Virus record (IMG/VR): IMGVR_UViG_3300042147_000025
Span: 29,121-93,120 of that record
Length of the DNA: 64,000 nucleotides
Strand: one strand, 5' to 3'
Origin: a virus
Shown here: one piece after another, positions 1 through 64,000 of the stretch
Layout of the letters: each line of letters begins with the position of its first letter
How positions within the stretch are numbered: position 1 is the first letter of the stretch
Made by a program: the position numbers and the translations under genes
The notes under the pieces: generated by a model
Database searches by the model: none
Told to the model about the DNA's origin: nothing
The model's input: the letters and a program-made list of their open reading frames with translations, nothing else

Positions 1-2
1 TT

Positions 3-383
3 GATGAGCATGAACTTGAGCTATTGAGTGTGAGTCAATCTTCCATCGCACGTCCAATTCTAGAAGAACGAAAGATTGGTAAAGTTCAAATGGATTTGTT
101 TGACTCAGGCTTCCCAAATGCTGTAATGGAAGTTGCAAAGGTAATGACATGGGCCGCCGAAAACAAGGGTTATAAACCACATGATTGGGTTAACCTTCCA
201 GATGCTGAGACTTCTTTCCCATCAGCAGCAAGTCGTCATCGGGTTAAGAGCTTGATTCAAAAGGTTGAAGGATTGCCTGTAAGTGAGCGTGTAGATGAAG
301 AGTCTGCAATCCTTCACAAAGCTCATGAGGCTTTCAATATCCTTGCTGAATTGGAGTTGATGCTGAGAGGGAAGATTAAATGA
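3..383 (+). CDS. dATP/dGTP diphosphohydrolase-like protein (DUF5664 family), 5'-truncated by the window edge
   Basis: Frame is open back to position 3. Motifs AVMEVAKVMTW, KGYKPHDW, AASRH and DEESAILHKAH fit this family. Confidence 0.7.
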   Translation, partial: DEHELELLSVSQSSIARPILEERKIGKVQMDLFDSGFPNAVMEVAKVMTWAAENKGYKPHDWVNLPDAETSFPSAASRHRVKSLIQKVEGLPVSERVDEESAILHKAHEAFNILAELELMLRGKIK

Positions 384-817
384 GACTCCTTGGAATTGAT
401 GTTGACGGCGTGGTAGTTGACACACTAACCCTATACAAACAAGCCTCACCTAACTTGGAAGATCCACTAGACTTCTGGCGAGATGAAAATCTTTATGATA
501 ATCTTGTTCCAATGGAGGGTGCTGTAGAGAAACTTGAACAACTTAGTAAATACTTTGGTATAGTGTTTGTAAGCCGATTGAAAGGTAATCACCACAGGTC
601 GAAAGTGTATTTCTTGAAGAAACATTTTCTGTTTATGACTGGCTTTGTTGGAAGTCATGAAAAATGGATTCTGAATGATTCTCTTGTTGCAATGGTGGAT
701 GATTTAGAGGATAATCTTACTAAGTTTGATGCAGACAAGAGAATTCATTTTGGACAGGGTGAATATAAAGATTGGAATACGTTTGATGTTGAATACTTTT
801 GTGAACAATATTTGTAA
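380..817 (+). CDS. HAD-family 5'(3')-deoxyribonucleotidase
   Basis: Motif I DVDGVV, P(M)EGAVE, motif IV MVDD. Confidence 0.8.
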   Translation: MRLLGIDVDGVVVDTLTLYKQASPNLEDPLDFWRDENLYDNLVPMEGAVEKLEQLSKYFGIVFVSRLKGNHHRSKVYFLKKHFLFMTGFVGSHEKWILNDSLVAMVDDLEDNLTKFDADKRIHFGQGEYKDWNTFDVEYFCEQYL

Positions 818-831
818 TTAAGGGGGGAGTT

Positions 832-1002
832 ATGGAATTTGAATGTGTACACAATGGTGTAATGCCACAAGAATTTGAAGTGGCCTTGTTGGAAGGCAAA
901 GCAATACTCTGTAAAACTTCGATTGGGTGGATTGAAGTGGATATCGAATCTGTAGAAGATTTTCGTAATAATGTAAAATACAAAATTAAGGAGAAGTTGT
1001 GA
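832..1002 (+). CDS. hypothetical protein (56 aa, not in ORF track)
   Basis: GGGGGAG RBS, ATG at 832, TGA overlapping the next GTG start. Confidence 0.65.
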   Translation: MEFECVHNGVMPQEFEVALLEGKAILCKTSIGWIEVDIESVEDFRNNVKYKIKEKL

Positions 1003-1484
1003 GTAAGAAAGAATGTATCAAGTTCGGTTATGCAATCGGTAATCAACCTGCAATGGGCGATCACTGGGAAGTTTGGAAGCAAGTGAAAGCCCAATCCAAG
1101 CTTATCCTAGAAGAAGTAAATGAACTTGAGGATGCCTGTTCAGAGGAAGACCTTCTAGAAGTGTTGGACGCTGTAATGGATATTAAATATCTGAATACAT
1201 ACCTTGAACATCTGCTGGAAGCTTACGGTTGTAAAACTAAGCTTGCTTGGGAGACAGTGTGTTCCAATAATGCTCAGAAGATTACAACTAGCTATACCTA
1301 CGCACAAAGCAGTAAAGAATATCTGGAATCTCGTGAAGAAGGTGAATTCTATATCGATGAAACTTTGTTTGAAGGCGAGCGTCTGTACACTGTAAAACGA
1401 GTTAGTGACAGCAAGGTCATGAAATTGAAATCTCACGTACGGCCAGAACTTACTACTTGTATTCCTGAAGAGTTTAAAGTATGA
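999..1484 (+). CDS. MazG-like / PRA-PH family NTP pyrophosphohydrolase
   Basis: LILEEVNEL...EVLDAVMD acidic motif and the later ETVCSNN. Confidence 0.75.
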   Translation: MSKKECIKFGYAIGNQPAMGDHWEVWKQVKAQSKLILEEVNELEDACSEEDLLEVLDAVMDIKYLNTYLEHLLEAYGCKTKLAWETVCSNNAQKITTSYTYAQSSKEYLESREEGEFYIDETLFEGERLYTVKRVSDSKVMKLKSHVRPELTTCIPEEFKV

Positions 1485-1645
1485 TTCACGCACACGTTCC
1501 AATACAACGACCAAAACCAGACTGGCATGAGTATATCAAGTCTCGTGAAGATTTTGATAAATGGCTCAGTTCAGGAATGTTCTACGTTTACTGGCCTGAT
1601 TTAACTTGGATTGAAGTGCATAAGTATTTGGAGGGAGAAGAATGA
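1481..1645 (+). CDS. hypothetical protein (54 aa, not in ORF track)
   Basis: ATGA overlaps at both ends; fills the gap between neighbours. Confidence 0.6.
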   Translation: MIHAHVPIQRPKPDWHEYIKSREDFDKWLSSGMFYVYWPDLTWIEVHKYLEGEE

Positions 1646-2289
1646 CACAGATTAAAGTAGAACTGCTGGATTCAATGGGGAGTGATTTGGCTGTAGTACA
1701 GGCAGCACGAGTTAGCTTTGCTAAGGATGCAGATTCTGAGTTTGATAATGTAAAAGACGGCAAGCTTATTGGCTACCTTGCAAAGCATAATCACTGGACG
1801 CCCTTCGCCCACACAGCTTTAAAGTTCCGTATTGCAGCGCCTGTGCCGATTCGTACGCAATGTTTTAAGCATAAAGTGGGTATGACCGAGAATGAGGAGA
1901 GTCGTCGGTATATCTCTACAACACCAGAGATTTTTATTCCTGAGTTCTTTCGAAGTAAGCCAGAAGGTAGTATCAAACAAGGCAGTGGAGAGCAACACGA
2001 GGATTCTGATTATTGGGTCGAGCAATACACACTTCAAACTGAACGTTCAGTTGCTGTATATAATCGAATGTTGAATGATGGTGTATGCCCGGAACAAGCT
2101 CGCTTTATCCTTCCACAAGGTGCAATTGTTAATTGGATTTGGACAGGTAATCTGGTAAGCTTCGCTAACTTCTACAACAAGCGAACTGATCCTAATGCTC
2201 AACGTGAAGTGCAAGTAGTTGCCGAATTGGTTGGTAAAGAAGTAGAACGTATTTTCCCAGTTTCGTGGAAAGCATTGACGGAGAAATAA
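1642..2289 (+). CDS. thyX: flavin-dependent thymidylate synthase
   Basis: MGSDLAVVQAARVSF, HNHWTPF, KHKVGMTENEESRRY (ThyX motif variant), PEQARFILP, AQRE. Confidence 0.95.
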   Translation: MTQIKVELLDSMGSDLAVVQAARVSFAKDADSEFDNVKDGKLIGYLAKHNHWTPFAHTALKFRIAAPVPIRTQCFKHKVGMTENEESRRYISTTPEIFIPEFFRSKPEGSIKQGSGEQHEDSDYWVEQYTLQTERSVAVYNRMLNDGVCPEQARFILPQGAIVNWIWTGNLVSFANFYNKRTDPNAQREVQVVAELVGKEVERIFPVSWKALTEK

Positions 2290-2290
2290 A

Positions 2291-2488
2291 ATGATTAATA
2301 ACGAATACACAATTTCCAACTTTATCCAAGAGCTTCAGAATCTTTATATGGTACGACTTGGTATGTCTATCTCGGAATCGAGTAGGTACATCGTTGACAC
2401 TATCGAAGACATTGAGATTGCACTAAATAATGATGTTTCGGCATTTGAATACTTTCAAGAAGATTTAACTAATGGAGTAGAAGTATGA
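2291..2488 (+). CDS. hypothetical protein
   Basis: GGAG RBS; tightly packed in the operon. Confidence 0.6.
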   Translation: MINNEYTISNFIQELQNLYMVRLGMSISESSRYIVDTIEDIEIALNNDVSAFEYFQEDLTNGVEV

Positions 2489-2886
2489 GCAACAAGAATT
2501 TTAATTTCCCAGTGAGTGAATACGATCAATACCTCTCCTTTGTAGATGTTGAGCAACACCCTGAATGGCAAGAAGCTTGGAAAGCTCAAGATAAAGAAAA
2601 AGTAGATGCAATTCTTTATAGCTTCGGAGTTGATCTAGAAAATGGCTACGAAGTAGAAATTAATACTCACCGTACACGCCTTACACAGAAAGTTGAATAT
2701 GGTCCTCGGTTCTCTTTCTCAGAGCGTCAAGATAAAATCTGGAAAGAATCTGGTATGAGTATTGAAGATCAGATTCGTAATTGTGGTGATATATCTCTGC
2801 AAAACATGCTTAGTGGGATGAATAAGTTTGGGTTTGGTAAGTGTGATACGGTTAAGACAGCTGAACAATTGGCTAGTGAATTTTAA
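2485..2886 (+). CDS. hypothetical protein
   Basis: GGAG RBS, ATGA overlap, 133 aa. Confidence 0.7.
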   Translation: MSNKNFNFPVSEYDQYLSFVDVEQHPEWQEAWKAQDKEKVDAILYSFGVDLENGYEVEINTHRTRLTQKVEYGPRFSFSERQDKIWKESGMSIEDQIRNCGDISLQNMLSGMNKFGFGKCDTVKTAEQLASEF

Positions 2887-2899
2887 ATAAGGAGTATTT

Positions 2900-3904
2900 G
2901 TGACAATTGATTTTGATAAGAAAACACAGATTCAAACACCAACACTAAGTTACGCACGACACTACCCTAAGCTTGTAGAGATGGCTAACAAGCAACTAGA
3001 AGAACAACTTTGGTTTAGTTCTGAAATGACTGTAGAGCTGGATAAGATGCAACTCCTGTACGAGTTGACACCAGAACAACTTCACGCAGTGAAGACAGTT
3101 TTGCAGTTGTTCCTTCGTTATGAGTTGATCGTAGGTGAAGAGTTTTGGAATACTCTTGTTATTAAAGAGTTCCCACGGCCTGAAGTGAAGCTTGCAGCAA
3201 GTGTTGTTGGTATGACCGAGTTGGCGATTCATAGTGAGTTCTACAATCAAATCAATGTACAGCTAGGTTTGGATAAAGATGAGGATTACCTAGCCTATAT
3301 TGATGATCCAGAGCTTAAAGGGCGTGTTGATTGGTTGGATGATATCTTAACTGGGGAAGATAAGCTTCTTGCAACAATCATCTTTGGTATGACTGAAACT
3401 GCTTTGTTGTTCTCAAGCTTTGCTATCCTGAAGAGTTTTCAATCTAACGGGTACAACTTGATTCCCGTGATTGCACGAGGCACCAATCAGTCAGCCATTG
3501 ATGAAGATTTGCATGGGCAGATTGCAGCAGAGATTATCAACACACGGTATGCTGAACTTGGTTATACTTTGAAAGATGATAAACAACGAGTAATTAAGAT
3601 TTACGAAGCTGTTGATTACGCTTACACTCACGAATGTCGGATTATTGATCTTGCTATTTTGAAAGACACATTCAACGGTCAAAGTAAAGAAGACTATAAA
3701 ATCTTTGTACAACACCGATTGAACATCTTCTTGGAGCGACTAGGTCTTGATCCTGCATTCCCTGAAATTCATTCTAAGATTGCAGACTGGTTCGAACAGA
3801 ATACATATGCTTATAAAGTTATTGACTTCTTCTCTGCTGGCTTAGGTATGGAATATGAGAGTGGTTGGAACGAAAAGAAATTTACATCAGCTTGGGAGGG
3901 CTAA
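2900..3904 (+). CDS. nrdB: class I ribonucleotide reductase beta subunit
   Basis: Ferritin-like ligand pattern YE..., ELAIHSEFY, TETALLFSSF, DEDLH; C-terminal DFF...Y; directly upstream of nrdA. Confidence 0.9.
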   Translation: MTIDFDKKTQIQTPTLSYARHYPKLVEMANKQLEEQLWFSSEMTVELDKMQLLYELTPEQLHAVKTVLQLFLRYELIVGEEFWNTLVIKEFPRPEVKLAASVVGMTELAIHSEFYNQINVQLGLDKDEDYLAYIDDPELKGRVDWLDDILTGEDKLLATIIFGMTETALLFSSFAILKSFQSNGYNLIPVIARGTNQSAIDEDLHGQIAAEIINTRYAELGYTLKDDKQRVIKIYEAVDYAYTHECRIIDLAILKDTFNGQSKEDYKIFVQHRLNIFLERLGLDPAFPEIHSKIADWFEQNTYAYKVIDFFSAGLGMEYESGWNEKKFTSAWEG

Positions 3905-5637
3905 TGATTAACTATTCAGAAATGCGAAAGACACAACAAGCGGAAGGTGAAGTACCTGAGTGGTTTACTACTGGTGGTTTGCAACTGTTTCATAATAAGT
4001 ATGCTTACAAGGGTGAGTCAGTAAAGAGTCGCTTCAAAGGTGTAGCTAAAGCAATGGCTAAACATGCACCTAAAGTTTATCCTGAGTGGTGGGGTACTGA
4101 CCCTTACACAGTTGGTAAGACTTGGGAAGATGCTTTCTTTGCAACAATGTGGGATGGTTATATCAGTTGCTCAACACCTCTGTTGGCTAATGGTGGTTTG
4201 CGTAAACGAGGCACTACAGTCAGTTGTGCTGGGGGTTATGTAGGTAACAATCTTTTTGATCGCTACAATGCAATCACTGAGGCAGCTATCCTGACTAAAC
4301 ACAGTCATGGTACAAGTTACTCGATTGACCACTGGCCTCATGAGGGTGCAGAGTTGCGTCGAGGTGGTCGAAGTCTCGGTGTTATGCCGGTCATTCGGGA
4401 CTTTATCGCGGTAATGGAGGAGGTAACTCAGGGTAGTCGTCGAGGCAGTCTGGCATATAGTATTCGCCCTCAACATAACGATTTCGATGAGGTTGTAAAG
4501 TACCTCTACGCACGTACCGAGTCGAATAATGTGGGCTGGTTGATTGATGATGACTTCATCCGTTTGATGGATGATAAAGACGAAGAGTCCCATCGTAAGT
4601 GGCAGCGAATGTTGGGTGTTAAGCTTCCTCGGGGGAAAGGCTACTTCACATTTATTTCTAAGATGAATCGTCACCTTGCAGAAGCATTTCGACGTAAGGG
4701 TATGACTGTAAAGGCCAGCAACTTATGTCAGGAGACATGTCTGCCATCGGATGAAGATTACACGTTCAGTTGTGTGATTTTGAACTACAACTTGGAGCTT
4801 TATCGTGAGTGGCCTGAGCACTTGGTATTCATCGGTCAAGTGATGAGTGACTGCAATATTAGCGAATACCTTGAAACTATGGATGATATGACTGAGCTTG
4901 ATAAACAAGCAATGCATAAAATCTACCGCTTCACTAAAGAGTTTCGCTCCCTTGGCAGCGGTGTATTGGGCTGGCACACCCTGATGCAGAAAGAACGTTT
5001 GAGTGTTAGTAGTTTGGAATGTATGTTTCTTAATACTAAAATCTTTAAAGGTTTGGATGAGGAATCGAAGAAAGCAACACAATGGTTGGCTGGCGTGCTT
5101 GGTGAACCACTTGGTTGTATGGGGTTGGGTATTCGTAATGCTACTCGTTTGATGATGCCTCCTACCAAAAGCTCCGCAGAGATTATGGCTGGTGCTTCTG
5201 AAGGTATTGGTCTTGACATTGCAATGGCTTTCACTAAACAGTCTGCGGGTGGGGAGTTCTTCCGCTTGAACAAAGTTCTCCTTGAGTTGATGAAGGAGAA
5301 AGGCGTTTACTCTGACGAGACAGTACAAGAGATTATTAATGATAAAGGCAGTGTGCAGAAAGTTAGTTGGTTGACAGAAGAAGAGAAAGCTGTATTCCGA
5401 ACAGGATTTGAAGTTCCTGCTGAAGATTATCTTCGTCTGTGTTCTCAACGGCAAAAGTATATTGATCAGGCACAATCGATTAATTTGTACTTCACCTCAA
5501 ATGATAGCGAAGAATATATTAGTCGTATTCACAAACTCGCAATGGAAGATGAGGGTATTTTGAGTTTGTATTACATTTACTCAATGCGTGGTGCTGGTGA
5601 TATCTCTCGCGTGGAGGTTTGTGAGATGTGTCAATAA
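3904..5637 (+). CDS. nrdA: class I ribonucleotide reductase alpha subunit (start ATG 3904)
   Basis: STPLLAN, VSC, SNLCQE (NxCxE), PTKSS, IDQAQSINL, SLYY, C-terminal CEMCQ. Confidence 0.95.
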   Translation: MINYSEMRKTQQAEGEVPEWFTTGGLQLFHNKYAYKGESVKSRFKGVAKAMAKHAPKVYPEWWGTDPYTVGKTWEDAFFATMWDGYISCSTPLLANGGLRKRGTTVSCAGGYVGNNLFDRYNAITEAAILTKHSHGTSYSIDHWPHEGAELRRGGRSLGVMPVIRDFIAVMEEVTQGSRRGSLAYSIRPQHNDFDEVVKYLYARTESNNVGWLIDDDFIRLMDDKDEESHRKWQRMLGVKLPRGKGYFTFISKMNRHLAEAFRRKGMTVKASNLCQETCLPSDEDYTFSCVILNYNLELYREWPEHLVFIGQVMSDCNISEYLETMDDMTELDKQAMHKIYRFTKEFRSLGSGVLGWHTLMQKERLSVSSLECMFLNTKIFKGLDEESKKATQWLAGVLGEPLGCMGLGIRNATRLMMPPTKSSAEIMAGASEGIGLDIAMAFTKQSAGGEFFRLNKVLLELMKEKGVYSDETVQEIINDKGSVQKVSWLTEEEKAVFRTGFEVPAEDYLRLCSQRQKYIDQAQSINLYFTSNDSEEYISRIHKLAMEDEGILSLYYIYSMRGAGDISRVEVCEMCQ

Positions 5638-5643
5638 CTTTTA

Positions 5644-5667
5644 AAGCCCCTTAATTGGGGCTATTTC
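5644..5667 (+). terminator. intrinsic terminator-like hairpin after nrdA
   Basis: AGCCCC-TTAATT-GGGGCT followed by ATTTCT. Confidence 0.55.
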
Positions 5668-5681
5668 TATTTGGAGAACTT

Positions 5682-6461
5682 ATGTTTAGATTTATCTATA
5701 AGACAACGAATAATTTGAATGGTATGTACTATATTGGCATGCATAGAACAGACAACTTAGAAGACGGGTATCTGGGGTCTGGTAGGCAACTACTAAAAGC
5801 TTTTGTTGAACAAGGGAGGTCTACATTCACAAAAGAGATTCTAGAGTTTGCTGAAACAGACGAAGAGCTTATGCTTTTAGAGAAACAATATGTAAATATA
5901 GATGTTGTAGAGGACAGTAATTCTTATAATATGACTACAGGAGGTGCTGGGAGGTTGTCATATGGAGAAAGCTGCAATTTCAGTGAAGAGGGACTAGAAC
6001 GCCTGAGAAATAGTGGTAAACGTTATATAGGAGAGAATAACCCTTTTTATGGTAAGACACATACTGAAGAAACTCGTGAAATTCTTTCCTTGAATGCCAG
6101 TAAGAAAGTGGGAGAATTAAACCCTTTCTTCGGGAAGACACATTCAGAGGAGTTTAAAAGAAAAGCTTCTGAGATGAGACTAGGTAAAAATAAGAGCAAC
6201 ACACCGTCTATGGCGATAAGATCTTGGAACCAATCCACGGGATGGTGGTGTACACCCACAGGCTGCTACACCAGTGACAGAGATGCTGCCTTGTTTACAG
6301 AGATTGGTAGAAATTGCATTAGGGCTTGGTGCAAGAGCCCAGATAAAATTGTCAGGAAAAACTATCAAATTCCTGAACATTACTGGGGTAAGACTTGGAA
6401 GGAGAATGGTTTTTACTTCCTACCTAAAATAAAGTTTGACATAGCTTTGAAAGAAGCCTAA
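5682..6461 (+). CDS. free-standing GIY-YIG homing endonuclease (Seg-like) with NUMOD3 repeats
   Basis: FIYKTTN...YYIG, YLGSG, YNMTTGG, two GENNPFYGKTHTEE-type repeats. Confidence 0.9.
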   Translation: MFRFIYKTTNNLNGMYYIGMHRTDNLEDGYLGSGRQLLKAFVEQGRSTFTKEILEFAETDEELMLLEKQYVNIDVVEDSNSYNMTTGGAGRLSYGESCNFSEEGLERLRNSGKRYIGENNPFYGKTHTEETREILSLNASKKVGELNPFFGKTHSEEFKRKASEMRLGKNKSNTPSMAIRSWNQSTGWWCTPTGCYTSDRDAALFTEIGRNCIRAWCKSPDKIVRKNYQIPEHYWGKTWKENGFYFLPKIKFDIALKEA

Positions 6462-6464
6462 ACT
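6436..6464 (+). promoter_or_regulatory. sigma70 promoter
   Basis: TTGACA-17 nt-TAAACT. Confidence 0.7.
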
Positions 6465-6466
6465 AC

Positions 6467-6500
6467 AGACCATAGGCGAAAGCTTGTGGTCTTTTTCTTT
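6467..6500 (+). terminator. GAAA-loop hairpin with U-tract
   Basis: AGACCATAGGC-GAAA-GCTTGTGGTCT-TTTT. Confidence 0.6.
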
Positions 6501-6514
6501 GCGGAGAAATTAAA

Positions 6515-6982
6515 TTGAGATATTCAAAAGGTAAATGGATTGCATCTTACAGAGACACCTACTCTCTAGACTGCACCCTATCTCCAATAATCTACGCTGG
6601 ACTCTTACGCTTTCACGAAGTATTGGAGAAACGTAACAAAGAAGGCGGTTGTCTAGGTGTCCCGAGTGAATACTGTGCTAACCCTGATGTTGATGTCACA
6701 GACCAAGAAGTACAAGATTGGCTAGACGACATCAAGAAAATGATGTATTCTTTTGAGAACAAAGAGCCTGACATGGATTTGTATAATTTCAAGCTAACAA
6801 CAGTTCCATATGAGGATGATGTTACAAAGTCATATGAATCAGAGTATGGTAGGTCATTCAAAATAGAGTGTGATAATGAGGAAGAGAAAGCTAGGTACTA
6901 TGCTGACTTGGATGCGCATGAGAAGAAGGTTCAAGAGGGTTTGAATCTCTTTGCAAATAAATATAAATCATTATGGTGGTGA
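6515..6982 (+). CDS. hypothetical phage protein
   Basis: GGAG RBS, TTG start, 155 aa ending YKSLWW. Confidence 0.75.
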   Translation: MRYSKGKWIASYRDTYSLDCTLSPIIYAGLLRFHEVLEKRNKEGGCLGVPSEYCANPDVDVTDQEVQDWLDDIKKMMYSFENKEPDMDLYNFKLTTVPYEDDVTKSYESEYGRSFKIECDNEEEKARYYADLDAHEKKVQEGLNLFANKYKSLWW

Positions 6983-6986
6983 TAAA

Positions 6987-7166
6987 ATGAAAGGCTATGA
7001 AGATCTAGTTGCAGGCTTGCTCTTACTGATTGTTATACTGATCGGTGGTTACACTTACCTAAACTCGCAGGTGATTAAACAAAGAGAGGTGTTGCAAGTA
7101 CCAGCAGCAGCAGAGAAGAATGTTGAGAAAAGAGCTTTTGAGTCATTATCAAAGGTAACTGAATAA
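6987..7166 (+). CDS. small membrane protein
   Basis: One N-terminal hydrophobic helix. Confidence 0.55.
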   Translation: MKGYEDLVAGLLLLIVILIGGYTYLNSQVIKQREVLQVPAAAEKNVEKRAFESLSKVTE

Positions 7167-7180
7167 CTTTATTATAGACG

Positions 7181-7221
7181 AAAAGAAGCCGAGGCTCCGT
7201 AATTGGATGACCTCGGCTTTA
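7181..7221. terminator. bidirectional terminator between convergent transcription units
   Basis: AAGCCGAGG...CCTCGGCTT flanked by A and T tracts at the point where the strands converge. Confidence 0.75.
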
Positions 7222-7283
7222 GTATTTCTGAGATATAGTGAATGGCGTCACTAATCAAATGTCTTCTAGGGAAGTTCTTATTC

Positions 7284-7622
7284 TTAGTTATTCTGAATTT
7301 GCAAATTATTTTGAATCACTTTTTGATTCAATTTCTTATCACTTTGCAACTCTTTAACCCGAAGCTCCAACACATAAATACGCTGGTCAGTACTAACTTG
7401 ATAATCATCCTGTCTTTCAGAAGTTTTATTAACCCTCTGTTCAAGATAATCTGTATTATTAGCAACCACTTTCATAATGTCCTGCCTTACTAAAGTAAGC
7501 TTCTGTCCATAGTTATTAACGTTTGCGTTATCACTTGAATTAGACATCAAGATTGCTATCAGAATTGTAGACAAAATAAGATAAGCTACAGTTGCTGTTC
7601 GATCCAATACCTTCCAGATCAT
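7284..7622 (-). CDS. membrane-anchored coiled-coil protein, end of lysis cassette
   Basis: N-terminal TM segment, heptad-rich body, GGAGG RBS. Confidence 0.65.
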   Translation of the reverse strand: MIWKVLDRTATVAYLILSTILIAILMSNSSDNANVNNYGQKLTLVRQDIMKVVANNTDYLEQRVNKTSERQDDYQVSTDQRIYVLELRVKELQSDKKLNQKVIQNNLQIQNN

Positions 7623-7634
7623 TGGACCTCCAGA

Positions 7635-7916
7635 TTACTTTCGTTTGTTTATCGATCCAAAATACAGGTCTAAACGAGCAAGCAAATCAGAACGCATCCC
7701 TTCAATGTTAGTTACTAGTCGTTGCTCTGTATCCTTGAGCTGTTGATTACTTACTTTGTCTGTGTAGAGGAATAAAACTCTACTCTCAAGCTCTTTGTTC
7801 TGTGTTCGGATATCTTGGATAACTAGCATACCGAGAGCCATCACTACAGAGAGAAGTCCTATAGCAAATTTTTCCCAAATAGCTGTAATGCGGGTGTTAG
7901 CTGAGTCATTTGGCAT
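7635..7916 (-). CDS. single-TM protein in lysis cassette (possible holin/antiholin-like)
   Basis: Start MPNDSAN; TM FAIGLLSVVMALGMLVI followed by coiled coil. Confidence 0.6.
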   Translation of the reverse strand: MPNDSANTRITAIWEKFAIGLLSVVMALGMLVIQDIRTQNKELESRVLFLYTDKVSNQQLKDTEQRLVTNIEGMRSDLLARLDLYFGSINKRK

Positions 7917-8196
7917 TCTTGTACAGCTCCATCTGAGACTTCTTGTTTTTACGGATAGCATCCATTTGCTTTTCCCACAAACCAATACACCCTACATTAC
8001 GATTCTGTGCAAGAGCTAGATCAATCAAACTCTCACCAGCAGGTTTTGCACGGCACGGGCTCACAAGAAGTGCATCACTTGGGTAGACATTGGTTATCAT
8101 TGGGGTAGGTGGTGCAATAACCTTGTTTGAGCAGGCTGACAATGTTATCAGAAAGCAACCCATCATCAGGCAAGACATTAGGTTTAAGATTTTCAT
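7906..8196 (-). CDS. o-spanin (Rz1-like lipoprotein)
   Basis: Lipobox LSAC, Pro-rich linker, overlaps the i-spanin in another frame. Confidence 0.8.
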   Translation of the reverse strand: MKILNLMSCLMMGCFLITLSACSNKVIAPPTPMITNVYPSDALLVSPCRAKPAGESLIDLALAQNRNVGCIGLWEKQMDAIRKNKKSQMELYKNAK

Positions 8197-8518
8197 TCTT
8201 AATGTTCTCTTGTTTGGCTGCTACAGGAGGCTTACCTAAAGGTAAGCGTAGCTTTTCAATATTATCAGATATCACTTCAATTTTAGTTTTAAGATCCTTT
8301 TTGCCAGCTTCCACTTCAACCACACTAACACTGTCAATCTGACAGCTTAAACCTTTCAAGTTAAGGGACTTTTGCATATCAGAATTGACGTTAATGGCCA
8401 CTACTAGTGCTTGCTCAGCTATGAGCTTATCGTCGTGTAGAGATAGAGAAAGCCAGCCTAAAGAGAGGGTACTTGCAAACAAACCGAGAATGATATAGGA
8501 CATCCAGCTATTGAACAT
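8075..8518 (-). CDS. i-spanin (Rz-like)
   Basis: N-terminal TM, coiled coil, C-terminal Cys pair; overlaps o-spanin. Confidence 0.75.
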   Translation of the reverse strand: MFNSWMSYIILGLFASTLSLGWLSLSLHDDKLIAEQALVVAINVNSDMQKSLNLKGLSCQIDSVSVVEVEAGKKDLKTKIEVISDNIEKLRLPLGKPPVAAKQENIKNENLKPNVLPDDGLLSDNIVSLLKQGYCTTYPNDNQCLPK

Positions 8519-8771
8519 TCTCTTCATCCTCTTTCTTATCAAGAGTGGGTTGGTGTATTAGCCTACCAATTAGCCCCAACAATCCAAACAAAATAGCTAA
8601 ACTAATTACAAGCTTAAAGGCAAAATATACGTTTATAACACCAAGCACGGACAAGCCTGTTACAGATACGGCTTGCAGAATGTTAGCTAAACTAAAAACT
8701 ACAGAATAACTTTTCCAAAGCTTCTTCCAATTACCCACTAGAGATACTTTAGAAATGTTCTTCATTTTCAT
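8508..8771 (-). CDS. holin with possible Met-Lys-Met dual start
   Basis: 87 aa, two or more hydrophobic segments, charged C-terminal tail, between endolysin and spanins. Confidence 0.7.
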   Translation of the reverse strand: MKMKNISKVSLVGNWKKLWKSYSVVFSLANILQAVSVTGLSVLGVINVYFAFKLVISLAILFGLLGLIGRLIHQPTLDKKEDEENVQ

Positions 8772-9378
8772 CTCCCTCGGAGTGTTTATTTATGTAAGTA
8801 GAGTAAAGAATCCTAATCTTATTTTTAAACTCTTCTTCGGGGTGGTGCATTTTCATCGTATTACAAAGCTTACAACAAGGTCTAACATTATCCAGTGTAT
8901 AACCTTTGTCAGAATCAACTCTATCCAAGCTATTATAAATATACTGACTATTTAATCTACTTCTGTCACTTACTGTAAGAATTTGATGCTGGTAGACCAT
9001 TGCAGGAGGTTCGTCGCAATAGTAGCAGTTACTGGACGTTAGCTCTTTAAAAACATCCAGATCAATTTCAAAAGCATAGTTAAACTTTTTTGCTCTTGTT
9101 TTATATACGCCAAACAGACGCTTTAATCCAGAGACTCCCGGATCTAAAAGTTTCTTGTTTGCCATCTTAACTTTTCCGTTTGCACTCCTGATGGCCGTAG
9201 AGATAGGACAACCATGTCCGCAAGTCTTACATGAAATTAAATGACTAGAGCCTTTTTCTACAATATTTCCACACTCACATTGAATTTTAATGCGCATGCT
9301 GTCATTTACTTTATCGTAGAACTTCTCTAGAACTACATAGAATCTTTCACGAGTAAGATCAAGGTTATCAATGTCCAT
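8749..9378 (-). CDS. HNH homing endonuclease
   Basis: CYYC...LDRVDSDKGYTLDNVRPCCKLCNTMK. Confidence 0.85.
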   Translation of the reverse strand: MDIDNLDLTRERFYVVLEKFYDKVNDSMRIKIQCECGNIVEKGSSHLISCKTCGHGCPISTAIRSANGKVKMANKKLLDPGVSGLKRLFGVYKTRAKKFNYAFEIDLDVFKELTSSNCYYCDEPPAMVYQHQILTVSDRSRLNSQYIYNSLDRVDSDKGYTLDNVRPCCKLCNTMKMHHPEEEFKNKIRILYSTYINKHSEGDENEEHF

Positions 9379-9856
9379 TCAAACACATCTCTTTCTCTGT
9401 CTCGCGTCTTTTAACAAGGCCCGGTAAAACTTTATTTTTTGCAAAAACCCACTTGCTAAGTTCTTCACAAGCACCCACATAGTCTTTAGAATTAAGCTTA
9501 CGAAGCATAGTGGAGGATTTAAAATTGCCAATTCCCACATTGTACGTGAAGCTTAGAAAAGCTGCATGTTGGTAATCTGTGAGTGGTACACGAACAAGGT
9601 TCATCATCTGTTTATCGTGAGATGATAAGTCTTTTGCTAATTGGTCTAGGCACTGCTCATCTGTAAACTTTTGACCAAGTTTTAGTTCCGGTCCCGTATG
9701 ACCGTAACATGAGGTTTTGATGTTTACGGGGTCTAAATAGACTTCATTAACCTTACCCTCATTAGGTGCTATTAAATAACCCCCACTCATCGCAACCGCA
9801 GCAGTGAAGCCATATGCTAAAAGTTTTTTGTACAGGGCTTTCTTTGTATCTGCCAT
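9368..9856 (-). CDS. SAR endolysin (GH24 / T4-lysozyme-like)
   Basis: Lys-rich start plus Ala/Gly-rich SAR helix; catalytic E-x8-D-x5-T (NEGKVNEVYLDPVNIKT); FTYNVG; GLVKRR. Confidence 0.92.
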   Translation of the reverse strand: MADTKKALYKKLLAYGFTAAVAMSGGYLIAPNEGKVNEVYLDPVNIKTSCYGHTGPELKLGQKFTDEQCLDQLAKDLSSHDKQMMNLVRVPLTDYQHAAFLSFTYNVGIGNFKSSTMLRKLNSKDYVGACEELSKWVFAKNKVLPGLVKRRETEKEMCLNGH

Positions 9857-9896
9857 CTAGTACTCCAAGTGTGAGGCACATCCTTGTGCTTTATTC

Positions 9897-9980
9897 TTAA
9901 TATCCAACATATGCTGCTGTTACAGGAAGCCCCGCAGCAACAAAGGCTACAATCAATTTCTTTCTAAGTGCTGCGTTCAT
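9897..9980 (-). pseudogene. 27-aa SAR-anchor-like peptide or endolysin N-terminal remnant
   Basis: MNAALRKKLIVAFVAAGLPVTAAYVGY* parallels the endolysin start KKALYKKLLAYGFTAAVAMSGGY. Confidence 0.45.
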
Positions 9981-9996
9981 TATACTTACTCTGAAA

Positions 9997-10188
9997 CTAT
10001 TCTTCTGAAGTTGGTGCAGGCATTGCTTCCCGCATTGATTCGGAGAAATTATAGTAGTATTCCATGTACCGTGGATCATTAGCCTCAACTTCACCTAAAA
10101 ATGGTTCACTGTCCACTTTTGGTTGCCGGGTGTACCATGAGACTACTTTTGTTTTGGTTTCATCTTCAAATTGAATATAAATGGACAT
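9997..10188 (-). CDS. small tail-fiber-associated protein
   Basis: 63 aa downstream of the fiber module; GEVEANDPRY. Confidence 0.55.
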   Translation of the reverse strand: MSIYIQFEDETKTKVVSWYTRQPKVDSEPFLGEVEANDPRYMEYYYNFSESMREAMPAPTSEE

Positions 10189-10198
10189 ATATACCCTA

Positions 10199-10831
10199 TT
10201 AAACTAGCAATGAGTGGGCAAGGGTCATGAATAGGGTTTGACCCTTGAAGCGGTAAAGCTCCTCGTTCGGGTGCAAGCCATCCTTGAGTAGCCGCCACCA
10301 TACGTTGGTTGCACCTATTGCCCTGTAATGGTCAACCACTGTAACGCCAAGTGATGCGCCCATATCGACGAGCGCCTCGCTGTACAGGGCGACTTTTGTA
10401 TTTACGTCCGAGTTGCCGTGAACAATAGGGTTCGGCGTGCCAAAGATTATTTTCTTGTTCTTCGCCGCAACGATTTGGCACATCTCCGTAGCCAACGTTA
10501 TGACGCCGCCTACGGAATGCCCCCGCAGGGCACTGTTAATGCCCAGCTGCACATAGACCAAATCTACATCAGGGTACGTTTCGAGCAGACTCGATAAGCT
10601 GGGGATAACTGTAGGCAGGAAGAGGGTTTCATCGCCATAGCGCCAGCTACGGAAATCCGTACCACCATGGCTTACGTTTATAAACGTAAAGACTCCGGCA
10701 CCGAATTTCTCATCCAATAGTTGCCCTGCGACCACGCACTCGGTCCACGGAGATACGCCACTGTAAGCACCGTTGGGGCCAAGGTGGCTAGCACTTACGC
10801 CGGTCGAATCGCCTATAACCAGAATTTTCAT
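10199..10831 (-). CDS. SGNH/GDSL esterase
   Basis: Blocks GDST, HGG, LGIN, DGLHPN. Confidence 0.9.
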   Translation of the reverse strand: MKILVIGDSTGVSASHLGPNGAYSGVSPWTECVVAGQLLDEKFGAGVFTFINVSHGGTDFRSWRYGDETLFLPTVIPSLSSLLETYPDVDLVYVQLGINSALRGHSVGGVITLATEMCQIVAAKNKKIIFGTPNPIVHGNSDVNTKVALYSEALVDMGASLGVTVVDHYRAIGATNVWWRLLKDGLHPNEELYRFKGQTLFMTLAHSLLV

Positions 10832-11967
10832 CAGATTTCATATCCGTTGCAAGAAATAGAAAAAGTCATCGTCCCAGAGGCAACCGTGCAGCGATAGTAG
10901 ATAGTTTGTGGGGTAATAATAGGGATGTTAGGCATTTGACTAGGAAAACCAGCGTTTGCAATAGCAGCACTAGTTGCTGAGCTAACCTTTTCACCAAGAC
11001 CTACGCCCGCAGCAACTGCTGAAGATCCAGCCAAAGAAGTGGTCATGGTTACAGTAGCTGACGAAGATGCAATGGTGGTGCTGAAGTCACCACGCTTTGC
11101 ATTAAAAGGGGTTACGAGAGAAGTATCTCTAATGAAAAGAGATGCTTGTGGAGTACTGCTTGTGTAAAAGACGTTATTAGGTATCCAAACATGCCGATCC
11201 TCAACAAAGACTGGGCTGAATTGTCCGGACGCATTTGTTGGTACTACAGTCAAAAGAGTGGAAGCAGTATAGCCAGACGGCATACTGGCACCAGAATAAA
11301 CTTCTGTTTGAGTTGCAAGTGTTGCGTTCTTTGCCAAAAGTGCACTGGTTGCGGTGGTGGGGTTGTAGATCGCATAAAGTGCAACATACCCACTAATTGG
11401 TGCAGAGCCTGTGTCCATACCACCAGCACCAACAGTTGCCAAGTTGACACTATGACTAAAGCTGGGTAGGTTCTTAACTGCACCCCCCAGAGAGGATTTA
11501 GTAATAACCTCATCAGCAGTATAAGTGGCAGTGGATGCTGCCGTAGTAACCAACATCAACCCATTTCGTACAGACCCAATAACAGGTCCACTAGCTGCTG
11601 AGAACGTAGCGAGAGATGTGTCTGTAATAAAGGCAATTTTCCAATACGTATCCGTAGAGTCCGTGGTGGGGTTTTGTCCTGCACTATCCTGTACAGCAAC
11701 ATAAATATTACCATCAGACCCTTGTACATAACTACGTACACCAGAGGTAGTGAAGTAGTAGTTAGAAGTAGCATCCCACTCACTGATACCCTTCTGGAAC
11801 AAATGTAGGATTGCATTGTCCTGACGATTCTGTGCAAAGTTCTCCCACTGAAAAGGTGGGACTTCGGCTGTCCAACCAGTCTGAATCTTTACATCACTAG
11901 GAGCAACAATAGCACCACCCGATGCCCATTGAAACGAAAAGTCCGGTTTTGAAACTTCAGCAGCCAT
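10831..11967 (-). CDS. tail fiber protein
   Basis: Baseplate-binding N-terminus (KIQTGW..EVPPFQWEN, LFQKGISEWD); position after the baseplate wedge gene. Confidence 0.85.
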   Translation of the reverse strand: MAAEVSKPDFSFQWASGGAIVAPSDVKIQTGWTAEVPPFQWENFAQNRQDNAILHLFQKGISEWDATSNYYFTTSGVRSYVQGSDGNIYVAVQDSAGQNPTTDSTDTYWKIAFITDTSLATFSAASGPVIGSVRNGLMLVTTAASTATYTADEVITKSSLGGAVKNLPSFSHSVNLATVGAGGMDTGSAPISGYVALYAIYNPTTATSALLAKNATLATQTEVYSGASMPSGYTASTLLTVVPTNASGQFSPVFVEDRHVWIPNNVFYTSSTPQASLFIRDTSLVTPFNAKRGDFSTTIASSSATVTMTTSLAGSSAVAAGVGLGEKVSSATSAAIANAGFPSQMPNIPIITPQTIYYRCTVASGTMTFSISCNGYEI

Positions 11968-11981
11968 TATTAAATCCTTTG

Positions 11982-12731
11982 TTAGATGAGCTGAGCATAT
12001 TGCCCACCCAATGATAAATCACTTAAATCTCCGTAGCCTTTGGCATTCAGAGCACCTTGAAAACCAAAATAGTCTTCAGCAATAAACTCACCAAAATTGA
12101 TTTTTACACCAATTGGCTTTGGAATAAATCTGGAGGGGTAGCCAGAAGAATAGGATGTATAAGTTAGAAGTACTTTCTCAAAAGAAGATAACTCTCTTCC
12201 TAACATCACAGTAACTTCAGCATTACCCTCCGCAACAACCAAGCTCATATCAATTCCAAATATGAATTGCATAAACTCTATGAATTGGTTTGGGGTTACA
12301 TTTGTATTATTCTTTACAATCTTAGCTTTAATGAACAATCGATATTGTTCATCTGTAAGCAGTGTATTCCCAGCTAGTGGATTGTTGATGTCATAATAAG
12401 GACCACCAATAGCTGGGTTATCCAAGTCACCGTAAGATTGAGCATCTGGATAACCAACAAAAGCAAAGAACGTCAACAGTGCTGTATCAATAAGCTCTCT
12501 TGGTTGGCCTACAATATCACCAATAATATCTAATTGAGCACCAACAGCAGTATCAATAGAACGCTCTTGCATCAGTTGACGGAAGACTTCTTGAAGCTCA
12601 ATCTTTCCGCCAAGGAGGATTTGGAGGTACTTGTCGAACGTAGGGGCAGATTCTTGGCGAAACTGTTCAGTCGTTCTGGAGCGTGCAACAGAAAGGTAAT
12701 CCTCAATATTGAACGGATTTAGTTCAGACAT
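11982..12731 (-). CDS. baseplate wedge protein (DUF2612-like)
   Basis: IDTAVGAQLDIIGDIVG, LTDEQYRLFIKAKI, PKPIGV. Confidence 0.85.
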   Translation of the reverse strand: MSELNPFNIEDYLSVARSRTTEQFRQESAPTFDKYLQILLGGKIELQEVFRQLMQERSIDTAVGAQLDIIGDIVGQPRELIDTALLTFFAFVGYPDAQSYGDLDNPAIGGPYYDINNPLAGNTLLTDEQYRLFIKAKIVKNNTNVTPNQFIEFMQFIFGIDMSLVVAEGNAEVTVMLGRELSSFEKVLLTYTSYSSGYPSRFIPKPIGVKINFGEFIAEDYFGFQGALNAKGYGDLSDLSLGGQYAQLI

Positions 12732-13617
12732 GAAAACTCCTAGGCATTAGATGGTCCATTTGCAGAACATCTTTAGTAAATAGTTCTGTATTACCCACCC
12801 GCAGGACATTAACTCCTTTGGCCCTATATTCTTTAAACATTTTGAGAATGTTTGTTTCAGCCGCCCGAGCATCTTTACCGTTTTCAAATCTATATGAATA
12901 GAGCACAGTAATCTTTTTTAAATCACAAGGTTTAAATCTAGAAGTAACACCGAGATTAGTGATACCCACTTTCCAATAAGTTGTACCATTGTCATCAACT
13001 CTTAGGTAGTACAAATAACCTGGAAGTTGTGAAACAAAACCCCCTTTCTTACAATTTGAGCACCCACTACCGTAGATAATACTTGCTCCAATTGGATAAA
13101 AAAGTTGATTACATACTAGACAAAGACATTCTATTGGTGTGCTGTTGTTTACGTAATTACCCACCACTTTCACATCATGCTGGAACTCATCAAAGCATTT
13201 CTGTAATTTTTCTACCGAACCCTTAGCTTTTCCGCTGCACATAAGGCAGCCTGAGTACTGGAGAAGATTGGCTGTGGAAGCTTCCCATTCATAATCACAA
13301 CACCGACAACGAGCTTTGATAGGCTCCTGACTTCCTTTGTAGTCAGAAACCAAATCAACGTTCCTATTATTATTGTCGAGGAGTTTTTGATAAGTTTCTT
13401 TTGTATATAAGTAAGTAGAGCAGCATGGACAACCCTTCCCACGTAGTAGGACGGAGGGCGTAGTAGGCCAACTATACTGACAGACGTTGCAAACAACATC
13501 TAAAAACCCTGTGCGTGTTTTATACACACCTGTGATCTTTAAGGTTGGTCTTTTTTCAGACATTAAATGAAAAAAATCGGATGCTATTTTTGCATTGTTT
13601 TCTTGTCTTTTACTCAT
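12724..13617 (-). CDS. Zn-ribbon repeat plus GIY-YIG-like homing endonuclease
   Basis: Three CxxC...GCxxC repeats; C-terminal YLYYL..WKVGIT..RF..E..GNTELF. Confidence 0.7.
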   Translation of the reverse strand: MSKRQENNAKIASDFFHLMSEKRPTLKITGVYKTRTGFLDVVCNVCQYSWPTTPSVLLRGKGCPCCSTYLYTKETYQKLLDNNNRNVDLVSDYKGSQEPIKARCRCCDYEWEASTANLLQYSGCLMCSGKAKGSVEKLQKCFDEFQHDVKVVGNYVNNSTPIECLCLVCNQLFYPIGASIIYGSGCSNCKKGGFVSQLPGYLYYLRVDDNGTTYWKVGITNLGVTSRFKPCDLKKITVLYSYRFENGKDARAAETNILKMFKEYRAKGVNVLRVGNTELFTKDVLQMDHLMPRSFHV

Positions 13618-13620
13618 TAA

Positions 13621-15060
13621 TCAGACCACTGTAATATTGGTTGTGTTCAAGCTTGCAATGGAATCAAACGGAATTACAATGTTACTTGTCCCAACAGGAC
13701 TTGGTGCAGTCCCAATTGTGAGGGATACAACCTCATGACCAACAATTGAGTTAATAGGTGTATACAGACGACTGTAGATCACATCATCACCTGTGCCAAA
13801 GTTAGCAGTGAAGTACTCAATCAATGCCGACTTGATAGCATCATTCCCGTTGGGCGGGAAGTTCACATCTGTGGTGATGTCCATGCTAATATAAATTACA
13901 ACAGGATCTGGACGAGAGAAACTAATGTCGTGAGGGAAGCCCTGAACATCAGAAATACTTACAGTGGTGTTACCATAGCTAAGAATACCAATTGGTTTGT
14001 TATCCCAAATAGCATTAGCAATATCTGTACTCAATCCACCAGAAACAATAGGAAGGAAGCTGTGTGCAGGAACACCGTTACCGTCTACAACAGAAGTATC
14101 ATTTTCATAGATGGTAACCTCACTAACATTATCAAGATTGATAAGAGCAGAGTAGATAGCATCTAGTGTATTAGTTGCACGATCAAACTTGCCATTGCGG
14201 AACCTAAGACGAAGCTCTTCATCTGTCTCGCGATCTTCACCGGGAGTAGCTGCGACAGGGTTGTTTACACTATCCCAACCAAGCATTGGTGTCAGGATGG
14301 TATCAATAGTATTTGCAGGTTGCTCAATGATACCGGATTCAACTGCAACTACTTCACCAACAGTCCGTACTTTATTGATACCAAGATTAACAGAAGTTGT
14401 GAAGTTTACTGTTTGAAAGATATCATTTCGATCAATTACAAGAGTCGTTCCAACAACAGAGGCTGTCAGTGTTGGGTGAGCACCAGCAATAACACCTTGC
14501 AATCCAGCCAAGATTTCAGCAACCGTGGCACTTGCATCAGATGTATAAGTGATGGTATTAGAGGTTGTTGTATTGGCATAAGTGATGGTGTAAGCTGTGC
14601 TATCTTGTAAGGTGACAACTGATACGGTTATGCCGCTAGCGTTACTCGGGGATAGAGAAATAGCGCCAACTGTAGTGAATTGCTCGCCAGTTGTAGAGCT
14701 ACTTACAGTTTGTCCAACAGGGATTAGCGTGTTAGTGTCGCCAGCAACTAGAATAGACGATGTGGTGAACGTTTGTTCTTTGCGGGTAATACCAGCGTAT
14801 GCTACAAGGTTATCTAGGGCAATACCAGTTGCAGAGTTTGGGTCAAAGGCTGCATAGACTTCTTGAGCAGCTTCCCAAAGGTCTGCTTCAGAGGGAGCAG
14901 CTAGGGAGATTAGGCGACCTAGGGCCGAGCTGTCTGAAACATCTACAACTTGTCCTACTGGAGTGAGGTCAATAAATAATTGTACAGCTAAGGCTCTGTC
15001 ATCAGCTAAGATATCTGCAAGCCGTTTAATAACAAAGCCTGCATCCGTTAAACCGGCCAT
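13621..15060 (-). CDS. baseplate J-like protein
   Basis: FDPNSATGIALD, GEDRETDEELRLR, IYENDT, GVPAHS. Confidence 0.9.
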   Translation of the reverse strand: MAGLTDAGFVIKRLADILADDRALAVQLFIDLTPVGQVVDVSDSSALGRLISLAAPSEADLWEAAQEVYAAFDPNSATGIALDNLVAYAGITRKEQTFTTSSILVAGDTNTLIPVGQTVSSSTTGEQFTTVGAISLSPSNASGITVSVVTLQDSTAYTITYANTTTSNTITYTSDASATVAEILAGLQGVIAGAHPTLTASVVGTTLVIDRNDIFQTVNFTTSVNLGINKVRTVGEVVAVESGIIEQPANTIDTILTPMLGWDSVNNPVAATPGEDRETDEELRLRFRNGKFDRATNTLDAIYSALINLDNVSEVTIYENDTSVVDGNGVPAHSFLPIVSGGLSTDIANAIWDNKPIGILSYGNTTVSISDVQGFPHDISFSRPDPVVIYISMDITTDVNFPPNGNDAIKSALIEYFTANFGTGDDVIYSRLYTPINSIVGHEVVSLTIGTAPSPVGTSNIVIPFDSIASLNTTNITVV

Positions 15061-15079
15061 TTATAATCCTTTTGTTTAA

Positions 15080-15451
15080 TCAGTTGATCGGGGATACCAC
15101 AATCGGACTAGAAATAGTTCCGTCAATAACTCTAACTTGAAAAGTCAACGTGTACTTCCTATTAACGAAAGTTGAGTTCCAAGAGATGATTTCTTTAACT
15201 CCGGCATCAGACAAGACTTTTTGTTGCAAAATTAAGTCGGTTGATGCTTTAGAAGTTTGCTTGATAGCTATGATGCGTTGGCTGTACGGAATGCCGTAAG
15301 TGGTGTCAAGGAACCATTCACCGAGCCAACTCTGAAGAAGAATCAACAAACGTTGTCCTGTCACCTCAACTTGAGATTGGGTAGTGTCTTCTTTGAGCAA
15401 GGGACCATTGTGCCAGATTATGTCGTTCTGGTCGTTCAATTTGAAGTCGAT
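15080..15451 (-). CDS. baseplate wedge / sheath initiator (gp25/W-like), probable ATC start
   Basis: WLGEWFLDTTYGIPY; GGAGG lies 6 nt before the in-frame ATC GAC TTC AAA TTG. Confidence 0.8.
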   Translation of the reverse strand: MDFKLNDQNDIIWHNGPLLKEDTTQSQVEVTGQRLLILLQSWLGEWFLDTTYGIPYSQRIIAIKQTSKASTDLILQQKVLSDAGVKEIISWNSTFVNRKYTLTFQVRVIDGTISSPIVVSPIN

Positions 15452-15525
15452 TTCACACCTCCTACGTCTTGTGCATACAGGAAAAACATGCTATATTTAT
15501 TCCCTTAACTATTAGGAGAACTACC

Positions 15526-16080
15526 ATGATTTTTGATTTAAATTTTATTAATGAGTGCTTTGACGTTGATTTTTCAAAAGGGTTGCTGTCTTGGAAAGAG
15601 GATAGACCTACTAATCATTTCAGGACTCCGGGTGGTCACTCTTCTTGGAAGACTAAATCTTCATCAACGTCACCCCTCACAAAGAACAGTAAAGGTTATC
15701 TTACTGTTGGTGTAACTTTTGAGGGTAACTATATAACTTATATACAACACAGGATCATCTATGCCTTGTTTCACGGTGATGCCAATCCACCATTGATTGA
15801 CCACTACAACAGGAATATCACAGATAATAGCATCAGCAACCTACGTCCCTCTTGTATGGCTGGTAATGCTAAAAATCGTAAAATGTCCAAGTTAAATACG
15901 TCTGGGATAACCGGTGTGGAATATAGAGTCAAACCAAGTGGCTATTACTTTTGGATAACAAATTCAGCAAAAGATGAAGGACCAAAAGATATAGTTTTCC
16001 GTGATTTCTTTCTGGCTTGTTGCGAAAGAAAAGCTTGGGAATTGAAGAACGACTATACGGTAGAACATGGAAAATATTAG
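15526..16080 (+). CDS. HNH homing endonuclease, antisense to the late operon
   Basis: HRIIY..IDHYNRNITDNSISNLR, NTSGITGV; own promoter TTGTGC-17-TATATT at 15469-15497. Confidence 0.88.
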   Translation: MIFDLNFINECFDVDFSKGLLSWKEDRPTNHFRTPGGHSSWKTKSSSTSPLTKNSKGYLTVGVTFEGNYITYIQHRIIYALFHGDANPPLIDHYNRNITDNSISNLRPSCMAGNAKNRKMSKLNTSGITGVEYRVKPSGYYFWITNSAKDEGPKDIVFRDFFLACCERKAWELKNDYTVEHGKY

Positions 16081-16862
16081 TTTGTACTTACACCAGAAGT
16101 ACCTGAACCCACTGTAACACCTAGATGCTTGTGAAGGTTTATATTTATTCCACTAAGTACATATGTGCCCGTTTGTGTATAATTACCTACCTGAGTTATA
16201 TTGCTTTGGTAGGTAATGTCTCCGATCCAAGTAGTATTTCCTACATCAACGGTCATTGTTTGCGCGTTTAAGTTAATGCTATTTGAGGCATTAATAGTGG
16301 CATCCGAACAATTGATTACAACCGGTTGATTTGAAGTGTTAACTTCAATACTGCCGTCAACCTTTAGCCTAACTTCACACTCTACACCGCCCAGATTTTG
16401 AAATAAAACAGTGTCTTTAGTATCGTGGGTCAGGGCATGTTTTGCTGGATTATTCACAGCAACACCGGGGGGTTGAATACCCGGAAGAAAGATGGCGTCT
16501 GACTTATCCATCTTAGCGAAGTTCATTGGACTCGCTGGCCTACCATTCCCAACTTTCCAGCCATCCATATTCCTCATAGAGAACATTGCTGTACCAGTAT
16601 CTCCAACTTCAATTGGAAAAGTGAAGCCAGCTTTCTTGGAGACTTGAAAGGATACAGGGACATTGCCGATTGTTGGACGTTCTGCTACTGTACCATCTTG
16701 CAGCTTTTGATTGATAGTCGGTTGGATATCTACAACCTGTCCAGCAAGACCATCACGCACTGCAACCACAATGCAAGGAATAATAGTATAGATGTTTTGC
16801 ATCTGGCTATCGAAGGAACTAACCATTGTACTTTGAATAGCAGCTACAGCTTCTGAACTCAT
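16077..16862 (-). CDS. baseplate central spike (Gp138/gpV-like)
   Basis: OB-fold N-terminus, SDAIFLPG, C-terminal HKH metal-binding tip. Confidence 0.85.
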   Translation of the reverse strand: MSSEAVAAIQSTMVSSFDSQMQNIYTIIPCIVVAVRDGLAGQVVDIQPTINQKLQDGTVAERPTIGNVPVSFQVSKKAGFTFPIEVGDTGTAMFSMRNMDGWKVGNGRPASPMNFAKMDKSDAIFLPGIQPPGVAVNNPAKHALTHDTKDTVLFQNLGGVECEVRLKVDGSIEVNTSNQPVVINCSDATINASNSINLNAQTMTVDVGNTTWIGDITYQSNITQVGNYTQTGTYVLSGININLHKHLGVTVGSGTSGVSTN

Positions 16863-17758
16863 GAACCACCACCTTTTTGTACAACTTTCTCTAGGCTAGT
16901 TGCACGTATCTCACTGTACCACCCTGAGCTGCGCCATCCACCAGAGTGACGTAATGATTCAACCTTAAGCCAGCCAGTAATTAGGGTATCTTCAAGATAG
17001 ATAATATCTCCCGCTCTAATATCAGGATTCAAAAGAATCTTCATCTGAATGCCGGGCTTCTTTACTTTATCTTTCTTAGAACGTTGTCTATCACCAGAAA
17101 CACGGTAAGGAGTTTCGATTAATCCTGTATACTTTGAGATGACATATGCAAGGTCAAAGTTTTCATTATTAGGACGACCTTTATCGTGTACGTAGACAAC
17201 ACCATCATCTAGTTGCCATTCACAACCATATTTCTCGCAGAACTCATCCATCATCTCTTTAGGGGTTCCGCTGAGAGGGTAGCCACCAATGATTGGGTTG
17301 TTTAAGTTGGTCCCGCTAACAACACCCCTGTCAGCCCCAATAGCTTTGACAAACTTCTGAACCACAACTTTTGGATCTTGTCCTTCTGGAACAAATTCAG
17401 AGAGGAGTTGATGATTGAGGTTTGTATATCCGCTTCCCATAGTGACTTGCGTAATCCTATCCGTACCTGACTTCCTTGTAGATACATGAGTCACCTGTCC
17501 GGCAAACAACCGCTTAGGTCCGCCAGTGTCTAGATAGCCAGCTTCGAACACAGCAGCCGGATAGTCGGTGTCTAGTAATTTAACGTGTTCATCAGAGAGG
17601 TTGTAGATTTCTATAGATGCGCTATTTGTCCGCTTTTTATTATCTGGACTTTTACTGATATCAAAAGTAACCTGAAGGTCTGTAATTTCTAATGCTTCGC
17701 CAGAACTATAGTCACCAATTATCAAGCGGTACTGCCTATTACGTTGTATAAGATCCAT
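16859..17758 (-). CDS. baseplate hub protein
   Basis: IEIYNLS, FEAGY, GLIETP, LLNPDIRAG; synteny. Confidence 0.8.
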   Translation of the reverse strand: MDLIQRNRQYRLIIGDYSSGEALEITDLQVTFDISKSPDNKKRTNSASIEIYNLSDEHVKLLDTDYPAAVFEAGYLDTGGPKRLFAGQVTHVSTRKSGTDRITQVTMGSGYTNLNHQLLSEFVPEGQDPKVVVQKFVKAIGADRGVVSGTNLNNPIIGGYPLSGTPKEMMDEFCEKYGCEWQLDDGVVYVHDKGRPNNENFDLAYVISKYTGLIETPYRVSGDRQRSKKDKVKKPGIQMKILLNPDIRAGDIIYLEDTLITGWLKVESLRHSGGWRSSGWYSEIRATSLEKVVQKGGGS

Positions 17759-17771
17759 TGATTACCCTTTA

Positions 17772-18531
17772 TCAGTAAGGCTCATAATCAAAAGAAATCA
17801 ACTTAGTGTAAGCCTTTTGACAGAGGTTATCTTTGTAGTGATCCGCCAGAGAGCGTACTTTATTATTAACGTGAAGTCTTACAGACTCAAAGGCATCAAA
17901 CTTATTACCATAAGAACCAAGGCTTATTGCTTTACCGCCAACCGATGAAGTAGCGATAAACCTACCAGCACGAAGTTCAACACCTTTTGGTAAATCAGGG
18001 TTTCCAGATATCTTTTTCGTGCGGAATATCACATTCAATTCTCTTGGGAGAAAGGTGAAAGGTGCATGTCTCTGGATTATAATTTTTGTTATTGTGGACA
18101 AGTAAGTCTTTATCTAACTGCCAATTTGGGAGGTTAAATCCCGGTTGTTTGTTACACCATTCTGCAAACACTTGAAAATTTAACCAAGAGTCTACTACTT
18201 GACAGTCAACATACGACTGCAACTGATTCTTAGTGTCGTAACAACGGGCCAGCATTGCAGACCAAGTGTTGTACTCCTTCGTAATATTCCCTGTTCTACC
18301 GGCTGAATAAATACCCACACCTATAAACCCCTTTCCAAAAACCTGTGGCGAATTGGGATTCTTTACTTTCCCAGCCTGAAGCATGTGTGAGTAGGTTTTA
18401 GTTATAGTTCCATCTTCAAATTTCACGAGTATGTCTTGGCTTCCGTTGTATTCAACAACAGCACAATCACCACTAAAGTTTGTCTTGAATACATCACCAA
18501 TAAATATTTTCTGTTTTGGACCTTTCATCAC
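17772..18531 (-). pseudogene. HNH-like/AP2 homing endonuclease broken by a 7-bp duplication
   Basis: LDKDLL...YNPETCTF continues as LPRELN in another frame; tandem AAAGGTG at 18051-18064. Paralog 46161-46838 reads YSPETCAFVPKRLN. Confidence 0.85.
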
Positions 18532-18584
18532 AACCCCACATATTTAAATTGAGGTTAGATTGTAGCATCAAGTCGCAGTGAAAG

Positions 18585-18920
18585 TCAACTTTCTTCTGAC
18601 CACAAATAAAACAAATTGTAATATTGATCAATAGAATCAGGATACACCTTATAAGGTTCACTAATTATATCTGCTTTTTCTTCCATCCAGATAAAACCTG
18701 TCAACGGAAAAATAGCGTAGTCCAAGAACATTGGATAATTAGGAACTAAAGCTTCCCCTAAGATGATTGGATTACTATCAGCGTCATAGAGATTTACAAA
18801 ATATAACTTAGCTCTTTCATTGTAGACAAATTCAAAAATGTAAGAGTCGCCTTGAAAGGCAATGGTGTATGTATAATATGCACCACTGAACAAAGGCATT
18901 GCTATATATTTATCAGCCAT
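18585..18920 (-). CDS. baseplate/virion structural protein
   Basis: Synteny; F.YNER...Y...LYD...I..G..LV pattern. Confidence 0.7.
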   Translation of the reverse strand: MADKYIAMPLFSGAYYTYTIAFQGDSYIFEFVYNERAKLYFVNLYDADSNPIILGEALVPNYPMFLDYAIFPLTGFIWMEEKADIISEPYKVYPDSIDQYYNLFYLWSEES

Positions 18921-19698
18921 TTTCCCTTGCCTTTCTTAGTGGGTCTGTGTCTTTAGGGGAATCACCAGTACCTACATCTTGTGGTGTACTATCTTGCTTA
19001 CCTTTAGAGGCTTTACTTGAAGCTTTCTTTTTAAGAGAGTCTTGTACATCTTTTGGGATAGTGGTCTTCTTTAAGAAAGCAAAAGTCACCTGTTCAAAAG
19101 TAATATCACAATACAAACCATATCCAGTGTTTGGGTCTTCCTTAAAAGTAATCTTAGTCATTACAAGATTGTTGATTACTTTACGAAGCAGTGTGCTGTC
19201 ATACTCAAACAAACGAACAAGTTGAATGCTGGGATCAAAGTTACCAGTCTTATCGTTGAAGACAACACCAGCAGTAAGATCAATCAGAGCTTGTCTAATT
19301 TGTTCTAGAAGGTCAGCACGTCTGCTATCAACCACTACTTCCGGAGTACTATCAGATAGGAACTGGCCGATACTGTCTGGAATAAACTTCTTCAGGACAC
19401 TTTGGTCTGTAGAGTTCACACTGACAGCATTAGGGGCTTGATTACTGTTGTATGGAGAGTTACCATCCAAGTCTTGGATTAGGTAAGTTCCAGTGGAAAT
19501 GTCTACACCCGTAATTACAGCACCAATTGTAAAGATTGGATTCGCAGAAATATAGTGGTCAGTCACCAGTCCACCGGACGCAATTGGATGTTTTGTAACT
19601 TGCCCAGAATAATTTTGTGTATAAGAAGTTACCGCCGAGAGGTAAATAAAACCCCCGTCTTGGACTGATGAATCACCCCACTCTATCGCTAATGACAT
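18913..19698 (-). CDS. tail tube initiator / Dit-like protein
   Basis: VTKHPIASG..VTDH, ITFEQV; follows tape measure. Confidence 0.75.
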   Translation of the reverse strand: MSLAIEWGDSSVQDGGFIYLSAVTSYTQNYSGQVTKHPIASGGLVTDHYISANPIFTIGAVITGVDISTGTYLIQDLDGNSPYNSNQAPNAVSVNSTDQSVLKKFIPDSIGQFLSDSTPEVVVDSRRADLLEQIRQALIDLTAGVVFNDKTGNFDPSIQLVRLFEYDSTLLRKVINNLVMTKITFKEDPNTGYGLYCDITFEQVTFAFLKKTTIPKDVQDSLKKKASSKASKGKQDSTPQDVGTGDSPKDTDPLRKARENG

Positions 19699-20695
19699 AC
19701 TCAGTCCCTTTCATTAGACTACCATTAAATTTTTCATAAATTTCAACAATATCTTCTATGTTGTGTGGATAAGTAGTTTCACTATAGCCATCAGGCAACA
19801 ACTGCCTATCCACTACTCCGCAAGTTAATGTATTAATACACTCACGTTCTGCTGCCTTACAATCTGAAATATTCGGAAATTTATAAACTTTGTGTAATAC
19901 AACATCTAACCCAGAAACCCTTTGCTGCTGGGAAACACGGATTAAAGAATTATTAGAAATTCCAAACTTAATGGCAATGATGTTATCGTTATCTTTGATT
20001 AAGTTGATGTAGGCTTCTGTTTGTCTTTGCTTTGCACAACCACAAGACCTATTCCCCTTCATCAGAGTAGCAGAACGAGCCTCTACATTCTGAAGACAGT
20101 CAGGGCAAAACACTTTCCAGTATGGTCTATGACCTTTAAAATCTTCTGTAGTACTTCTTGCAAAAGTAGTTCCTTCAGAAAAAGATCCCGTTGCAAAGAA
20201 GTCTCTGACAAACTCTTCATCAGGTTTAGATGCTCTCTTACCTACTGCCTCAAAGCGGCAACCGGGACAACCAACATTTCTATTTATGAAATTATTGATA
20301 ATTCCACTTGACCAAATACCATGAGTTTTGCACTCAAGTGATAATTTAGTTTTTCTGTCTGTGAATTCACCAGCCCAGCCATGAAATACATATCCGAGTT
20401 CACCTGCTTTTCTTTGACAAACTATCTTATAATATCTTTCATCTCTTCGGGCAGAAACTGAACATCCACACGGTACTTGCCCCAGTATCAAACTAGACTT
20501 GATTGACCTAAACAGTCCATCTCCATATAATTCTGGGTCTTTTTCACAAATACTACACTTTACAACGTACATTTTGGATGTAGCGCTTTTACCAGACCAG
20601 CCAATAACTTCAAGTTGGTTTTCCTTGCCAAATCTGGTGCCAACAAATTCGTCAGTTTCAATTTTATCAAAATCACTGTAGTACAATTTAAACAC
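19673..20695 (-). CDS. Zn-ribbon plus GIY-YIG-like homing endonuclease (start may be TTG 20686)
   Basis: Cys repeats, AYINL..IKFGIS..RV, AERE, DGYSET; promoter TTGATT-17-TACAAT at 20716-20744. Confidence 0.7.
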   Translation of the reverse strand: MFKLYYSDFDKIETDEFVGTRFGKENQLEVIGWSGKSATSKMYVVKCSICEKDPELYGDGLFRSIKSSLILGQVPCGCSVSARRDERYYKIVCQRKAGELGYVFHGWAGEFTDRKTKLSLECKTHGIWSSGIINNFINRNVGCPGCRFEAVGKRASKPDEEFVRDFFATGSFSEGTTFARSTTEDFKGHRPYWKVFCPDCLQNVEARSATLMKGNRSCGCAKQRQTEAYINLIKDNDNIIAIKFGISNNSLIRVSQQQRVSGLDVVLHKVYKFPNISDCKAAERECINTLTCGVVDRQLLPDGYSETTYPHNIEDIVEIYEKFNGSLMKGTEYVISDRVG

Positions 20696-20744
20696 TCCTA
20701 AATTAAAGTCTGAATATTGTACTACAGCTTTCTGAAAGAATCAA

Positions 20745-22622
20745 CTATTGTTTTACAGGGAATTGGACATTCACTTGGTCAAAGGATTGAACAAACATAT
20801 TTGCTACAGCTTCACCAATAGCTTGAGCTTGTGCATTTGCATCCATGCCTTGGAGCGTTGAGCCATCCACATTCACAACGATGTCGATCTGATTACTGTT
20901 ACTCACAATACCCATTGCTTTATCTTCAGCAGCAGCTTTAGCCATGTCCGCTTGTTGTGAGTCATACCCAGCAGCATCTTGGTAATAGGGGGAGGTTGGG
21001 TCATCATAAACTGCACGACCTCTCTCACGAGCTTTGTTCATGTTAAAGCCGGTGTTGTTTATGATATCCCCAACAATGGCTGCTGGCGATGCATACTCTA
21101 GACCAAACAGATTAGCTTTTTCAGTGGAACTATTACTTGTCTCGGAAGTCGGAAGAGACCCGCTTTTCCACTTCTGGAACTCAGCAATAGCATTCATGAT
21201 AGAAGCAATTTCTCTTGCTGTAGCTTCTAGAGTTGGGAGGAAGTCAAACTTGATCGTGGAGATATCAGTGAAGATTTGTTTGATATCAGACCAGTCTTTC
21301 TTGAGTTGGTTGGTCTTGTCCACGCCTAACCAATCCGCCACAACACTATCTTTACCCTCAAGAGCACGAATAAAAGATTGCGGGAATAGGAGAAGGTCAT
21401 CAGCCCATTTTGTTGCTTCGTTAAACCCTTCTGCAAGCCTCTTAACTAGGTCTCCACTTTCATTCAAGCCTGCCGCGAGGGTACGGAAAATACGAGCAAA
21501 ACCCTCTTCTACGCCTGCGTTTGATGCCAATACGGCCATGTCATTTACAGAGTTTTGATAACGAGCTTGCTCAGCTTGGGATGCTTGGGATGCTGTACCT
21601 AGAGCCCCGCCCTGATTAGCTCGTTGAGAAGCAGCAGCGCCTGCATAAGTGAGGATATCACTGGTTACTTTGCCTTTCTTCATATCAGCCAAAAGCTGTT
21701 GAATGGCTTCAGCACCAGTCTTATTACCGCCAATCTTTGCTTGATATGCTTGAGCAAACAGTGCCGTACCACCCGGCAATGCCTCTGCAATTTGCCCAGT
21801 AAGTTCCTCAGACATCAACTTACCCTTACCCGCAACTTGAGACAATGCTCTGAACAAACGGTTCTGAGTAGTTTTATCGAGTTTGTTGACGCGGGCCAGT
21901 TCAGCAAATCCACTAAAAACCTTCTGGCTTTGTTTTAAGCCAATACCCGATCCAGTAAGACCTGATATTAGTTTATTATAGTCGCCAGATGCCTCAAGGA
22001 AATTGAACCCCACACGGTTCGCTTCAGACCTCAAATATTGGAAAGAATCTGAGCCTTGTTGTGCTGTTCCCCCGGCTTGCTGTACAACCGCTGACGTTTG
22101 CAACTGGGCAGAGACGACTTCTTGGTTACGCCTATTTAATGCCCCGAGACCATAGCCCCCTAAACCCAGTGCAAGTGCGGGACCAAGTAGACTGGGCATA
22201 CCTCGGGAACGTCCAAGGCCAGCGGCAGCTCCTGTAACAACAGCCTCACCTGTCCTCCCTCTGGGGGTAACAACAGTAGGTGTATGTCCCGGAACAACTT
22301 GAGGAACAATCCTCATAGGGTGAGACATACCTGCACGGGCCATCGCAACAGCAACAGTTTGATTTAAGGCAGCTTGATTGACATTGAACTTATTAATATC
22401 AAAGACAGTACGATTGCTCGCCATATCTAAGGCGTTACCAAGGACTCTCTCAAGCTTTCGTTGGTCAACCGTAAAGTTACCAATGCCAAAATTTAAGGAG
22501 TTACCAAAACCTTTAAATTTATTTAGCTTCTTCTCAAGAGTAGCTAATGCTTTGTCAACCTTTTTTAAACCTCTTGTGTCAACATCAAAACCGATACTGG
22601 CGAAGTACTTGGCGATCTGCAA
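20745..22622 (-). CDS. tape measure protein
   Basis: ALSQVAGKGKLMSEELTGQIAE tape-measure domain; helical and Ala/Gly/Gln-rich; follows chaperones. Confidence 0.9.
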   Translation of the reverse strand: MQIAKYFASIGFDVDTRGLKKVDKALATLEKKLNKFKGFGNSLNFGIGNFTVDQRKLERVLGNALDMASNRTVFDINKFNVNQAALNQTVAVAMARAGMSHPMRIVPQVVPGHTPTVVTPRGRTGEAVVTGAAAGLGRSRGMPSLLGPALALGLGGYGLGALNRRNQEVVSAQLQTSAVVQQAGGTAQQGSDSFQYLRSEANRVGFNFLEASGDYNKLISGLTGSGIGLKQSQKVFSGFAELARVNKLDKTTQNRLFRALSQVAGKGKLMSEELTGQIAEALPGGTALFAQAYQAKIGGNKTGAEAIQQLLADMKKGKVTSDILTYAGAAASQRANQGGALGTASQASQAEQARYQNSVNDMAVLASNAGVEEGFARIFRTLAAGLNESGDLVKRLAEGFNEATKWADDLLLFPQSFIRALEGKDSVVADWLGVDKTNQLKKDWSDIKQIFTDISTIKFDFLPTLEATAREIASIMNAIAEFQKWKSGSLPTSETSNSSTEKANLFGLEYASPAAIVGDIINNTGFNMNKARERGRAVYDDPTSPYYQDAAGYDSQQADMAKAAAEDKAMGIVSNSNQIDIVVNVDGSTLQGMDANAQAQAIGEAVANMFVQSFDQVNVQFPVKQ

Positions 22623-22636
22623 TGTTTATTACTCCG

Positions 22637-22914
22637 TCATTTCGGTTTATTTTTATCAGCTTTAGCTTTATCAAATGCTTGCTTACTTAAAGCATCGTAC
22701 ACATCAAGGAATTCAAGGAGCTTCAGCATTTGTCGTGTAGAGTATTTCCACTCCATTTCAGCAGCCAATTCAAGACCACCTTTCTCATGCATGGCGATCC
22801 TATAGATACTCCAGTGCTGAGAGAAAGTTTTATCAATTTCTTTTTCTAGCTGTGTAGCCAATCTTCCCGACTCAGACTTTTCAGTTACTCTTCTGAATCG
22901 GGTGCCTGAAAAAG
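22637..22914 (-). CDS. tail assembly chaperone GT extension (-1 frameshift)
   Basis: The -1 frame is open from CTTTTTC (22908-22914) to the stop at 22637. Confidence 0.7.
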
Positions 22915-23205
22915 CTCTTCGAAGTTAAAATTCAGCACCTCTTTATAGAGTTTATTGAGGTGTGCATACTTGCGAGAAAAGGATACATCAAAAGACTTTT
23001 CAGTGATCTGCATGTTCTCCTTGGAAACATAGTTACAAATGATTTGTTTCATTTGACTAAGATCCGCCTTACCTTCATCAATAGCTGCCTGATGCTTTTC
23101 AATAAACATCAAACCTTTAGTTGCAGGCATTGCGGTTACAAGGTAATCAATATCATCAACTGTAATAGTTGTTTGTTCAAGTACTTCAAATTTTGGAGCT
23201 GCCAT
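22885..23205 (-). CDS. tail assembly chaperone G
   Basis: Position between tube and tape measure genes; acidic end EELFQAPDSEE. Confidence 0.8.
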   Translation of the reverse strand: MAAPKFEVLEQTTITVDDIDYLVTAMPATKGLMFIEKHQAAIDEGKADLSQMKQIICNYVSKENMQITEKSFDVSFSRKYAHLNKLYKEVLNFNFEELFQAPDSEE

Positions 23206-23229
23206 TTATTTTATCTCAGAAAATACAAA

Positions 23230-23727
23230 TTAAAAAATGTTATCAAAGAAGTTACCAGCTTCGCTGAGTGCTCTATCAAAGATGTCAGTTGCAGGCTTAG
23301 CGTTACCAGACACAACATAGGTGCTCGTGGACTGCAAGAAGAATTCCCAATTACGATACTCAAACTGCCCGGAATACGTAGATGTAGGGTACCCAGTAAT
23401 ATACGCCTCATTGGATGAGAACACACTACGACCTGAGTTATCCTTCAACATTAATTCAATTCGTCCAGTGCCTTCAGTTAAATCAAGTTCATGGATATAC
23501 GAAAGTACATCGTTTCCCTGAGAGGTTTGGAGGAGAGAGATGGTGATAGTGGCAGAGGTATCGACATTAGGGACTCGTGTGTTCTTACCACGAATACCGC
23601 GAATAACAGTAAACCCTTTCACTGTTCTGCTAATGCTGATACTCTGCCAGCCAGTTAGTTGATAACCACCAACAGTTAAGATTACGTCACTAGGGCTGTA
23701 TGTATTCACAGTAAAGGAATTAGCCAT
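23230..23727 (-). CDS. tail tube-like protein (paralog 3)
   Basis: TYSPSDV, ITISLLQTS, KDNSG, R.W motifs. Confidence 0.75.
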   Translation of the reverse strand: MANSFTVNTYSPSDVILTVGGYQLTGWQSISISRTVKGFTVIRGIRGKNTRVPNVDTSATITISLLQTSQGNDVLSYIHELDLTEGTGRIELMLKDNSGRSVFSSNEAYITGYPTSTYSGQFEYRNWEFFLQSTSTYVVSGNAKPATDIFDRALSEAGNFFDNIF

Positions 23728-24224
23728 TACAGCACTCCTTCTGCAATTGAGGACGAACCGGATGCAAGATTAATCAAATCTTGGAGAATACCACTAGCAT
23801 CTTGGTTGCTACCGACGTTGATAACCGCTTGTGAAGAGCGAAGTATCCAAGTACGACTATCAAAGCTAGTACTTTGTACCATACTTGGAATCCCTTCAAT
23901 CCATGTGTTGGTTGAAAAGAACAAGTCTGTACCAGATAAATCTTTTATAAACAGCGGGAATTTCCCCATTTGTGTGAACTCATCTAACTGCCACAACTTA
24001 GTAAGGATATCATTAGATGTAGAGCCACGGTGGAACGTTAGCGAAATAGTGTATGTCTGACTATTCGTATACAGTCTAGAAATAGATCCGTCTGCTGTTT
24101 CTGTTGTACCGAACGGAACCTTGTCTTTGGTGATGCTGATAAATGTTCCGTCAGCAAATCCGCCGAGCGGAATACCAAAAGCCAAACAGTTCACATCATC
24201 TGGTAGGTAATTCGCAATTGTCAT
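23727..24224 (-). CDS. tail tube-like protein (paralog 2)
   Basis: NYLPDDV, GFADGTFI, KDLSG, RTW. Confidence 0.75.
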   Translation of the reverse strand: MTIANYLPDDVNCLAFGIPLGGFADGTFISITKDKVPFGTTETADGSISRLYTNSQTYTISLTFHRGSTSNDILTKLWQLDEFTQMGKFPLFIKDLSGTDLFFSTNTWIEGIPSMVQSTSFDSRTWILRSSQAVINVGSNQDASGILQDLINLASGSSSIAEGVL

Positions 24225-24278
24225 GTAATCTCCTTAAATTATAGGGGCTTAGATCTTAGTCGTCACCCCTAATTCCAA

Positions 24279-24809
24279 TTAAGGACTAACCTTCCACCGC
24301 TCATCAACAGTGCCACCAAGTGCTTCCATTGCAGCAACTTCTGATGGAGCAAGAGGTGTGTTACCACCAATAAAGATGTCACTACCAAACAGGTAGATGC
24401 CCCAATCACGAGTACCGAACTCAGAGCCAAAAGAGGCATTAGCTGGTGCTACAATTACTGCACTATTACTGGAGGCTACTGTTTGACCACTCATGTCCTT
24501 CATGGTGCAGTTGAACACATAACGGTTGTCCGGTACATTAGCATCAGCGATTTGAAGTTGTTGGAACAACGAGTTAGACGGCGAGCCTTGGTGTAGAGTG
24601 ATAGTTACGTTCATCGCAGTTACACGACGCTTAACCCTCGCAAAACTGTTGTCGCCAACACCCTGATAAGGCGTGGAACTTGGAGTAATCCGATCCATGC
24701 TGACAAACGTACCATCAGCAAAACCTGTTACTCGGTGTACGAAATCTCCTTTCGACAAAATGATAGTAAAATCATCCGGAAGGTAGTTCGCAATAAAATT
24801 GTCACTCAT
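24279..24809 (-). CDS. tail tube protein (DUF3277-like)
   Basis: NYLPDDF, GFADGTFV, LHQGSPSN, KDMSG, RDW; first structural gene after the sheath. Confidence 0.8.
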   Translation of the reverse strand: MSDNFIANYLPDDFTIILSKGDFVHRVTGFADGTFVSMDRITPSSTPYQGVGDNSFARVKRRVTAMNVTITLHQGSPSNSLFQQLQIADANVPDNRYVFNCTMKDMSGQTVASSNSAVIVAPANASFGSEFGTRDWGIYLFGSDIFIGGNTPLAPSEVAAMEALGGTVDERWKVSP

Positions 24810-25507
24810 AAATTAATTGCCTCTGTATTAATGTGGGAATCTTCCCTAATTGTTTTATTTGGGCGATCCCCATAGACTTGTTCAGAAACATCGTCATATG
24901 CAAAAGCCGCTTCTAATTCTGTTTTAAAAGATTTTCTTAATTTACAAGTTCCGTCTACAAATAACTTTGCCCTGAAGTTACCGTGATGCATACTTACACC
25001 AATACTTTCACAAGCGCTGTCTTTTCGTTTTCGTCTGTTATGGCAATTAACAGATCTTGTCACCCAACTGCAGTTTTCTTTGGTGTAGTTACCGTTAGTA
25101 TCTTTTCGGTCTAGTTCCAAACCTTCTACATAGTGCTCTGACATATCATTGTAAAATGATTCAAAGTCAACCCAAGAAGGTTGGTAACTAATACCCCGAC
25201 CACCGTAGTCTTCAAACTTATAGGCTTTTGGGTTATCGCATCGGACCTTCATACCAGCCCAAACTCCATATAGTGGACTAGAGCTTAATCCATGAGTTAT
25301 GAACTGTGAACCGTCCTTTGCACACCCACATGTGATTACTTTACCAGAAACCAAGTCTACTAGATTTACAGGTTTAATAGGGGAACCACACTCACATTGA
25401 ACATTCACAAATCTACGACGCCTTTTAGAGACAGGCTTCATATAAGTTTCAGAAACAGTGACTAGAGACGAGAATTTGCTGCCAATTGGTAAATCTTTGT
25501 TTTTCAT
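24806..25507 (-). CDS. HNH/AP2 homing endonuclease
   Basis: CECG, WAGMKVRC, YGGRGI, LDRKDTNGNYTKENCSW, AP2-like tail; promoter TTTACA-17-TATGAT at 25534-25562. Confidence 0.88.
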   Translation of the reverse strand: MKNKDLPIGSKFSSLVTVSETYMKPVSKRRRRFVNVQCECGSPIKPVNLVDLVSGKVITCGCAKDGSQFITHGLSSSPLYGVWAGMKVRCDNPKAYKFEDYGGRGISYQPSWVDFESFYNDMSEHYVEGLELDRKDTNGNYTKENCSWVTRSVNCHNRRKRKDSACESIGVSMHHGNFRAKLFVDGTCKLRKSFKTELEAAFAYDDVSEQVYGDRPNKTIREDSHINTEAINL

Positions 25508-25565
25508 AGAACCTCCCAAATAAAATGATTTTTATCATATCACTCAAAAGGTTCTATGTAAAGCT

Positions 25566-26849
25566 CTATACAGAAAGGTAGAAATTGATGTCTACCGAGC
25601 GAATCGAGCCTTGCAAACGGGCGCGGATAACGAACACACCAGCAGCACGTTGAGCACGAAGAGTTGCGGGAATACTCAAAACTGGTGGGGTAGAAATTGT
25701 CCATCCAGAGTCAATCAGACCATTACTCTCAGCAAGAGAACAAACAGCACGGATCTCATTTTCTACAATCAAAAGGCCCGGATCAGTCATTGGGATTTTA
25801 AGGCTGTTGATGATTCGGAAGTAGATCCCTTCCTGCAATCTTGCCTTTAACCAGTCCTTGCCAATCTGGACATCGATTGGTTTTGTATCAAACATGTTAC
25901 CGTCTTGGAAAATGTCAACACCACCTTTACGGCGGTAAAAGTTCCACGATTTAGCACGCAAATTGACAACTTGAGTAGAGCTAAGGATGCTGCGAGTAAC
26001 ACCGTTTGCACGCTTGAAATCCCAGTCATTAGCACCCGGAGTCACAGCCAACTGACTACCAATCCATGCAGCTTCCGGATATTCAGTCGCGGCGGTGCCG
26101 GAGTAAACACCAAAAGTACGACTTGCAGACTTAGCATTAAGTTTATAACCAATATCAGTAATACCAGTCGTTGGTGCTACAGTATCAGCCGAGGACAGAC
26201 CATAAATCTTATCCATTGCTTGGATTGTATCAGACAGAGCTTCTTGTTCAGCAACTACCTGTGTTTCAGCAGTGAGTGCATACCAGACGTCATTGTCTGC
26301 ATCAACTGCAAGAAGTGCATCAGGCCAAGTTTCGGTGGCAGTGTTTACACCAACAAGGTTGGTAGAAGTTGTAACACTCCAAGCAGTACCGAGTACAGTG
26401 GTTGTAAGAATTAGTGTGGTTGTACCAGTGACAGTAATGCCGGTAGGAGAACCGATAGCAGCTTTCAAACCAGTTACAATACTGGTTGCAGTCGCACCGA
26501 CACCAGAGGTAAAGGTATAAACCACATCATTAAGTGTTACAGTGTATGCAGTGCTGTCCGCTACAGTAGGTGTGAAAGTAACACTATCTACTTGCCGACG
26601 GCCAATAATGACAGAAGGGGGGATAGCCCCAATTACACCCGACTGACCAAACAGCTTACTAGCCATAACATAAGCTTTATCTGTGGTGGCAAAGTCTGCA
26701 CCAACCTCAGTAATGCTAGCGTATGAGCGTGCTCTGTCAGCAAAGTTAGTAAATGTAGCAAGCACCAATGGGATTGCGAAGGAAGCAGTAGCGATAGCAG
26801 TAGTTTGGTCAGTTATGACCACATTTACCACGTCGTTAAGATCGCTCAT
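25566..26849 (-). CDS. tail sheath protein (DUF3383-like)
   Basis: DVVNVVI, YPEAAW, IDVQIGKDWL, KIPMTD, GSIRSVDI. Confidence 0.9.
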   Translation of the reverse strand: MSDLNDVVNVVITDQTTAIATASFAIPLVLATFTNFADRARSYASITEVGADFATTDKAYVMASKLFGQSGVIGAIPPSVIIGRRQVDSVTFTPTVADSTAYTVTLNDVVYTFTSGVGATATSIVTGLKAAIGSPTGITVTGTTTLILTTTVLGTAWSVTTSTNLVGVNTATETWPDALLAVDADNDVWYALTAETQVVAEQEALSDTIQAMDKIYGLSSADTVAPTTGITDIGYKLNAKSASRTFGVYSGTAATEYPEAAWIGSQLAVTPGANDWDFKRANGVTRSILSSTQVVNLRAKSWNFYRRKGGVDIFQDGNMFDTKPIDVQIGKDWLKARLQEGIYFRIINSLKIPMTDPGLLIVENEIRAVCSLAESNGLIDSGWTISTPPVLSIPATLRAQRAAGVFVIRARLQGSIRSVDINFYLSV

Positions 26850-26896
26850 ATTTGTTATGATCCTTTATTATGTAGCCATCGCTACGGATTTATTTA

Positions 26897-27454
26897 TCAT
26901 GGGTAAATGATACTTTCTGGAATCTTTATGATTACAGGAATTTCTGATGTTTCATCCGCAAGGACAACACCTTCTACAACATCTACAAGTTGATTTGTGT
27001 TTACAGTATAATTAAATGTCACATCCATGTTGTGGTACTCAACCCACTTAGTATCTCTCTTCTGTGGGGCTCTGCGGATCTGACTCTTACGCATAAGGCC
27101 CAGCTTATTCTTTTTCAATTCTTCAAGAGCTACTGGGTTGTTATTAATTCTTTGGGTAAAGCTTTGAGCCATATCACCACTTAAGCTACCAATAAAACTG
27201 AACTGAACAAAGATTTCATATTGAGCTTGTACAGAAAGTTCATCATCTTCATTTACTAAAGTAGATGTTATATGATGACCACTTTGAGCAATACTGAGGA
27301 TATTGATTGCAACATAACTTTCAGCAGGTTCAGCACCGTTGCTGTTAGAAAAGATAATTCCTTTATCTTGTGCAATGGTGTTGGGGAAGAATTCCAACAA
27401 TGTAGAGATAGAAGCTTTGCGCAATGCCTTTCGGACATCAGAGTATACAGCCAT
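26897..27454 (-). CDS. tail terminator / neck protein
   Basis: Synteny directly upstream of the sheath. Confidence 0.7.
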   Translation of the reverse strand: MAVYSDVRKALRKASISTLLEFFPNTIAQDKGIIFSNSNGAEPAESYVAINILSIAQSGHHITSTLVNEDDELSVQAQYEIFVQFSFIGSLSGDMAQSFTQRINNNPVALEELKKNKLGLMRKSQIRRAPQKRDTKWVEYHNMDVTFNYTVNTNQLVDVVEGVVLADETSEIPVIIKIPESIIYP

Positions 27455-27463
27455 GTGATGTCC

Positions 27464-27838
27464 TCAGTTTGGTGTCAATTCAATACGAGCAGCTTGAATT
27501 TTTACGTGCTCCAAGATTCCCATTCCATTGGTCCAATCATCCACCTTCATAATCTTATAACGATCATTTTTCCAAATGAATTCGTCAGCGGACCAACCTG
27601 AATTTCCTTCTTTAAGAGTTCTGGCGTAATCGGCAGAGTAGAACTTAACCCAGCCTCTTGTCCTATCAGCTTCAGGAAGCATCATAATTTCATAAGGTTT
27701 TAGTGGTTGGATATTCACCATTAGTGGAACTTCTATGACACTACCTTCAACCCAATCCCCATCTACAAAAGAACCAGATGTTTGTCTGTAAATTGTAAGT
27801 GGTATTTTATGTGTAAGTAGAAACTGAGGTTTCAACAT
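27464..27838 (-). CDS. head closure / head-tail joining protein
   Basis: G.FVDGDW, NIQP, LPEADR, AD.F.W...RY. Confidence 0.75.
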   Translation of the reverse strand: MLKPQFLLTHKIPLTIYRQTSGSFVDGDWVEGSVIEVPLMVNIQPLKPYEIMMLPEADRTRGWVKFYSADYARTLKEGNSGWSADEFIWKNDRYKIMKVDDWTNGMGILEHVKIQAARIELTPN

Positions 27839-28320
27839 TAATCACTACCTCTGTTAGCTACTTTAAAATCAACGGAGTCATACAAAAGACCACTGTCAAT
27901 AAGTGGGTTATCAAACCCTTTAAGCTCAACAGTAAGTGGGGCATTTCGTGGAGTATCCCAGTCAGCAACAGCCTTCTTTAAGTCAGCCTGAGCTTTAGCA
28001 CCAATCTTTGTATACTCTTGTTTGAACGTACTTTTCCCCTCAGCAATCCTTTGCATACTCTCGGAAAATAGATTGTCGTATGATCCCTTTTTAATTGGGG
28101 CCATAAAACCAACACGAATAGCTGGGCGAGTGGGGATATTTTGAGCTGGTACACCTTCCTCCTGCCAGCTCCAGACGGTCGCAACAGATAAATTATCGTT
28201 ATCTGGTCCGTAGTAAATTGGCTCTACAATTCCGACCTGAACTTCTAATTGACTACCTCTAAGAAGATCCCTCTTCATTTTGTTCCAGCCAGATTTATCA
28301 ATAGTGAGCTTAAAAGACAT
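27838..28320 (-). CDS. neck / tail completion protein
   Basis: NIPTRP, NAPLTVELKGFDNPLIDSG. Confidence 0.8.
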   Translation of the reverse strand: MSFKLTIDKSGWNKMKRDLLRGSQLEVQVGIVEPIYYGPDNDNLSVATVWSWQEEGVPAQNIPTRPAIRVGFMAPIKKGSYDNLFSESMQRIAEGKSTFKQEYTKIGAKAQADLKKAVADWDTPRNAPLTVELKGFDNPLIDSGLLYDSVDFKVANRGSD

Positions 28321-29119
28321 GCTTCACCTCTGGATACTTTTCAATTAACTTTTCTGCATTCTCTGATTTTCTGTTTAAAAAGAGAGTAGAGTTTGAGTAT
28401 AGTTCATTTAAAATAGTAGCCGCTTTGATTCCAGTGATTGACAGTCTATAAAGCTCACCCTTCATAAGGACAGTCCGTGTATCAATTGACGGGTTGATAG
28501 ATTGACAGTAACTTAGGAACTGATCGCACAACTCCTTGCTTCCACAAAGGTAAACTCTACGGTTCTTATTTTCGGGCTTTGATATACTACCATCACCGTC
28601 AATTAAACCTCTCCAGAAATGTCTGTTATTCAAGAATCTTTCTGGTGCAAATTCTTTGGTGCTTTTTCTGGTTGTATACCCTAGATTGATAAAGCTCTTG
28701 TAAATCCCATCAACAGTAAAAGATAGTTGGCAAGATTTATTTAAGGTACTTGTCCTGATCTGATATGCCACTGGATTTGGCAAATTAATTTCATTCTTCA
28801 TTGTTTCAAGAATGTGAGAATCGTCTGATTGAATATCAATGGTAAGTCGTTTACCGCGACCGGTCATACATCCATCAGCCAACATAAGCCCATAAAAATA
28901 AGCTGCTCCTTCTGTGTCCTTCTCAAAGTAATCAACCACAACGTGCCTGTTGGCTACTCTGTTACTACCATTCTCAATTTTAACACCCTGTTGCTTAAAT
29001 ATCTTTGCAACACAAGCATCTGAAACATTGAAGGTTTTAGCAATTTCTCGTAGGGTAAGCTTCTGTTCTACGTACATAGTAATCAAGGCTGGGTATTGAT
29101 CTTTTCTGATTTTGATCAT
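28310..29119 (-). CDS. double-motif LAGLIDADG homing endonuclease with N-terminal HTH
   Basis: YFYGLMLADGC and FWRGLIDGDGSI; TLREIAKTFNVS HTH; AAGGA RBS. Confidence 0.88.
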   Translation of the reverse strand: MIKIRKDQYPALITMYVEQKLTLREIAKTFNVSDACVAKIFKQQGVKIENGSNRVANRHVVVDYFEKDTEGAAYFYGLMLADGCMTGRGKRLTIDIQSDDSHILETMKNEINLPNPVAYQIRTSTLNKSCQLSFTVDGIYKSFINLGYTTRKSTKEFAPERFLNNRHFWRGLIDGDGSISKPENKNRRVYLCGSKELCDQFLSYCQSINPSIDTRTVLMKGELYRLSITGIKAATILNELYSNSTLFLNRKSENAEKLIEKYPEVKHVF

Positions 29120-29132
29120 ATTTTCCTTCAGA

Positions 29133-29579
29133 TTAAAATGTGCAGTTAATAAACAAAGTTTCACCAGCAGCATGACAACTATCACATCCACAACCTGTCT
29201 CACAACAAGCTGCTTCTCTACAGATATCCCCATCACAAACTTCGATGTTCATGAGCTTGCTTGGACAACTGTTAGCAGACCAAGGCATCAACCCCATAGG
29301 AATGAGTACTGTAGGATTATTAATGAAGTTACCAAGCGCCGCGATGTAGTTCTTAGCATAGTCGTTCCAAACTTCTAGGTCGCCTGTGGATTCTCTGGTA
29401 TTATATCCAGCAATAGTAAACGAGGCAGAAATTGCAGCCATTCGAGCGGCTTGATACACATTTTGATTATTCAAGTCTAAGAATTGCTGAATTTCCTCCT
29501 CACTGTAGATGGGGTAGAACGGATTATTCGGGGTGTTGCCTATGAGCAAATTTACCTGCTCAACGGGTGTAAGGGCCAT
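29133..29579 (-). CDS. head-tail adaptor with Cys-rich C-terminus
   Basis: V.LLIG....IYSEEEIQQFL; RESTGDLEVW; synteny. Confidence 0.7.
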   Translation of the reverse strand: MALTPVEQVNLLIGNTPNNPFYPIYSEEEIQQFLDLNNQNVYQAARMAAISASFTIAGYNTRESTGDLEVWNDYAKNYIAALGNFINNPTVLIPMGLMPWSANSCPSKLMNIEVCDGDICREAACCETGCGCDSCHAAGETLFINCTF

Positions 29580-29627
29580 GGCCACTCCTACATATATGAG
29601 GAGGGCAGACAAGCTGCCCCTTTATAC

Positions 29628-29939
29628 TTACGCAGCAGGCATAATACCGGCAGCAATCAATTTAGTAAGCAATGCATTATAAGCTACAGTAACCGCTGCC
29701 AAGTCTGCAAAGTCTGGAGATTGTTGGGCAGTGAAAGTGATTTGTTTTGCAATACCAGCTACAGTAGTTGTTGCAGCAGCAGTGCCGAGTGCAGTACGTG
29801 CAGCAGCAGCAGTTGCAGCGGTCAATACAGAACGGCCTACAGCAGTAGAGTCAGTGATGTCAGCAGCAGTGATGCTACCAACGGATGTATCCAATTCCTG
29901 TACTGCAAAGATCCAACCGTTTTTAGTTGTTACAGCCAT
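29628..29939 (-). CDS. head fiber / decoration protein
   Basis: Ala/Thr-rich; C-terminal YNALLTKLIAAG trimerisation-type motif. Confidence 0.65.
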   Translation of the reverse strand: MAVTTKNGWIFAVQELDTSVGSITAADITDSTAVGRSVLTAATAAAARTALGTAAATTTVAGIAKQITFTAQQSPDFADLAAVTVAYNALLTKLIAAGIMPAA

Positions 29940-29959
29940 ATTTAAATCTCCGTAAATAA

Positions 29960-29979
29960 GGGGCTATATTTCAAGCCCC
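29960..29979 (-). terminator. hairpin after major capsid gene
   Basis: GGGGCT-TGAAATAT-AGCCCC then TTATTT on the - strand. Confidence 0.65.
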
Positions 29980-29989
29980 ATTAGATCGT

Positions 29990-31054
29990 TTACAAGTACA
30001 GACGAACAACAGCAGCAGGATTGAGCATGGCGTTCAAGAAGTTCTGCTCAGTCATGATTTCGATGATGTCATCTTTTTCATTCAGGTATTCAAACCAGTA
30101 CGAACCTTGGGCACGACGGTTGATCGAACCAAAACGGTTAGCCGGAGCGTAGTAGGTTTTGAACAGATCACGAACACCAACAGGCAGCAAGTAAGCATCG
30201 CCTTCTGGAATGAATGGTACAAAAGTACCAGCAGCATTCTCGTAACCACCAGCACCTGCGTTGATGAAGGTGATACCGAATACAGTCATTTGTTCGAAAC
30301 GTGCATCCAGACCAGCAACATCTGCACCACCTTTACCCAACAGAATGCTTGTACCTTGACTCTGATCAACATACTTGAATGCGTCAGTTACGAAAGCATT
30401 CTGTTGCAGAGCCATGTAGAAGCTATCGGAGCACAGGCACACGAAGGCACGAACAGTACCAGCTTGACCATCACGCAGACCATTACGAACAGCTTTCTTA
30501 GCAGTGTTCAGAACAGCACGTGGATCAGCAGCACCTGCGAAATCAACATCAATTTCTTCACGAGTAACATCAAACTCGGTGTAGTAGTTGGTTACTACAG
30601 TGCCACGAGGAGCATAAGCAGTACCACTAACAATCAGTTGCATACGAGCAGCTTCAAGAGTGAGGGAATGTGCTTCACGCAAATCAATCATCTTATCAGC
30701 ACGAACCGAAGCTACAGTTTCCAGCTCAGCAAACTCAGCCAGACTACCACCTTGAACAATACCGTCGATATCATTAGGGGTGATTGCATCATCAGCAGGG
30801 AAGTGTGGAATCTTCAGCAACAGGGAGTCTTGTTCACGACCAGCGATGGTCTGATTACGTTCGTCCCAGTTACGGTCTTCCAGAATGTGACTTTTCTTGG
30901 TGTTACGAACAATCTCGATGTTCTTCTGGCTGCGATAGTCAGGGGTAAACAAGCCCAGAGCGTTAGTGATACCAACAGTGTTAGGAACAATGATCAGGGA
31001 TTCGGTGCGGTCTACAACCTTACCCGGATTGTTGCGGTCAAGTACAATTGCCAT
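29990..31054 (-). CDS. major capsid protein (lambda gpE-like family)
   Basis: IPHF..DDAITPNDI, TLEAARMQ, FKTYYAPAN; strong codon bias; synteny. Confidence 0.92.
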   Translation of the reverse strand: MAIVLDRNNPGKVVDRTESLIIVPNTVGITNALGLFTPDYRSQKNIEIVRNTKKSHILEDRNWDERNQTIAGREQDSLLLKIPHFPADDAITPNDIDGIVQGGSLAEFAELETVASVRADKMIDLREAHSLTLEAARMQLIVSGTAYAPRGTVVTNYYTEFDVTREEIDVDFAGAADPRAVLNTAKKAVRNGLRDGQAGTVRAFVCLCSDSFYMALQQNAFVTDAFKYVDQSQGTSILLGKGGADVAGLDARFEQMTVFGITFINAGAGGYENAAGTFVPFIPEGDAYLLPVGVRDLFKTYYAPANRFGSINRRAQGSYWFEYLNEKDDIIEIMTEQNFLNAMLNPAAVVRLYL

Positions 31055-31082
31055 AGTATTTATAATTCCTTAAGGTCGTAGA

Positions 31083-31547
31083 TTAAACAGTTTTGAGAAC
31101 TTGGATGCCTTGTTGCTCAAGCAGACCCTTCAGGGTTTCAACTTCAGCGTCAGACAGATCAGCACCACCATCAACAGCAGCCGACTTAGCTACTTGTTTG
31201 ATGTAGTATTCTTTGAGTTGCAGAGCACCCGAAGTACCTACAAAACCAACAGCGTTATACATACCGCTAGCAATTGCACGAGGAACGAACGAAGGGTTGA
31301 AGCTGAAGTGGTCGCCATATACAACAGCGAATTCATTGGTCAGTACCAGTGGAGCTTCAGAAGCGAGTACGGTCCAAGCAGCAGTGAGATCAGCAGACTT
31401 GGCACGATAAACAACAGTACCCATACGGATAGCTGGAGTGATAGGGGTGATGTTCAGATCACGGCGGCTGTAACCAACCGAGGGGTCCATCTCATGGACA
31501 ACCAGATCAGAGAAGCGTTGTACGAAAGTTTCAGCAACGAAAGGCAT
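31083..31547 (-). CDS. capsid decoration protein
   Basis: RFSDLVVHE..PSVGYSR; between protease and major capsid genes. Confidence 0.75.
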   Translation of the reverse strand: MPFVAETFVQRFSDLVVHEMDPSVGYSRRDLNITPITPAIRMGTVVYRAKSADLTAAWTVLASEAPLVLTNEFAVVYGDHFSFNPSFVPRAIASGMYNAVGFVGTSGALQLKEYYIKQVAKSAAVDGGADLSDAEVETLKGLLEQQGIQVLKTV

Positions 31548-31571
31548 ATTTGTTTCCTTTAAATAATGTAA

Positions 31572-32918
31572 TTAGATCAAGCCAAGTTTTTGTTTGATAA
31601 GATCTTCGGTAGAAGTTTTAGCTTTCGAGGTAGTCTCTACAACGGCTTCAGTACCTTGGTCGCCAATCTCTGTAAACATATCAGATGCTTCAAGAGCTTG
31701 TTTCTGTGCAGCAAAACCACTCAGAACAGTTTCAAATGCCGAGTCGTCGAGGCTAGACAAGGAGGTCGAAACAGCTTCAACTTTGTCAGCGGACATAACA
31801 GCGGCAAGGGCAGTCTTACGGCCAGAAAGTTTCATACCTTCTTTCTCAGCTTGCAGAGTGGCAACGGATGCCAGAGCTTCAGTGAGAAGGGTTTCTTTTT
31901 CAGCAAGCAGCAGAGCAGCGGCTTCAAATTTGCTGGTAACATCAGAAACACTCAATTGAGCGGCCTGAAGTTGAGCTTGCAGTTCGGCAAGTTGAGTCAT
32001 TTCTAGAGTTTCCTCGGTTTTATTAAATTGGGTAAACAGTTTGGTTTTTAACATACCACCTTCTTGTTTTTGAGCTGTATCAGCTAAGTGTGTGTAAAAG
32101 TCTTCCAACGTCATCACACGGTCAGCTAGTCCTAGCTCAATAGCTTCTTTAGGCAAGAAGGTACGCGCTTGTGTGGACTTCACTGCTTCTACTGACAAGT
32201 TGCGATGTTCTGCAACAAACCCAGTAAACTCTTCGTAAAGTGTGTCAACTTTACCTTGAATATCTTCCAAGAACTCTTTACGGAAACTACCGTCAGCGTC
32301 AAATGGAATCTTGTCATCACCAGCAGAGATAAAGGTACGTTCATAACCTTCTTTCTCAAGTGCTTTAGAATCGTTCATCAAACGAACCAGAACACCCACA
32401 CTCCCAACTTCTGAGCTTGGAGCCATGATCAGTTCATCGGCAATTACAGACAAACCATAAGCTGCTGAGGCGGACAGACCATCTACATAGGTGATGATAC
32501 GCACGTCGTTTTCAGTAGCCAATTTACGCATGTAATTGGCAGTTGGCATCATCTGGAAGGCTTCGCCCCCACCACTGGAAACACTGAATGCAATAGTTTT
32601 TGCACCACTGTCTACAAGGTAGGTAAAGTCTTCTTTAATCTGTTGGTAAGAAGCGCCGCCACAATCAAAACCCATCATAGTGACTGGTTTATAGGAAAGT
32701 GGGCCATCAATGTTCAGAACAGCAACCCCAATATCTTTGTTATAAGAGTATCGGGAATTGCTTTCACGGTTATCTTCAACTGCTGTGTCTAGTTTGAAGT
32801 CTTCGTTGTTTCGTTCGTTAAGATATTGAATAACAATTTCAAACGATGCTGGGTGCATCAGGTGAGGAGTATTACAAATCTTTTCTTTCAGTCGTAAAAG
32901 TTGGTGTCCACTCATCAA
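31572..32918 (-). CDS. S49 prohead protease with C-terminal scaffold
   Basis: SSGGGEA, SASAAYGL, VGSVGV; coiled-coil C-terminus. Confidence 0.9.
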   Translation of the reverse strand: MMSGHQLLRLKEKICNTPHLMHPASFEIVIQYLNERNNEDFKLDTAVEDNRESNSRYSYNKDIGVAVLNIDGPLSYKPVTMMGFDCGGASYQQIKEDFTYLVDSGAKTIAFSVSSGGGEAFQMMPTANYMRKLATENDVRIITYVDGLSASAAYGLSVIADELIMAPSSEVGSVGVLVRLMNDSKALEKEGYERTFISAGDDKIPFDADGSFRKEFLEDIQGKVDTLYEEFTGFVAEHRNLSVEAVKSTQARTFLPKEAIELGLADRVMTLEDFYTHLADTAQKQEGGMLKTKLFTQFNKTEETLEMTQLAELQAQLQAAQLSVSDVTSKFEAAALLLAEKETLLTEALASVATLQAEKEGMKLSGRKTALAAVMSADKVEAVSTSLSSLDDSAFETVLSGFAAQKQALEASDMFTEIGDQGTEAVVETTSKAKTSTEDLIKQKLGLI

Positions 32919-35419
32919 GTGTTCTCCGTATTTGATGTTGAGCTATCCCCGGAGGAACCGTTTGAGCTGCCTGTGCCGTTGGGCATTCCTTCAGCCATAC
33001 CAGCACCCGAGTTAGAAGTGTCATCACCCATCATTTGAGCAAGATCTTCATCACTAATATCTTTCCTGACTCGATAAGGAATGTCAGCTTGACCAAGAAC
33101 CCAGTTAATAACTTCTGGTGTCCGGGGTAGCATACCTACGGCTTTCACTCGTTGAATAAACTTACCAATCTCGTCCAAAGACTCTTTACCAACTTCGCCA
33201 TAATCTACGAAAGGCATTAAGTCTGTTTCCCACCCGTTTAATTCAAACGTTTGGCGGAAAAGATCATTATTAAGTTGATCTTTAATCTCATTAAGCTTGG
33301 CTTCGATTGCCATCTCAATAGTACTGACTTTAGTTTCAGCCAAAGAGAAAGAACCGCCGCCCCCAGAACTACCAAGACCTAAGAAGTCAGCGAACAGGCA
33401 AGTAAGGATTTCAGAGTTATATCGTTGGATGATAACGTTAGTGTCGTATGACAGTTGGCCTGTTACACTTTTAATCTCAAACTCAAACATCTTATTGCCA
33501 TTTTCATCTGTGATGAGTGGCAATATCAAACCAGATTGCTTGGCTTGATGCATGTTCTGCAAGATCTTTTTGTATTCTTCAAAGACTGCACGATTCTCTT
33601 CTGAGGCATCGGTAGTCATGTATTGAGGTGGGATATAAAGAACTTTAAATCCGTTTGAATCTTGTGCTCGTTTTGTTCAAGTGGATTCGTTAATTCCACC
33701 CGGTTCTTTTATGAACTCCTACATGTTTCCATGCAGACCAGACTATATCACACTCTTCAGCTTGACCTGTTTAGAGCCTTACCATTTCGAACCACTTGGT
33801 TCTACTCCCTTACGGGATAGTCGTTGAACGTTCTAATCAAGTATCGTAATTATTAAAAGTTATACAGATCCGATATGTGTCTGTACTGCTTTTTGTTTTT
33901 GATTTTAGTTACCATGCTTTTATTAATTTTAGCATTGGTACTTAAAGCTACAATCTCCATATTCCTAACTCCAGCTTCTATCTGCTTGCATATCCAGTGG
34001 ATAGTTTCTTCAGATATTACAATAGATTTTCTAGGAATACTGTATTGCTGTGAAATAGACAACCAACCAATACCACGCCGAATGTTCTCAAGAGATACTT
34101 TTGATACCTCTAACATCTCATGAATTTCAATGTTTCTGTACCCGTTCTCCATCATCTGGCAAATCTCGTGAACTTGCAGATTGGTTAACAGTGCATTGTG
34201 AACATCTTCACCTTGTTCTGGAATTTTCAAACCAGTTCTAAGTGCGTGTTGAGTATTTTCTGAGTAGGTGTTCCACTCAAGGTTGCTTAAATCATTATGT
34301 GCTTTATTTCCATCAATATGGTTGACGCATGGTTTGTTTTCGGGGTTATCAAGAAAAGCTAGAGCGACAAGTCTATGGACTGTAAAACTCTTAGCTTTAT
34401 TATCTTCCCAAAGGAAAACTATTTCATAGCCGTCTCTATTAATAAAAGTGGCTTTTTCTTTTCCTTGTTTGTTGTAAACTTTACCAGTTGCATCAACAAA
34501 ATAATTTCTTACGATTTCTTTCTTCATAGTATTTCTCCTACTGACTTCGGATGAGATACTTGATTAGCTTCGCTGCTGATTGTCTTCACCTTTACGTGGT
34601 CAGAGTTCCCAGCAATTAAATAAGTTTTCGACAAGTATTTCTACTTGAAGCCGCTAGTTAGTCAACGGCAATTGCTTGACTTTCTTCATAAGCTTTCTTG
34701 TACTTCCAAGATTGCCACGCTCCATTTAATTGACTGACACCCGTAGGTGAGTCTTTCAGTGGATTGTTCCGAAACAACAAGAACTTCTTACGTGGAATAA
34801 ACTTCTCGGTAATGTCTTCCGTCGCATTCACAAAGTCCCAACCAGCATAAGAATCATTGGTTGATGTTAGTGTGCTTTGATATAAACCAGCTAGTTCACG
34901 ACCTTTATTCTTCCACTTCCAGTTTGTAATGGAATCCTGTGATCGTGTTGGAAGTTTCTTAGGGGCAATCAGACCATCATCATATCGTGAGCCGTTCACT
35001 TTCCGTCTTTCGCGGTAAACCTTTTCTTGGACCGCGAAACCGTAACGATTAAACGAAACTACTTGTTTAATGAAAGCATGCCAAGAGTGATCCATATCAT
35101 GCATACATTGCCGCATGAAATTAGCTTTAGCAATCATATCCTTGTCGTCTTCATACCCTTCTGGGATTTTGACGTTCCAAGGAACTCTTGCAATCATTGC
35201 CTCTACATATTCAAGTGCAGGGGCAATAGCACCATCACAAGCCATCTTTTTATATGTTTCACCAGCTTCAGGCCAGCGCAGTTCATGTTGGCAACTTTCA
35301 AAAATTTCGCCGCCCAGCGTAGCTAGACCAAGAAAACCAGTCTCCCCCAAAGACAAGGCAGGAACTTGATTAGTTCCTGTTGCTAGGGAGACGCTATCTG
35401 TAATAGCATCTTCAGCCAT
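32915..35419 (-). CDS. portal protein, spliced: join(35419..34665, 33668..32915), 502 aa
   Basis: Exon 1 ...WKYKKAYEESQAIA joins VAQDSNGFKVLYIPPQYM; IIQRYNSEI, GSFSLAETK portal motifs. Confidence 0.9.
33669..34664 (-). mobile_element. group I self-splicing intron (996 nt) in the portal gene
   Basis: P1 GCCGU/GCGGC with U-G at the 5' splice site; core AAUUGCUGGGAA, AAUCAGCAG, GUUCAACGACUA, GAUAUAGUCU; terminal G at 33669 restores the frame. Confidence 0.92.
33853..34527 (-). CDS. intron-encoded HNH homing endonuclease (I-HmuI-like)
   Basis: VHRLVALAF, VNHIDGNKAHNDLSNLEW, tandem HTH-like tails. Confidence 0.92.
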   Translation of the reverse strand: MKKEIVRNYFVDATGKVYNKQGKEKATFINRDGYEIVFLWEDNKAKSFTVHRLVALAFLDNPENKPCVNHIDGNKAHNDLSNLEWNTYSENTQHALRTGLKIPEQGEDVHNALLTNLQVHEICQMMENGYRNIEIHEMLEVSKVSLENIRRGIGWLSISQQYSIPRKSIVISEETIHWICKQIEAGVRNMEIVALSTNAKINKSMVTKIKNKKQYRHISDLYNF

Positions 35420-35428
35420 TGTAACTCC

Positions 35429-37003
35429 TTATCTCTGAAAGGGGTTTGATTTAGTTAAGTTTGCAGACTGTAATCCTGACAAGAAATTTGGGATAATTTT
35501 TCGAGAGGCTACAGCTTCAAATGCATCAGAGCACGCGTCACAAAGATCATCGTGGCCAGATTCACCCGAACGCCGGGTTCCATCAAAAACTTCAACCTGA
35601 TTATAGAAGAAAGAAAGATCGTTTACAACACCATTTTCATAGTCTGTTGCACAATTCTTTAGTATCTTCATACCACCATTCATTACAATTGAAGCAAAAG
35701 GTTTGAACCTGTCCGCTTTTCGTCCCTGAGCCCGCATCTGCTTGACAAAGAAGCCGGCAGATGAGATTTCTTTAGTCAAAAATCCGTTAGTAAACTTAGC
35801 TCCGGGGCCTGGGTCCAGTGGAATTATAATGTTAACTTTGGCTCCGTCTTGGTGTGCAGCCTCCATAATAAAGGCTAGCCACTCACCGGGAAGTACACGA
35901 GTTTGCCTAATGTCATGAATGAAGTAACTACCATCTTTTAACCGGCTCATCTTCACCGAAACGGTGTAGTCCGGTGATGGGTTCTTATCACTCTTCTTGG
36001 AAAATGCAAAATCATAAGCCCTTACAGTAGATTCAATCTCTGTCCAAGCTGGTTCTTTATCTTCTTCGACAAACCACTCACGCCTGACCATGCCTGAACC
36101 TTCGGCGCGGGCCTCCCACGAGCCCCACAGCAAAATTTCTTTCTCAATGCGTGGCAAACCTTCAAGGAATGCGATATAGTTATCTTCAATGTAAGGGTTG
36201 TCATATACGGAAGCTGAAATCCAAGCAAAGGAGAGTGGCTTAATTTGCTTCTTATCAGTTTCTGGCAGAAGATCCCCGAAGGAGTCTCTGCGACCATGAT
36301 TCTCAAACATCTCTTCACGAGACATCGCCCAAATCATGTCGTTACCGTCACGGATAAACCAACGAACAATACCTTGCTTCGCAGGGTCTGGACGACCATA
36401 GAATTCATGCCCAACTGGGTGCAAGTACCAGCCGACCCACTTTTTAACCCACGAATCAGGATTTGGGTTCATGGTGGCACGCATCACAGGCTTCATGTCT
36501 GCTTTAGTACGAAGACGGGATAGTATGTACAAAAATTGACTTTCTTCAAATTGACAAAGTTCATCTAGGACCGCAGAACTGATTTGTGACCCTTGAAAGT
36601 TGTCCGTATCATCTACTCGTTCAAAGTGAGTAAAAGATACTTCAGCCTTTTTCTCCAGTCCATCTACAGGACCAAAGTTAATCTTCATATCCTTGTTTCG
36701 GATACGAGCTTTATCATCAAAATCTTTAAAAAGAGATTTGGCTTCATCCCAGATCGCCCCCGGCTTTGTCAGCATTGGGGTGGTCCGTCTGATTACAATT
36801 CCTTTATAATATGGAATATGGATATACTTCATGTGGTGCATGAGCGCGGCAAAAGTCTTCCCGCCGCCAGCTTGACCACCGTAGAAAATGATATCTACTT
36901 CTTCACCTTCTTCTGTAGCATATTTACTTCTTTTACCTGTGCCGTCTCGCAGCGTCAGGAACAACGATTGAGGACGGCTGGCAGGAGCAATTACCATTGA
37001 CAT
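35429..37003 (-). CDS. terL: terminase large subunit
   Basis: GGQAGGGKT Walker A, LDEL Walker B, ATMNP, RAYDFA, HDDLCDACSDA. Confidence 0.95.
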   Translation of the reverse strand: MSMVIAPASRPQSLFLTLRDGTGKRSKYATEEGEEVDIIFYGGQAGGGKTFAALMHHMKYIHIPYYKGIVIRRTTPMLTKPGAIWDEAKSLFKDFDDKARIRNKDMKINFGPVDGLEKKAEVSFTHFERVDDTDNFQGSQISSAVLDELCQFEESQFLYILSRLRTKADMKPVMRATMNPNPDSWVKKWVGWYLHPVGHEFYGRPDPAKQGIVRWFIRDGNDMIWAMSREEMFENHGRRDSFGDLLPETDKKQIKPLSFAWISASVYDNPYIEDNYIAFLEGLPRIEKEILLWGSWEARAEGSGMVRREWFVEEDKEPAWTEIESTVRAYDFAFSKKSDKNPSPDYTVSVKMSRLKDGSYFIHDIRQTRVLPGEWLAFIMEAAHQDGAKVNIIIPLDPGPGAKFTNGFLTKEISSAGFFVKQMRAQGRKADRFKPFASIVMNGGMKILKNCATDYENGVVNDLSFFYNQVEVFDGTRRSGESGHDDLCDACSDAFEAVASRKIIPNFLSGLQSANLTKSNPFQR

Positions 37004-37035
37004 TAAAAGCTCCTTATAGCTTTAATTGTGTTTCT

Positions 37036-37383
37036 TTATTCTACTTGACCACTTGCTTTCAAATATTGCATCACGAGCAAATTACGATCCCTGCCTGAAA
37101 TCCCATACTTCTTCTTAACAGTAGCCTTCAACGTATCCCAATCCATATCATCAAGTTGCTCTTTTGTAAACAACTCTTGGACGACTTGAAACCGGAAACC
37201 GGGTTTATCTTCAAGCATCTCAGCCGTGGACAATGTAAACCAAGCAGAGTGTGGATAGTTAAGTCGTGGTACTTTACCTTCTTGAAGAACAGCACCTTTG
37301 CCAGCAATCTCAATACAGTTCTGCATAAAGCTATAACCAATGCTATCAGCACCAGTTACATACACTAAATATTCGTTTGTCAT
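37036..37383 (-). CDS. hypothetical protein
   Basis: AGGAGAG RBS, 115 aa. Confidence 0.7.
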   Translation of the reverse strand: MTNEYLVYVTGADSIGYSFMQNCIEIAGKGAVLQEGKVPRLNYPHSAWFTLSTAEMLEDKPGFRFQVVQELFTKEQLDDMDWDTLKATVKKKYGISGRDRNLLVMQYLKASGQVE

Positions 37384-37481
37384 TTAAATTCTCTCCTGTT
37401 GTTTGTTTCAAGAGAGACATAATCTCACAAACATAAGCTGGAAGTCAAGCTTATTACAAATATATTTACCTGTCTTAACAA

Positions 37482-37505
37482 ATAACTCTATATTTCAAGA
37501 GTTAT
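37482..37505 (-). terminator. hairpin with the same loop as the post-capsid hairpin
   Basis: ATAACTCT-TGAAATAT-AGAGTTAT then TTGTT. Confidence 0.55.
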
Positions 37506-37517
37506 CTATAAAACAAC

Positions 37518-38327
37518 TTAAGGACGTTCTTCCCATCGAGCTTTAAACGTGCCAATAACACCTGTCAGGGTTATCCTAAAGTAATATGTGGCAGCACCAA
37601 CACCACGTTCATCAGTCGCTGCAACACCGACAGAACCTGCAAAATTACTGTTGTCAGCAGCCTTTATCCTTAGAACATCGATTACAGTGCCACCTGTAAG
37701 AGTACCACCTGCTGTCAATACAGTCTGGTTCGTGTAGAAAGGAGAAGGTCTTGTAGACATTGTATTAGCTGGGAGGATTGGAAGTGTTTCAGAGAACGTT
37801 CCTCCTTCTGTCCCACCAACAACTGTCTCAACCCTAATGGTGCCAGCTTCAACAGCAGATGTAAGGGAGAACAAAATAATATCTAGAGGAACTACAGCTT
37901 TAATTACATAGGTTGCTGTGGTGGCTGCTGTCCACTCTTTAAATGTTCTGAACTCTCTACCTTCGAAGAAAGATGTCTGAGCAATATCAACCCTTAGACG
38001 TCTGAACCCTTCCTTTGTACTTGTGTATAAATCATGAGGAAGGTCAACGGTACTAAATGGAGCAACAGTACCTGTCAGACGTTGTACGATGATTTGTCCA
38101 ATTCCACCCCGAATCCATATTGGATCGTCGTTAGCGTGGATTAGTGTTGTCTCACCGGAACGTACAGGAAATGACCTGTCAGAGACAGATGGTTGTGTTG
38201 GTTGTTGTATTACATAACAAGGAAGAGATGAATCGTTAGTAAGAATAAGGCTTGTGCCTGCATCAAACTCTGATAGCGTATAGAGGTTGGAATATACTGT
38301 AGTACTTGGAAGGTTGATAATAGCCAT
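37518..38327 (-). CDS. hypothetical beta-rich virion protein
   Basis: Thr/Gly-rich 269 aa ORF in the late operon. Confidence 0.65.
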   Translation of the reverse strand: MAIINLPSTTVYSNLYTLSEFDAGTSLILTNDSSLPCYVIQQPTQPSVSDRSFPVRSGETTLIHANDDPIWIRGGIGQIIVQRLTGTVAPFSTVDLPHDLYTSTKEGFRRLRVDIAQTSFFEGREFRTFKEWTAATTATYVIKAVVPLDIILFSLTSAVEAGTIRVETVVGGTEGGTFSETLPILPANTMSTRPSPFYTNQTVLTAGGTLTGGTVIDVLRIKAADNSNFAGSVGVAATDERGVGAATYYFRITLTGVIGTFKARWEERP

Positions 38328-38413
38328 AAATCCCCTTGGATTTTTATTTGTTTGTAAAGGGGGTTTGGATAGTACTACATATGTTTACATATATCTACCG
38401 TTATAAAATAATT

Positions 38414-38600
38414 GCTGAATCTTCCACGCTTCCTGAAATTCAGCTCTCTTCTCACAGAAATTGAGAAGTCTCTCCACTTAACCGTCTTCCGGTTTGCCAT
38501 TTATTTCAACTGTCCGCCAGAACAGTTTGGGTTAGGACTAGGCGTCCTGATACCAGACCGAAGCCTGATTCTTTCTAGTAACATAAATCCCAAACGATAT
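38414..38600 (-). ncRNA. candidate structured ncRNA between terS and the next gene
   Basis: At least six adjacent hairpins, a C(UUCG)G tetraloop and seven GGA motifs on the - strand. Confidence 0.55.
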
Positions 38601-38630
38601 CATTGCTGCTGATTTCGTGCGAGTTTCTTG

Positions 38631-39041
38631 TTACTCATGATCGTCTTGGTCAGGATCGACATAGACTAGTGACAGACGTGGTTTCAATTCAGCCTTGATC
38701 TGTTCAGGGGATTGCTCTTCCTCTTCAGTATCACGCTTTCCTTCAGCACGAGCTTTGAAGTTTGTAATCTCATCGCTGCTAGCTGCTTTTTCAACGCTGA
38801 CAATGGAATTGATAATCCACTTTGCGCTTGCGACAGACTCAGAGTTTACATTTTCATTCTTAAGACTCTTATCAATCAAAGCTAGAGCAATATCTTCGCG
38901 TTCACGAAGCTTGTCAGCCAGTTCACGCAGTTTACTCTTTTTGATTCGAACCTTACTGTTTCCCGAAGTGTTTCTGTTTGAACGTGGCCCATCAAACCTA
39001 GTATCTGGGCTAGGATTCGGGTTTGTAATTTTCTTAGCCAT
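38631..39041 (-). CDS. probable terminase small subunit
   Basis: Basic N-terminus with TRFDG...N..GN, helical core; upstream of terL. Confidence 0.55.
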   Translation of the reverse strand: MAKKITNPNPSPDTRFDGPRSNRNTSGNSKVRIKKSKLRELADKLREREDIALALIDKSLKNENVNSESVASAKWIINSIVSVEKAASSDEITNFKARAEGKRDTEEEEQSPEQIKAELKPRLSLVYVDPDQDDHE

Positions 39042-39053
39042 AAATGTTACCTA

Positions 39054-41750
39054 TTAAGATACAGAAGGCATAACGCGGAAGTTTGTACTCGTTCCGGCGA
39101 CACCTTCCGCCACATTGACCCAGCCCATCGATCCACCTGCTGCAATTGTATTATTCCAAATCTTGTGACCTCTGGAATAATAAAAACCATCGGTTGGAAT
39201 TGCTGTTGCATAGTGTGGGGTGACAGAGACAAGCATCCACTCTGCTGTTGTACCTAGTTGTGGGATGATCCTTTCGAATATCAAAGCACCACCGCTAGGG
39301 CAGGTGAGTTCAGGGACACCAGATGCACGTAGACTAATATTACCATTAGATCGTACAGTTACAGCACCGATTGCAAACAGTGTACGATGTTGTCCGGGGT
39401 TTGCCCAACCATGAAGATTTGAAATACGGATGGTCCTGTCAGCATTAGGGGACACATAGCAAGATGGATGGCCCTGCATATCAACGTTACCAGAAGCATC
39501 AGTAACAACAATTTTGTGTTGTCTGTTGTTCTTAAACAGTGTCATTCCGGTAGTTTGCTTACTGTTCTGTCCCACGTATTCCCAAGACTGAACTTGGTCA
39601 AGGCCTACACTACTAGCGGCAACCATGTTGTCAACAGTACCGAGCATAAACCCACCGGGGCCAACCTGTGTGCGGCTGCTGACACCTTCCCTGAAGATAC
39701 CCCCATCACCAACACCACCTTGAATGAAAGTAGTTGCTACAGTTTGGGATGCGCTAACTTGGTAAGTGCCAGACTTTCCAGTTGAACCTGTCAACTGTTG
39801 GACTATGGTGGTTCCAGCAGTAACCCCAGTACCCGTTAATGACATACCCGCAGCGAACCTGCCAAGCATTGACACATCGTTCTCAATCGTAAGGGTAGTT
39901 CCTGCAATGGAGCCATTACCTCGACCCGCACCAACCGTACCATTGCCAGCATTAGCATGTCTGTTAGCTTGGAAGAATTGTTGGGCGCCAGTTTGAATGT
40001 CAAAACAGATACCTACAGATTCAAACCAAGTTTCCATTACGCTATTGTTACTGCAAGCACCAAGCTCCTTCCAACCCAATCGGGTTTTTTCACAAGCAAA
40101 TTGCCCCATAGCCATTACACCAGTGGGGCAACGTGCAGCCTGACCAACACCGGCAATATCAGAAGTACTTTCACCATGACCACTTGCATTGTCTGCAACT
40201 TCCGAGGGGGTTGGGTCAAATGTCAACAGTACACCGATATCTGATATATCATCTGGTGCTGTGCTCATACCGCCTGTGTAACCGTTCTCAAGTTCAATTT
40301 GACCGTGTTGGCCAGTGAACATGTAGCCAATACTGCCAATAGCTCCACGGGCACCTACTTGACAATCCTGAAACTTAACAAACTGGTTTGGGAGAAGTGA
40401 ATGAGCATCGGTATATCCGGCTCTTGACCACACACATCTGTTGAAGTTAATGATTCTGACATTGAAGAATGTCGTGTGCCACAACCCACCTTGAGTGTAC
40501 CCAGCATCCCATTTTGCACGGGCATACAATCCCCACTGTGTTGGGTTGACAGGTGCCACGTTAAAGTCTGCTGTTGATGCTCCGCTTATAGTGAGGTTAG
40601 ACCACCCGCATTCTGCAACAACGCCAGAGTCAATTTCCACCATCCCGTAAGTAAATCCGGGATCTGCTACAGGAAGAGCAACAAACCCACCATTCCTCAC
40701 GCCGGGGCCGTCAACTGGAACTCTGGAGCGGATGGTTAGCTTAGTTACGGGGGAGAAGCCAGACCCAAGTCTAACCTTACCCCCACCCTTACTGGACGCA
40801 TATAGAGATGCTTTTTCACAAGCCAGAGTGTCATCTGTCACGCCGTCAGCCAGTCTACCAAACTCCTCCATCCAAATTTCACCGGAAGTAATTCTTTGGA
40901 ACCTGCCTGTTGGAACACCCACAACAGCGAAAGTATACCCACCATTATCCGGTTCTGTTGAAGCAGAGTCCCATATGAAATCACCACCGCCGCGTGGGCC
41001 AAGATAAGGTACTCTTGTGGACCACCCAGCATGATAGGATGCGACTTTATAAGTAAGGCCAGTCTTTCTTGGTAGCGTCAATAGGTCTGCAACAGAATCA
41101 ACAGACACCACAGCACTGCCAACATTCAGTGCTGCACCATCGGCAGCAAGGTCTGCAATGCTTACTTTTGTACTTAGAAGACCTTCTGTGTAAACAGCAG
41201 AAGCCTGTGCATCATTGGCGGAGTCTAAGGAGTCTTGAGCAGAAGCAGCGCTTTCAGCAGCTTTAGTAGTCGCTGTAACTGCACTTGATGCTGAAGACAC
41301 AGCCGAAGTTTGACTTGCTGTGGCACTATTGGCAGAAGCTGTTGCAGAGTTAGCCGAATTCGTAGCACTTACCGCAGCTTGGCTTGCAGACGCAGCAGCA
41401 GCATTCTTACTAGCCAATGCACCAGCAGCATCAGCAGCCACTTGAGCTGCCAAGCCATCACTATGAGCTGTCTGATCAAGCATCAACAATTCATTAATTG
41501 TTGTCTGCGTTGTATCATCTGTAATCTCAATATTACCAATGTTAGCATAGGATCTATATTCTAAGGAGAATACACTGACATGATACCAACCATTTGGAAC
41601 ATCAATTTCATATTCACCATCTTCATCTGTCTTAAAGTCTTTTGTGACAAACATAAGAACTTGTTCAGAGGTGTTGTTAGCTGTAATCCGTACAGATGAG
41701 TTTTTATATGGTTCGCCTGTAGGGGTGAGGAGGGTGCCTGAAAGAATCAT
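39054..41750 (-). CDS. tailspike / depolymerase (lambda Stf-like N-terminus plus beta-helix)
   Basis: ILSGTL...G.P...DEDGEY Stf-type head, Ala/Ser stalk, [11 protein letters not shown] pectate-lyase-like start. Confidence 0.85.
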
Positions 41751-41801
41751 ATTGTCCCTACTGGAGAGTGTACTGGAATATTGTTATTTTTACAGAAAGA
41801 T

Positions 41802-42035
41802 TTTCTTAGTTATACTCGCAGGCTAGGCCGTGCAATATTCATAATGAAGGAATATAACTAAGAAATGACCCTGTGCTAAGCATGTGTTGTGAGGAGAGGC
41901 ACGTAACACGCTATCAAGGTCAGAAGAACTTCTAAGGAGAGGGATAGAAGTTCTTTAAGTGCTGATATAGAGGAGAGAAGACATCAGCGGAGGAAACATA
42001 TCTTTTATGTAGAATTTAATTCTTGTCAGATATGT
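41802..42035 (-). ncRNA. candidate multi-hairpin RNA with CUCUCCU loops
   Basis: Five stems; three loops carry the same 7-mer (AGGAGAG on + at 41892, 41935, 41971). Confidence 0.55.
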
Positions 42036-42044
42036 GGGTGAAAC

Positions 42045-42126
42045 TGGAGCGGTTATTAGGGAATCCAACCCTCGACCTTTCTACCGTGAAGCGCTTCACA
42101 AATAGTTAAGACAGCATGGTAACCGC
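42045..42126 (-). ncRNA. tRNA-like element / pseudo-tRNA with Gly-like acceptor
   Basis: GCGGTTA/TAACCGC stem, U73-CCA, degenerate T arm; no canonical D arm or anticodon loop. Confidence 0.6.
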
Positions 42127-42195
42127 ATAATAAAACACTGACCTTTTGCACATTAACATCCACCGTTGATGGATAAGTGTGGTCAGTTTGTTACT

Positions 42196-42271
42196 TGGTG
42201 CCGTCACTAAGATTCGAACTCAGGACATCTTGCTTACAAGGCAAGCGCTCTACCGCTGGAGCTATAACGGC
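42196..42271 (-). tRNA. tRNA-Thr(UGU)
   Basis: Full cloverleaf, anticodon loop CT-TGT-AA, encoded CCA. Confidence 0.95.
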
Positions 42272-42276
42272 GAAAT

Positions 42277-42353
42277 TGGCTGGATATCGTGGGCTCGAAC
42301 CACGGACATTCGGATTAACAGTCCGATGCAACTACCAACTGTGCTAATATCCA
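42277..42353 (-). tRNA. tRNA-Asn(GUU)
   Basis: Cloverleaf, CT-GTT-AA, G73, encoded CCA. Confidence 0.93.
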
Positions 42354-42360
42354 AGAATTA

Positions 42361-42665
42361 ATGATGTCTTTCCATCAGTCACATACCAAGTATGACACCG
42401 AGTCTGGATTTAAAGTGCGAGTCGGCATTTAGCACACACTTCGTAGGCGCTACTAGACTTGTATGGCTCTCGTAGTCCACCCTTGTTAATCTAGCATCCC
42501 AGTTGAATGGGCTGAGCCTACTCGTCAACGTATTACGCCGCGTATGAACGTAATATCCGTATTCCCTTGTTCTCACCTTACACCGACAAACATATGGAAA
42601 TCGATGAGGTTGTTCCATATAACCAAGGAAATTCTTTTTCCTGCACTTTCCAGTGCAATTCACAG
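42361..42665 (-). ncRNA. candidate ~300-nt multi-branched ncRNA upstream of the tRNAs
   Basis: Dense nested stems, GGAA and GAAA-containing loops, starts just after a promoter. Confidence 0.55.
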
Positions 42666-42670
42666 TACCT

Positions 42671-42698
42671 ATTATACAGACTTATTTACAAAAGTCAA
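42671..42698 (-). promoter_or_regulatory. sigma70 promoter for the RNA locus
   Basis: TTGACT-16 nt-TATAAT. Confidence 0.65.
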
Positions 42699-42728
42699 AC
42701 TAAATCTTTCATTTTGTTATAAAAGATT

Positions 42729-42905
42729 TTAACTATCTGAATCAGGCATCACTTTCTTGAAGACAGTTCCGTAATGGCTAACACCCTCATGTTGATACTC
42801 CCACCGAAAGCAACCATCAATAAACTCTTCAGCACTTTCTTCAAATAAACATACACAATCTTTTTCTTCGGCCCCGCAGTCAGGGCAATAGTTTTCGTTG
42901 CCCAT
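42729..42905 (-). CDS. small Cys-containing hypothetical protein (58 aa)
   Basis: AAGGA RBS; MGNENYCPDCG...CVC. Confidence 0.55.
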   Translation of the reverse strand: MGNENYCPDCGAEEKDCVCLFEESAEEFIDGCFRWEYQHEGVSHYGTVFKKVMPDSDS

Positions 42906-42966
42906 TCTTGGGTTCCTTTGTTATTTATATTGAGTTCGTATTATACTCACACTTACTTATTAAAAG

Positions 42967-43176
42967 TCAAGCTTTTGGAATATTTATTTTAAACCAGCAA
43001 ACTCCGTAGTAGTCTACACACAAGAATTCAAGATCTTTTGTTTCAAAACTATTAATCCACTTGGCGAGTTCAGTATAAAAAGCAACTGAATTATATTCCC
43101 CGTATTGAGGCTGCATCTCACGTAACCAGCTAGGAATTTCAACCATCATTTTATTTCCAACGGTAAGCTCTTTCAT
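42967..43176 (-). CDS. hypothetical protein
   Basis: ATGA-coupled to the upstream gene. Confidence 0.6.
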   Translation of the reverse strand: MKELTVGNKMMVEIPSWLREMQPQYGEYNSVAFYTELAKWINSFETKDLEFLCVDYYGVCWFKINIPKA

Positions 43177-43526
43177 TTCTTGTCCGCTTTGACTATTCGA
43201 TTGATAAAATCTTCTAAACCTTTTGCGCGATAAGTCTTGCTGTTAGACAGCAGCCATTTATTAGACTTAGTGAAGTATGTAAATTTATCAATACCCCATA
43301 CACCCATCCTCTTTAAAATAGACTCGCCTAAACCATTATCTACAAGAATTTTTGCACAATGATAATCCATAAGGCTCATTTGCATATAAGCATTAAAGTG
43401 ATTGCCTGAACGAGACCCTTGCTCCTTAGCTTCTTTGATATGCTGTTGCACACCATCAAAACCTAGCTCTACAATTTTATTTGCTGTTCTCACTATAACG
43501 CCACTGGATTTTACATCTGTAATCAT
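43173..43526 (-). CDS. hypothetical protein
   Basis: ATGA-coupled to the polymerase-like gene. Confidence 0.65.
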   Translation of the reverse strand: MITDVKSSGVIVRTANKIVELGFDGVQQHIKEAKEQGSRSGNHFNAYMQMSLMDYHCAKILVDNGLGESILKRMGVWGIDKFTYFTKSNKWLLSNSKTYRAKGLEDFINRIVKADKK

Positions 43527-44770
43527 ACGCTCAATTTCTCCTCAATCGCAATACCATCTTCTTTCCAATTCAAACTGATTGGAACTAGATAATCTACACC
43601 AAACCTTTTACGAAAGCAATCACCCATAGTCTTTGATAGCAAGTCAGCATTCTTAGTCTGAACCAAAAATGAGTCGTGTACTGGCAAGCATGGGATATTC
43701 TTTTCAATCATCACCTCTAGAATATCATTAGCCAAATGACTATCAGCATTCTGTAAGATACGCCCCATGCTATCTGGGCAACAGAAGAAATCACCAAACT
43801 GTGGGTATTTATCATAGATAAGCAACATCACAGCTTTAGCGCCACCAAGGGAATACTTCTTTTTGTCTTCATCCTTAAGAAGATTAATCTCTTTACGAAT
43901 AGCACCCTCTGCATCGTCATCGTTATAGCAGTTGAACATGATATTTACTGCAAGCTTTACAATACGACGATCCACTGTGTTTGTTTCATCTTCCAAAATA
44001 CCTGAGTACACATCCAGTGGTAGGTATTCAACATCAATGTCTTTCAAAGCTGCTGCTACACGAAAATGCAGATTACAGAAGTCAATCTCACAAACCTCTT
44101 GGCCTTCAATCTTAATATCAAGCCGTGCGTCAGTGTCACGATTCTTAATTGCCAGTACATCAGCCTTGTAGAACCTGCCACCATAGGCAAACGACTCATT
44201 AAAGATGCGGCAGTAGAAGTTTGTTAAGGTCTTACCACTACCATCCTCAATACGGAATGATTCATTCATGTGGTTGAGCTTACGAACAACCTCTTCCATC
44301 TTCTTGATGTCTTGCGTATTACGATAAGGGATTGAATTCTTTTCTTCATCACGCAATTCAATAACCTTCACTGTGTCTTCGTATGCTTTCATAGTTTCCT
44401 CAATCAATTCTTCCATGTTCCAGACTTCAATGAATTTCTGGGTTGGAGTGATGTAGCTGACTTCTCTCTTCTCTTTAATCTTATGTGGCTTACCCTTAAC
44501 ATTAACCACATATCCATCGTGTACTAGATACTCAATACAACGAATAACTTTACGAGATGTAATATCTTTCTTACTGCTTGTCTTTGTTCCTCCTGTGTCT
44601 CTGCTGTACACAAGCTTACATTGTTTCTTAAGGCAAGCAATGAGGTTAGTGACAACCACGCCTAGTGTAGTGATATCCTTATACCCGTACACCCTAATAA
44701 CATTACTTACTTCTCTACTAACTTTAATATCATATGTTAGTAGCTTAGTATTCAAGATTACCTCTCCCAT
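43523..44770 (-). CDS. minimal family-A / T7-RNAP-like polymerase (TV-Pol-like)
   Basis: YGGRFY, motif A EIDF, motif B RRIVKLAVNIMFN, GRILQNADS, motif C PVHDSFLV. Confidence 0.7.
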   Translation of the reverse strand: MGEVILNTKLLTYDIKVSREVSNVIRVYGYKDITTLGVVVTNLIACLKKQCKLVYSRDTGGTKTSSKKDITSRKVIRCIEYLVHDGYVVNVKGKPHKIKEKREVSYITPTQKFIEVWNMEELIEETMKAYEDTVKVIELRDEEKNSIPYRNTQDIKKMEEVVRKLNHMNESFRIEDGSGKTLTNFYCRIFNESFAYGGRFYKADVLAIKNRDTDARLDIKIEGQEVCEIDFCNLHFRVAAALKDIDVEYLPLDVYSGILEDETNTVDRRIVKLAVNIMFNCYNDDDAEGAIRKEINLLKDEDKKKYSLGGAKAVMLLIYDKYPQFGDFFCCPDSMGRILQNADSHLANDILEVMIEKNIPCLPVHDSFLVQTKNADLLSKTMGDCFRKRFGVDYLVPISLNWKEDGIAIEEKLSV

Positions 44771-44944
44771 CCTCCTCTATACCTCCCTACTATCATATAA
44801 CGCAATTTTAGAGACAAAATGCTCTGTAGGCCACAGCCACAAAGGCTTGTAGCAAAAATCCCATAAATAAGTTTGCCTAAATTCGTCTCTAGGCAGTCAA
44901 TCCAAGCAACCATACTGACAGATAAAATAATTCCTGTCAACCCC

Positions 44945-44973
44945 TTGCAAAGAAATAGATTTCCATGTACACT
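44945..44973 (+). promoter_or_regulatory. sigma70 promoter at the strand divergence point
   Basis: TTGCAA-17-TACACT, back to back with TTGACA on the - strand at 44935-44940. Confidence 0.6.
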
Positions 44974-44999
44974 TGAATCTCAAGCTTAGGAGAAGCCAA

Positions 45000-46161
45000 A
45001 TGCCCATCATCAACCTACACACCTACCGTCTCCTGAAACAAATCCTTGAACATGCAGATAAGGTTGTGATAGTGTCGGTGAACACAGAGGATGGGAAGCA
45101 AATGAGATACACGTACGTGAAACGTAAACAAATTGAGAAGGGAGAGAAGGTATGGATTACATTTTGTGCCAAGTATGTAGTAATTACGTTGATGGATTAG
45201 ACTGTCCTTGTGGGTGGAAGCAACCAAAACAGGAAGAGTCTGACCAGCACATGACAGAGGTTCCTACAGCACTGCTCAGGGAAATCATTGAAAATTGGAA
45301 AGACAGCGACTATTATTGTGAAGCTATCGAGTACCTTCAAGAATATTTGGGAGATTAAAATATGAAATTTACACAAGAAGATAAAGAAACAATCTACAAT
45401 AAATACATGCAGTTCATAAACAGTATGTGCGATGACCTAGACACATTCTCTGAGGTAAGCCCAAAAGAGCTTGTTTACGCTGTATTGGGTTTGGTTGAAG
45501 ATAAACTAAATTCTTGTAAGCATGAGTTTCAAAGGGAAGGTACAGATTATTGGGTGTGTAAGATTTGTAGTCAGGTGGGATAAGAAATGACCCACAATTT
45601 TCGAGACAAAGACATAGACGAAATATTCGTCATCGCTTCACCAAACAACACTCTCCTCCACATAAGCTATCTTGGCCCAACAGAGGAGACATTTTACACT
45701 AGGGCTGATATATTGGCGATGTTGGATATTATTGATGGGAAAGAAGAAGGAGTGATGAGGAAATGAAACAGATTTTTAACGAACTAAAATTTACTGGGCT
45801 CGGTCGTTGCAAAGGTTTTGTGCGGGATCTGCCATCAGTCAAGATTGGTAAGTGGGACAACACACGAATTTATTACTTCCGAGACGAACACCATGAACAA
45901 GTAAACGGTTTTGATTTTATTGTTCTTGAATTCATGTCTTGCACGGGTAGCTGTGAGAATTGGTGGGATGATCCAAACTCTGAACTGGAGGTTGAGGTTG
46001 TTATGACAGGAGAAGCCTGCTTTGATGGCATTCGTCACATCACAAGTGGAGATGTAGATAATAAAGGTTATAGCTACTACCCGGATAGCGCAAACATGAT
46101 TGAGATTTGGACAGAGTTGCGTAAATTGGAGACTCAGTTTTGTATGGAAGGGGAGTTTTGA
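45000..46161 (+). other. cluster of small hypothetical CDSs (45000-45200, 45152-45358, 45362-45583, 45587-45766, 45763-46161)
   Basis: Tightly packed ORFs with GGAG/AGGA RBSs. Confidence 0.6.
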
Positions 46162-46838
46162 TGGGTAATTATAAAGATGCGCTGGTCTTAGGTGTAGCTA
46201 AGAATGATATCAAAGGTAGTACGAGGATTATGGTTGAAGGTAAATCAGTACCTTGTCCATATTATATGAGATGGCTTAATCTAGTAAGAAGAGAGCATTC
46301 GAAGGGATTTCAAACTAGGAGCCCGACGTACAGTGCGGCAACTGTTCACAAGGAGTGGTTGCTATATTCAACCTTTAAAGTTTGGATGGAGCCTCAAATT
46401 TGGGAAGGACTTGAATTAGACAAGGATATCCTTGTTCCGGGCAATAAACATTATAGTCCTGAAACTTGTGCGTTTGTGCCAAAAAGACTGAATAAAGTGT
46501 TGTCAACAAATCGTGGGAAAGCAAGGAGTCACTCTATTGGTGTTTCTTACATTAAGAAGCGATCTACCATGGTAAATGAATACAACAAGCCATATAATGC
46601 AAGCGTATGGGTATTCGACGGAGATAGAAATTATCAAGCATCGCTGGGCAGCTTTTTAGACGAGGTATCTGCACACAGAGCTTGGCAGTGGGCTAAAGCT
46701 AACGAGATTGAGAAAGCTGTTGCTTGGTATGCCACACAAGATTGCTTTCGAACAGATGTAGCAGATGCATTAACTAAAAGAGTGTGGGATTTAAGAACGG
46801 ACCACTCAAATAACATTGAAACCAAAATTATTTTGTGA
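46161..46838 (+). CDS. HNH-like homing endonuclease
   Basis: YYMRW, EWLLYSTFKVW, LDKDILVPGNKHYSPETCAFVP, AP2-like LGSF...AHRAW. Confidence 0.8.
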   Translation: MGNYKDALVLGVAKNDIKGSTRIMVEGKSVPCPYYMRWLNLVRREHSKGFQTRSPTYSAATVHKEWLLYSTFKVWMEPQIWEGLELDKDILVPGNKHYSPETCAFVPKRLNKVLSTNRGKARSHSIGVSYIKKRSTMVNEYNKPYNASVWVFDGDRNYQASLGSFLDEVSAHRAWQWAKANEIEKAVAWYATQDCFRTDVADALTKRVWDLRTDHSNNIETKIIL

Positions 46839-48005
46839 GGTTAATATGTTGTATGTGACTTTTTGGATAGTATGTGGAGTTAGTGCATTCTATCTCCTCA
46901 AAAACTACGTCTCATCCAACCTGCGACTAGTGGGTATCCCTGACGCTAGCATCGCTACAGCTATGAGAAATGCCGCTAAGAAAGACAATAAGGGCGAAGG
47001 ATCACCCATCGAAGAAATCTACAATGCTACAGACAACACAATCAACAGTGCATTTTGGACAGTGGTATTAGTCATTCATCTAGCTATTTGGCCTATTTGT
47101 TTGGTGCAGCTAACGCTTTGGCAGACAATAGGTAAACAAGACTTTTCGGATTTTAGGGGTTGATGAAAATGAATATACCAACATGGCATCTAGAACAAGC
47201 TATTACTATGCTTGACAAGTGGTATAAGTTTGCTGAAAATTCCTTAGCGCTGATTGACAAATACCCTGTAACTCATTGGAAGCTGCAAACACAGCGATAT
47301 AAACAGAATTCAGACTGTAAGCGTAATGCACTACACTGTAAAACTGCTGGACTTGTTTGGCATGATAGGTATAAGATGCTTCTTGATTGTCAAAGGGGTA
47401 TATTTAAATGAGTGAAGATTGTCAGAATTGTGGTACGGCAATGTGGGAGCTAGACGAAGACAGGCTTTGTCCGGGTTGTTCAGACATAGGGCCTGAAATT
47501 GACCTCCTAACAACATGTGGAACATTCAACACAAACGATTGCATTAGTCATGAAGATATGCGACATTTATTTAAAGTGAAGGAGAAGGAAGATGAAACCA
47601 CAGGAGATTGAGAAATTAAAACAGTTAGATGTAAACGGATGCTACGGCACCTTGCAACAAGTACTTATGGACCCCAACCTTAATCAAATAGGATTTGCTG
47701 AAGCTTTGTATCATGTGTTGGCGAAATGTATTGAAGAGAAAGGATATTTGGAACGGGCTAACATTAAACTAACTAATGTCCTGAAGAGTACACACCTTTA
47801 TGACGAGCTTGATTGGGCACTTGAATTGGAGGAGAAATGATTACTTTATGGGTGATTGGTTGGGGATTTACAGTAAACTTCTGCACGCCAGAAGAAACCC
47901 TTAAGAACAATACAATGTGGCAAAATGCTAAAAATGATTTAAACTATCTCCTAATTTGGCCATTACAGCTAGGTACATTTTGCAGAAAAGTTTTTGTAAA
48001 ATAAA
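46816..48005 (+). other. cluster of small hypothetical CDSs (46816-47163 membrane protein, 47160-47411, 47408-47611, 47592-47840 and a short ORF from 47837)
   Basis: Overlapping start/stop packing. Confidence 0.6.
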
Positions 48006-48105
48006 GCTTGCATAATAGATTGAAGTGTGGGAAGCTAGAGATGTTGGGAAAGTGGTGAAGCGAAGAAAAGGTGTGGAAATTTAATTACTGAGAAGGAAAT
48101 ACTAA

Positions 48106-48891
48106 ATGGGAAGTCACGCTAAACACTTTATCGAAATTATTGACGGTATCGAAGTCGAGCAACCAAGGAAGAAAACACGACGGACCCGTCAGGGTGGGAA
48201 ACCAGAAGCTGTTGCAGCTAAGTTTAAGGAAGAAAAAGAAATTCGCGTGAAGCCAATCACAGCTAAAACAGAAAATCAGAAGTTGTACCTTGACAGTCTG
48301 CAAAGCAATGCAATCACGGTCGGGAGAGGCAGTGCAGGTTCGGGAAAATCGTGGTGTGCGGCTAGTGTTGCAGCGAATAAGTACCTTAAAGGTGAAATTG
48401 ATCAGATCGTAGTAATGCGACCACTAGTTGGTATGGGTAAATCTTCAGGATTTTGGCCCGGCGACATTCGCGCCAAGTTGGAACCGTACCTTTTGCCGAT
48501 CTTGAATACAATTAAAGACACAATTGGTGCTGCAAAGTATGAAGCTGACTTTGGTAAGAGTATTTTGATTCAGCCAATGGAAGCGGTACGCGGTATGAAC
48601 TTCGATTCTCGGGTTTATGTAATCGTGGACGAAAGCCAGAACTGCACTCCAGATGAGATTCGCAGCCTAGTTACTCGGATGGCTTCAGGTAGCCAAGCAG
48701 CCTATTGCGGTGATGATAAGCAGCGGGATATTCCGGGTCTTTCTGGCATTCAATATCTTTGTGATTTGATTAAGAAACATAAGATTCCTAATTGTGGAGT
48801 TGTTGAATTTACACCAGCAGATATTGTGAGGAGTGGACTGACACGAATCTTTGTAGAAATTTTTGAGGAAGAAGGGCCATCGCCCCGTTAG
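48106..48891 (+). CDS. phoH: PhoH-family ATPase
   Basis: GSAGSGKS, RPLV, GFWPGD, PY, RGMNF, DESQN, GDDKQRD, DIVRS. Confidence 0.93.
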   Translation: MGSHAKHFIEIIDGIEVEQPRKKTRRTRQGGKPEAVAAKFKEEKEIRVKPITAKTENQKLYLDSLQSNAITVGRGSAGSGKSWCAASVAANKYLKGEIDQIVVMRPLVGMGKSSGFWPGDIRAKLEPYLLPILNTIKDTIGAAKYEADFGKSILIQPMEAVRGMNFDSRVYVIVDESQNCTPDEIRSLVTRMASGSQAAYCGDDKQRDIPGLSGIQYLCDLIKKHKIPNCGVVEFTPADIVRSGLTRIFVEIFEEEGPSPR

Positions 48892-48899
48892 GAGTTTAA

Positions 48900-49916
48900 A
48901 TGAAAGAGGATATAAAGGATATCACTGGGCAGCGGTTTGGAAGTCTAGTTGCAGTGGAACTAACCGACAAAAGAAGTTCTAGTAGAGCTGTAGTGTGGAA
49001 GTGCCAATGTGATTGTGGTAATGTTGTTGACGTTAATAGCAGCAGCTTGAGGCAGGGGCACACTAAATCGTGTGGTTGTTTTTCTTTTCGACCACGGAAA
49101 TATCAACCAGAGGAGGGAGTCACTTATGGTTATCTTACGTATGTCAATGAAGCACCTAGAATTGTAAGGCCCTCTAAAACTGTAAAAGCTGGTAATTTTA
49201 CATGTATTTGCGGAAAAGAAGTTGTTAAATCTTTCCAAGAAGTATGTAGTGGAAATATTACCTCTTGTGGTTGTATGAAGGGAAAGGCAAATATTAAAGA
49301 CATTACAGGAGAGAAGTTCAACCGACTTACTGCACTTAAGAGTACAGGAGTAATCAAGAACGGAGGTTATATTTGGACTTGTCAGTGTGATTGTGGGACA
49401 ATAAAAGATATACCAATCTCTGCACTAAACTCTGGACAAGTAAAGTCATGTGGCTGTGCTAAAATCACACACGGTATGACAAAAACACCAGCGTGGCGAT
49501 CTTGGGATAGTATGGTGACAAGAATCAAGGACGAAAAATGTAAGGAGTGGTATTGGGATGTCACTATTGATGCTAGGTGGCTTGAACCGGATGGGCAGGG
49601 TTTCATGAACTTTTATGAGGACATGGGTGAGCCTCCAGAAGGACATACGCTGAACAGAGTTCACGGAGCTAAGATTTACTCCAAAGAAACTTGTGAGTGG
49701 GCAACATTAAGCATGCAATCTTTTGATCAGAAACGCAGTAAAATGAATACTTCCGGTAGGACAGGAGTATATTTTAGTGAGAGTGGCTCCAAATGGGTTG
49801 CTCAGATTAAAAAGAACGGTATTGTAACTCAGGTCTACAGAGGTACGTCATTTGAAGAAGCATGTGCAGCGCGAACAGCAGCAGAAATTGAATATTATGG
49901 ATTCTCAAAGGAGTAA
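48900..49916 (+). CDS. HNH/AP2 homing endonuclease with repeated Cys modules
   Basis: DITGQRFG..W.CQCDCG..KSCGC repeats, FYEDMG, NTSGRTGV. Confidence 0.85.
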   Translation: MKEDIKDITGQRFGSLVAVELTDKRSSSRAVVWKCQCDCGNVVDVNSSSLRQGHTKSCGCFSFRPRKYQPEEGVTYGYLTYVNEAPRIVRPSKTVKAGNFTCICGKEVVKSFQEVCSGNITSCGCMKGKANIKDITGEKFNRLTALKSTGVIKNGGYIWTCQCDCGTIKDIPISALNSGQVKSCGCAKITHGMTKTPAWRSWDSMVTRIKDEKCKEWYWDVTIDARWLEPDGQGFMNFYEDMGEPPEGHTLNRVHGAKIYSKETCEWATLSMQSFDQKRSKMNTSGRTGVYFSESGSKWVAQIKKNGIVTQVYRGTSFEEACAARTAAEIEYYGFSKE

Positions 49917-49920
49917 GTAT

Positions 49921-50679
49921 ATGAGTGAAGATAAGTTTGTACCTATGATGGTTGAGCAGTGTGAAGTTTTTCAATCTAGTTACACTAACAATGTCTTTGA
50001 TATCATTCTTGATGACTATATTCGTGAACCTTCATACTACCGACAAGCTTTCCATGTGTTGCGAACGGCTCAGAAAGGGGATCGCGTAAATTTGATCATA
50101 AATAATGGCGGGGGATCTGTGAATTCCGCTATTATGTTTATAAATTTGATCGAAGAAACAGAAGCTGAGGTTCTGGCTGTCTTGGAGGGTGAGACTCATT
50201 CTGCTGCATCGATGATCGCACTTTCGGCTCACGGTGTACATGTCAAGCCTTTTGCATCTATGATGATTCATAACGCCACGTTTGGAACATTTAATACGGT
50301 GCAGAACGTTATCGATCATGTAAACTTTACAAGTACACAGACAGAAAAACTTATCCGCAAAGTCTATAAATCATTCCTCACGGAGCCGGAAATCGAGGAA
50401 GTAATCCGTAATCGTGAGATTTGGCTTACCGGAGAAGAGATTGGTGAACGGTTGGACGTTATGTTTGAAGCTCGTAAGTCCGAAGGGTGTGGCGACCCTA
50501 GCTGTACATCGTGCGGTCCTCAAGGTGATGACTTTGAAGACTTTGATCTTGAAGCCCTAATTGCTGAAAAAGTAGCTGAAGGGATTGAACAACACGAGAA
50601 AAATAAGGCAGCTAAAGAGAAAGCAGCCACTGCAAAATCAGCTAAAGCTTCAAAGAAAATTGTAGAAAAGGTCGAATAA
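49921..50679 (+). CDS. ClpP-like serine protease
   Basis: INNGGG, HSAASMI, MMIH, EIWL. Confidence 0.85.
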   Translation: MSEDKFVPMMVEQCEVFQSSYTNNVFDIILDDYIREPSYYRQAFHVLRTAQKGDRVNLIINNGGGSVNSAIMFINLIEETEAEVLAVLEGETHSAASMIALSAHGVHVKPFASMMIHNATFGTFNTVQNVIDHVNFTSTQTEKLIRKVYKSFLTEPEIEEVIRNREIWLTGEEIGERLDVMFEARKSEGCGDPSCTSCGPQGDDFEDFDLEALIAEKVAEGIEQHEKNKAAKEKAATAKSAKASKKIVEKVE

Positions 50680-50683
50680 TTCA

Positions 50684-50712
50684 TTGACAACGCATGTGGA
50701 GGGCTTTAAACT
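50684..50712 (+). promoter_or_regulatory. sigma70 promoter
   Basis: TTGACA-17-TAAACT, same boxes as 6436-6464. Confidence 0.75.
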
Positions 50713-50742
50713 AGACTCCACTAACACAAAGGAGAGAAATTT

Positions 50743-51664
50743 ATGATTAGCCGAGAAGAGATCGAAGAACTACTTGCAGAACAACAAGCTGACCTTGCTG
50801 CACAGGAAAAGTCAGAGAATTCTGAGGAGGAGGGATGAACATCTTTGACCAACTATATGAAGTACCAGACGAAGATGAGCACCTAGAACCAGATTTTAAC
50901 ATTGACCCTTTTATTTACTATGAATTAGACTTACACTACGCCCAAGGAGAATAACATGACCAGCTATATCTTAGTTAAATCTGACTACGGCCACAAAACA
51001 AATATTGGTGTATTTGACACACAAGAGAAAGCTGAGGCTTATCAGTCGAGGCTTGAGTTGGAGTTGTTTGATAATAGCAATCTTTGTGGTATTAATTTTG
51101 AGATTGAGGAGTTTAGTGTTCAATGAATTATGAAAGCGAAGTTATTGAAGGTTTGGAATCATCTATTGAAGGGTGGCTTTTGGGGGATGAGCAAGACTGT
51201 GTAGAGAATCTGGGAGAAGATGTTACATCCGCAGTTAAAGAAGCTTTGAATTATGAGTAGTGCATATTCAGCATTTGATTCTTTCTTGGATAAGTGTGTT
51301 GATGAGTATTACGAAGATACTGAAGAAGATCTAGAAACAGAAGAGTGGGATGGACCTTACCCGGAGGATGGTTACGATTATGACTACGAGTGAAAAGAAA
51401 ACTAAAGATCCTAAAGTAACAATTGTTGATTTTAATACTTTTACGGACTATGAGTTTATCCCCCCAGCAACCTTCTACATACTCAATGCTATGGGAGACT
51501 ACGTTTTTGTCCATACTGCATCAAGGGCTATTGCTCAAGAGTATATTGATTCTGTATATTCTAAGGGGCGTTATAAAATCGTTGCAAGTAAGCTGCAAAA
51601 GACAGTTAGTAAACTTGAAGGTGGTGGGTACTCCGTGACTGGAACGGAAACTAGGAAAAAGTAA
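50743..51664 (+). other. run of very short acidic ORFs followed by a ~94-aa CDS ending at 51664
   Basis: Successive strong RBS plus ATG sites after the promoter. Confidence 0.5.
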
Positions 51665-52155
51665 TGAAACTCAAACATCAACTTATGTACATGCGTATTG
51701 CAGAAGCTGCTGCTGAAACATCCTCAGGTGTCAGACTCAAGGTTGGTTGTTGCTTAGTCAAGAATAATGCAGTGATTGCTGTTTCTTATAATGGACTCCC
51801 AAGTTTCCTAGAAGGCCCACTGGAAGATAGGGTTTACAGTAATGGTGCAGGTGGTTGGATGGATGTTGAAGAGTTTAAAGAAATCTATCCCTACCAAGAC
51901 GAAGAAGGACATCACTACAAACTTGTTACTAAGCGAGAGTGCAGGCATGCCGAGAAAAACAGTCTTTTGGCACTGGCTAAAAGCAATGAGAGTGCAATCG
52001 GAGCTTCACTTTTCTGCACACACGCATGTTGTGAGCTTTGTTCAATTGATATCATTGACAGTGGGATTACAAAGGTCTATTATCGTAATGACTACCGAAG
52101 CACAGCGGGTCTTGAATACCTTCGTGCGAATAATGTAGAAGTAATTAAAATTTAA
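51664..52155 (+). CDS. dCMP deaminase
   Basis: KVGC, YNG, HAEKN, THACCELC zinc motif. Confidence 0.9.
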   Translation: MKLKHQLMYMRIAEAAAETSSGVRLKVGCCLVKNNAVIAVSYNGLPSFLEGPLEDRVYSNGAGGWMDVEEFKEIYPYQDEEGHHYKLVTKRECRHAEKNSLLALAKSNESAIGASLFCTHACCELCSIDIIDSGITKVYYRNDYRSTAGLEYLRANNVEVIKI

Positions 52156-52165
52156 GGAGAACAAA

Positions 52166-52609
52166 ATGTCTGACGTTGAAATGTACAAAGAGGTACAGGA
52201 AGCAAAGAAACTCTCTGACAAGTGGATTCAACCGGAGGAGATGATTGATACTAAAAAAGTTCAGTTGAAAAGTCTCACTGAGTTTGCCAAAGGTTTGGGA
52301 TATACACGTAATCTTTTACAAGGGTATTTTGCGAGCAACGACTACGACAACAAGAAACGTAGCACCGTTTCATTCCAGACAATGGTAAAATTGCACAATA
52401 ACTTCTATCAAGATTGGCATGGTGGTGATCGTTTTAAATCTCCATTTAATTTCAGCACCTACAAGATTCGTAAGGCCCGTGTAGGTAAGATTGTGCATAA
52501 AGTAAGCCTTACAATGTCTAAGAAAACTGGCTACATTCGAGCAGCCAGTAATATTGTAAGTTTTACACACCAAGAGTATGAAGGCTTCCTTGATCTTAAG
52601 TATCTGTGA
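52166..52609 (+). CDS. hypothetical protein
   Basis: AAGGAG RBS, 147 aa. Confidence 0.7.
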   Translation: MSDVEMYKEVQEAKKLSDKWIQPEEMIDTKKVQLKSLTEFAKGLGYTRNLLQGYFASNDYDNKKRSTVSFQTMVKLHNNFYQDWHGGDRFKSPFNFSTYKIRKARVGKIVHKVSLTMSKKTGYIRAASNIVSFTHQEYEGFLDLKYL

Positions 52610-52617
52610 GGTGAAAC

Positions 52618-52809
52618 ATGGACAGAAGTATTTTGTACCTCTTTTCTGATTCTTCTTGGATGTACGCATGTGAATGGAACCCTAAATTTCACGCAGACAA
52701 AGGAAAATACCACGAAGTAGTTGTGGGTCGTGGTTGGAGTTCCCGTGAAATCAGTGAAATGCTTAAAACTTATTATGAAGAAAATGCATCAACAATATTC
52801 GACCAATAG
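52618..52809 (+). CDS. hypothetical protein
   Basis: GAGGTG RBS. Confidence 0.6.
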   Translation: MDRSILYLFSDSSWMYACEWNPKFHADKGKYHEVVVGRGWSSREISEMLKTYYEENASTIFDQ

Positions 52810-52817
52810 AGATTTAT

Positions 52818-52852
52818 AGAGGGCTTGGGCATTGTGCTTGAGCCCTCTTTTT
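52818..52852 (+). terminator. intrinsic terminator
   Basis: AGAGGGCTTGGGC...GCTTGAGCCCTCT-TTTT. Confidence 0.75.
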
Positions 52853-52888
52853 GTTTATAATGTCTGTACAAATTAAATAGGAGGTTCT

Positions 52889-53419
52889 ATGAACAATTTA
52901 ACAAGTAAAGCTCGTATATTCTCCATAGCCGCGCACGAAGCTGTTCAACAAAAGAGAAAATACACTGGAGAGTCTTACTACCACCATCCAGCAGAGGTTG
53001 CAATGACTGTCTATGCTGCATATGGTACGGATAATATGATTGCAGCGGCATACCTACACGACGTACAGGAAGATTGCAACATTACAAACGAATTGATTGA
53101 GAAGGAGTTTGGAAAAGAAGTCGCTGAACTTGTTGGCTGGCTTTCAGATGTCTCTAAACCAGAAGATGGTAATCGTGCCAAACGTAAAGAGATTGATCGT
53201 ATGCACACAGCGCAGTCTTCACCACAAGCCAAAACAATCAAACTTGCAGACCTTATCTCAAACAGCAAGTCAATTCTTGAACATGACAAAGATTTCGCAA
53301 AGGTTTATATCAAAGAGAAAGAGTTGTTGCTTGAAGTGCTGACTGAAGGTGATGGTACGTTGTATGCACAGGCTAAAGATATTGTAGAGAAGGCTAAGAA
53401 GGAGCTTGGGATTGAATAA
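52889..53419 (+). CDS. HD-domain small alarmone hydrolase (Mesh1/SpoT-HD-like)
   Basis: AH..QKRKYTGESYYHHP.EVA, AAYLHDVQED, FG.EVA.LV, IKLADLISN. Confidence 0.88.
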   Translation: MNNLTSKARIFSIAAHEAVQQKRKYTGESYYHHPAEVAMTVYAAYGTDNMIAAAYLHDVQEDCNITNELIEKEFGKEVAELVGWLSDVSKPEDGNRAKRKEIDRMHTAQSSPQAKTIKLADLISNSKSILEHDKDFAKVYIKEKELLLEVLTEGDGTLYAQAKDIVEKAKKELGIE

Positions 53420-53854
53420 AATACAGCTAGAAAAGAATCTCACACTGTTGCTTAAAGACCTTTCCAGTGCAGACAAACGTTGCAAGAAGATTTCCAAAGC
53501 CTGTGGTCTAGAGGATAACCATCTTATTGAATATGCTATGGAACAAACTAAGCTTGTGCTTGATTACATTGAAAGTTTGAAAGAAGACCCTTGCACGGAA
53601 TGTGGCCTCACTGGTCAACATAAAATGTCATGTGATACACAATACAAGGATAAACAATGAACTTAGTTAAACAAAGAATTAAATGGGAGTATGAATATCA
53701 CTTTGGAAAAGAGCCTTGGTTTCCAGCCTTCTTAGATTACAAGAAGAATAAGGATTCAGAATCTTTCAGGTTGAATGCTGCCATGGAAGAGTTTTTCTGT
53801 TACACTATCGTACTTGAAGAGAAGCTTGCTCACCTAGAGGGAAAATTAAAATGA
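53406..53854 (+). other. two small hypothetical CDSs (53406-53660, 53657-53854)
   Basis: Coupled ORFs. Confidence 0.55.
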
Positions 53855-54519
53855 ATCCAGTAAAATACTTTAGTAAAAATTTCATAGGAAAAGACTTCGT
53901 ATGCGGCGATATTCACGGCTGCTTCAGCAAACTGCAAGAACAATTGTACGTAATTGGATTTGACGAAAAGGTTGACCGTTTGTTCTGTGTAGGCGACTTA
54001 GTAGATCGTGGTCCTGAGTCTCAAGAGTTCTTTACTTGGTTGCGTAAACCTTGGTTCCATTCTGTACGTGGTAATCATGAACAAATGGTTATTGACTCCG
54101 TTCGTGAAGGTGAGCTTGGTCATTCTTCAGGGATGCATGCAATGAATGGGGGTATGTGGTTATATGGGCTGTCTACAGTTGAACAGCAGTGTTATGCACT
54201 GGAAATGGAAGAGATACCTCTAGCTATTGAAGTAGAGACAGCTAAGGGTTTAGTTGGTATTATTCATGCTGAGTGTCCGCTAGGTGATTGGAATCTTTTC
54301 AAATCAATATATGAAAATAACAAAGATCGATTTGATGCTGTTGCTATGTGGGCACGTACTAAGATTACAAATGAAGATAGTTCGGAAGTTGCAGGACTTT
54401 ACAAACTGTACGTAGGTCACACACCAATGAATGATGCAAAGACTCTGGGTAACGTAGAGTATATTGATACTGGTGCGTGTTTCCGTGGTGGTAAGTTTAC
54501 TATTGTGCAGATTAACTAG
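53851..54519 (+). CDS. Ser/Thr protein phosphatase (lambda NinI/PphA-like metallophosphoesterase)
   Basis: GDIHG, VGDLVDRG, RGNHE, HA, GHT, IDTG. Confidence 0.92.
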   Translation: MNPVKYFSKNFIGKDFVCGDIHGCFSKLQEQLYVIGFDEKVDRLFCVGDLVDRGPESQEFFTWLRKPWFHSVRGNHEQMVIDSVREGELGHSSGMHAMNGGMWLYGLSTVEQQCYALEMEEIPLAIEVETAKGLVGIIHAECPLGDWNLFKSIYENNKDRFDAVAMWARTKITNEDSSEVAGLYKLYVGHTPMNDAKTLGNVEYIDTGACFRGGKFTIVQIN

Positions 54520-54530
54520 GAGAAATTAAA

Positions 54531-54893
54531 ATGATCAAGAAAGGAAATCCAGACTTCAAACCGATGTCTGACGCTCAACGCGAAGAAATACGACTTAAAC
54601 GAATTGCAGACCAAGAATACGCACGAGAACACTTGCAACTAGACCGTCCAGACGAAGCATATTGGAAGTCTGAAGCATCTGCCCGAGGAATCCGTATGCC
54701 TCAATGGCACATTCTTGGGAATGAAGTAAAATACATTAAAAGAGCTTGCAAGAAACTTGGCGTTGATGTAAAAGAATACACAGAATCAACAGGCTTTAAA
54801 ACACTCAGGGAATTTGCTGAAACTAACCATAAATTTAATGCTGTAGCCATGGTTGGCTTGGTTATCGAATACGCCGTAGACAAAGGACTCTGA
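54531..54893 (+). CDS. hypothetical protein
   Basis: AGGAG RBS, 120 aa. Confidence 0.7.
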   Translation: MIKKGNPDFKPMSDAQREEIRLKRIADQEYAREHLQLDRPDEAYWKSEASARGIRMPQWHILGNEVKYIKRACKKLGVDVKEYTESTGFKTLREFAETNHKFNAVAMVGLVIEYAVDKGL

Positions 54894-54895
54894 TC

Positions 54896-54948
54896 AATAG
54901 GGTAATTGCGGGAGTAAATAGGGTAAGTTGGCGTAGTTTTACCCTATT
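54896..54948. repeat. three copies of AATAGGGTAA (two direct, one inverted)
   Basis: 54896-54905, 54917-54926 and reverse complement at 54939-54948. Confidence 0.8.
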
Positions 54949-55035
54949 AAAACCGTCCTAGCCAAAAAGAGCTTGCGTACTATGTCTGAGGGTGTTATCC
55001 TTCTTTTAAGGGTATAAAACTCCCTATAGATATTA

Positions 55036-55509
55036 ATGGAGAATATTATGATTAAAAGAATTTTAGCTCTCAGATATGTGTGCAAGAAATATGACTTAAA
55101 ATATCACTTGAAATTCTTCGGTGACGAAGGGTGGATTGCACCTGAAGAGCAGATTATCTGTGTCAGCTTGTTCCAAAAACACTTCTATGAAACCCTCTAT
55201 CACGAAGTGGGACACATGGTGGCAGAAAGGAGTTTGGGCTTTAAGAGGAAATATTTTAAAGCTAGGTGGTTTAGTCGTCTTCAATTCGGTGACTACTATG
55301 ATGTGTTTGTAAGAATTGAGGAAGAAGCTAAGGCTAGTAAATTCGCCATGAGGGTGCTTAAGACTAAGGACAGGACATATCTGAAGAACTCTTGGCACAC
55401 ATACACATCAACAGTTGCTAGGTTGATTCGTTCTGATGAGCTGGATGTGTATGTAAAAACAGTTGCAAAATACAGTAAATACTTTGAAAACAAATTGGAG
55501 ATTAAATGA
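55036..55509 (+). CDS. HExxH zinc-metallopeptidase-like protein
   Basis: LYHEVGH plus downstream EEEAKAS.FA; promoter TTGCGT-17-TATCCT at 54973-55001. Confidence 0.6.
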   Translation: MENIMIKRILALRYVCKKYDLKYHLKFFGDEGWIAPEEQIICVSLFQKHFYETLYHEVGHMVAERSLGFKRKYFKARWFSRLQFGDYYDVFVRIEEEAKASKFAMRVLKTKDRTYLKNSWHTYTSTVARLIRSDELDVYVKTVAKYSKYFENKLEIK

Positions 55510-55510
55510 A

Positions 55511-56018
55511 ATGTTAGTTCTTATATATCTGATTGTTGCGTTAGTTGTCCTATATGTAGAGGCTATAAATTGCTATAGAGATAAAGTGAAGTTAAATCTT
55601 GTACATGAGGCTGTATTCTCAGTTTTGTGGATTGTAACTCTTCCTCTGGCCATTTACACTATTTGGAAGGAGTAGAAATGAGTTTATTTGAAGACTGGTA
55701 TCTCACTTATTTCCAAGACTTTATTGATCTTGAGGAAGATCTTATAAAAAATGAAGATGGGGAGTATCTAGACGTGCGGGTGGATTTAATGCACAAAGCC
55801 TTTCTTGCTGGGCAAGTGTTGTGTGAGGAATTTAAATGACCAGAGAATATTCCCATGACAGAGAAGTGATTAAGGACTTCATCCGCTTCTTGTCAGATCA
55901 GCATAAAGCTTGTGTAATTCAGTTTCCTGATGAGTTTGCAGCTAATAGTTATGTTAACTATCGTTTTATTAACGTTTCAGAAATATTGGAAGAATTTATT
56001 GAGTGGAGAAAGCAGTGA
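55511..56018 (+). other. three small hypothetical CDSs
   Basis: Coupled ORFs ending at 55675, 55839 and 56018. Confidence 0.55.
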
Positions 56019-56848
56019 GCATTCAAATGCAAAACCAGACAATCATGTTAGGGAATCAGTACATATACGTTTCTATTAAGCCGGGGAAGGTTGGGACTGT
56101 TCCTCTGTTGATCATGAATGGCATTGGAGCGAATACAACTTTACTGACTCCTTTTGTCGAAGCTATGCACGAGTCGAATCCTGATATTGAGATTATTACT
56201 TTCGATGTACCGGGAGTTGGTGGTAGTTCTACACCTTCTCTTCCGTACAGGTTTAGTGGCTTGGCTAAGACCGTTGGACAAATGCTTGATTGTCTCAACT
56301 ACGCACAAGTAGATGTACTTGGCCTAAGCTGGGGTGGATTTTTGGCGTGCCAGTTCGCATATGATTACCCACAAAGATGTAAGAAACTAATCCTATGTGC
56401 TACAGCAACAGGCGTAACATCCGTTCCACCTAGTTTTAAGGTGTTGTCGCTGATGGCTTCACCTAGACGCTACTCTGACTCAGCTTATATGATTGAAGTT
56501 GCACCTCTGATCTACGGTGGAAAGTTTAGAACTGATCCTGAGCTAGCAGTTAAATATGCACAGAAGATGGAAGCTAATAGGTCTGAGAATAAAGCTAATG
56601 CCGCTGGATACAAGTTTCAACAGTTAGCTATTTGTTGGTGGAGCAGCTTGTGGATGCTTCCTTACATTAAACAGCCTACACTTTTGCTCGGTGGTAGTGA
56701 TGATCCAATCATTCCATTGTTGAATATGAAGATTATGAAAGGGTTGATTCCTAATTCTAAACTTCATGTAGTGGATGACGGACATCTTTTCCTTCTTTGT
56801 TCAACTGATGTAGTAACACCTATTATTAATGAGTTTTTGGGGAACTAG
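56015..56848 (+). CDS. phaZ: intracellular mcl-poly(3-hydroxyalkanoate) depolymerase
   Basis: PLLIMNGIGAN, FDVPGVGGSSTP..PYRF.GLAK, GLSWGG, MASPRRY, IYGG.FR.DP, QPTL.L.G.DDPIIPL.NM, DDGHLFL. Confidence 0.9.
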   Translation: MSIQMQNQTIMLGNQYIYVSIKPGKVGTVPLLIMNGIGANTTLLTPFVEAMHESNPDIEIITFDVPGVGGSSTPSLPYRFSGLAKTVGQMLDCLNYAQVDVLGLSWGGFLACQFAYDYPQRCKKLILCATATGVTSVPPSFKVLSLMASPRRYSDSAYMIEVAPLIYGGKFRTDPELAVKYAQKMEANRSENKANAAGYKFQQLAICWWSSLWMLPYIKQPTLLLGGSDDPIIPLLNMKIMKGLIPNSKLHVVDDGHLFLLCSTDVVTPIINEFLGN

Positions 56849-56849
56849 A

Positions 56850-57005
56850 ATGACAGCAAAACAACCGACACCAATGCCTGAAGGGATCAACAGACCAAAG
56901 GCTCCTGCTGCACCTCCTAAGCCAAATAACCTTACACTAGAGCAAGCATTTGATATCATGTTTGAGAGGTACAAGGATGCTCTTGAGGAGTTGAGTGAAA
57001 AATGA
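56850..57005 (+). CDS. 51-aa Pro-rich peptide with C-terminal amphipathic helix
   Basis: MTAKQPTPMP...LEQAFDIMFERYKDALEELSEK; not in ORF track. Confidence 0.55.
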   Translation: MTAKQPTPMPEGINRPKAPAAPPKPNNLTLEQAFDIMFERYKDALEELSEK

Positions 57006-57113
57006 CTACGGAACGCTGCTCCTGTGGAGCTAGAGAGAAGAATAAGTGTAGCAAAGAATCTACTCACGGTTATGGCAAGATGTGCGTGAAGGAATTGAAA
57101 GAGGGGAGTAAGA

Positions 57114-59315
57114 ATGCTGGTTGAAATGGACAAGAGCATGCTTTCTGCATTAATCAAGGGTTGTGATCCAGCCTATGAGATTATGGAACATCCACTGATT
57201 AAATCTAAAGGTTATTATTCGGGTGGGCACAATGACAGATGGAACTGGAACAGTTCTTTTGGAGATTGCACAGAGGAACAGTTGTGGGAGACGTATCAGT
57301 TACTGATTACTCCAATACCAAAGAAGGAAACTTGGTATGAGCAACAAATTAGAGAAATTAAGGCTGTTCTATTAGACGGGCAAGATAGAGGAAATCAAGG
57401 GCAGGTGGATGCTTGCCTATTGGAGATTAAGAGACTGGAGAAATTGATGTGACTCAGTTCGAACAAGCTAAACAAAGAGCACGCGAGCTAGATAAACTCC
57501 ACCCTAACTTTATTCACATGGTTGGGATTAGGTATCAGATTATTAGAGTGAGGAAATATGATGAACCAAACAATTGAAGAACGTATGTTAAGTATAGAAC
57601 AACAATTATCAGAGATCAGAAAAGAATTGGGGGAGAGTTTGGTAAGGTATGAGGATAAGAGCTGGTTGAGTAAGGACACTCCTCAGTTCACCCCAATGAC
57701 ACCTAGCAAGTTTAGAGATAAGATGGATAAACTTTGGGAGGCTAGTAAATGAATATTGGTTATTTCTTTGACAACTATGAAAGTGCAAAACAGTACGCAG
57801 ATGACTTGTTTGCTTTGATTTCAAGAAACGTTGACACTGCAAAGTTTAAACAGAAAGACTTGTCCATAGAATACTTTGGTAATAAACTACGGTTTATTGT
57901 TATACGATACCCCAAAGATGTGGATAAAATACAAGGTCATGTGTATGACGGCGTGTTCTTGAAATCAATATTTACATCCGAGGTTGATAGGTTTATTCTT
58001 AGTCGTTTCCGTCCTCGGTGTGCTTGTAAGATTGCTGAAGACTCCGATAAGAAAATTACACTAGTTATGGAGAAGCAACCATGAAAACTCGTAAGACACG
58101 TATTAAGAAGACAACCAAAGCAAGTGGTTCTGTGCAATATACTGCTGAATACAAATGGGGATTTTGGTGGTATCAGTTTAATGACATGATGGCACCTATT
58201 GGTGAACCTCGTTCTATTTGTTACGACTGGATTACTCGTAAAGGGACAGGAAATTTTAATCATTCCCAACAAGAAGCTCAAGACCTAATTGATTTCTATA
58301 TTGCACGGGTTAAACATGTTAACGCTTGTTTGATTGAGAATGAAGTGGTGAAAGTAGAGTGTGAGAGGTATCCATGAAACCTAACGGCTGCAATGTAGAT
58401 GGTTGGGACTTGTTCGAACAGCAGACTAGAGAAGAGTTTGAATATTATGCTGTTCGTAGAGGATATGATATAACACGAGACAGTGAATATAGTTTCTTCT
58501 ATGCGGATAAACGTACAGCGGATGCTTGGGAGATGTATCATCAGGGACATGTTAGTGGGAGGGTGTGGAATGTCTTGTAATTGCTATAGCTACAATTGGT
58601 GTGTAGGAGAAGATCCTGAAGTTGTCTTAGAAGTTCCTAAAGAATTACTTCCAATTATCAGACGTGAAACTGTCTGTGTTGATGCTTGCATTGTAAAAGA
58701 TGTTAAGGCACTATGGAAAGCTGGTATTGTGACACATGGAGCTTGCTGTGGGCACAATAGAATTCCAAAGAATATTGTTTTGGATACTAACATCAGTCAA
58801 GACTTAGTAGATAAGTGCAAAGATATTTTAGGGGAGTCCTTTGAGTTATATGCTTGGATGGATGTGGATAAGGTTTATATTACGAGGGTTGGCTAGTGAA
58901 ACCACTAATCCTTAAAACACCAGAAGGACTTTATGTCTGTGAAATACCTATTGAGAATGAACCAGAAGATAATGCCTCTGACAAGGCTTGGTGGATATGG
59001 GCTGCATGTGGGGTAGGGAATAGTCCTGTCGAGGCTTATAATGATTGGGTGCTTGACTATGAGTCAAAATTGGGAGGATAAGGTGTGATGTCTGATTTCA
59101 AAAGCTGGTACGAAGTTGCTGAATACCTATTAGCTAACAAGTGGAATAGTGTAGACGTAGATAGTACATGGTCATTCACAGAGGATAAGAGTTGGAGTAA
59201 GGTGTATCCTCCTGAAGATGCTAGTGACTATGAGCACTATAAGAATATTGGAGCTGCAATAGAAGACATGATGTATTTTTGTGATGGTGACTTAGGGAGT
59301 GTTAGTAAAGAATGA
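57114..59315 (+). other. cluster of small hypothetical CDSs (57114-57452, 57558-57752, 57749-58084, 58081-58377, 58374-58580, 58570-58896, 58896-59081, 59085-59315)
   Basis: ATGA-coupled ORFs with RBSs. Confidence 0.6.
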
Positions 59316-59530
59316 ATCTTAAACCAGAAGACTTAGAAGTCAGCACATACCCACCCTATAAAACTGGAGGTCAACATGTAGGACTTACTCATAGTGGTGT
59401 GCTGATTGTGCATATTCCTACAGGACTTGGTGTTGTGTCCACTACGGAGAGAAGTCAATATAGGAATAAAGAGAGGGCTTTGACAATGTTGGAAATATTG
59501 GTTGAGTTGGAGGGTGTAAATGCGTCCTAA
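59312..59530 (+). CDS. stand-alone class I release-factor GGQ (peptidyl-tRNA hydrolase) domain
   Basis: LKPEDLEVSTY...GGQHV...SGVLIVHIPTGLGV....ERSQYRNKERAL.ML matches RF1/RF2 domain 3. Confidence 0.88.
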   Translation: MNLKPEDLEVSTYPPYKTGGQHVGLTHSGVLIVHIPTGLGVVSTTERSQYRNKERALTMLEILVELEGVNAS

Positions 59531-59888
59531 ATGCCATTGTGGAAAGATTGCAGGCTATTGGTACAGTCCTATGCTCTATCGAAAGCTTACCTTTGAAGAG
59601 TACCTAAGCAACCATGCTTATTGTGAGGAACATGCTGACACAGAGAACTGGGCTGAATACGAGTATGTAGGATTTCATAAGAAAGGCTGGAGATGGCTGA
59701 AAAGGAAAGAGACTGAATTGTATTTGATTGGCCGTAATGAAAGACTATCTGCACCGTATTATGATGTGAGTCATGTTAAAGCAGATGGGATACGTTGGGC
59801 ACTTGGAAGATATCACAGTATGGAGAATGTTTTGAAAGAGACAGAAGGTTTGGTTGACGTGATTATTAAGGAGGGTTGGTATGAGTAA
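59520..59888 (+). CDS. hypothetical protein with Cys/His motif
   Basis: CHCG...YCEEH. Confidence 0.6.
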   Translation: MRPKCHCGKIAGYWYSPMLYRKLTFEEYLSNHAYCEEHADTENWAEYEYVGFHKKGWRWLKRKETELYLIGRNERLSAPYYDVSHVKADGIRWALGRYHSMENVLKETEGLVDVIIKEGWYE

Positions 59889-60044
59889 AGAATATTGGCT
59901 TGTGGCGGTAGATAAGCAAGTTAAGATTTATGATATTGTAGCTGTCTACTTTGATGAAAAAGAAGAGGCGGAATTAGAAGCTACAAGATTGAATGAAATC
60001 GAAACTAATTTTAATTTGGTGTATGAAGTATGGGATGAACCAAT

Positions 60045-61361
60045 TTGACTAAAGTAATTGTATATGACCAGCTTCCCGGAACGGGTAAGTCAACACGAAT
60101 GATTGACAAGATAAATAACTCCGACAAAGATCGGAGATTTATTGTTGTTACTCCTTTTCTAAAAGAGTGCCATAGGTATGCAGGTACTACACCAGATATT
60201 GACAGCGGAGATAAACAACTGCCACTGAAAGATACACAAGGGAATATCATTTACAATGGAAATGGCTGTAGTGCATCTGGACGTAGGTTTGAACACCCTG
60301 TGTCTGGATACCGAACTAAGGTAGAGCACATAGCAAAGCTTGTACACGAAGGACGTGACATTGTAACAACACATGCTGCACTGAAGCTCTTTACACCAGA
60401 GACAGTTAAGGATGTAAAAGATGCTGGCTACACTCTTGTAATTGATGAAGAATTAGAATGCATCAGACCGCACCCATGTAAGATGCACAGACGTAAGATG
60501 TTGTTAGGAAGTGGAGCTGTGTATGAGGATGCTTTGGGTTTACTTCGCTGGAATGAAGACTATGATACAAGTGATGATGTTAAGGAGCTAGATGGTTCCG
60601 GTTTTAGTTGGGATATGCAGATTAAATCTTTATGTGATAATGGAAGTCTTGTACTGATTGAAGATGAGAAAGGGAATCGTGATCTGTTCATGTGGGAGTA
60701 TCCTATTGAATTCATCAAAGCATTTGATTCTGTAGAAGTGCTTACCTACATGTTTGAGGGCTCTGTCTTTCACAAATATCTTGACTACTACGGAATTCAG
60801 CACGAGACAATAAGGGGAATTCAACTACCAAGTAATGTGTTTGATTTAATTAGGGTTGTAGATAATCCAAAGATGAATCGTATTGGTGATAGATGGGATA
60901 GTTTTACCGTAGGGGATCAGAAGAGACAGACTAAAGTTAGTGCTCTATCTCAGACAGTAAGGTCTAACCTATACAATTACTTTAACAACAGTACATATGG
61001 GAAGTCGAAGACTGATGAAAGGCTTTGGACTTGTCTTGGTGAGTCTGTTAGTATTTTTAAAGGTGCTGGTTATACTAAACGTCACATTGCTCATAACACC
61101 AAAGCCACCAATGACTATGCAAACAGTAATCAGCTAGCTTATATGTACAATGCTCACATGCATCCAGAGCCTTACAAATATCTACTGGGACGTGGTACTG
61201 AGTTTGCACCTAGTCAAGAGAGGTATTCAATAACAGAGCTTTTACAGTGGACTTACAGGAGTAGTGTACGAAATGATGAACCAATCAACCTGTATATTCC
61301 TAGTGTTAGGATGAGAGGTTTGTTAGAGAAATGGATGAGTGGAAATATGTTTACTAATTAA
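60045..61361 (+). CDS. SF2 / DEAD-like helicase or origin-binding ATPase
   Basis: PGTGKST, VVTP, TTHA, LVIDEE, LTYMF, ELLQW.YRS.VR. Confidence 0.75.
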   Translation: MTKVIVYDQLPGTGKSTRMIDKINNSDKDRRFIVVTPFLKECHRYAGTTPDIDSGDKQLPLKDTQGNIIYNGNGCSASGRRFEHPVSGYRTKVEHIAKLVHEGRDIVTTHAALKLFTPETVKDVKDAGYTLVIDEELECIRPHPCKMHRRKMLLGSGAVYEDALGLLRWNEDYDTSDDVKELDGSGFSWDMQIKSLCDNGSLVLIEDEKGNRDLFMWEYPIEFIKAFDSVEVLTYMFEGSVFHKYLDYYGIQHETIRGIQLPSNVFDLIRVVDNPKMNRIGDRWDSFTVGDQKRQTKVSALSQTVRSNLYNYFNNSTYGKSKTDERLWTCLGESVSIFKGAGYTKRHIAHNTKATNDYANSNQLAYMYNAHMHPEPYKYLLGRGTEFAPSQERYSITELLQWTYRSSVRNDEPINLYIPSVRMRGLLEKWMSGNMFTN

Positions 61362-61696
61362 ATAAAAATAAAACTACTAAAATAACACATCAGCCCTTGT
61401 ATTACGTGGCTTACAGAGGTGTTGCCCTAAAGGAAGGAGATATAGAAATATATTTAAAGAAGGTCAAAAGCTTTCTTTTCTTATTTTCTCTTACCCCTAT
61501 TCTAACTTTAAAGGGTGTTCTCTAGTTCTAAAATATTAACCCAACCCCCTATTTTGGAAGTCAGCTTGTATCAGTGACTTCTCTTTTCTCGTACCTGTAA
61601 ATATCTAATAGTGTCTGAAAGCCTTTACTTATAAGGGTCATACTTCAAAGACCACTGGATATCTATCTGAGCAGCTTAACCGTTCTAGATTGCAGC

Positions 61697-61768
61697 TGCA
61701 TAACCCATGCCAACTTTGCCGAATATCCGATGAAAGGTAATTTGAGAGGTACGCACAGCCTATGCCAA
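61697..61768 (-). promoter_or_regulatory. two sigma54 (-24/-12)-like sites
   Basis: TTGGCATGGGTTATGCA and TTGGCATAGGCTGTGCG, both GG-N10-GC. Confidence 0.5.
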
Positions 61769-62242
61769 TTAGACACCCTCTTGTCAGATACCTCTCAAAG
61801 TAAATAAACCACTTGACTAAACAACTGTTTTACTAAACATACTAGATAGCACCCTAACGTCATCCATAATCAGTATTATACGAAGTCCTATAATGCAACT
61901 AGCTACTATTGGCCTGTGTATGTCAACCATAATAATCTACTTCATTCGATTAGCACACTTCACTAGCTTAAGTCAATGTATTGTGAGGATTGTGTGAAAG
62001 GATTGGCTAAGAGATGGTGGTTAGGATGAGTGTTCAACATGTGGGATGGGGAAAGTTGGAGGGATTCGACCGTCAGCTTAACCACACAGGGTATTTTATC
62101 AACCCTAATAGGCAGCTTACTAAAGCTAATTAGTATACTTAAGAGGACAGTGTATGATAGATGAGACGAGGTTTAGAAGGGATTTGTTAGTATCAACGAA
62201 AGAGATACTGAGATGTTGTTCTATTAATACTGTTGATAACAT

Positions 62243-62266
62243 TAAGCCACTCAAATGAGTGGCTTA
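62243..62266 (-). terminator. hairpin after the last early gene
   Basis: TAAGCCACTC-AAAT-GAGTGGCTTA. Confidence 0.6.
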
Positions 62267-62522
62267 TAATTCCCTGCTTGATATTATTAGATAACATCTT
62301 TAGACTGGAGAATCTGTTTAACATTAGATTTCCATACCATGATGTCAACTTTAGACTCTTTCTTGTTCAGCGTAGCGAGAGCTTGTTCTAACAAGGCTTG
62401 ATTCTTAGGGTTTTTAGCCTTCAAGGTTGTCACTGCTGGTTTACGAAACATATTAATAAGGTTTTTCATGCTCTTCTTCCTAAGTGGTTTGTCTAAAGAC
62501 TGTGTTTCGTTCTGATGTGTTC

Positions 62523-62551
62523 ATTCTATCTCGATTCATCTACCCTGTAAA
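62523..62551 (-). promoter_or_regulatory. early sigma70 promoter
   Basis: TTTACA-17-TAGAAT with AT-rich upstream element. Confidence 0.7.
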
Positions 62552-62592
62552 GCTTTATTTAAAGATAAATGTATTTATTTCAGACAAAAATA

Positions 62593-62612
62593 AAGGGCTC
62601 AAATGAGCCCTT
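62593..62612 (-). terminator. intrinsic terminator
   Basis: AAGGGCTC-ATTT-GAGCCCTT then TATTTTT on the - strand. Confidence 0.7.
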
Positions 62613-63293
62613 GTGATGTTTCTTATTATACTCCGACGTTAATTATCTACAGAGGTTCAAAAGTAACAGGAGAATACCACCCATAATCCCCCAACATATG
62701 GAACACTTCATAATCATAAGCTCTGAATGAATAGGACCATAGAATAAGGCCATTGATGTTCATGGGCACAGAGACATTAAGCTTTTTCATTAGAACTACT
62801 CCTGTCCTGTGATTAAGAGTAGTTTACAAGCTCTTGATGTACTTCATAAGTTGGATGACCAATCATACTACAAATAATCTTCCAAGCATTATCACCCATC
62901 GGAGGGCCGGATGCAACACCCCAGAACACAGTATCACAAGGGTTGTAACCATGACAGCATTCTAGTGCCCATATGACATTTCGTAGTTGACCTTGAGCGC
63001 TGGACAATTCTACAGTTTCCATTATTATCTATCCCAGTTGTTCAGGGTAGCTTTGAAATGATCCCACTTGGATAAGCTGCATTCCCATTCTTTCTGTTCT
63101 TTAGACGTCAATTCACGAGTGGTATGAAGCTTAAAGAAGTAATTGCACATACGCTCTGTGGATTTGATCAAACGAACAACATCTCTGCGCTTAATACCCT
63201 TTTTGATCAGTTCGTTTTTAGTGTAGAGTGTGTTCATGATGTTCTGTCTCTTCTATCTCTGGAAAGGGATCATTCCCCCTCCTCTTGATTGTA

Positions 63294-63322
63294 AGGATAT
63301 ATCTATCCACAGGATTGGTCAA
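63294..63322 (-). promoter_or_regulatory. early sigma70 promoter
   Basis: TTGACC-17-TATCCT. Confidence 0.55.
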
Positions 63323-63856
63323 GGATTATTTTAGGAGGAAGATAAATAAAAAGTGCACTCTACTGATTTATCCGTAATGACCACTTACTAGCATCAGGCC
63401 ACAAGTGCCAGATAATGTCTTTATTCTCTTCTAACATCTCATTCTTCAAAGCTATTGCTTTCTCCTGAAGCTCAGCATCTGAATAGGCATACAGTTGTCT
63501 GTAGTTGGCCTTCTTATCGCCGTACCAGAGGTAGCCAGTGACCATGACAGAACCAATGATAACACCATTAACATCGTCATCTTTGAATACATCATGAATG
63601 TTTGCCATGATTAAGCTACCTTCATTTCATATTGACCGATGATGAAAGTGTTGTTGTAAGACAGGGCCACTTCAGCAGCGTAGATGTGATGACCTTCCAG
63701 AATGCCTTTAGCAATCAAAGACACAATGGTTTCTGTAGTGGTGAGGTGGTAGCCTTGAACACCGTTAAAAGCTTTGTTGGTCATTTTGATTTCTTGGTTG
63801 GCGAGGAAGGTTTTCATGTCTGCTGCTCCGTTGTGTGTTTCGTTCTCTGTATTAAG

Positions 63857-63885
63857 AGAATAGACCACTATCAGACATTGTGCAA
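63857..63885 (-). promoter_or_regulatory. early sigma70 promoter
   Basis: TTGCAC-17-TATTCT. Confidence 0.55.
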
Positions 63886-63934
63886 GGAATTTCTGAAGAA
63901 AATCTAAAGAAATTTATCATTTATTTTCAATGAA

Positions 63935-64000
63935 CCACTTTAGTGCCACTTTAGTGCCACTTTAGTGCCACTTTAGTGCCACTTTAGTGCCACTTTAGTG
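63935..64000. repeat. perfect 11-bp tandem repeat (CCACTTTAGTG) x6, running off the window
   Basis: Read directly from the sequence. Confidence 0.95.

Follow-up and report, generated by a model that had tools for sequence, protein, structure and literature searches.

A conserved five-hairpin RNA with repeated C/U-rich loops beside the tRNA genes of uncultured Ounavirinae-like myophages

Genomic setting of the RNA module

The window, i.e., the whole stretch of 64,000 nt analyzed here, corresponds to bases 29121-93120 of a 93,120-bp IMG/VR record with direct terminal repeats. Its PHROG matches are those of a myovirus, with genes for the large terminase, protease, major head, sheath, tape measure, baseplate, and fibre proteins located on the - strand downstream of the interval described next. 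The nearest cultured relatives of the terminase belong to Ounavirinae-like Pseudomonas phages (35-43% identity). The best sequence-library match to the stretch was a rhizosphere metagenome.

No credible ORF was found in the interval that extends from the start codon of the tail-fibre gene at 41750 (-) to tRNA-Thr (42196-42271, -). Read 5' to 3' on the - strand, this interval contains a hairpin (42195-42129), a tRNA-like element (~42126-42045), the sequence AGUUUCACCC, and five hairpins that continue to 41802. The features of the locus are the following:

42671 to 42698, - strand: sigma-70-like promoter TTGACT-16-TATAAT, 11/12, a consensus match only
42277 to 42353, - strand: tRNA-Asn(GUU), called by ARAGORN and Rfam
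42196 to 42271, - strand: tRNA-Thr(UGU), called by ARAGORN and Rfam
42046 to 42126, - strand: tRNA-like element with a 7-bp acceptor stem (GCGGUUA/UAACCGC) and a T-arm-like hairpin, from the fold
41802 to 42045, - strand: whole RNA module, leader plus hairpins H1 to H5 (MFE fold, covariance model R1, covariation)
42036 to 42045, - strand: leader AGUUUCACCC, 10 nt, its first A doubling as the final base of the tRNA-like element upstream, which closes with ...GCUCCA
41996 to 42035, - strand: H1, a variable outer stem; its apical region, AAGAAUUAAAUUCUA, is conserved and folds into a small inner hairpin (folds, covariation)
41989 to 41995, - strand: H1-H2 linker UUCCUCC, which reads GGAGG on the + strand (sequence)
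41961 to 41988, - strand: H2, stem GCUG.../...CAGC and loop CUUCUCUCCUCU at 41969-41980 (folds, covariation)
41924 to 41955, - strand: H3, perfect 11-bp stem and loop UCCCUCUCCU at 41935-41944 (folds, covariation)
41866 to 41922, - strand: H4, long interrupted stem and loop CCUCUCCU at 41892-41899 (folds, covariation)
41802 to 41865, - strand: H5, a three-way junction formed by the outer stem UUUCUUA.../...UAAGAAA and a pair of inner hairpins (covariation, RNAalifold)
39054 to 41750, - strand: tail-fibre/tailspike gene, 898 aa, with a PHROG tail-fibre N-terminal domain
38631 to 39041, - strand: p136, a conserved 136-aa gene downstream of the module, kept in all relatives

Fold and strand of the module

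The - strand of 41802-42045, which is also the strand of the tRNAs and the tail-fibre gene, encodes one conserved structured RNA of 244 nt. A preliminary description of this DNA had reported five consecutive hairpins in 41802-42035, and the fold of the - strand bears them out; the true extent of the module reaches 10 nt past 42035, to 42045, and takes in the conserved leader. The other landmarks of that description are present as well, namely, AGGAGAG (+) at 41892, 41935, and 41971, GGAGG (+) at 41989 in the H1-H2 linker, and a perfect inverted repeat, which spans 11 bp (AAGAACTTCTA/TAGAAGTTCTT, 41924-41934 and 41945-41955) and forms the stem of H3. On the - strand, the CUCUCCU heptamers sit exactly within the loops of H2, H3, and H4, and H5 has no C/U loop.

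Compared with shuffled sequences, the 445-nt interval folds with a z of -4.76 on the - strand versus -1.43 on the + strand. AGGAGAG occurs 12 times in the window against 7.2 copies expected overall, and the rough chance probability of finding three heptamers within 80 nt on one strand is ~2e-5 for the whole window. The fold z-scores and the chance probability of the heptamer cluster thus confirm the hairpin array as real.

A search of Rfam 15 (E<=10, 41000-43500) returned the two tRNAs and three unrelated chance matches only (E 1.6-6.3). The module itself is not a tRNA, as it receives no ARAGORN call or Rfam tRNA score and forms five hairpins rather than a cloverleaf. Intrinsic terminators, sought as a GC-rich stem followed by a U-tract, gave no terminator-like site on the - strand of 41751-42195.

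The strand was further assessed with 15 homologues, 14 of which fold better on the tRNA strand (summed MFE of -1046 versus -962 kcal/mol), with 88 G-U pairs there versus 45 on the other strand. Three alignment positions have U-G or G-U as their most frequent pair, and in the antisense RNA these would be A-C mismatches. Moreover, every copy runs in the same direction as the tRNAs, p136, and the late genes. The proposal that G-U pairing favors the - strand, and with it that of a structured RNA on this strand, is therefore upheld. The preliminary description had also considered that the + strand might be the one expressed, with AGGAGAG loops acting as a CsrA/RsmA sponge through their GGA. Each antisense loop would indeed hold an A(N)GGA-like sequence, and a sigma-70-like match is found at 41789-41816 (+), TTTACA-16-TATACT. 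This site, however, is not conserved in the related locus L002 or in other relatives, and promoter-like sites occur at chance level (15 found versus 13.3 expected). The neighboring genes and tRNAs all lie on the opposite strand. Given the fold, the G-U pairs, the co-directional copies, and the unconserved + strand promoter, we regard a CsrA sponge as very unlikely.

Conservation and covariation in relatives

Homologues were gathered through a query with a 415-aa neighbor protein (which has no PDB sequence match), a pattern scan, and an alignment of p136. The scan went through viral and metagenome contigs for AGTTTCACCC...CAGCA..TTAA; most of its matches were coding false positives, which were removed by C/U-motif counts and inspection. 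Covariance model R1 was built from the window sequence and its MFE structure only. It scores 310.7 bits on the window module and finds a full-length copy in at least 33 other loci, with E values from 2e-38 to 4e-4. There is one match per locus, every one on the strand of p136, and one 5'-truncated match was found at a locus edge. The relatives that carry the module are myophage contigs of ~85-93 kb. Searches of whole records, which cover five complete genomes (G000, G002, G003, G004, and G008), found a single copy in each, always on the gene strand; the copies of G001 and G007 are known from the locus search. Members of the module family measure ~210-290 nt, and the family is confined to one clade of Ounavirinae-like myophages, uncultured and from soil and water.

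The first 15 distinct homologues fold independently into the same five top-level hairpins, and in all of them the loops of H2 to H4 are pure C/U and contain CUCC, whereas the stems differ. In an alignment of 33 distinct sequences that was fitted to the structure of the model, 93.9% of the pair cells are canonical, versus 64.6% with shuffled sequences (0/500) and 38-44% when the pairing partners are slid. In that same alignment, all helices are supported by compensatory (two-sided) changes, which occur in H1 at 8/8 pairs of helix 1 and 4/5 of helix 2, in H2 (helix 3) at 8/8, in H3 (helix 4) at 11/11, in H4 (helices 5-7) at 17/18, and in H5 (helices 8-10) at 23/26. With a plain MAFFT alignment, RNAalifold recovered H5 with 19 pairs, 11 of them compensatory, and gave no consensus pairs in the 5' half of the module, because the stems there are too diverged to be aligned by sequence. 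The stems exist in 20-28 versions among the 33 sequences (28 distinct ones for H3), the stem of H4 also differs in length, and the median pairwise identity of the module is 40%. The H1-H2 linker is C/U-rich in many relatives, not in all. Overall, the module is C-rich and G-poor (C 1841 versus G 1167). Conservation of the loops in relatives had been set beforehand as the test on which the proposal could fail, and the loops are kept while the stems change.

These results also bear on whether the hairpins might be no functional unit at all, consisting of chance hairpins, terminators, or decayed tRNA genes. The tRNA region is visibly rearranged between relatives, and a degenerate tRNA-like element adjoins the module, as such a view would have it. 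Against this stand the conservation over the full length and a covariation support that is unusually strong, with 71/76 pairs covarying across 33 distinct sequences; the module also holds no U-tracts or GC-rich terminator stems and does not score with tRNA models. This possibility is in practice refuted.

The repeated loop motif

Across the relatives, the 99 loop slots hold almost pure C/U sequences (C 579, U 500, A 48, G 36), and the loop motif is unpaired in all folds. CUCC is found in 95/99 slots, UCUCCU in 84/99, and the complete CUCUCCU in 70/99. The canonical 16S hexamer CCUCCU is present in 17/99 loops and CCUCC in 22/99. GGA is absent from the loops of the supported strand (0/99). The anti-Shine-Dalgarno motif proposed for the loops is therefore kept across the relatives, but its core is (C)UCUCCU rather than the CCUCCU of 16S rRNA. 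Within the core of the H2-H4 loops, CUCC, CCUC, and UCCU are the complements of the Shine-Dalgarno tetramers GGAG, GAGG, and AGGA.

Junction with the tRNA genes

In the window, tRNA-Thr and tRNA-Asn lie upstream of the module on the same strand. The promoter match at 42671-42698 (-), upstream of both, is by its sequence a candidate start for a transcript carrying the tRNAs and the RNA. The tRNA-like element that adjoins the module ends with ...UCC directly before the first A of the module. It may be a degenerate tRNA; at 42046-42126 it has no ARAGORN call and no Rfam tRNA match (E<=10).

The leader starts with AGUUUC in 24 of 32 cases and with R-N-W-U-U in 28. In four genomes, its first A is the last A of a tRNA CCA end, that of tRNA-Thr (twice), tRNA-Arg, and tRNA-Gly, and in one further genome the end of a tRNA-Arg lies 8 nt upstream of the leader. 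RNase E prefers R-N/W-U-U, with the cut at the slash, and initiates the removal of tRNA 3' trailers. The RNA would be transcribed together with the phage tRNA cluster, and its 5' end would most likely be set by tRNA 3'-trailer processing at CCAG/UUUCACC, which matches the RNase E preference. Because tRNA 3' ends run directly into the RNA, its release by tRNA processing, as suggested in the preliminary description, is plausible.

Position relative to p136 and the late genes

In every case, the module precedes p136 and the terminase genes and shares their strand. In all of the first 15 loci, p136 follows the module, at 19-36 nt in nine of them and at 118-293 nt in four. The distance grows to ~2.76 kb in the window and in L002, both of which carry an inserted tail-fibre gene between the module and p136; in 13 of these 15 loci that gene is absent there. 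Across genomes, the insertions between the module and p136 range from 0.1 to 3.5 kb. These varied insertions indicate that the 3' edge of H5 is an insertion point and that the module is not bound to any single start codon.

For p136, searches of PHROG, Pfam, and PDB sequences gave no match, and neither did tblastn of GenBank phages. Its neighbors in a protein atlas are unnamed viral clusters, with a weak lead to DUF5681. In the AF2 model (pLDDT 69.6), a disordered Arg/Lys-rich N-terminus precedes a helical hairpin (residues 37-102), and the tail is acidic. The protein could be a small terminase or an RNA- or DNA-binding regulator.

Pairing with ribosome-binding sites

The complementarity of the loops to ribosome-binding sites was explored with a crude gene call of about 160 ORFs. 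In this set, GGAG is found upstream of 36% of the starts versus 3.8% in the background, and AGGAG upstream of 18%. The heptamer AGGAGAG precedes just 2 of the ~160 starts, which is not an enrichment. Both AGGAGAG ribosome-binding sites cited in the preliminary description exist, one at 50730, 6 nt ahead of the ATG of an ORF of only 31 aa, and one at 37391-37397 (-), 7 nt ahead of the ATG of a 115-aa ORF. The exact-complement link drawn from them is, however, unsupported at 2/~160 genes; the loops complement the general Shine-Dalgarno core and no special ribosome-binding site.

Duplexes with the loops predicted by RNAduplex reach -8 kcal/mol or below at 59/160 start regions and -10 kcal/mol or below at 21/160, and the best predicted partners are ribosome-binding sites of an extended purine type. 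For the H2 loop, the 9-nt complement GGAGAGAAG was counted six times where 0.6 would be expected, always on the + strand; three copies lie at ribosome-binding sites, and one is the antisense of the module itself. In four of five genomes, opposite-strand genes pair slightly better than co-directional genes (p = 0.04, 0.12, 0.10, 0.13, and 0.81, for related genomes with crude gene calls), and pairing with the 16S tail showed no such strand difference. This bias is a weak hint of a preference of the loops for early genes. When the loops of each of the five genomes were compared with foreign loops on the genome's own start regions, the own loops performed no better; therefore, nothing indicates co-evolving specific targets. 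A candidate target, from its sequence, is the gene of ~115-127 aa located just upstream of the terminase, which has a GGAGA(G/A) Shine-Dalgarno site in most relatives.

Possible modes of action

Taken together, the data are compatible with a module in which H1 and H5 would serve as structural end-pieces, while H2, H3, and H4 would each display a single-stranded, G-free C/U loop with the core CUCUCCU. We put at about one half the probability that these loops pair with GGAG-type Shine-Dalgarno sites of mRNAs, a reading suggested by base complementarity. Multivalent pairing with purine-rich Shine-Dalgarno regions would then occlude the 30S subunit and/or expose the mRNAs to decay. The action of such an RNA could be in trans, on messages of the host or the phage, and perhaps in cis as well, along the long late transcript at whose head it lies. 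In Bacillus subtilis, anti-Shine-Dalgarno-like pyrimidine 8-mers repress translation through Shine-Dalgarno pairing even from hundreds of nucleotides away (bioRxiv 10.1101/2025.11.27.690947), and for this reason both trans and long-range cis action appear plausible. Several observations weigh against the pairing. The predicted loop-Shine-Dalgarno duplexes are short, at five to seven bp, the bias toward opposite-strand genes is weak, and the loops of these phages do no better than foreign ones on their own starts. With the canonical CCUCCU in 17/99 loops only, the CUCUCCU core fits a sequence-specific partner, protein or RNA, equally well. Furthermore, there is no terminator or clear processing site 3' of H5, and nine of the first 15 loci have their next start codon only 19-36 nt away, so that the module may remain on the mRNA as a 5' leader. 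The fuller proposal, namely, a tRNA-processed multivalent decoy of the anti-Shine-Dalgarno tail that would bind GGAG-type sites of host and/or early phage messages and so reprogram translation, is tentative, although possible, and would be the RNA counterpart of the early shut-off by RegA/RegB of T4.

Other roles have to be weighed against Shine-Dalgarno pairing. The absence of a terminator-like site between H5 and the next gene means that a role in cis at the start of the late operon, with its packaging and structural genes, fits the position of the module equally well, and such a leader would act on transcription or mRNA stability. It could support processive antitermination in the manner of HK022 put or lambda nut, possibly read by p136, or it could stabilize the 5' end of a processed late mRNA, with the C/U loops contacting RNA polymerase, Nus factors, or p136 instead of mRNAs. 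The constant place of the module ahead of p136 and the terminase genes, on their strand, is in line with this. So is the tolerance of insertions of 0.1-3.5 kb before p136, as would hold for an element acting on the polymerase or on the transcript 5' end, and the disordered Arg/Lys-rich N-terminus of p136 is loosely like lambda N. Yet p136 may just as well be a small terminase subunit, nothing resembling boxA or boxB was recognized, and the C/U loops have no tie to the antitermination RNAs known so far. The presence of three nearly identical loops points to multivalent binding more than to a single contact with the polymerase. The conserved leader begins at the tRNA CCA, which speaks for cleavage at this junction; the 9-nt single-stranded 5' tail left behind would make a poor 5' protector. 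On balance, a cis leader appears unlikely.

We give similarly low credence to a protein sponge or scaffold, in which the C/U loops would titrate or recruit a pyrimidine-specific RNA-binding protein, as CsrB and RsmZ do with CsrA. The layout of the module, with several hairpins, variable stems, and identical loops, is that of known sponge RNAs, and the exact CUCUCCU found in 70/99 loops is stricter than generic Shine-Dalgarno complementarity needs. The module is moreover C-rich and G-poor, and no specific set of mRNA targets co-varies with the loops. Candidate partners would be the host Rho, which binds YC dinucleotides, ribosomal protein S1, a KH-domain protein, or the phage p136, but none was singled out by the tests. 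Rho and S1 do not need a fixed heptamer, and p136 has no recognizable RNA-binding domain.

Comparison with known RNAs

The closest parallels are the cuckoo RNAs of alphaproteobacteria (CcsR1-4/RSs0680 and the ar14/NfeR1 group), which have 2-4 hairpins with variable stems and CCUCCUCCC in each loop (PMC4615179, PMC8034643). In the cuckoo RNAs and in the module alike, adjacent hairpins with compensating variable stems present the same C/U-rich anti-Shine-Dalgarno-like motif in each loop; the cuckoo RNAs are co-transcribed with a small protein gene, as the module would be. The motifs differ, being CCUCCUCCC in the cuckoo RNAs and CUCUCCU in the module. The cuckoo RNAs consist of 2-4 bare hairpins, whereas in the module three motif hairpins are framed by H1 and H5 and preceded by a conserved leader. 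Furthermore, the former are alphaproteobacterial chromosomal genes with their own promoters, in contrast with the phage-borne module fused to tRNA 3' ends. Membership in the cuckoo family was rejected, given that CCUCCUCCC occurs in 0/99 loops, there is no Rfam match, and the context is that of a myophage; the module is an analogue of the cuckoo RNAs, not a member.

An Rfam search revealed no sequence or covariance-model similarity of the module to RsaE/RoxS or to 6C RNA. RsaE/RoxS of the Firmicutes and 6C RNA of the Actinobacteria are trans-acting small RNAs, in which unpaired C-rich loop motifs pair with G-rich ribosome-binding sites. Their motifs (UCCC and C-runs), size of ~60-110 nt, taxa, and context differ from those of the module. 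CsrB, RsmY, RsmZ, and CrcZ share with it the multivalent design of many variable-stem hairpins with one repeated loop motif. That motif is GGA in CsrB/RsmY/RsmZ (A-rich in CrcZ) and their partner is a protein; with GGA in 0/99 loops of the supported strand, the module was not assigned to the CsrB/RsmZ-type sponges.

Among phage RNAs, the stable RNAs C and D of T4 (species 1 and 2) are structured, co-transcribed with the tRNA cluster, and processed from it. To our knowledge, no function has been assigned to them; they lack an array of C/U loops and have no likeness to the module in sequence or structure. The nut RNA of lambda and the put RNA of HK022 resemble the module in being structured RNAs at the head of a long phage operon, the lambda RNA adjoining the gene of a small basic protein (N). 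They comprise one or two hairpins of other sequence with no repeated C/U loops, and the relation to the module is positional only.

Few phage-encoded regulatory RNAs are known, and we found no description in the literature, and no match in Rfam, of a phage RNA with several anti-Shine-Dalgarno-like copies. If the loops do pair with Shine-Dalgarno sites, the module would give the virus a compact means of contending with ribosomes over start sites and would be a convergent counterpart to the cuckoo and RsaE RNAs of bacteria. Should the loops bind a protein instead (Rho, S1, or p136), or work in cis on late transcription, the module would define a phage control element of a new kind at the boundary between early and late genes. 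In both cases, the single copy, defined motif, and natural stem variants make the family a clean experimental system.

Sequences outside the family

A blastn search of GenBank phages with 41600-42400 gave matches in the tRNA part only, and the equivalent interval of phiPMW, a cultured relative by its terminase, has no module. Phage vB_PsaM_M1, likewise a cultured relative by its terminase, has one hairpin with a C/U loop and a C/U linker; its fold is not significant, with a z of -0.39, and R1 gives no match. Among the sequencing runs, none that can be verified as RNA contains the stretch; contigs of a relative are present in four wastewater libraries that are labelled RNA-Seq/cDNA and possibly contain DNA. 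These contigs cover H5 and the tRNAs and carry a diverged 189-nt stretch between them.

tRNA-like element and candidate promoter upstream of the RNA module

The conserved 244-nt five-hairpin RNA module (window 41802-42045, minus strand), which carries CUCUCCU in the loops of hairpins H2 to H4, directly adjoins a tRNA-like element, and a promoter-like region lies upstream of the tRNAs.

42046-42126, minus strand: tRNA-like element whose 7-bp acceptor stem, GCGGUUA/UAACCGC, pairs perfectly
Within 42354-42698, minus strand: strong sigma-70-like promoter by sequence match, TTGACT-16-TATAAT, 11/12

The tRNA-like element has a T-arm-like hairpin with the loop UUGGAUU and ends in ...UCCA, which overlaps the first base of the module. 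It lacks a normal D arm or anticodon arm, and it was called neither by ARAGORN nor by the Rfam tRNA model. A comparable T-arm followed by GCUCCA was observed at about 8640-8680 of L002, the locus of a related phage. In the closest relatives, L002 and L003, both tRNA genes are missing, and the region upstream of the module in L002 is filled by the following frame.

L002 7387-8155: ORF encoding HNH-like Cys/His motifs

Nearly every genome has a different set of tRNAs adjacent to the module (Thr, Asn, Arg, Gly, Pro, and Ser).

The sigma-70-like promoter is located ∼310 nt upstream of tRNA-Asn, and the sole ORF between the two is a 94-aa GTG frame without a family match. The fold of the promoter-like region was not significant (42354-42698, minus strand; z = −1.31). 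Within it, window 42447-42563 gives an ∼88% match to a wastewater contig of 12.7 kb.

Genes downstream of the RNA module

A conserved protein gene, p136, is always found downstream of the RNA, and in the window a tail-fibre gene is inserted between the two.

39054-41750, minus strand: tail-fibre gene
38631-39041, minus strand: p136, conserved protein of 129 to 141 aa

The first 96 residues of the tail-fibre protein are 100% identical in L002 and L003 (L002 9063-9350), and the tblastn match stops at residue 96. At this position the fibre gene differs in other relatives or is missing. The pattern, located at the 3′ edge of the RNA, resembles an exchange of host-range cassettes. In p136, a basic disordered N terminus (TRFDG..SNRN..KSKLR) precedes a long hairpin of helices and a tail of acidic residues. 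The protein matched nothing in PHROG, Pfam, or PDB, and GenBank phages contain no homologue.

Candidate ribosome-binding sites complementary to the loops

Among co-directional genes of the window's genome, predicted pairing with the loops is best (−14 kcal/mol) for the one directly upstream of the large terminase.

37036-37383, minus strand: pre-terminase gene, ∼115 to 127 aa

Its GGAGA(G/A) Shine-Dalgarno sequence is kept in most relatives despite the diverging protein. The 9-mer GGAGAGAAG occurs 6 times versus 0.6 expected, on the plus strand in every case.

G000 (the genome of the window) 14325, 20365, and 74261, plus strand: GGAGAGAAG
Window 45141 (G000 74261), 49308, and 59446, plus strand: GGAGAGAAG

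Three copies lie 2 nt ahead of an ATG, with ORFs of 68 to 97 aa. GGAGAGAAG recurs as an extended purine ribosome-binding site.

Possible counterpart in a cultured phage

Pseudomonas phage vB_PsaM_M1, a cultured, distant relative, has a single intergenic hairpin (L158 2340-2400) located ∼2 kb ahead of the genes for its homing endonuclease and terminase. The loop is UUGUUCUCCU, and single-stranded AUCCUCCU follows the hairpin. This hairpin, which was not detected by the covariance model built from the window's module sequence and its MFE structure, may be a reduced analogue of the module.

Other genes in the window

43523-44770, minus strand: 415-aa protein, PHROG 4756 (unknown function)
19673-20695, minus strand: HNH/endonuclease-family ORF, PHROG 681

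The 415-aa protein has no PDB sequence match; its relatives, at 23 to 36% identity, are found in Vibrio, Aeromonas, and Rheinheimera phages. The HNH/endonuclease-family ORF lies within the tail-gene block, where it adjoins the tape-measure gene.

Follow-up and report, generated by a model that had tools for sequence, protein, structure and literature searches.

Phage tRNA islands have long been known for stable RNAs, among them species 1 and 2 of T4, the stable RNAs of T5, GOLLD and ROOL. The two T4 species (rnaC and rnaD, 139 and 119 nt) lie on the same strand as the tRNA genes and adjoin them (tRNA-Arg). Both are processed out of the tRNA precursor and have no known function. In T5, an annotated promoter is followed by a long stable RNA, RNAX (719 nt), and then by a same-strand tRNA (tRNA-Arg). 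The same island contains tRNA-like RNAs and HNH endonuclease genes, and the T5 stable RNAs are described as RNAs 'with unknown functions'. GOLLD and ROOL are large, intricate, pseudoknotted RNAs of phages and prophages, often found near tRNA islands and likewise of unknown function (PMC12286853). GOLLD consists of a conserved and a variable part, sometimes has tRNAs inside it, measures ~800 nt or more and possesses a universally conserved 3' region (PMC12286853).

We analysed a 64,000-nt stretch of viral DNA, referred to here as the window (positions 29,121 to 93,120 of IMG/VR record IMGVR_UViG_3300042147_000025). The record represents a complete virus genome of 93 kb that carries direct terminal repeats, and its large terminase (TerL) shares ~40% identity with those of Pseudomonas phages. 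An original prediction, made from the letters of the window, had proposed that its tRNA unit is headed by a distinct phage ncRNA. This claim held up, since the ~310-nt element, present in one copy in the source genome, has no Rfam match, contains an open reading frame that is not conserved and has homologs in which its helices covary. Taken together, these comparisons show that the element is a real folded non-coding RNA, distinct and outside Rfam 15.

By architecture, the closest described RNAs are T5 RNAX, T4 rnaC/rnaD and GOLLD/ROOL, none of which is homologous to the element. As in T5, a promoter leads into the RNA and the RNA into a same-strand tRNA. However, RNAX is more than twice as long (719 nt versus ~310 nt), and the element is built of modules shared with uncultured phages. 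The T4 RNAs are close in size to one of these modules, domain B, but they follow the tRNAs, whereas the element heads its tRNA unit. When we ran our covariance models R1 (domain B) and R2 (domain A) with filters off, neither gave a match to the RNA strand in the T5 region or to the annotated RNAs of the T4 region. The gene arrangement of the element, as read from the sequence, matches that of the T4 and T5 stable RNAs in tRNA units.

The likeness to GOLLD and ROOL, also part of the original prediction, stood for the genomic setting, since the element is phage-encoded and lies directly 5' of tRNA-Asn and tRNA-Thr. It did not extend to the RNA itself. The GOLLD and ROOL models gave no match at permissive thresholds in the window and 12 longer homolog loci, and the size differs, the element measuring ~310 nt and its relatives ~150 to ~650 nt. 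Moreover, GOLLD has its universal 3' region, while the element family has no universal part, domains A and B each occurring alone. In comparison with GOLLD and ROOL, the element is 2 to 3 times shorter, belongs to Pseudomonas-like soil phages and is combinatorially modular. It adds a well-supported, uncatalogued family from such phages to the stable RNAs of tRNA islands.

The features of the locus are collected in Table 1. The proposed promoter is present ahead of the element, and transcription probably starts at the predicted position. Both tRNAs downstream are recognised by the Rfam tRNA model (58.5 and 62.8 bits). We predicted no terminator-like site on the minus strand between the promoter and the tail-fibre gene, which starts at 41750. 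One promoter, no predicted terminator and an order that is kept in relatives suggest that the element is co-transcribed with the tRNAs, a tRNA mimic and an anti-Shine-Dalgarno (anti-SD) RNA.

Table 1. Promoter, structured RNA element with its helices, and tRNA genes, in positions of the window
Feature	Position	Strand	Description
Sigma-70-type promoter TTGACT-16-TATAAT	42698-42671	-	11 of 12 positions match; predicted start near 42664
Structured RNA element, ~310 nt	42664-42354	-	between promoter and tRNA-Asn
P0, 5'-terminal hairpin, GGAA loop	42658-42641	-	-9.7 kcal/mol, z = -3.3
Domain A	42632-42561	-	closing stem around probable pseudoknot
P1, closing stem	42632-42624 with 42569-42561	-	compensatory in 8 of 9 pairs
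S1 (ATATGG/CCATAT)	42620-42615 with 42597-42592	-	invariant in 7 homologs
S2	42609-42601 with 42586-42581 and 42578-42576	-	compensatory in 6 of 9 pairs
Domain B, ~120 nt	42560-42440	-	hairpin and three-way-junction domain
P2	42560-42558/42530-42528 and 42555-42549/42537-42531	-	hairpin, 11-nt loop
P3	42521-42516/42448-42443	-	encloses P3a and arm P3b-P3c
P3a	42511-42508/42501-42498	-	hairpin
P3b	42496-42490/42457-42451	-	arm
P3c	42480-42477/42466-42463	-	arm
P4 region with putative pseudoknot	42442-42397	-	two sequences
P4 hairpin	42442-42435 with 42419-42412	-	shared with L133 only
Small hairpin CAUAC-UUG-GUAUG	42394-42382	-	constrained fold, window only
28-nt 3' block	42381-42354	-	hairpin UGAUG-GAAAGA-CAUCA (42377-42362) and U/A-rich tail abutting tRNA-Asn
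tRNA-Asn(GUU)	42353-42277	-	ARAGORN and Rfam tRNA model
tRNA-Thr(UGU)	42271-42196	-	ARAGORN and Rfam tRNA model

The neighbours of the element have features of their own. The tRNA mimic region (42040-42195), 3' of tRNA-Thr, is 92% identical over 153 nt to positions 890-1036 of another 90-kb viral contig (L080; contigs are given by L numbers throughout), and in both the source phage and L080 it is missed by ARAGORN and the Rfam tRNA model. The anti-SD RNA (41802-42035) also occurs in L004, L005, L058, L113, L127 and L152. It starts with AGUUUCAYC, placed directly 3' of a tRNA end, the tRNA mimic or the 28-nt block, and its hairpins vary in sequence and keep CU-rich loops. A gene for a small cysteine-rich protein (42729-42905, minus strand) lies just 5' of the RNA promoter in 11 RNA-carrying loci (the window, L125, L127, L145, L152 and L155, and also L058, L124, L141, L142 and L149). 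The proteins measure 58-73 aa and fall into two unrelated families, and similar ORFs were seen by eye in L004 and L005, which are without the RNA. The gene seems to belong to the conserved phage backbone and not to partner the RNA.

We searched the catalogued RNA families for the element. Rfam 15 gave nothing except the two tRNAs over 41700-43000 of the window at E values up to 10. A search over 19 homolog-bearing loci likewise gave no match at the element (the 12 longer loci were scanned at E up to 1-2, and 13 loci together with the window at gathering score), so the Infernal comparison assigned it to no known family. A weak abiF match in L144 (E = 0.59) falls on a terminator hairpin and was dismissed. 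The element had also been said to lack tmRNA ends and a credible ribosome-binding site. In agreement with this, ARAGORN found no tmRNA in the window and Rfam gave no tmRNA match; no Shine-Dalgarno sequence precedes the GTG at 42663, which lies ~8 nt past the -10 box. In blastn and tblastn searches of the element against 50,697 phage records we obtained tRNA matches or none, and none of the searched cultured phages carries the element. Model R1 gave no match in a sample of 153 Pseudomonadota-side genomes.

In all, over 20 contigs from uncultured viruses or metagenomes yielded homologs. With the anti-SD RNA as an anchor, we first reached L058, which shares an 82-nt stretch with the window. Patterns derived from this stretch led to three viral contigs (L123, L124 and L125) and one metagenome contig (L127). 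A pattern of the central hairpin returned 18 viral contigs with 17 true homologs, of which L146 and L151 duplicate L145. The anti-SD anchor pattern otherwise returned mostly unrelated contigs, and the silence of R1 over 871 kb of them served as a specificity control. Several matches were discarded as chance. These were L147 (P2 pattern), one match of the P4 pattern inside a coding region, and, each with unrelated flanks, five exact matches of the domain A core pattern in 185,579 species genomes and three of its seven matches in metagenomes.

The original prediction had described the strand as almost fully paired, and all the complementary segments that it listed are present in the sequence. 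By folding energy, the whole element was no better than shuffled sequence (MFE -85.3 kcal/mol versus -80.4 +/- 5.0 kcal/mol for shuffles, z = -0.98), so the sequence alone decides nothing about its fold. Covariation among homologs was far more informative and gave strong compensatory changes in domains A and B. It supported TATTACG/CGTAATA, GTAGGC/GCCTAC and CTAGA/TCTAG, and it added covarying helices that had not been listed before (AUUUCCUUG/CAAGGGAAU, CCU-CAUCGA/UCGGUG-AGG and CCCA/UGGG). Two of the earlier pairings were displaced. The TTCCT strand of AGGAA/TTCCT belongs to the covarying closing stem P1, and the GTCGGT strand of the long-range pairing GTCGGT/GCCGAC covaries with CAUCGA in S2; GCCGA has a nearer partner in UCGGU. 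A constrained fold that honours all covarying helices lies 1.6 kcal/mol above the unconstrained optimum. In the domain B alignment, G-U pairs are dominant at several positions and occur in 12 of 16 sequences at two pairs. Since the opposite strand would have A-C in their place, the RNA is read in the direction of the tRNAs.

For domain B we collected 16 distinct homologs, 71-94% identical to the window. In a plain MAFFT alignment, which is blind to structure, 17 of 27 pairs showed compensatory changes and 95.8% of the cells were paired. No shuffle out of 500 reached any of five measures in a control that ignores phylogeny, and when the partners were slid by 1-3 columns at most 5 compensatory pairs were seen. 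RNAalifold recovered the same helices from the MAFFT alignment (17 of 28 pairs compensatory). The alignment fitted to R1, which leans towards the model, raised this to 21 of 31 pairs and also recovered the outer stem of the junction. The joining strand between P2 and the three-way domain is strictly conserved. The P2 loop is invariant as well, a property built into the search pattern, and pattern-based retrieval fixes some loops as invariant in general. We considered a T-loop in P3a and rejected it because the invariant positions do not fit the motif.

Domain B also behaves as a unit in its own right. A terminator-like hairpin stands 3' of it, 4 nt away in L148 and ~48 nt away in L153, and in L144 it is held in a ~520-nt unit bracketed by two terminator-like sites. 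Its occurrence as a unit with its own terminator-like hairpin shows that the domain is autonomous. In contigs of four public runs the homology ends at 42563 and 42440, with unlike sequence beyond, and in three of the four runs we found domain B pieces of 64-122 nt with 1-5 differences from the window and unrelated flanks. One contig of these runs, 615 nt long and from a soil RNA-seq library, matches the window over 42440-42607 with 3 differences. This contig, which shows no ends and could derive from DNA, is compatible with expression. Of 17 domain-B loci that we examined, 6 have tRNAs within 1.5 kb, always on the same strand.

Domain A was found in seven homologs (model R2), in all of them within ~50 nt of promoter-like sequence. 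Fourteen of its 24 pairs are compensatory and 95.7% of the cells are paired, a result that none of 500 shuffles reached. If S1 forms, it crosses S2 and makes a probable H-type pseudoknot inside P1. Since S1 is invariant, covariation neither supports nor contradicts the ATATGG/CCATAT pairing. A shorter module 5' of domain B in L143, L144, L145 and L155 shares UAUGG and GUARGGUGAGA with domain A and may be a reduced variant of the pseudoknot domain. Domain A does not fit a riboswitch or a cis-regulatory leader in which an aptamer leads into an expression platform (a terminator or a sequestered ribosome-binding site), as domain B or other RNA modules follow directly 3', no terminator is predicted and no Rfam riboswitch matches.

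Ahead of domain A, the GNRA hairpin of the original prediction is present in the window as P0, and three of the six other homologs have an equivalent of unrelated sequence at its position. Only one of these clearly beats shuffles (L058, z = -2.4; L125, z = -1.45; L123, z = +0.15), and L124, L127 and L152 have no hairpin there. Judged by this comparison, P0 is an optional module.

The 3' third of the element is less widely shared. The P4 module is 88.6% identical over 44 nt to L133, and the two sequences differ by one compensatory pair and one G-U to G-C change; since there are two sequences only, the support for P4 is weak. GCCGA in the P4 loop (42426-42422) and UCGGU (42401-42397) may form a second pseudoknot. 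For the small hairpin that follows, we found no homolog. The final TGATG-GAAAGA-CATCA hairpin of the original prediction lies inside the 28-nt block, which recurs with 100% identity and between unrelated flanks in L005 and L058. In these contigs the block stands directly 5' of the anti-SD RNA, not of a tRNA. An internal promoter within the block was rejected because of its poor -10 box.

From the distribution of its parts, the element is less a single indivisible fold of 300 nt than a string of autonomous modules that have been shuffled. In L058, L123, L125 and L127, domain A has no strong domain B match beside it, and other conserved stretches follow 3'; the match in L127 is weak (22 bits), and L125 and L127 seem by eye to have a divergent variant in common. 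Conversely, most domain B homologs are without domain A. In L133, P4 is found 5' of domain B, so the module order is permuted relative to the window. No neighbouring protein common to all the domain contexts was found. The element shows domain shuffling at the level of RNA.

The element is dispensable in its own setting. L113 has the same upstream 58-aa gene and the same promoter, with the -10 box and the first ~18 transcribed bases kept, and then only ~40 nt before tRNA-Asn, tRNA-Thr and the anti-SD RNA. The same promoter without the element indicates that the element is an accessory insertion or replacement. Contigs that carry the neighbouring 415-aa protein at 98% identity have no element and hold unrelated cargo in its slot. 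Loci that have this promoter and these tRNAs and differ in having or lacking the element form natural pairs, which make the element tractable.

The slot itself, between the 415-aa polymerase-like gene and the tail-fibre gene (41750-43523 in the window; 7240-9010 in L002-L005), is hypervariable. In L002 and L003 it holds a long cysteine/histidine-rich ORF that by eye resembles an HNH endonuclease, and also a different ~450-nt non-coding leader with a tRNA-like element.

On balance, we lean towards the view that the element is a composite, uncatalogued RNA which is made as the 5' part of a tRNA precursor, released by RNase P and active in trans on a conserved host component, and which is accessory and horizontally exchanged. 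Its own sigma-70-type promoter would drive transcription of the element as the 5' part of the tRNA-Asn/tRNA-Thr precursor, and the transcript would extend across tRNAs, tRNA mimic and anti-SD RNA alike. RNase P cleavage at the 5' end of tRNA-Asn would most likely free a ~310-nt RNA, which would then act in trans as a stable fold that binds a conserved host component. Action in trans is suggested by loops that are kept across unrelated phage backbones and by the fact that no phage protein travels with the RNA. The target is plausibly part of the translation or tRNA machinery, since the companions of the element are tRNAs, a tRNA mimic and an anti-SD-loop RNA. With a tRNA mimic and an anti-SD RNA in one unit with the element, the phage seems to carry an RNA toolkit directed at the host translation apparatus.

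We weighed several other explanations. The element could be a cis-acting leader for the long tRNA/anti-SD transcript, giving 5' protection, a processing scaffold or anti-termination like put RNA or boxA, with no role once it is cut off. Domain A, always the first to be transcribed, would also suit such a role in cis, and it is promoter-proximal in all seven homologs. Furthermore, four of the seven, the window included, have a 5' hairpin ahead of it, no terminator is predicted ahead of the downstream RNAs, and in this phage clade the element always stands 5' of tRNAs or the anti-SD RNA. However, there are loci in which a terminator-like hairpin immediately follows domain B and no tRNA was detected within 1.5 kb, and L113 runs the same promoter and tRNAs without any such leader. 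The conservation of the loops, too, is far above what a mere stabiliser would need. We regard a cis-acting leader as less likely, but a role in cis for domain A, such as 5'-end protection or anti-termination, is a real alternative, as is separate processing of the modules.

Somewhat less probable again is an array of separately cut and separately acting small RNAs, like the stable RNAs of the T4 and T5 tRNA regions. The free recombination of the modules, with the order permuted in L133, would fit an array, as would the isolated occurrence of domain B in L148 and L153 and of domain A without B in L058 and L123. Against an array, domain A runs straight into domain B in the window, L124 and L152, the last pair of the one being directly followed by the first pair of the other, which leaves no spacer for a nuclease. 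No processing signal is evident between the modules either.

We also consider it improbable that recombination spreads the element without benefit to the phage, as a selfish cassette or as a relic such as a decayed self-cleaving ribozyme. The idea draws on the strict junction consensus (Y)UGACGAG - helix - CGAA, in which the helix is P3 and which resembles the hammerhead core, and on modules that are mobile, dispensable and inserted in a hypervariable slot (with the HNH-like ORF seen by eye in relatives). A hammerhead ribozyme was nevertheless rejected. Essential core positions vary (U stands at C3 in 10 of 16 sequences and G at A6 in 4 of 16, and G8 is altered or absent in 2 of 16), the flanks offer neither a stem III nor a cleavage-site strand placed as the topology requires, and no Rfam ribozyme matches. 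Moreover, strong purifying and compensatory selection acts on helices and loops alike, which speaks against this reading.

We give almost no credence to a protein-coding gene, the 94-aa ORF 42663-42379, for although this ORF occupies the whole interval and 9 of 16 homologs keep its frame open through domain B, the frame has stops in 7 of 16, domain B lengths (114 to 138 nt) differ by non-multiples of three, the open span 5' of domain B varies from 0 to 177 nt among homologs, the GTG start has no ribosome-binding site and lies a few bases from the predicted transcription start, the ORF has no PHROG match and no tblastn match better than E = 5, and the substitutions are compensatory in stems, not synonymous; the coding reading is thus refuted comparatively.

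Beyond the trans-acting RNA that we favour for this locus, the relatives allow a broader suggestion, which we put forward tentatively. Soil and water phages may share a pool of autonomous RNA modules, shuffled like protein domains into RNAs of 150 to ~650 nt that are placed within tRNA islands or next to them. Domain B, ~120 nt long and nearly invariant in its loops, would then represent a new functional class of RNA that either has a specific, conserved target in the host or forms a catalytic or self-assembling core. Since the domain is small and autonomous and its fold is defined by covariation, it is well suited to structure probing, cryo-EM and pull-downs.

Further modules that are not in the window were seen by eye in L058 (1380-1430), L123, L141, L142, L154 and L156. 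One of them is a hairpin flanked by CGUAGCC and GGAACUAAUU, placed just before a tRNA. Another carries the motif GGCUCUUGAAGCAC and occurs in L124, L127, L133, L143, L144 and L154. Group I introns were recognised by the Rfam model in three of the contigs (L149 4492-4723, L155 9597-9879, and L156 4862-5107 and 6331-6542).

Follow-up and report, generated by a model that had tools for sequence, protein, structure and literature searches.

An accessory gene of a lytic-type myovirus encodes a probable intracellular mcl-PHA depolymerase of the Pseudomonas PhaZ family

The point of reference for the gene described here is PhaZ of Pseudomonas putida KT2440 (PhaZ_KT), in which the catalytic triad is formed by Ser102, Asp221, and His248, and an FNGIG loop (residues 34–38) contains an essential asparagine, Asn35. 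The enzyme has a lid (residues 133–192), the deletion of which abolishes activity, a hydrophobic hinge with the sequence YYWQLF (residues 190–195), and a disordered C-terminal tail (residues 266–283). Engineered changes in the lid have so far destroyed activity (PMC12504323). Among viruses, a prophage of the cyanobacterium Gloeobacter carries an uncharacterised candidate gene for a polyhydroxybutyrate depolymerase, which was proposed to be an auxiliary metabolic gene (2026 preprint, PMC13317609). That gene is virus-borne, as is the one reported here, but it encodes a PHB depolymerase and resides in a prophage, and the two are likened by description only. Literature searches, which reached a minority of the subscription journals, turned up no work on an mcl-PHA depolymerase from a phage. 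In records of cultured phages a single homologue was found, ORF269 of the Ralstonia jumbo phages RP12 and RP31 (L090:3980–4795), where it is annotated as an esterase/lipase or as a hypothetical protein. The Ralstonia host of these phages makes short-chain PHB.

The DNA analysed here, referred to as the window, is a stretch of 64,000 nucleotides that corresponds to bases 29121–93120 of the IMG/VR virus record IMGVR_UViG_3300042147_000025. The source record, 93,120 bp in length, carries direct terminal repeats and has a completeness rating of 100%. Large ORFs of this virus match the terminase large subunit (TerL), head protease, tail sheath, baseplate wedge, tape measure, tail fibres, and ribonucleotide reductase. 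The terminase together with the sheath, the baseplate, the tape measure, and the tail fibres identifies the phage, a lytic-type virus of 93 kb, as a myovirus. No phage record was recovered by megablast with the 12 kb around the gene of interest.

A long ORF is open on the + strand from 56003/56015 to 56848. As judged from the sequence, its most likely start is the GTG at 56015. A predicted GGAG ribosome-binding site (56005–56008, + strand) lies 6 nt upstream of this codon, and the codon and the stop of the ORF before it (55836–56018) overlap as GTGA; the same arrangement of GGAG and GTGA recurs in the relatives L002, L092, L094, and L095. The coding sequence (56015–56848, + strand; 277 amino acids plus stop), hereafter phaZ, was assigned from the ORF, the TIGR02240 family model, and an AF2 model, and its product is an alpha/beta hydrolase with a lid. 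The original prediction had described a full-length hydrolase with four motifs, and indeed the ORF is intact and each motif is found where it had been placed. Both the start and the stop of phaZ overlap neighbouring phage ORFs. The GC content of the gene is 0.418 (GC3 0.381), close to the value of 0.411 for the window, so the phage codon style attributed to it was right. The absence of phaC genes was also correctly predicted: a search with the PHA synthase model TIGR01839 gave no match anywhere in the 93,120-bp genome. Given the terminal repeats, the 100% completeness, and the myovirus genes, phaZ does not represent host contamination.

The assignment to PHA depolymerases was examined with family models and sequence searches. 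The top curated family for the phage protein is not a generic hydrolase family; it is NCBIfam TIGR02240, the poly(3-hydroxyalkanoate) depolymerase equivalog, with a score of 329.1 bits (cut-off 250.6), and the second-best NCBIfam family reaches 84 bits. Known Pseudomonas PhaZ proteins score 606–634 bits on TIGR02240, about twice as much as the phage protein. In Pfam only generic alpha/beta-hydrolase families were matched, and in PHROGs an 'esterase/lipase' family. Among 1.84 billion cluster representatives searched exhaustively with HMMER, the best match was a Halopseudomonas 'poly(3-hydroxyalkanoate) depolymerase' with 54% identity. When species genomes were searched with an alignment as the query, the best 80 loci among the matches listed were all from Pseudomonas or Halopseudomonas (53–56% identity); the scan queried with the phage protein alone gave no match. 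The phage protein is 55% identical over 268 residues to PhaZ of P. plecoglossicida (locus L019), a putida-group orthologue of PhaZ_KT that scores 630 bits on TIGR02240 and is encoded between two class II PHA synthase genes. L019 is the sole cellular locus whose phaC-phaZ-phaC arrangement was checked with family models, and the ORFs of a Halopseudomonas locus (L086) are arranged in the same way. The closest cellular relatives among the matches listed are Pseudomonas and Halopseudomonas enzymes of the kind encoded between phaC1 and phaC2, as had been proposed. Taken together, there is strong evidence that the phage protein belongs to the PhaZ family.

The distribution of this family was surveyed in 301 sampled Pseudomonas species genomes, a tally that takes in the unpublished genomes G128 and G180, which enter no other result. 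In 280 of the 301 the family scores above the TIGR02240 cut-off, and no control genome exceeds it. The remaining 21 genomes have no match at E ≤ 1e-60, and only five of the 301 contain two TIGR02240 matches. Apart from P. lini CC269, described below, these are G162, G213, G291, and G319, each with two matches at E ≤ 1e-60; the better of the two is itself weak (about 1e-110) in G213 and G319.

The active site of PhaZ_KT has its counterparts at homologous positions in the phage protein. Ser105, in the GLSWGG nucleophile elbow (residues 103–108; 56321–56338, + strand), corresponds to Ser102; Asp230, in DDP (residues 229–231; 56699–56707, + strand), to the catalytic Asp221; and His257, in DDGHLFL (residues 254–260; 56774–56794, + strand), to the catalytic His248. 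All three residues are invariant or almost invariant across an alignment of 24 homologues and another of 114. The NGIGAN loop (residues 35–40; 56117–56134, + strand) follows strand beta3, and Asn35, the counterpart of the essential asparagine in the FNGIG loop, is retained in the phage sequence MNGIG at 34–38. A lid domain of five helices (about residues 136–201; 56420–56617, + strand), equivalent to residues 133–192 of PhaZ_KT, is located between beta6 and beta7 as in that enzyme. The AF2 model, built on 114 homologues, has a pLDDT of 96.3 and the canonical topology, with the nucleophile at the elbow between the strand at 99–104 and the helix at 106–117, and the aspartate and histidine after the strands at 222–227 and 248–253. 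Residues 6–22 form core strands (pLDDT 89–97) and there is no hydrophobic leader. Since the N-terminus belongs to the core sheet, the model predicts a cytoplasmic protein with no signal peptide, a further likeness to PhaZ_KT. A Foldseek search against the PDB returned generic esterases, lactonases, and one Bacillus PHB depolymerase (TM about 0.8), and no structure of an intracellular mcl-PHA depolymerase was among the PDB matches from structure and sequence searches. Because these fold matches are generic, the fold search cannot discriminate between substrates.

The phage protein also departs from PhaZ_KT in several respects. It contains a 3-residue insertion at positions 52–54 relative to the PhaZ_KT-type alignment and, in the lid, an insertion of 6–7 residues identified by alignment (the EANRSENKANAA region; 56570–56605, + strand). 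The hinge reads YKFQQL (56609–56626, + strand) in place of YYWQLF: the tyrosine, an aromatic residue, and the glutamine are retained and the remainder is changed; other viral copies have YYYQ. The disordered C-terminal tail (residues 266–283 of PhaZ_KT) is missing, and the substitutions A106F, G136P, and V182M are present. In addition, the phage gene has no phaC1, phaC2, or phaD neighbours and falls in a sister lineage on the virus side of the tree.

This virus-side lineage is large. More than 100 clusters with 56–92% identity were found in a collection of 5.8 billion proteins, many of them on contigs of 80–92 kb, and 30 viral loci with phaZ were found in IMG/VR. The viral records that bear the gene are 48–54 kb, 81–92 kb, 116 kb, 228 kb, and 284 kb in size, and many have terminal repeats and 100% completeness. 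None of 25 such records contained a PHA synthase in a TIGR01839 search. These uncultured phages resemble the window's phage in carrying a PhaZ of the same viral lineage with no PHA synthase and in coming from mostly similar samples. They differ from it in TerL, which is either unrelated or 34–44% identical, and in GC content, which ranges from 0.39 to 0.62.

A maximum-likelihood tree of 55 rows, in which metagenomic rows were counted as viral from contig size and tree position, served to place the phage protein relative to host PhaZ. It belongs to one well-supported clade with the chromosomal enzymes, a PhaZ sensu stricto clade (support 99/97) that comprises chromosomal Pseudomonas and Halopseudomonas PhaZ and all viral rows. 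The chromosomal proteins form a group of 15 rows (100/99), and the viral rows are joined at their base with weak support (81/48). On the virus side are the low-GC myoviruses of about 90 kb, which include the window's phage, high-GC phages of 48–91 kb, and jumbo phages of 228–284 kb. The window's PhaZ lies within a low-GC clade of 15 rows (100/99), and a wider clade of 21 rows (100/98) takes in the jumbo-phage copies. The lid insertion is present across the members of this wider clade; beyond the window's copy it is common only to the jumbo-phage and P. lini copies. ORF269 of RP12/RP31 differs in its placement: it is 47% identical to the phage protein and scores 291 bits on TIGR02240, but branches with other hydrolases, outside the clade of Pseudomonas-type PhaZ.

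As placed by the sequence tree, then, phage PhaZ is sister to the sampled diversity of Pseudomonas PhaZ and is not nested within it. A position outside this diversity would mean that the gene was captured long ago or that a fast-evolving lineage has been pulled towards the root. Rather than a one-off capture, the gene represents a large, virus-specific PhaZ lineage common to unrelated phages. Among the phage copies dN/dS is 0.08–0.17; the gene is under purifying selection and is selectively maintained.

Within its own group of phages, phaZ is an accessory gene, since both it and most of the early region are missing from a complete phage whose TerL is 86% identical. Phages whose PhaZ is 83–92% identical have TerL proteins that are only 34–44% identical, with one exception at 98%, which indicates that the history of the early region differs from that of the packaging module. 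The phages with this pairing of high PhaZ and low TerL identity are G001, G003, G004, and G005 (the records of loci L091, L004, L094, and L095, respectively). An in-frame TAA interrupts the TerL match of G004, and in G007, a further phage with phaZ, the TerL match falls into two pieces. In eight related viral contigs from other samples phaZ keeps a constant relative place, and its neighbours come and go. It is thus a host-type metabolic gene in a complete virus genome, with phage neighbours on both sides and variable presence among relatives, the features by which an auxiliary metabolic gene is recognised.

Upstream of phaZ, an array of + strand genes (48106–54519) constitutes a metabolic and takeover set. 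Domain matches identify a PhoH-like ATPase (48106), a ClpP-like protease (49852), a dCMP deaminase (51664), and a calcineurin-like metallophosphatase (53851), all on the + strand. A strong terminator-like hairpin with a 14-bp stem and a T run (52818–52848, + strand) marks the upstream edge of the co-directional array that holds phaZ, and no comparable + strand site occurs from 52848 until 60119–60136. Directly after this hairpin, 2.6 kb upstream of phaZ, is the gene for a 176-residue protein (52889–53419, + strand) with an HD_4 domain (E 1e-15), an HD domain of the (p)ppGpp-hydrolase type; the sequence would allow this protein to be a small alarmone hydrolase. Promoter-like sites were no more frequent than expected by chance (51 versus 47 in shuffled sequences), and hence no promoter is claimed. 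The 60-residue ORF that precedes phaZ (55836–56018, + strand), with which the GTGA overlap couples phaZ in translation as read from the sequence, has no family match. Its homologues (61–83% identity) are found in most low-GC relatives and in none of the other PhaZ-bearing phage lineages. A role as fixed partner of PhaZ was considered for this ORF and rejected, as it does not always adjoin phaZ and is confined to low-GC phages.

The stretch is also present in rhizosphere metagenomes from three further studies; no RNA run is among the sequencing runs listed as containing it. By TerL and major capsid protein, the closest cultured phages are M1, phiPMW, and SYP, which infect environmental Pseudomonas, at only 38–43% identity. 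A second line of evidence comes from P. lini CC269, which has a native PhaZ (606 bits on TIGR02240) and a second, phage-type copy (333 bits; L010:5004–5816, G028:C5:349138–349929). The second copy has a GC content of 0.476 in a background of 0.55–0.58 and adjoins genes for UDP-galactopyranose mutase, a glycosyltransferase, and an epimerase, which belong to polysaccharide synthesis. Its nesting in the viral clade, together with its lid insertion, makes a transfer of phaZ from phage to host likely on sequence grounds. The kinship with cultured phages, the rhizosphere habitat, and the P. lini copy are circumstantial, and in combination they make a host of the Pseudomonas group likely.

On this evidence, the accessory gene probably encodes a serine hydrolase of the cytoplasm that belongs to the Pseudomonas-type family of intracellular mcl-PHA depolymerases, and its presence suggests that the phage may tap the PHA store of its host during infection. 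The enzyme would be made during infection from the + strand array of host-takeover and metabolic genes, would bind PHA granules of the host, and would cut the polyester to (R)-3-hydroxyalkanoic acids through Ser105, Asp230, and His257 under the lid. Acyl-CoA synthetase and beta-oxidation of the host would then convert these acids to acetyl-CoA and reducing power. In this way the phage may draw carbon and energy from rhizosphere cells that are rich in carbon but limited in N or P, bypassing the regulation of the host's own phaZ. Hydrolysis of granules to feed beta-oxidation is inferred from the known function of the family and the determinants retained in the phage protein; the substrate, timing of expression, route of the products, fitness benefit, and Pseudomonas host are likewise deductions. 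The half-size TIGR02240 score, the altered hinge, the insertion in a lid whose alteration abolished activity in PhaZ_KT, the missing C-terminal tail, the three fixed differences from cellular PhaZ, A106F among them, and the generic fold matches are points against this assignment.

PHA could be degraded for a physical benefit, if removal of granules, which can occupy much of the cell, were to free space for replication and assembly, ease lysis, or stop virions from sticking to the hydrophobic granules once the cell has lysed. The evidence for the identity of the enzyme serves such a role equally well, and the occurrence of phaZ in very different phages, including jumbo phages of 228–284 kb that need much cytoplasmic room, would fit it. 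However, phaZ is found among metabolic and takeover genes and not beside lysis genes, and we regard a purely physical benefit as improbable. The sequence does not separate physical from nutritional use, and the two are not exclusive.

A shift of substrate is comparably unlikely, in which a PhaZ-derived esterase would act on another ester (lipids, acyl esters, or lactones) and be inactive on PHA. The generic Pfam and PHROGs assignments are what such an enzyme would give, and the RP12 homologue, which passes the TIGR02240 cut-off from outside the PhaZ clade, indicates that this cut-off is not substrate-specific. The viral clade is, moreover, separate from the cellular one, with differences that are fixed close to the active site and within the lid, together with the changed hinge and the lost tail. 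Yet only three positions are fixed differently between the viral and cellular clades (A106F, which adjoins the nucleophile elbow, G136P, and V182M), and the lid is conserved to the same degree as the core in the viral clade (0.73 compared with 0.72–0.74). The closest relatives in every search are bona fide PhaZ proteins, and the cellular family is largely confined to mcl-PHA producers, as the Pseudomonas survey and its control genomes indicate.

The last alternative, that phaZ is misassembled host DNA or a decaying passenger gene, is effectively refuted: although the record is a metagenome assembly, the gene has the GC content of the phage, far from the 60% of Pseudomonas, its start and stop overlap phage neighbours, its frame is intact with dN/dS of about 0.1, and it holds its relative place in eight related contigs, in a genome with terminal repeats and 100% completeness.

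Hydrolysis of host PHA for carbon and energy is therefore the function that we favour for the phage enzyme. More tentatively, and with the balance of our judgement slightly against it, mobilisation of PHA stores could be a widespread strategy across unrelated phages, in which a virus-specific PhaZ is exchanged among Pseudomonas-type phages of 48–284 kb, passes occasionally back to bacteria, as in P. lini, and decides replication in carbon-loaded, nutrient-limited rhizosphere cells. On that view, the enzyme of the present phage might act together with the neighbouring starvation-related proteins, namely the HD_4 protein that resembles alarmone hydrolases, the phosphatase, and PhoH. The viral clade also constitutes a large natural library of predicted lidded intracellular mcl-PHA depolymerases, with lid insertions, altered hinges, and tail-less forms, which would be useful for recycling mcl-PHA bioplastics by enzymes. 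Should the protein act as proposed, granules of storage polymer would be a resource that phages exploit, and this would provide a testable handle on phage growth in soil and rhizosphere bacteria that are short of nutrients and on the viral redirection of stored carbon.

What the first reader, a model, noticed from the sequence alone, without database searches (positions are those of the whole stretch)
59312..59530. 72-aa stand-alone GGQ release-factor domain
Seen: the whole protein is RF domain 3 (GGQHV, HIPTG, ERSQYRNK..AL) with no codon-recognition domains and no basic C-terminal tail (ends ELEGVNAS). Known: RF1/RF2 need domains 2/4 and ArfB needs its basic tail to engage ribosomes; PrmC methylates GGQ. 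Inference: a minimal ribosome-rescue or peptidyl-tRNA hydrolase factor that needs a partner or acts on split 50S subunits, or a decoy for PrmC or RF-targeting defences.
Basis: partly seen in the sequence, partly recalled or inferred. Interest (0 to 1): 0.75.

Follow-up and report, generated by a model that had tools for sequence, protein, structure and literature searches.

The report
Phage bare GGQ release-factor domain
A complete 93-kb rhizosphere phage carries a well-conserved 72-residue gene that is only the peptide-releasing (GGQ) domain of bacterial release factors, one member of a large, catalogued but untested phage family that most likely acts at the ribosome's catalytic centre.

Summary
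ORF 59312-59530 (+) encodes 72 aa that match only release-factor domain 3 (Pfam RF-1, 57.9 bits). The confident model (pLDDT 89) has three strands and one helix and superposes on RF1/RF2 domain 3. There are no codon-reading domains and no ArfB tail, and the protein has a net charge of -2.

The gene is real. About 30 close homologs of 67-87 aa, on 85-94 kb phage genomes, keep GGQ in 29 of 31 cases, and dN/dS is 0.08-0.28.

It belongs to a broad phage family of about 70-aa bare GGQ domains (PHROG 20323/35727). Within that family Q is replaced by M at least three times. Relatives add other modules, including an L7/L12 C-terminal fragment and Cys-rich tails.

No neighbouring gene is a fixed partner. 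The overlapping downstream ORF is absent from three complete relatives. A homodimer prediction passed its controls (0.47 against 0.01).

Best reading (about 0.4): an anchor-less, codon-independent peptidyl-tRNA hydrolase module that clears stalled ribosomes or 50S-peptidyl-tRNA during infection, possibly as a dimer. Function is untested, and I found no paper on this family.

This scan had already flagged the same family on other DNA (e1-5796990 and others). Interest is moderate.

The parts
59312..59530 (+). 72-aa ORF encoding a bare release-factor domain 3 (GGQ domain), stop codon included
   Evidence: homologs; dN/dS
59366..59374 (+). GGA GGT CAA = Gly19-Gly20-Gln21, the GGQ motif in the loop between strand 1 and strand 2
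   Evidence: sequence. G20 is invariant and G19 and Q21 are at least 90% conserved in the close family. Across the wider family sample of 85 rows Q is 65, M 14 and other 6.
59447..59467 (+). Codons 46-52, ERSQYRN, at the start of the helix equivalent to RF helix alpha7. E46, R47, S48, Q49 and N52 are invariant in the close family.
   Evidence: the same residues are 100% conserved in the cellular RF sample
59402..59446 (+). Codons 31-45 (strand 2, HIPTG turn, strand 3). With helix residues 59, 62, 63 and 66 they form the predicted symmetric homodimer interface. They include class-specific changes: RF R31 to L and RF Q42 to V.
59085..59315 (+). Upstream 76-aa ORF overlapping by ATGA. It is context only and not a conserved neighbour.
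   Evidence: adjacent to the GGQ gene only in L006 and L007
59520..59888 (+). Downstream 122-aa Cys/His-containing ORF with an 11-nt overlap, in the +1 frame. It is a conserved phage protein but not an obligate partner or a fused half.

Best explanation
The gene encodes a free-standing copy of the catalytic (peptidyl-tRNA hydrolysis) domain of class I release factors, cut at the domain boundaries. The most likely mechanism is this. The domain enters the 50S A site, places its GGQ loop in the peptidyl-transferase centre and triggers codon-independent hydrolysis of peptidyl-tRNA. Because it has no mRNA-channel or decoding-centre sensor, it would act only where the A site stays open for a long time. 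Such sites are 70S ribosomes stalled with an empty A site, for example after host mRNA or tRNA cleavage during infection, and split 50S-peptidyl-tRNA complexes. The outcome would be ribosomes recycled for phage translation. The missing anchor may be supplied by self-association, with one copy catalytic and the other bracing it, or by mass action from strong early expression. What is shown: domain identity, fold, conservation of the catalytic motifs, purifying selection, absence of any anchor module, absence of a fixed phage-encoded neighbour, and a dimer prediction that passes its controls. What is inferred: ribosome binding, hydrolysis, substrate choice and the benefit to the phage.
For: (1) The protein is 44-53% identical to domain 3 of full-length cellular RF1/RF2. 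It keeps every residue that is invariant in both groups: G19, G20, Q21, H22, H34, P36, T37, G38, E46, R47, S48, Q49, N52 and A56. This is what one expects if the PTC-facing surface is still in use. (2) dN/dS is 0.08-0.28 across eight phage genomes. (3) The fold is a confident match to ribosome-bound RF1/RF2 domain 3. (4) In the wider family the only recurrent replacement of Q is M, with at least 3 changes, and the two glycines are kept. The literature places catalysis on the Gly-dependent backbone conformation and the Gln main-chain amide, with the side chain acting by packing (PMC4691834). A long unbranched Met is therefore compatible with a PTC role. (5) Relatives fuse the same domain to a fragment of the ribosomal L7/L12 C-terminal domain (Pfam PF00542, 25.6-30 bits). 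Others lie inside tRNA arrays (PMC5966550). This ties the family to the translation apparatus. (6) Homodimer prediction scored 0.47 against a best control of 0.01. That mark was reached by 20 of 30 proteins solved as homodimers and 1 of 23 solved as monomers. The runs agreed in at least 90% of contacts, and partner pLDDT was 67-69. Two GGQ domains flipped about 180 degrees do fit in the A-site space of a 70S ribosome with ArfB (PMC7641280). (7) The factor that releases peptides from bacterial 50S-peptidyl-tRNA complexes is still unknown, and GGQ proteins are candidates (PMC9757039). (8) The gene lies in a plus-strand run with PhoH, an HD_4 (small alarmone hydrolase-like) protein and other host-physiology genes.
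Against: No characterised GGQ protein works without an anchor. ArfB loses ribosome binding and activity when single tail residues are changed (PMC3950681). The phage family has lost basic residues that are nearly invariant in the cellular RF sample (R14 to P, R31 to L/K, R/K61 to E). Its domain net charge is 0 against +3, which argues for weaker rRNA binding or a changed binding mode. A sister clade has GGF/SGW in place of GGQ, so part of the superfamily may not hydrolyse at all. One close relative (L006) carries a stop at Gly19, so the gene is dispensable at least sometimes. The phage has no recognisable rescue partner: no S4/Hsp15-like, RtcB, PTH2 or L12-like gene. Hydrophobic changes are not significantly enriched at the predicted dimer interface (p=0.39). 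There are no biochemical data.
Confidence: 0.4

Rival explanations
1. A-site or PTC blocker, or a premature terminator used for host shut-off. The bare domain would occupy the 50S A site, or release nascent chains indiscriminately. This would damp host translation or compete with host RF1/RF2 and rescue factors rather than rescue ribosomes.
For: It has no sensor to restrict it to stalled ribosomes. It lies in an early or accessory gene region full of small host-takeover-type ORFs. Some relatives lack the catalytic Gln (GGM, GGF, SGW), which would suit a binder rather than an enzyme.
Against: It would hit phage translation equally. The close family keeps GGQ strictly, in 29 of 31 members. Loss of conserved basic residues argues against tight occupancy of an rRNA site. 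No toxicity data exist.
Confidence: 0.2
2. A catalytic module that depends on a partner. The domain would be brought to the ribosome by a host protein (an ArfA/BrfA-like adaptor, an S4/Hsp15-type protein, a translational GTPase or the L7/L12 stalk) or by a non-adjacent phage protein. This would resemble mtRF-R with MTRES1.
For: All known GGQ factors need an anchor (PMC3950681; PMC9757039). Relatives carry added modules in cis, namely an L12 C-terminal fragment, Cys-rich tails and long C-terminal extensions. Class-specific hydrophobic residues sit on strand 3 and the helix. Earlier scan notes report GGQ-only genes alongside L7/L12-like genes in other phages (unverified).
Against: No neighbouring gene is conserved with it, and the overlapping ORF is absent from three complete relatives. 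There is no S4, L12, RtcB or PTH2 gene in this genome. The exposed surface is equally well explained by the predicted homodimer.
Confidence: 0.2
3. Decoy or sink for the host GGQ methyltransferase PrmC (HemK), or for another factor that recognises RF domain 3. This would lower host RF methylation and termination efficiency.
For: The protein is 44-53% identical to the domain that PrmC recognises. The model superposes on RF1 in the RF1-PrmC crystal complex 2b3t (TMq 0.77, rmsd 2.5 Å). The loop length around GGQ is unchanged.
Against: Recurrent Q-to-M in the family removes the methyl acceptor. The residues flanking GGQ differ systematically from RFs: RASGA becomes PPxxx, and N24 becomes G. The benefit to a lytic phage that needs termination is unclear. 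No phage methyltransferase link was found.
Confidence: 0.07
4. A decaying remnant of a captured release-factor gene with no function.
For: One relative (L006) has a nonsense codon at Gly19. The gene lies in a mosaic accessory region.
Against: dN/dS is 0.08-0.28. Ends are identical in about 30 homologs. The catalytic motifs are invariant. The fold prediction is confident. Bare-domain forms recur across many phage lineages.
Confidence: 0.03

Closest known systems
Domain 3 (GGQ / peptidyl-tRNA hydrolysis domain) of bacterial class I release factors RF1 and RF2
   Same: Same fold (TMq 0.69-0.79) and 44-53% identity. GGQHV, H..PTG and ERSQ..N..A motifs are the same, the GGQ loop has the same length, and the sequence follows RF2 helix alpha7 as far as the ..L.ELE stretch.
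   Different: Domains 1, 2 and 4 and the switch loop are absent, so no stop codon can be read. The conserved basic residues R14, R31 and R/K61 are replaced. N24 becomes G and A29 becomes G. Net charge is 0 instead of +3.
ArfB (YaeJ) / ICT1 codon-independent rescue factors
   Same: A small protein built around a GGQ domain with no codon recognition. ArfB can also sit as two flipped GGQ domains in the A site (PMC7641280).
   Different: There is no linker or basic C-terminal helix, which ArfB needs for binding and activity (PMC3950681). The model shows no inserted alpha-i helix between strands 2 and 3. The NCBIfam ArfB model scores only 14.6 bits against a cut-off of 100, and no ArfB chain appears among PDB sequence hits at E<=1.
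mtRF-R (C12orf65) with MTRES1, which rescues split large subunits carrying peptidyl-tRNA
   Same: A GGQ domain used away from stop codons on a large subunit with an open A site. This is a functional analogy for the 50S hypothesis (PMC9757039).
   Different: Sequence similarity is weak (PDB E=0.05-0.09). mtRF-R has a C-terminal extension and an S4-domain partner, and this phage has no S4-domain gene.
PrfH (RF-H)
   Same: A shortened RF homolog with a GGQ domain. Some phage contigs found here carry PrfH-like genes.
   Different: PrfH keeps a domain 2/4-like module and usually pairs with RtcB. Here TIGR03072 scores 46 bits against a cut-off of 167, and there is no RtcB.
Phage families PHROG 35727 / 20323 ('RF-1 domain peptide chain release factor') and GenBank phage genes annotated 'peptide chain release factor 1'
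   Same: The window protein is a member (E=1.4e-18 and 1.1e-11). Cultured examples of the bare form include Pseudomonas phage Boevelstad (75 aa, 59% identity) and 76-aa proteins of Acinetobacter phages 133 and Henu6.
   Different: These are annotation labels only, and I found no functional study. Named relatives such as phiPsa347 are longer (131 aa), read GGM and carry an L12-like fragment.

Membership tests
Pfam RF-1 domain (PF00472) | Score above the gathering threshold of the RF-1 HMM | tested here: met
   57.9 bits against a cut-off of 35, covering profile positions 6-69 of 116
Pfam RF-1 domain (PF00472) | GGQ tripeptide in the loop between strand 1 and strand 2 | tested here: met
   G19-G20-Q21, kept in 29 of 31 close homologs
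Class I release factor RF1/RF2 | Codon-recognition superdomain (PCRF domain, domains 2/4 with the PxT or SPF motif) and full length of about 350 aa | tested here: not met
   The protein is only 72 aa. prfA scores 58 bits against a cut-off of 423 and prfB 54.5 against 370. There is no PCRF match.
ArfB / ICT1 | Flexible linker plus basic C-terminal helix that enters the mRNA channel | tested here: not met
   The protein ends ..VELEGVNAS and has a net charge of -2
ArfB / ICT1 | Inserted helix alpha-i in the GGQ domain, and a match to the ArfB equivalog model | tested here: not met
   The model has a tight turn between strands 29-34 and 39-43. NF006718 scores 14.6 bits against a cut-off of 100.
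PrfH | N-terminal domain 2/4-like module, the TIGR03072 equivalog score, and linkage to RtcB | tested here: not met
   46.1 bits against a cut-off of 166.65. There is no RtcB in the genome.
mtRF-R/MTRES1-type 50S rescue | An S4-domain partner and a C-terminal extension that contacts it | tested here: not met
   No S4 domain in the 93-kb genome and no extension. A host-encoded partner cannot be tested here.
Phage bare GGQ-domain family (PHROG 35727/20323) | Significant match to the PHROG profiles, length of about 65-100 aa, and the signature (Y/W)PPxxxGGQHVG | tested here: met
   The motif STYPPYKTGGQHVG is present. The window protein falls inside the 71-row bare-domain clade, SH-aLRT 97.
Any GGQ release or rescue factor | Ribosome-dependent peptidyl-tRNA hydrolase activity | not testable with these tools
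   Needs biochemistry

The most novel reading that the evidence does not exclude
The bare GGQ domain is a self-sufficient viral release factor of a new type. As a homodimer, one copy would insert into the peptidyl-transferase centre while the other replaces the missing anchor. It would hydrolyse peptidyl-tRNA on split 50S subunits or on vacant-A-site ribosomes produced by host mRNA or tRNA cleavage. That would make it a phage counter-measure to translation-targeting defences and an example of the still-unidentified class of factor that clears bacterial 50S-peptidyl-tRNA complexes.
Probability: 0.2. Interest if true: 0.8.

Novelty: new variant of a known kind. Interest (0 to 1): 0.55.

Why it matters
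Every studied GGQ protein (RF1/RF2, ArfB/ICT1, mtRF-R, PrfH) couples the catalytic domain to a module that tells it when to fire. A widespread and selectively maintained phage family that keeps only the catalytic domain asks two questions: what is the minimum needed for peptide release, and how do phages manage stalled ribosomes? If active, it would be the smallest release factor known. It would also be a simple tool for codon-independent release, and a lead to the missing bacterial factor for 50S-peptidyl-tRNA complexes. If it is a blocker or a decoy, it is a new host-takeover mechanism. The recurrent GGQ-to-GGM change and the fusions to an L7/L12 fragment in relatives give ready-made natural variants for testing.

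Tried and rejected
- **Split gene or RF2-style +1 frameshift joining the GGQ ORF to the overlapping 122-aa ORF: rejected.** None of 36 homolog clusters of that ORF carries PF00472. The ORF is absent from three complete relatives and broken in a fourth.
- **Conserved adjacent partner: rejected.** Neighbours differ among close relatives.
- **Tail-less ArfB: rejected**.
- **Defence-system component:** no PADLOC hit for it or for four neighbours.
- **Phage-encoded rescue or RNA-repair partners:** no L12, S4, RtcB or PTH2 match in the genome, and only two tRNAs.
- **Prophage or cellular copies of the close family:** the genome-contig scan returned only full-length cellular RF1/RF2 at 53% identity or less.
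- **Near-identical cultured phage:** megablast of 5 kb found none.
- **Hydrophobic class-specific changes enriched at the predicted dimer interface:** not significant, p=0.39, although the two largest shifts (positions 42 and 31) lie in it.
- **Promoter and terminator scan:** uninformative.
- **Expression:** no RNA holder listed among sequencing runs, and read laying was not used.
Context came from the search for related loci instead.
- **Literature:** four searches found no study of phage bare GGQ proteins.
- **A PrmC complex prediction was not run.** A pass would only echo the solved RF1-PrmC structure.
Full report
**1. The observation**

The ORF at 59312-59530 (+) is present as described. 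It has an ATG start and a TAA stop and encodes 72 aa containing TGGQHVG, HIPTG and ERSQYRNKERAL, ending ELEGVNAS. Pfam RF-1 matches at E=1.2e-15 (57.9 bits, cut-off 35), but only over profile positions 6-69 of 116. The best PDB sequence matches are RF2 and RF1 at residues of about 217-292, which is domain 3. PrfH is weaker, C12orf65 is marginal, and ArfB is absent at E<=1.

NCBIfam gives the same ranking. prfA scores 58 bits, prfB 54.5 and prfH 46, all far below their full-length cut-offs, and ArfB scores only 14.6 bits.

An AlphaFold2 model built on a 55-sequence alignment is confident (pLDDT 89.1). It has strands at 8-13, 29-34 and 39-43 and a helix at 49-71. Foldseek places it on domain 3 of ribosome-bound RF1/RF2 with TMq 0.69-0.79. 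The protein is therefore a clean excision of RF domain 3, from the domain 2-3 linker to about two thirds of helix alpha7. It is not a tail-less ArfB.

**2. Where it sits**

The window is bases 29121-93120 of a complete 93,120-bp virus record with 127-bp direct terminal repeats. The phage is a myovirus, with sheath, baseplate, tape measure and a terminase about 40-43% identical to those of Pseudomonas phages. GC content is about 41%. It has two tRNAs.

The same DNA is held by rhizosphere metagenomes from at least three studies, one of which is probably the source.

The gene lies in a tightly packed plus-strand run of small ORFs. That run also holds PhoH, a Clp-protease-like protein, dCMP deaminase, an HD_4 (alarmone-hydrolase-type) protein, a metallophosphatase and an alpha/beta hydrolase. 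The gene overlaps its upstream neighbour by ATGA and its downstream neighbour by 11 nt.

**3. It is a real, selected gene**

A search of 5.8 billion proteins found 33 clusters at 52-100% identity. Most are 67-87 aa and several lie on 88-94 kb contigs. In the alignment G20, H34, E46, R47, S48, Q49 and N52 are invariant. GGQ is intact in 29 of 31 sequences, with one CGQ and one GGM.

Codon alignments with seven IMG/VR relatives give dN/dS of 0.08-0.28. One relative (L006) has GGA changed to TGA at Gly19. This is either a null allele or a sequencing error.

**4. The wider family**

An exhaustive HMMER search of 1.84 billion cluster representatives gave 4,295 hits. Of the best 150, 50 are 100 aa or shorter. 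Most of those carry a signature distinct from cellular RFs, (Y/W)PPxxxGGQHVG, and end shortly after the helix.

PHROGs already holds such families (35727, 19918, 20323). GenBank phages carry them under the labels 'peptide chain release factor 1' or 'hypothetical protein'. BFVD shows 72-76-aa examples in Acinetobacter phages 133 and Henu6 and in Cellulophaga phage phi14:2.

IMG/VR loci show several architectures:
- bare forms of 68-79 aa;
- Otagovirus-type proteins in which a GG(M/Q) domain is followed by a fragment matching positions ~10-37 of the L7/L12 C-terminal domain (25.6-30 bits) and often by a Cys-rich tail;
- a clade with GGF, SGW or SAW in place of GGQ and long C-terminal extensions;
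- PrfH-like proteins with a PCRF fragment.

Two loci lie in or beside tRNA arrays. This echoes a report of RF-1-domain genes in mycobacterial tRNA arrays (PMC5966550).

On a weakly resolved tree of 85 domains the bare and Otagovirus-type forms make one clade (SH-aLRT 97). The window's 15-row subclade is all GGQ. At least three Q/M changes are needed, and no other residue replaces Q inside that clade.

In 185,579 bacterial and archaeal species genomes the best 80 matches are all full-length RF-sized frames (median 363 aa) at 44-53% identity.

**5. How it differs from cellular domain 3**

I compared 55 family members with 80 cellular RFs position by position. The cellular set was picked by a motif scan, so it is not a random sample. 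Both groups keep GGQHV, H34, PTG, ERSQ, N52 and A56.

The phage family replaces residues that are nearly invariant in RFs: R14 to P, N24 to G, A29 to G, R31 to L/K, Q42 to V/I, Q44 to variable, R/K61 to E, and Y64 to L/V. Net charge over positions 3-61 has a median of 0 against +3 for the RFs. The PTC-facing motifs are thus retained, while several basic or polar surface positions have become neutral or hydrophobic.

**6. Partner tests**

Among close relatives the flanking genes differ. The overlapping 122-aa ORF has 36 homolog clusters, none fused to RF-1. It is absent from three complete relatives that keep the GGQ gene and is broken in a fourth. The genome has no L12-like, S4, RtcB or PTH2 gene, and there is no PADLOC hit.

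A homodimer prediction reached the tool's mark. The score was 0.47 against a best control of 0.01. That mark was reached by 20 of 30 proteins solved as homodimers and by 1 of 23 solved as monomers. The runs agreed in at least 90% of contacts, and pLDDT was 67-69. The interface is symmetric, formed by strand 3 (residue 41 against 41) and helix residues 59, 62, 63 and 66.

The two largest hydrophobic shifts relative to RFs (positions 42 and 31) lie in this interface. Enrichment over all interface positions is not significant (p=0.39). The prediction supports self-association but does not demonstrate it.

**7. Mechanism**

Published work establishes four relevant points:
- The two glycines and the Gln main-chain amide carry catalysis, and the Gln side chain contributes packing (PMC4691834).
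- ArfB depends on its C-terminal tail for ribosome binding (PMC3950681).
- Two ArfB GGQ domains, flipped about 180 degrees, can occupy the A-site space, with the second contacting P-site tRNA and H69 (PMC7641280).
- The factor that releases peptides from bacterial 50S-peptidyl-tRNA complexes is unknown, and in mitochondria a GGQ protein does this job (PMC9757039).

Against that background, my best reading (about 0.4) is an anchor-less, codon-independent peptidyl-tRNA hydrolase module. It would work on ribosomal complexes whose A site stays open, which are likely to pile up when host mRNAs or tRNAs are cut during infection. The dimer or high expression would make up for the missing anchor.

The rivals are:
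- an A-site blocker or premature terminator for host shut-off (0.2);
- a catalytic module that needs a host or distant phage partner (0.2);
- a PrmC or other domain-3-binder decoy (0.07), weakened by recurrent Q-to-M;
- a functionless remnant (0.03), contradicted by selection.

All functional steps are inferred, and nothing has been assayed.

**8. Novelty**

The domain and the phage family are catalogued (Pfam, PHROGs, GenBank labels). This scan had already flagged the same family on other genomes (e1-5796990 and others; a GGM form and co-occurrence with L12-like genes). This instance is therefore not a discovery of a new family.

Relative to characterised systems it is a new variant of a known kind: a GGQ factor with no targeting module. 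I found no paper that studies it. Interest is moderate, 0.55. The question is clear and cheap to test, and cultured phages with the bare form exist.

Noticed in passing
L012:3998-4390, L013:3998-4486, L014:3998-4489, L018:3998-4516, L020:4001-4477; L002:3001-3396 (Pseudomonas phage phiPsa347): Otagovirus-type relatives fuse the GGQ-like domain (mostly GGM; GGQ in L014) to a fragment matching positions ~10-37 of the ribosomal L7/L12 C-terminal domain (PF00542, 25.6-30 bits; ..NKVxMIKxVRExxGCGLKEAKEA..). From memory, that is the part of L12 that binds translational GTPases. Several also end in a Cys-rich, probably zinc-binding, tail.
   Followed up: partly
L024:3998-4612, L025:3995-5020, L027/L028:3812-4738, L029:3695-4390, L031:3983-4471, L033:3638-4201: A separate phage clade of RF-1-domain proteins has GGF, SGW or SAW where GGQ should be, plus long unrelated N- or C-terminal extensions. 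These are probably non-hydrolytic derivatives of the same fold.
   Followed up: partly
L019:3506-6940; L017:4585-4820: A PrfH-like gene (PCRF fragment plus full RF-1 domain) sits inside an array of 8 tRNA genes on a 183-kb viral contig. A bare 73-aa GGQ gene sits about 400 bp upstream of three tRNA genes on a 68-kb contig.
   Followed up: no
L006:4055-4057: In one 89.9-kb relative the first Gly codon of GGQ is TGA (GGA in the window), while the rest of the gene is 86% identical. This is a natural null allele or an assembly error.
   Followed up: partly
window 59520-59888: The downstream 122-aa ORF begins MRPKCHCG and also has a CEEH motif. It has 36 homolog clusters of 121-132 aa in similar-sized phage genomes, no Pfam, PHROG or PADLOC match, and is interrupted by stops in relative G004.
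   Followed up: partly
window 48106-56848: A plus-strand run of host-physiology genes: PhoH (48106-48891), Clp-protease-like (49852-50679), dCMP deaminase (51664-52155), HD_4 alarmone-hydrolase-type (52889-53419), metallophosphatase (53851-54519) and alpha/beta hydrolase (56003-56848). The domains were confirmed by Pfam. Whether they act together was not tested.
   Followed up: partly
window 42196-42353 (- strand): tRNA-Thr(UGU) and tRNA-Asn(GUU) lie side by side. They are the only tRNA genes in the 93-kb genome.
   Followed up: no
window 60045-61361: A 438-aa ORF matches PHROG 2467 (unknown function, E=5.5e-63) and has no Pfam domain. It begins with a Walker-A-like GTGKST motif.
   Followed up: no
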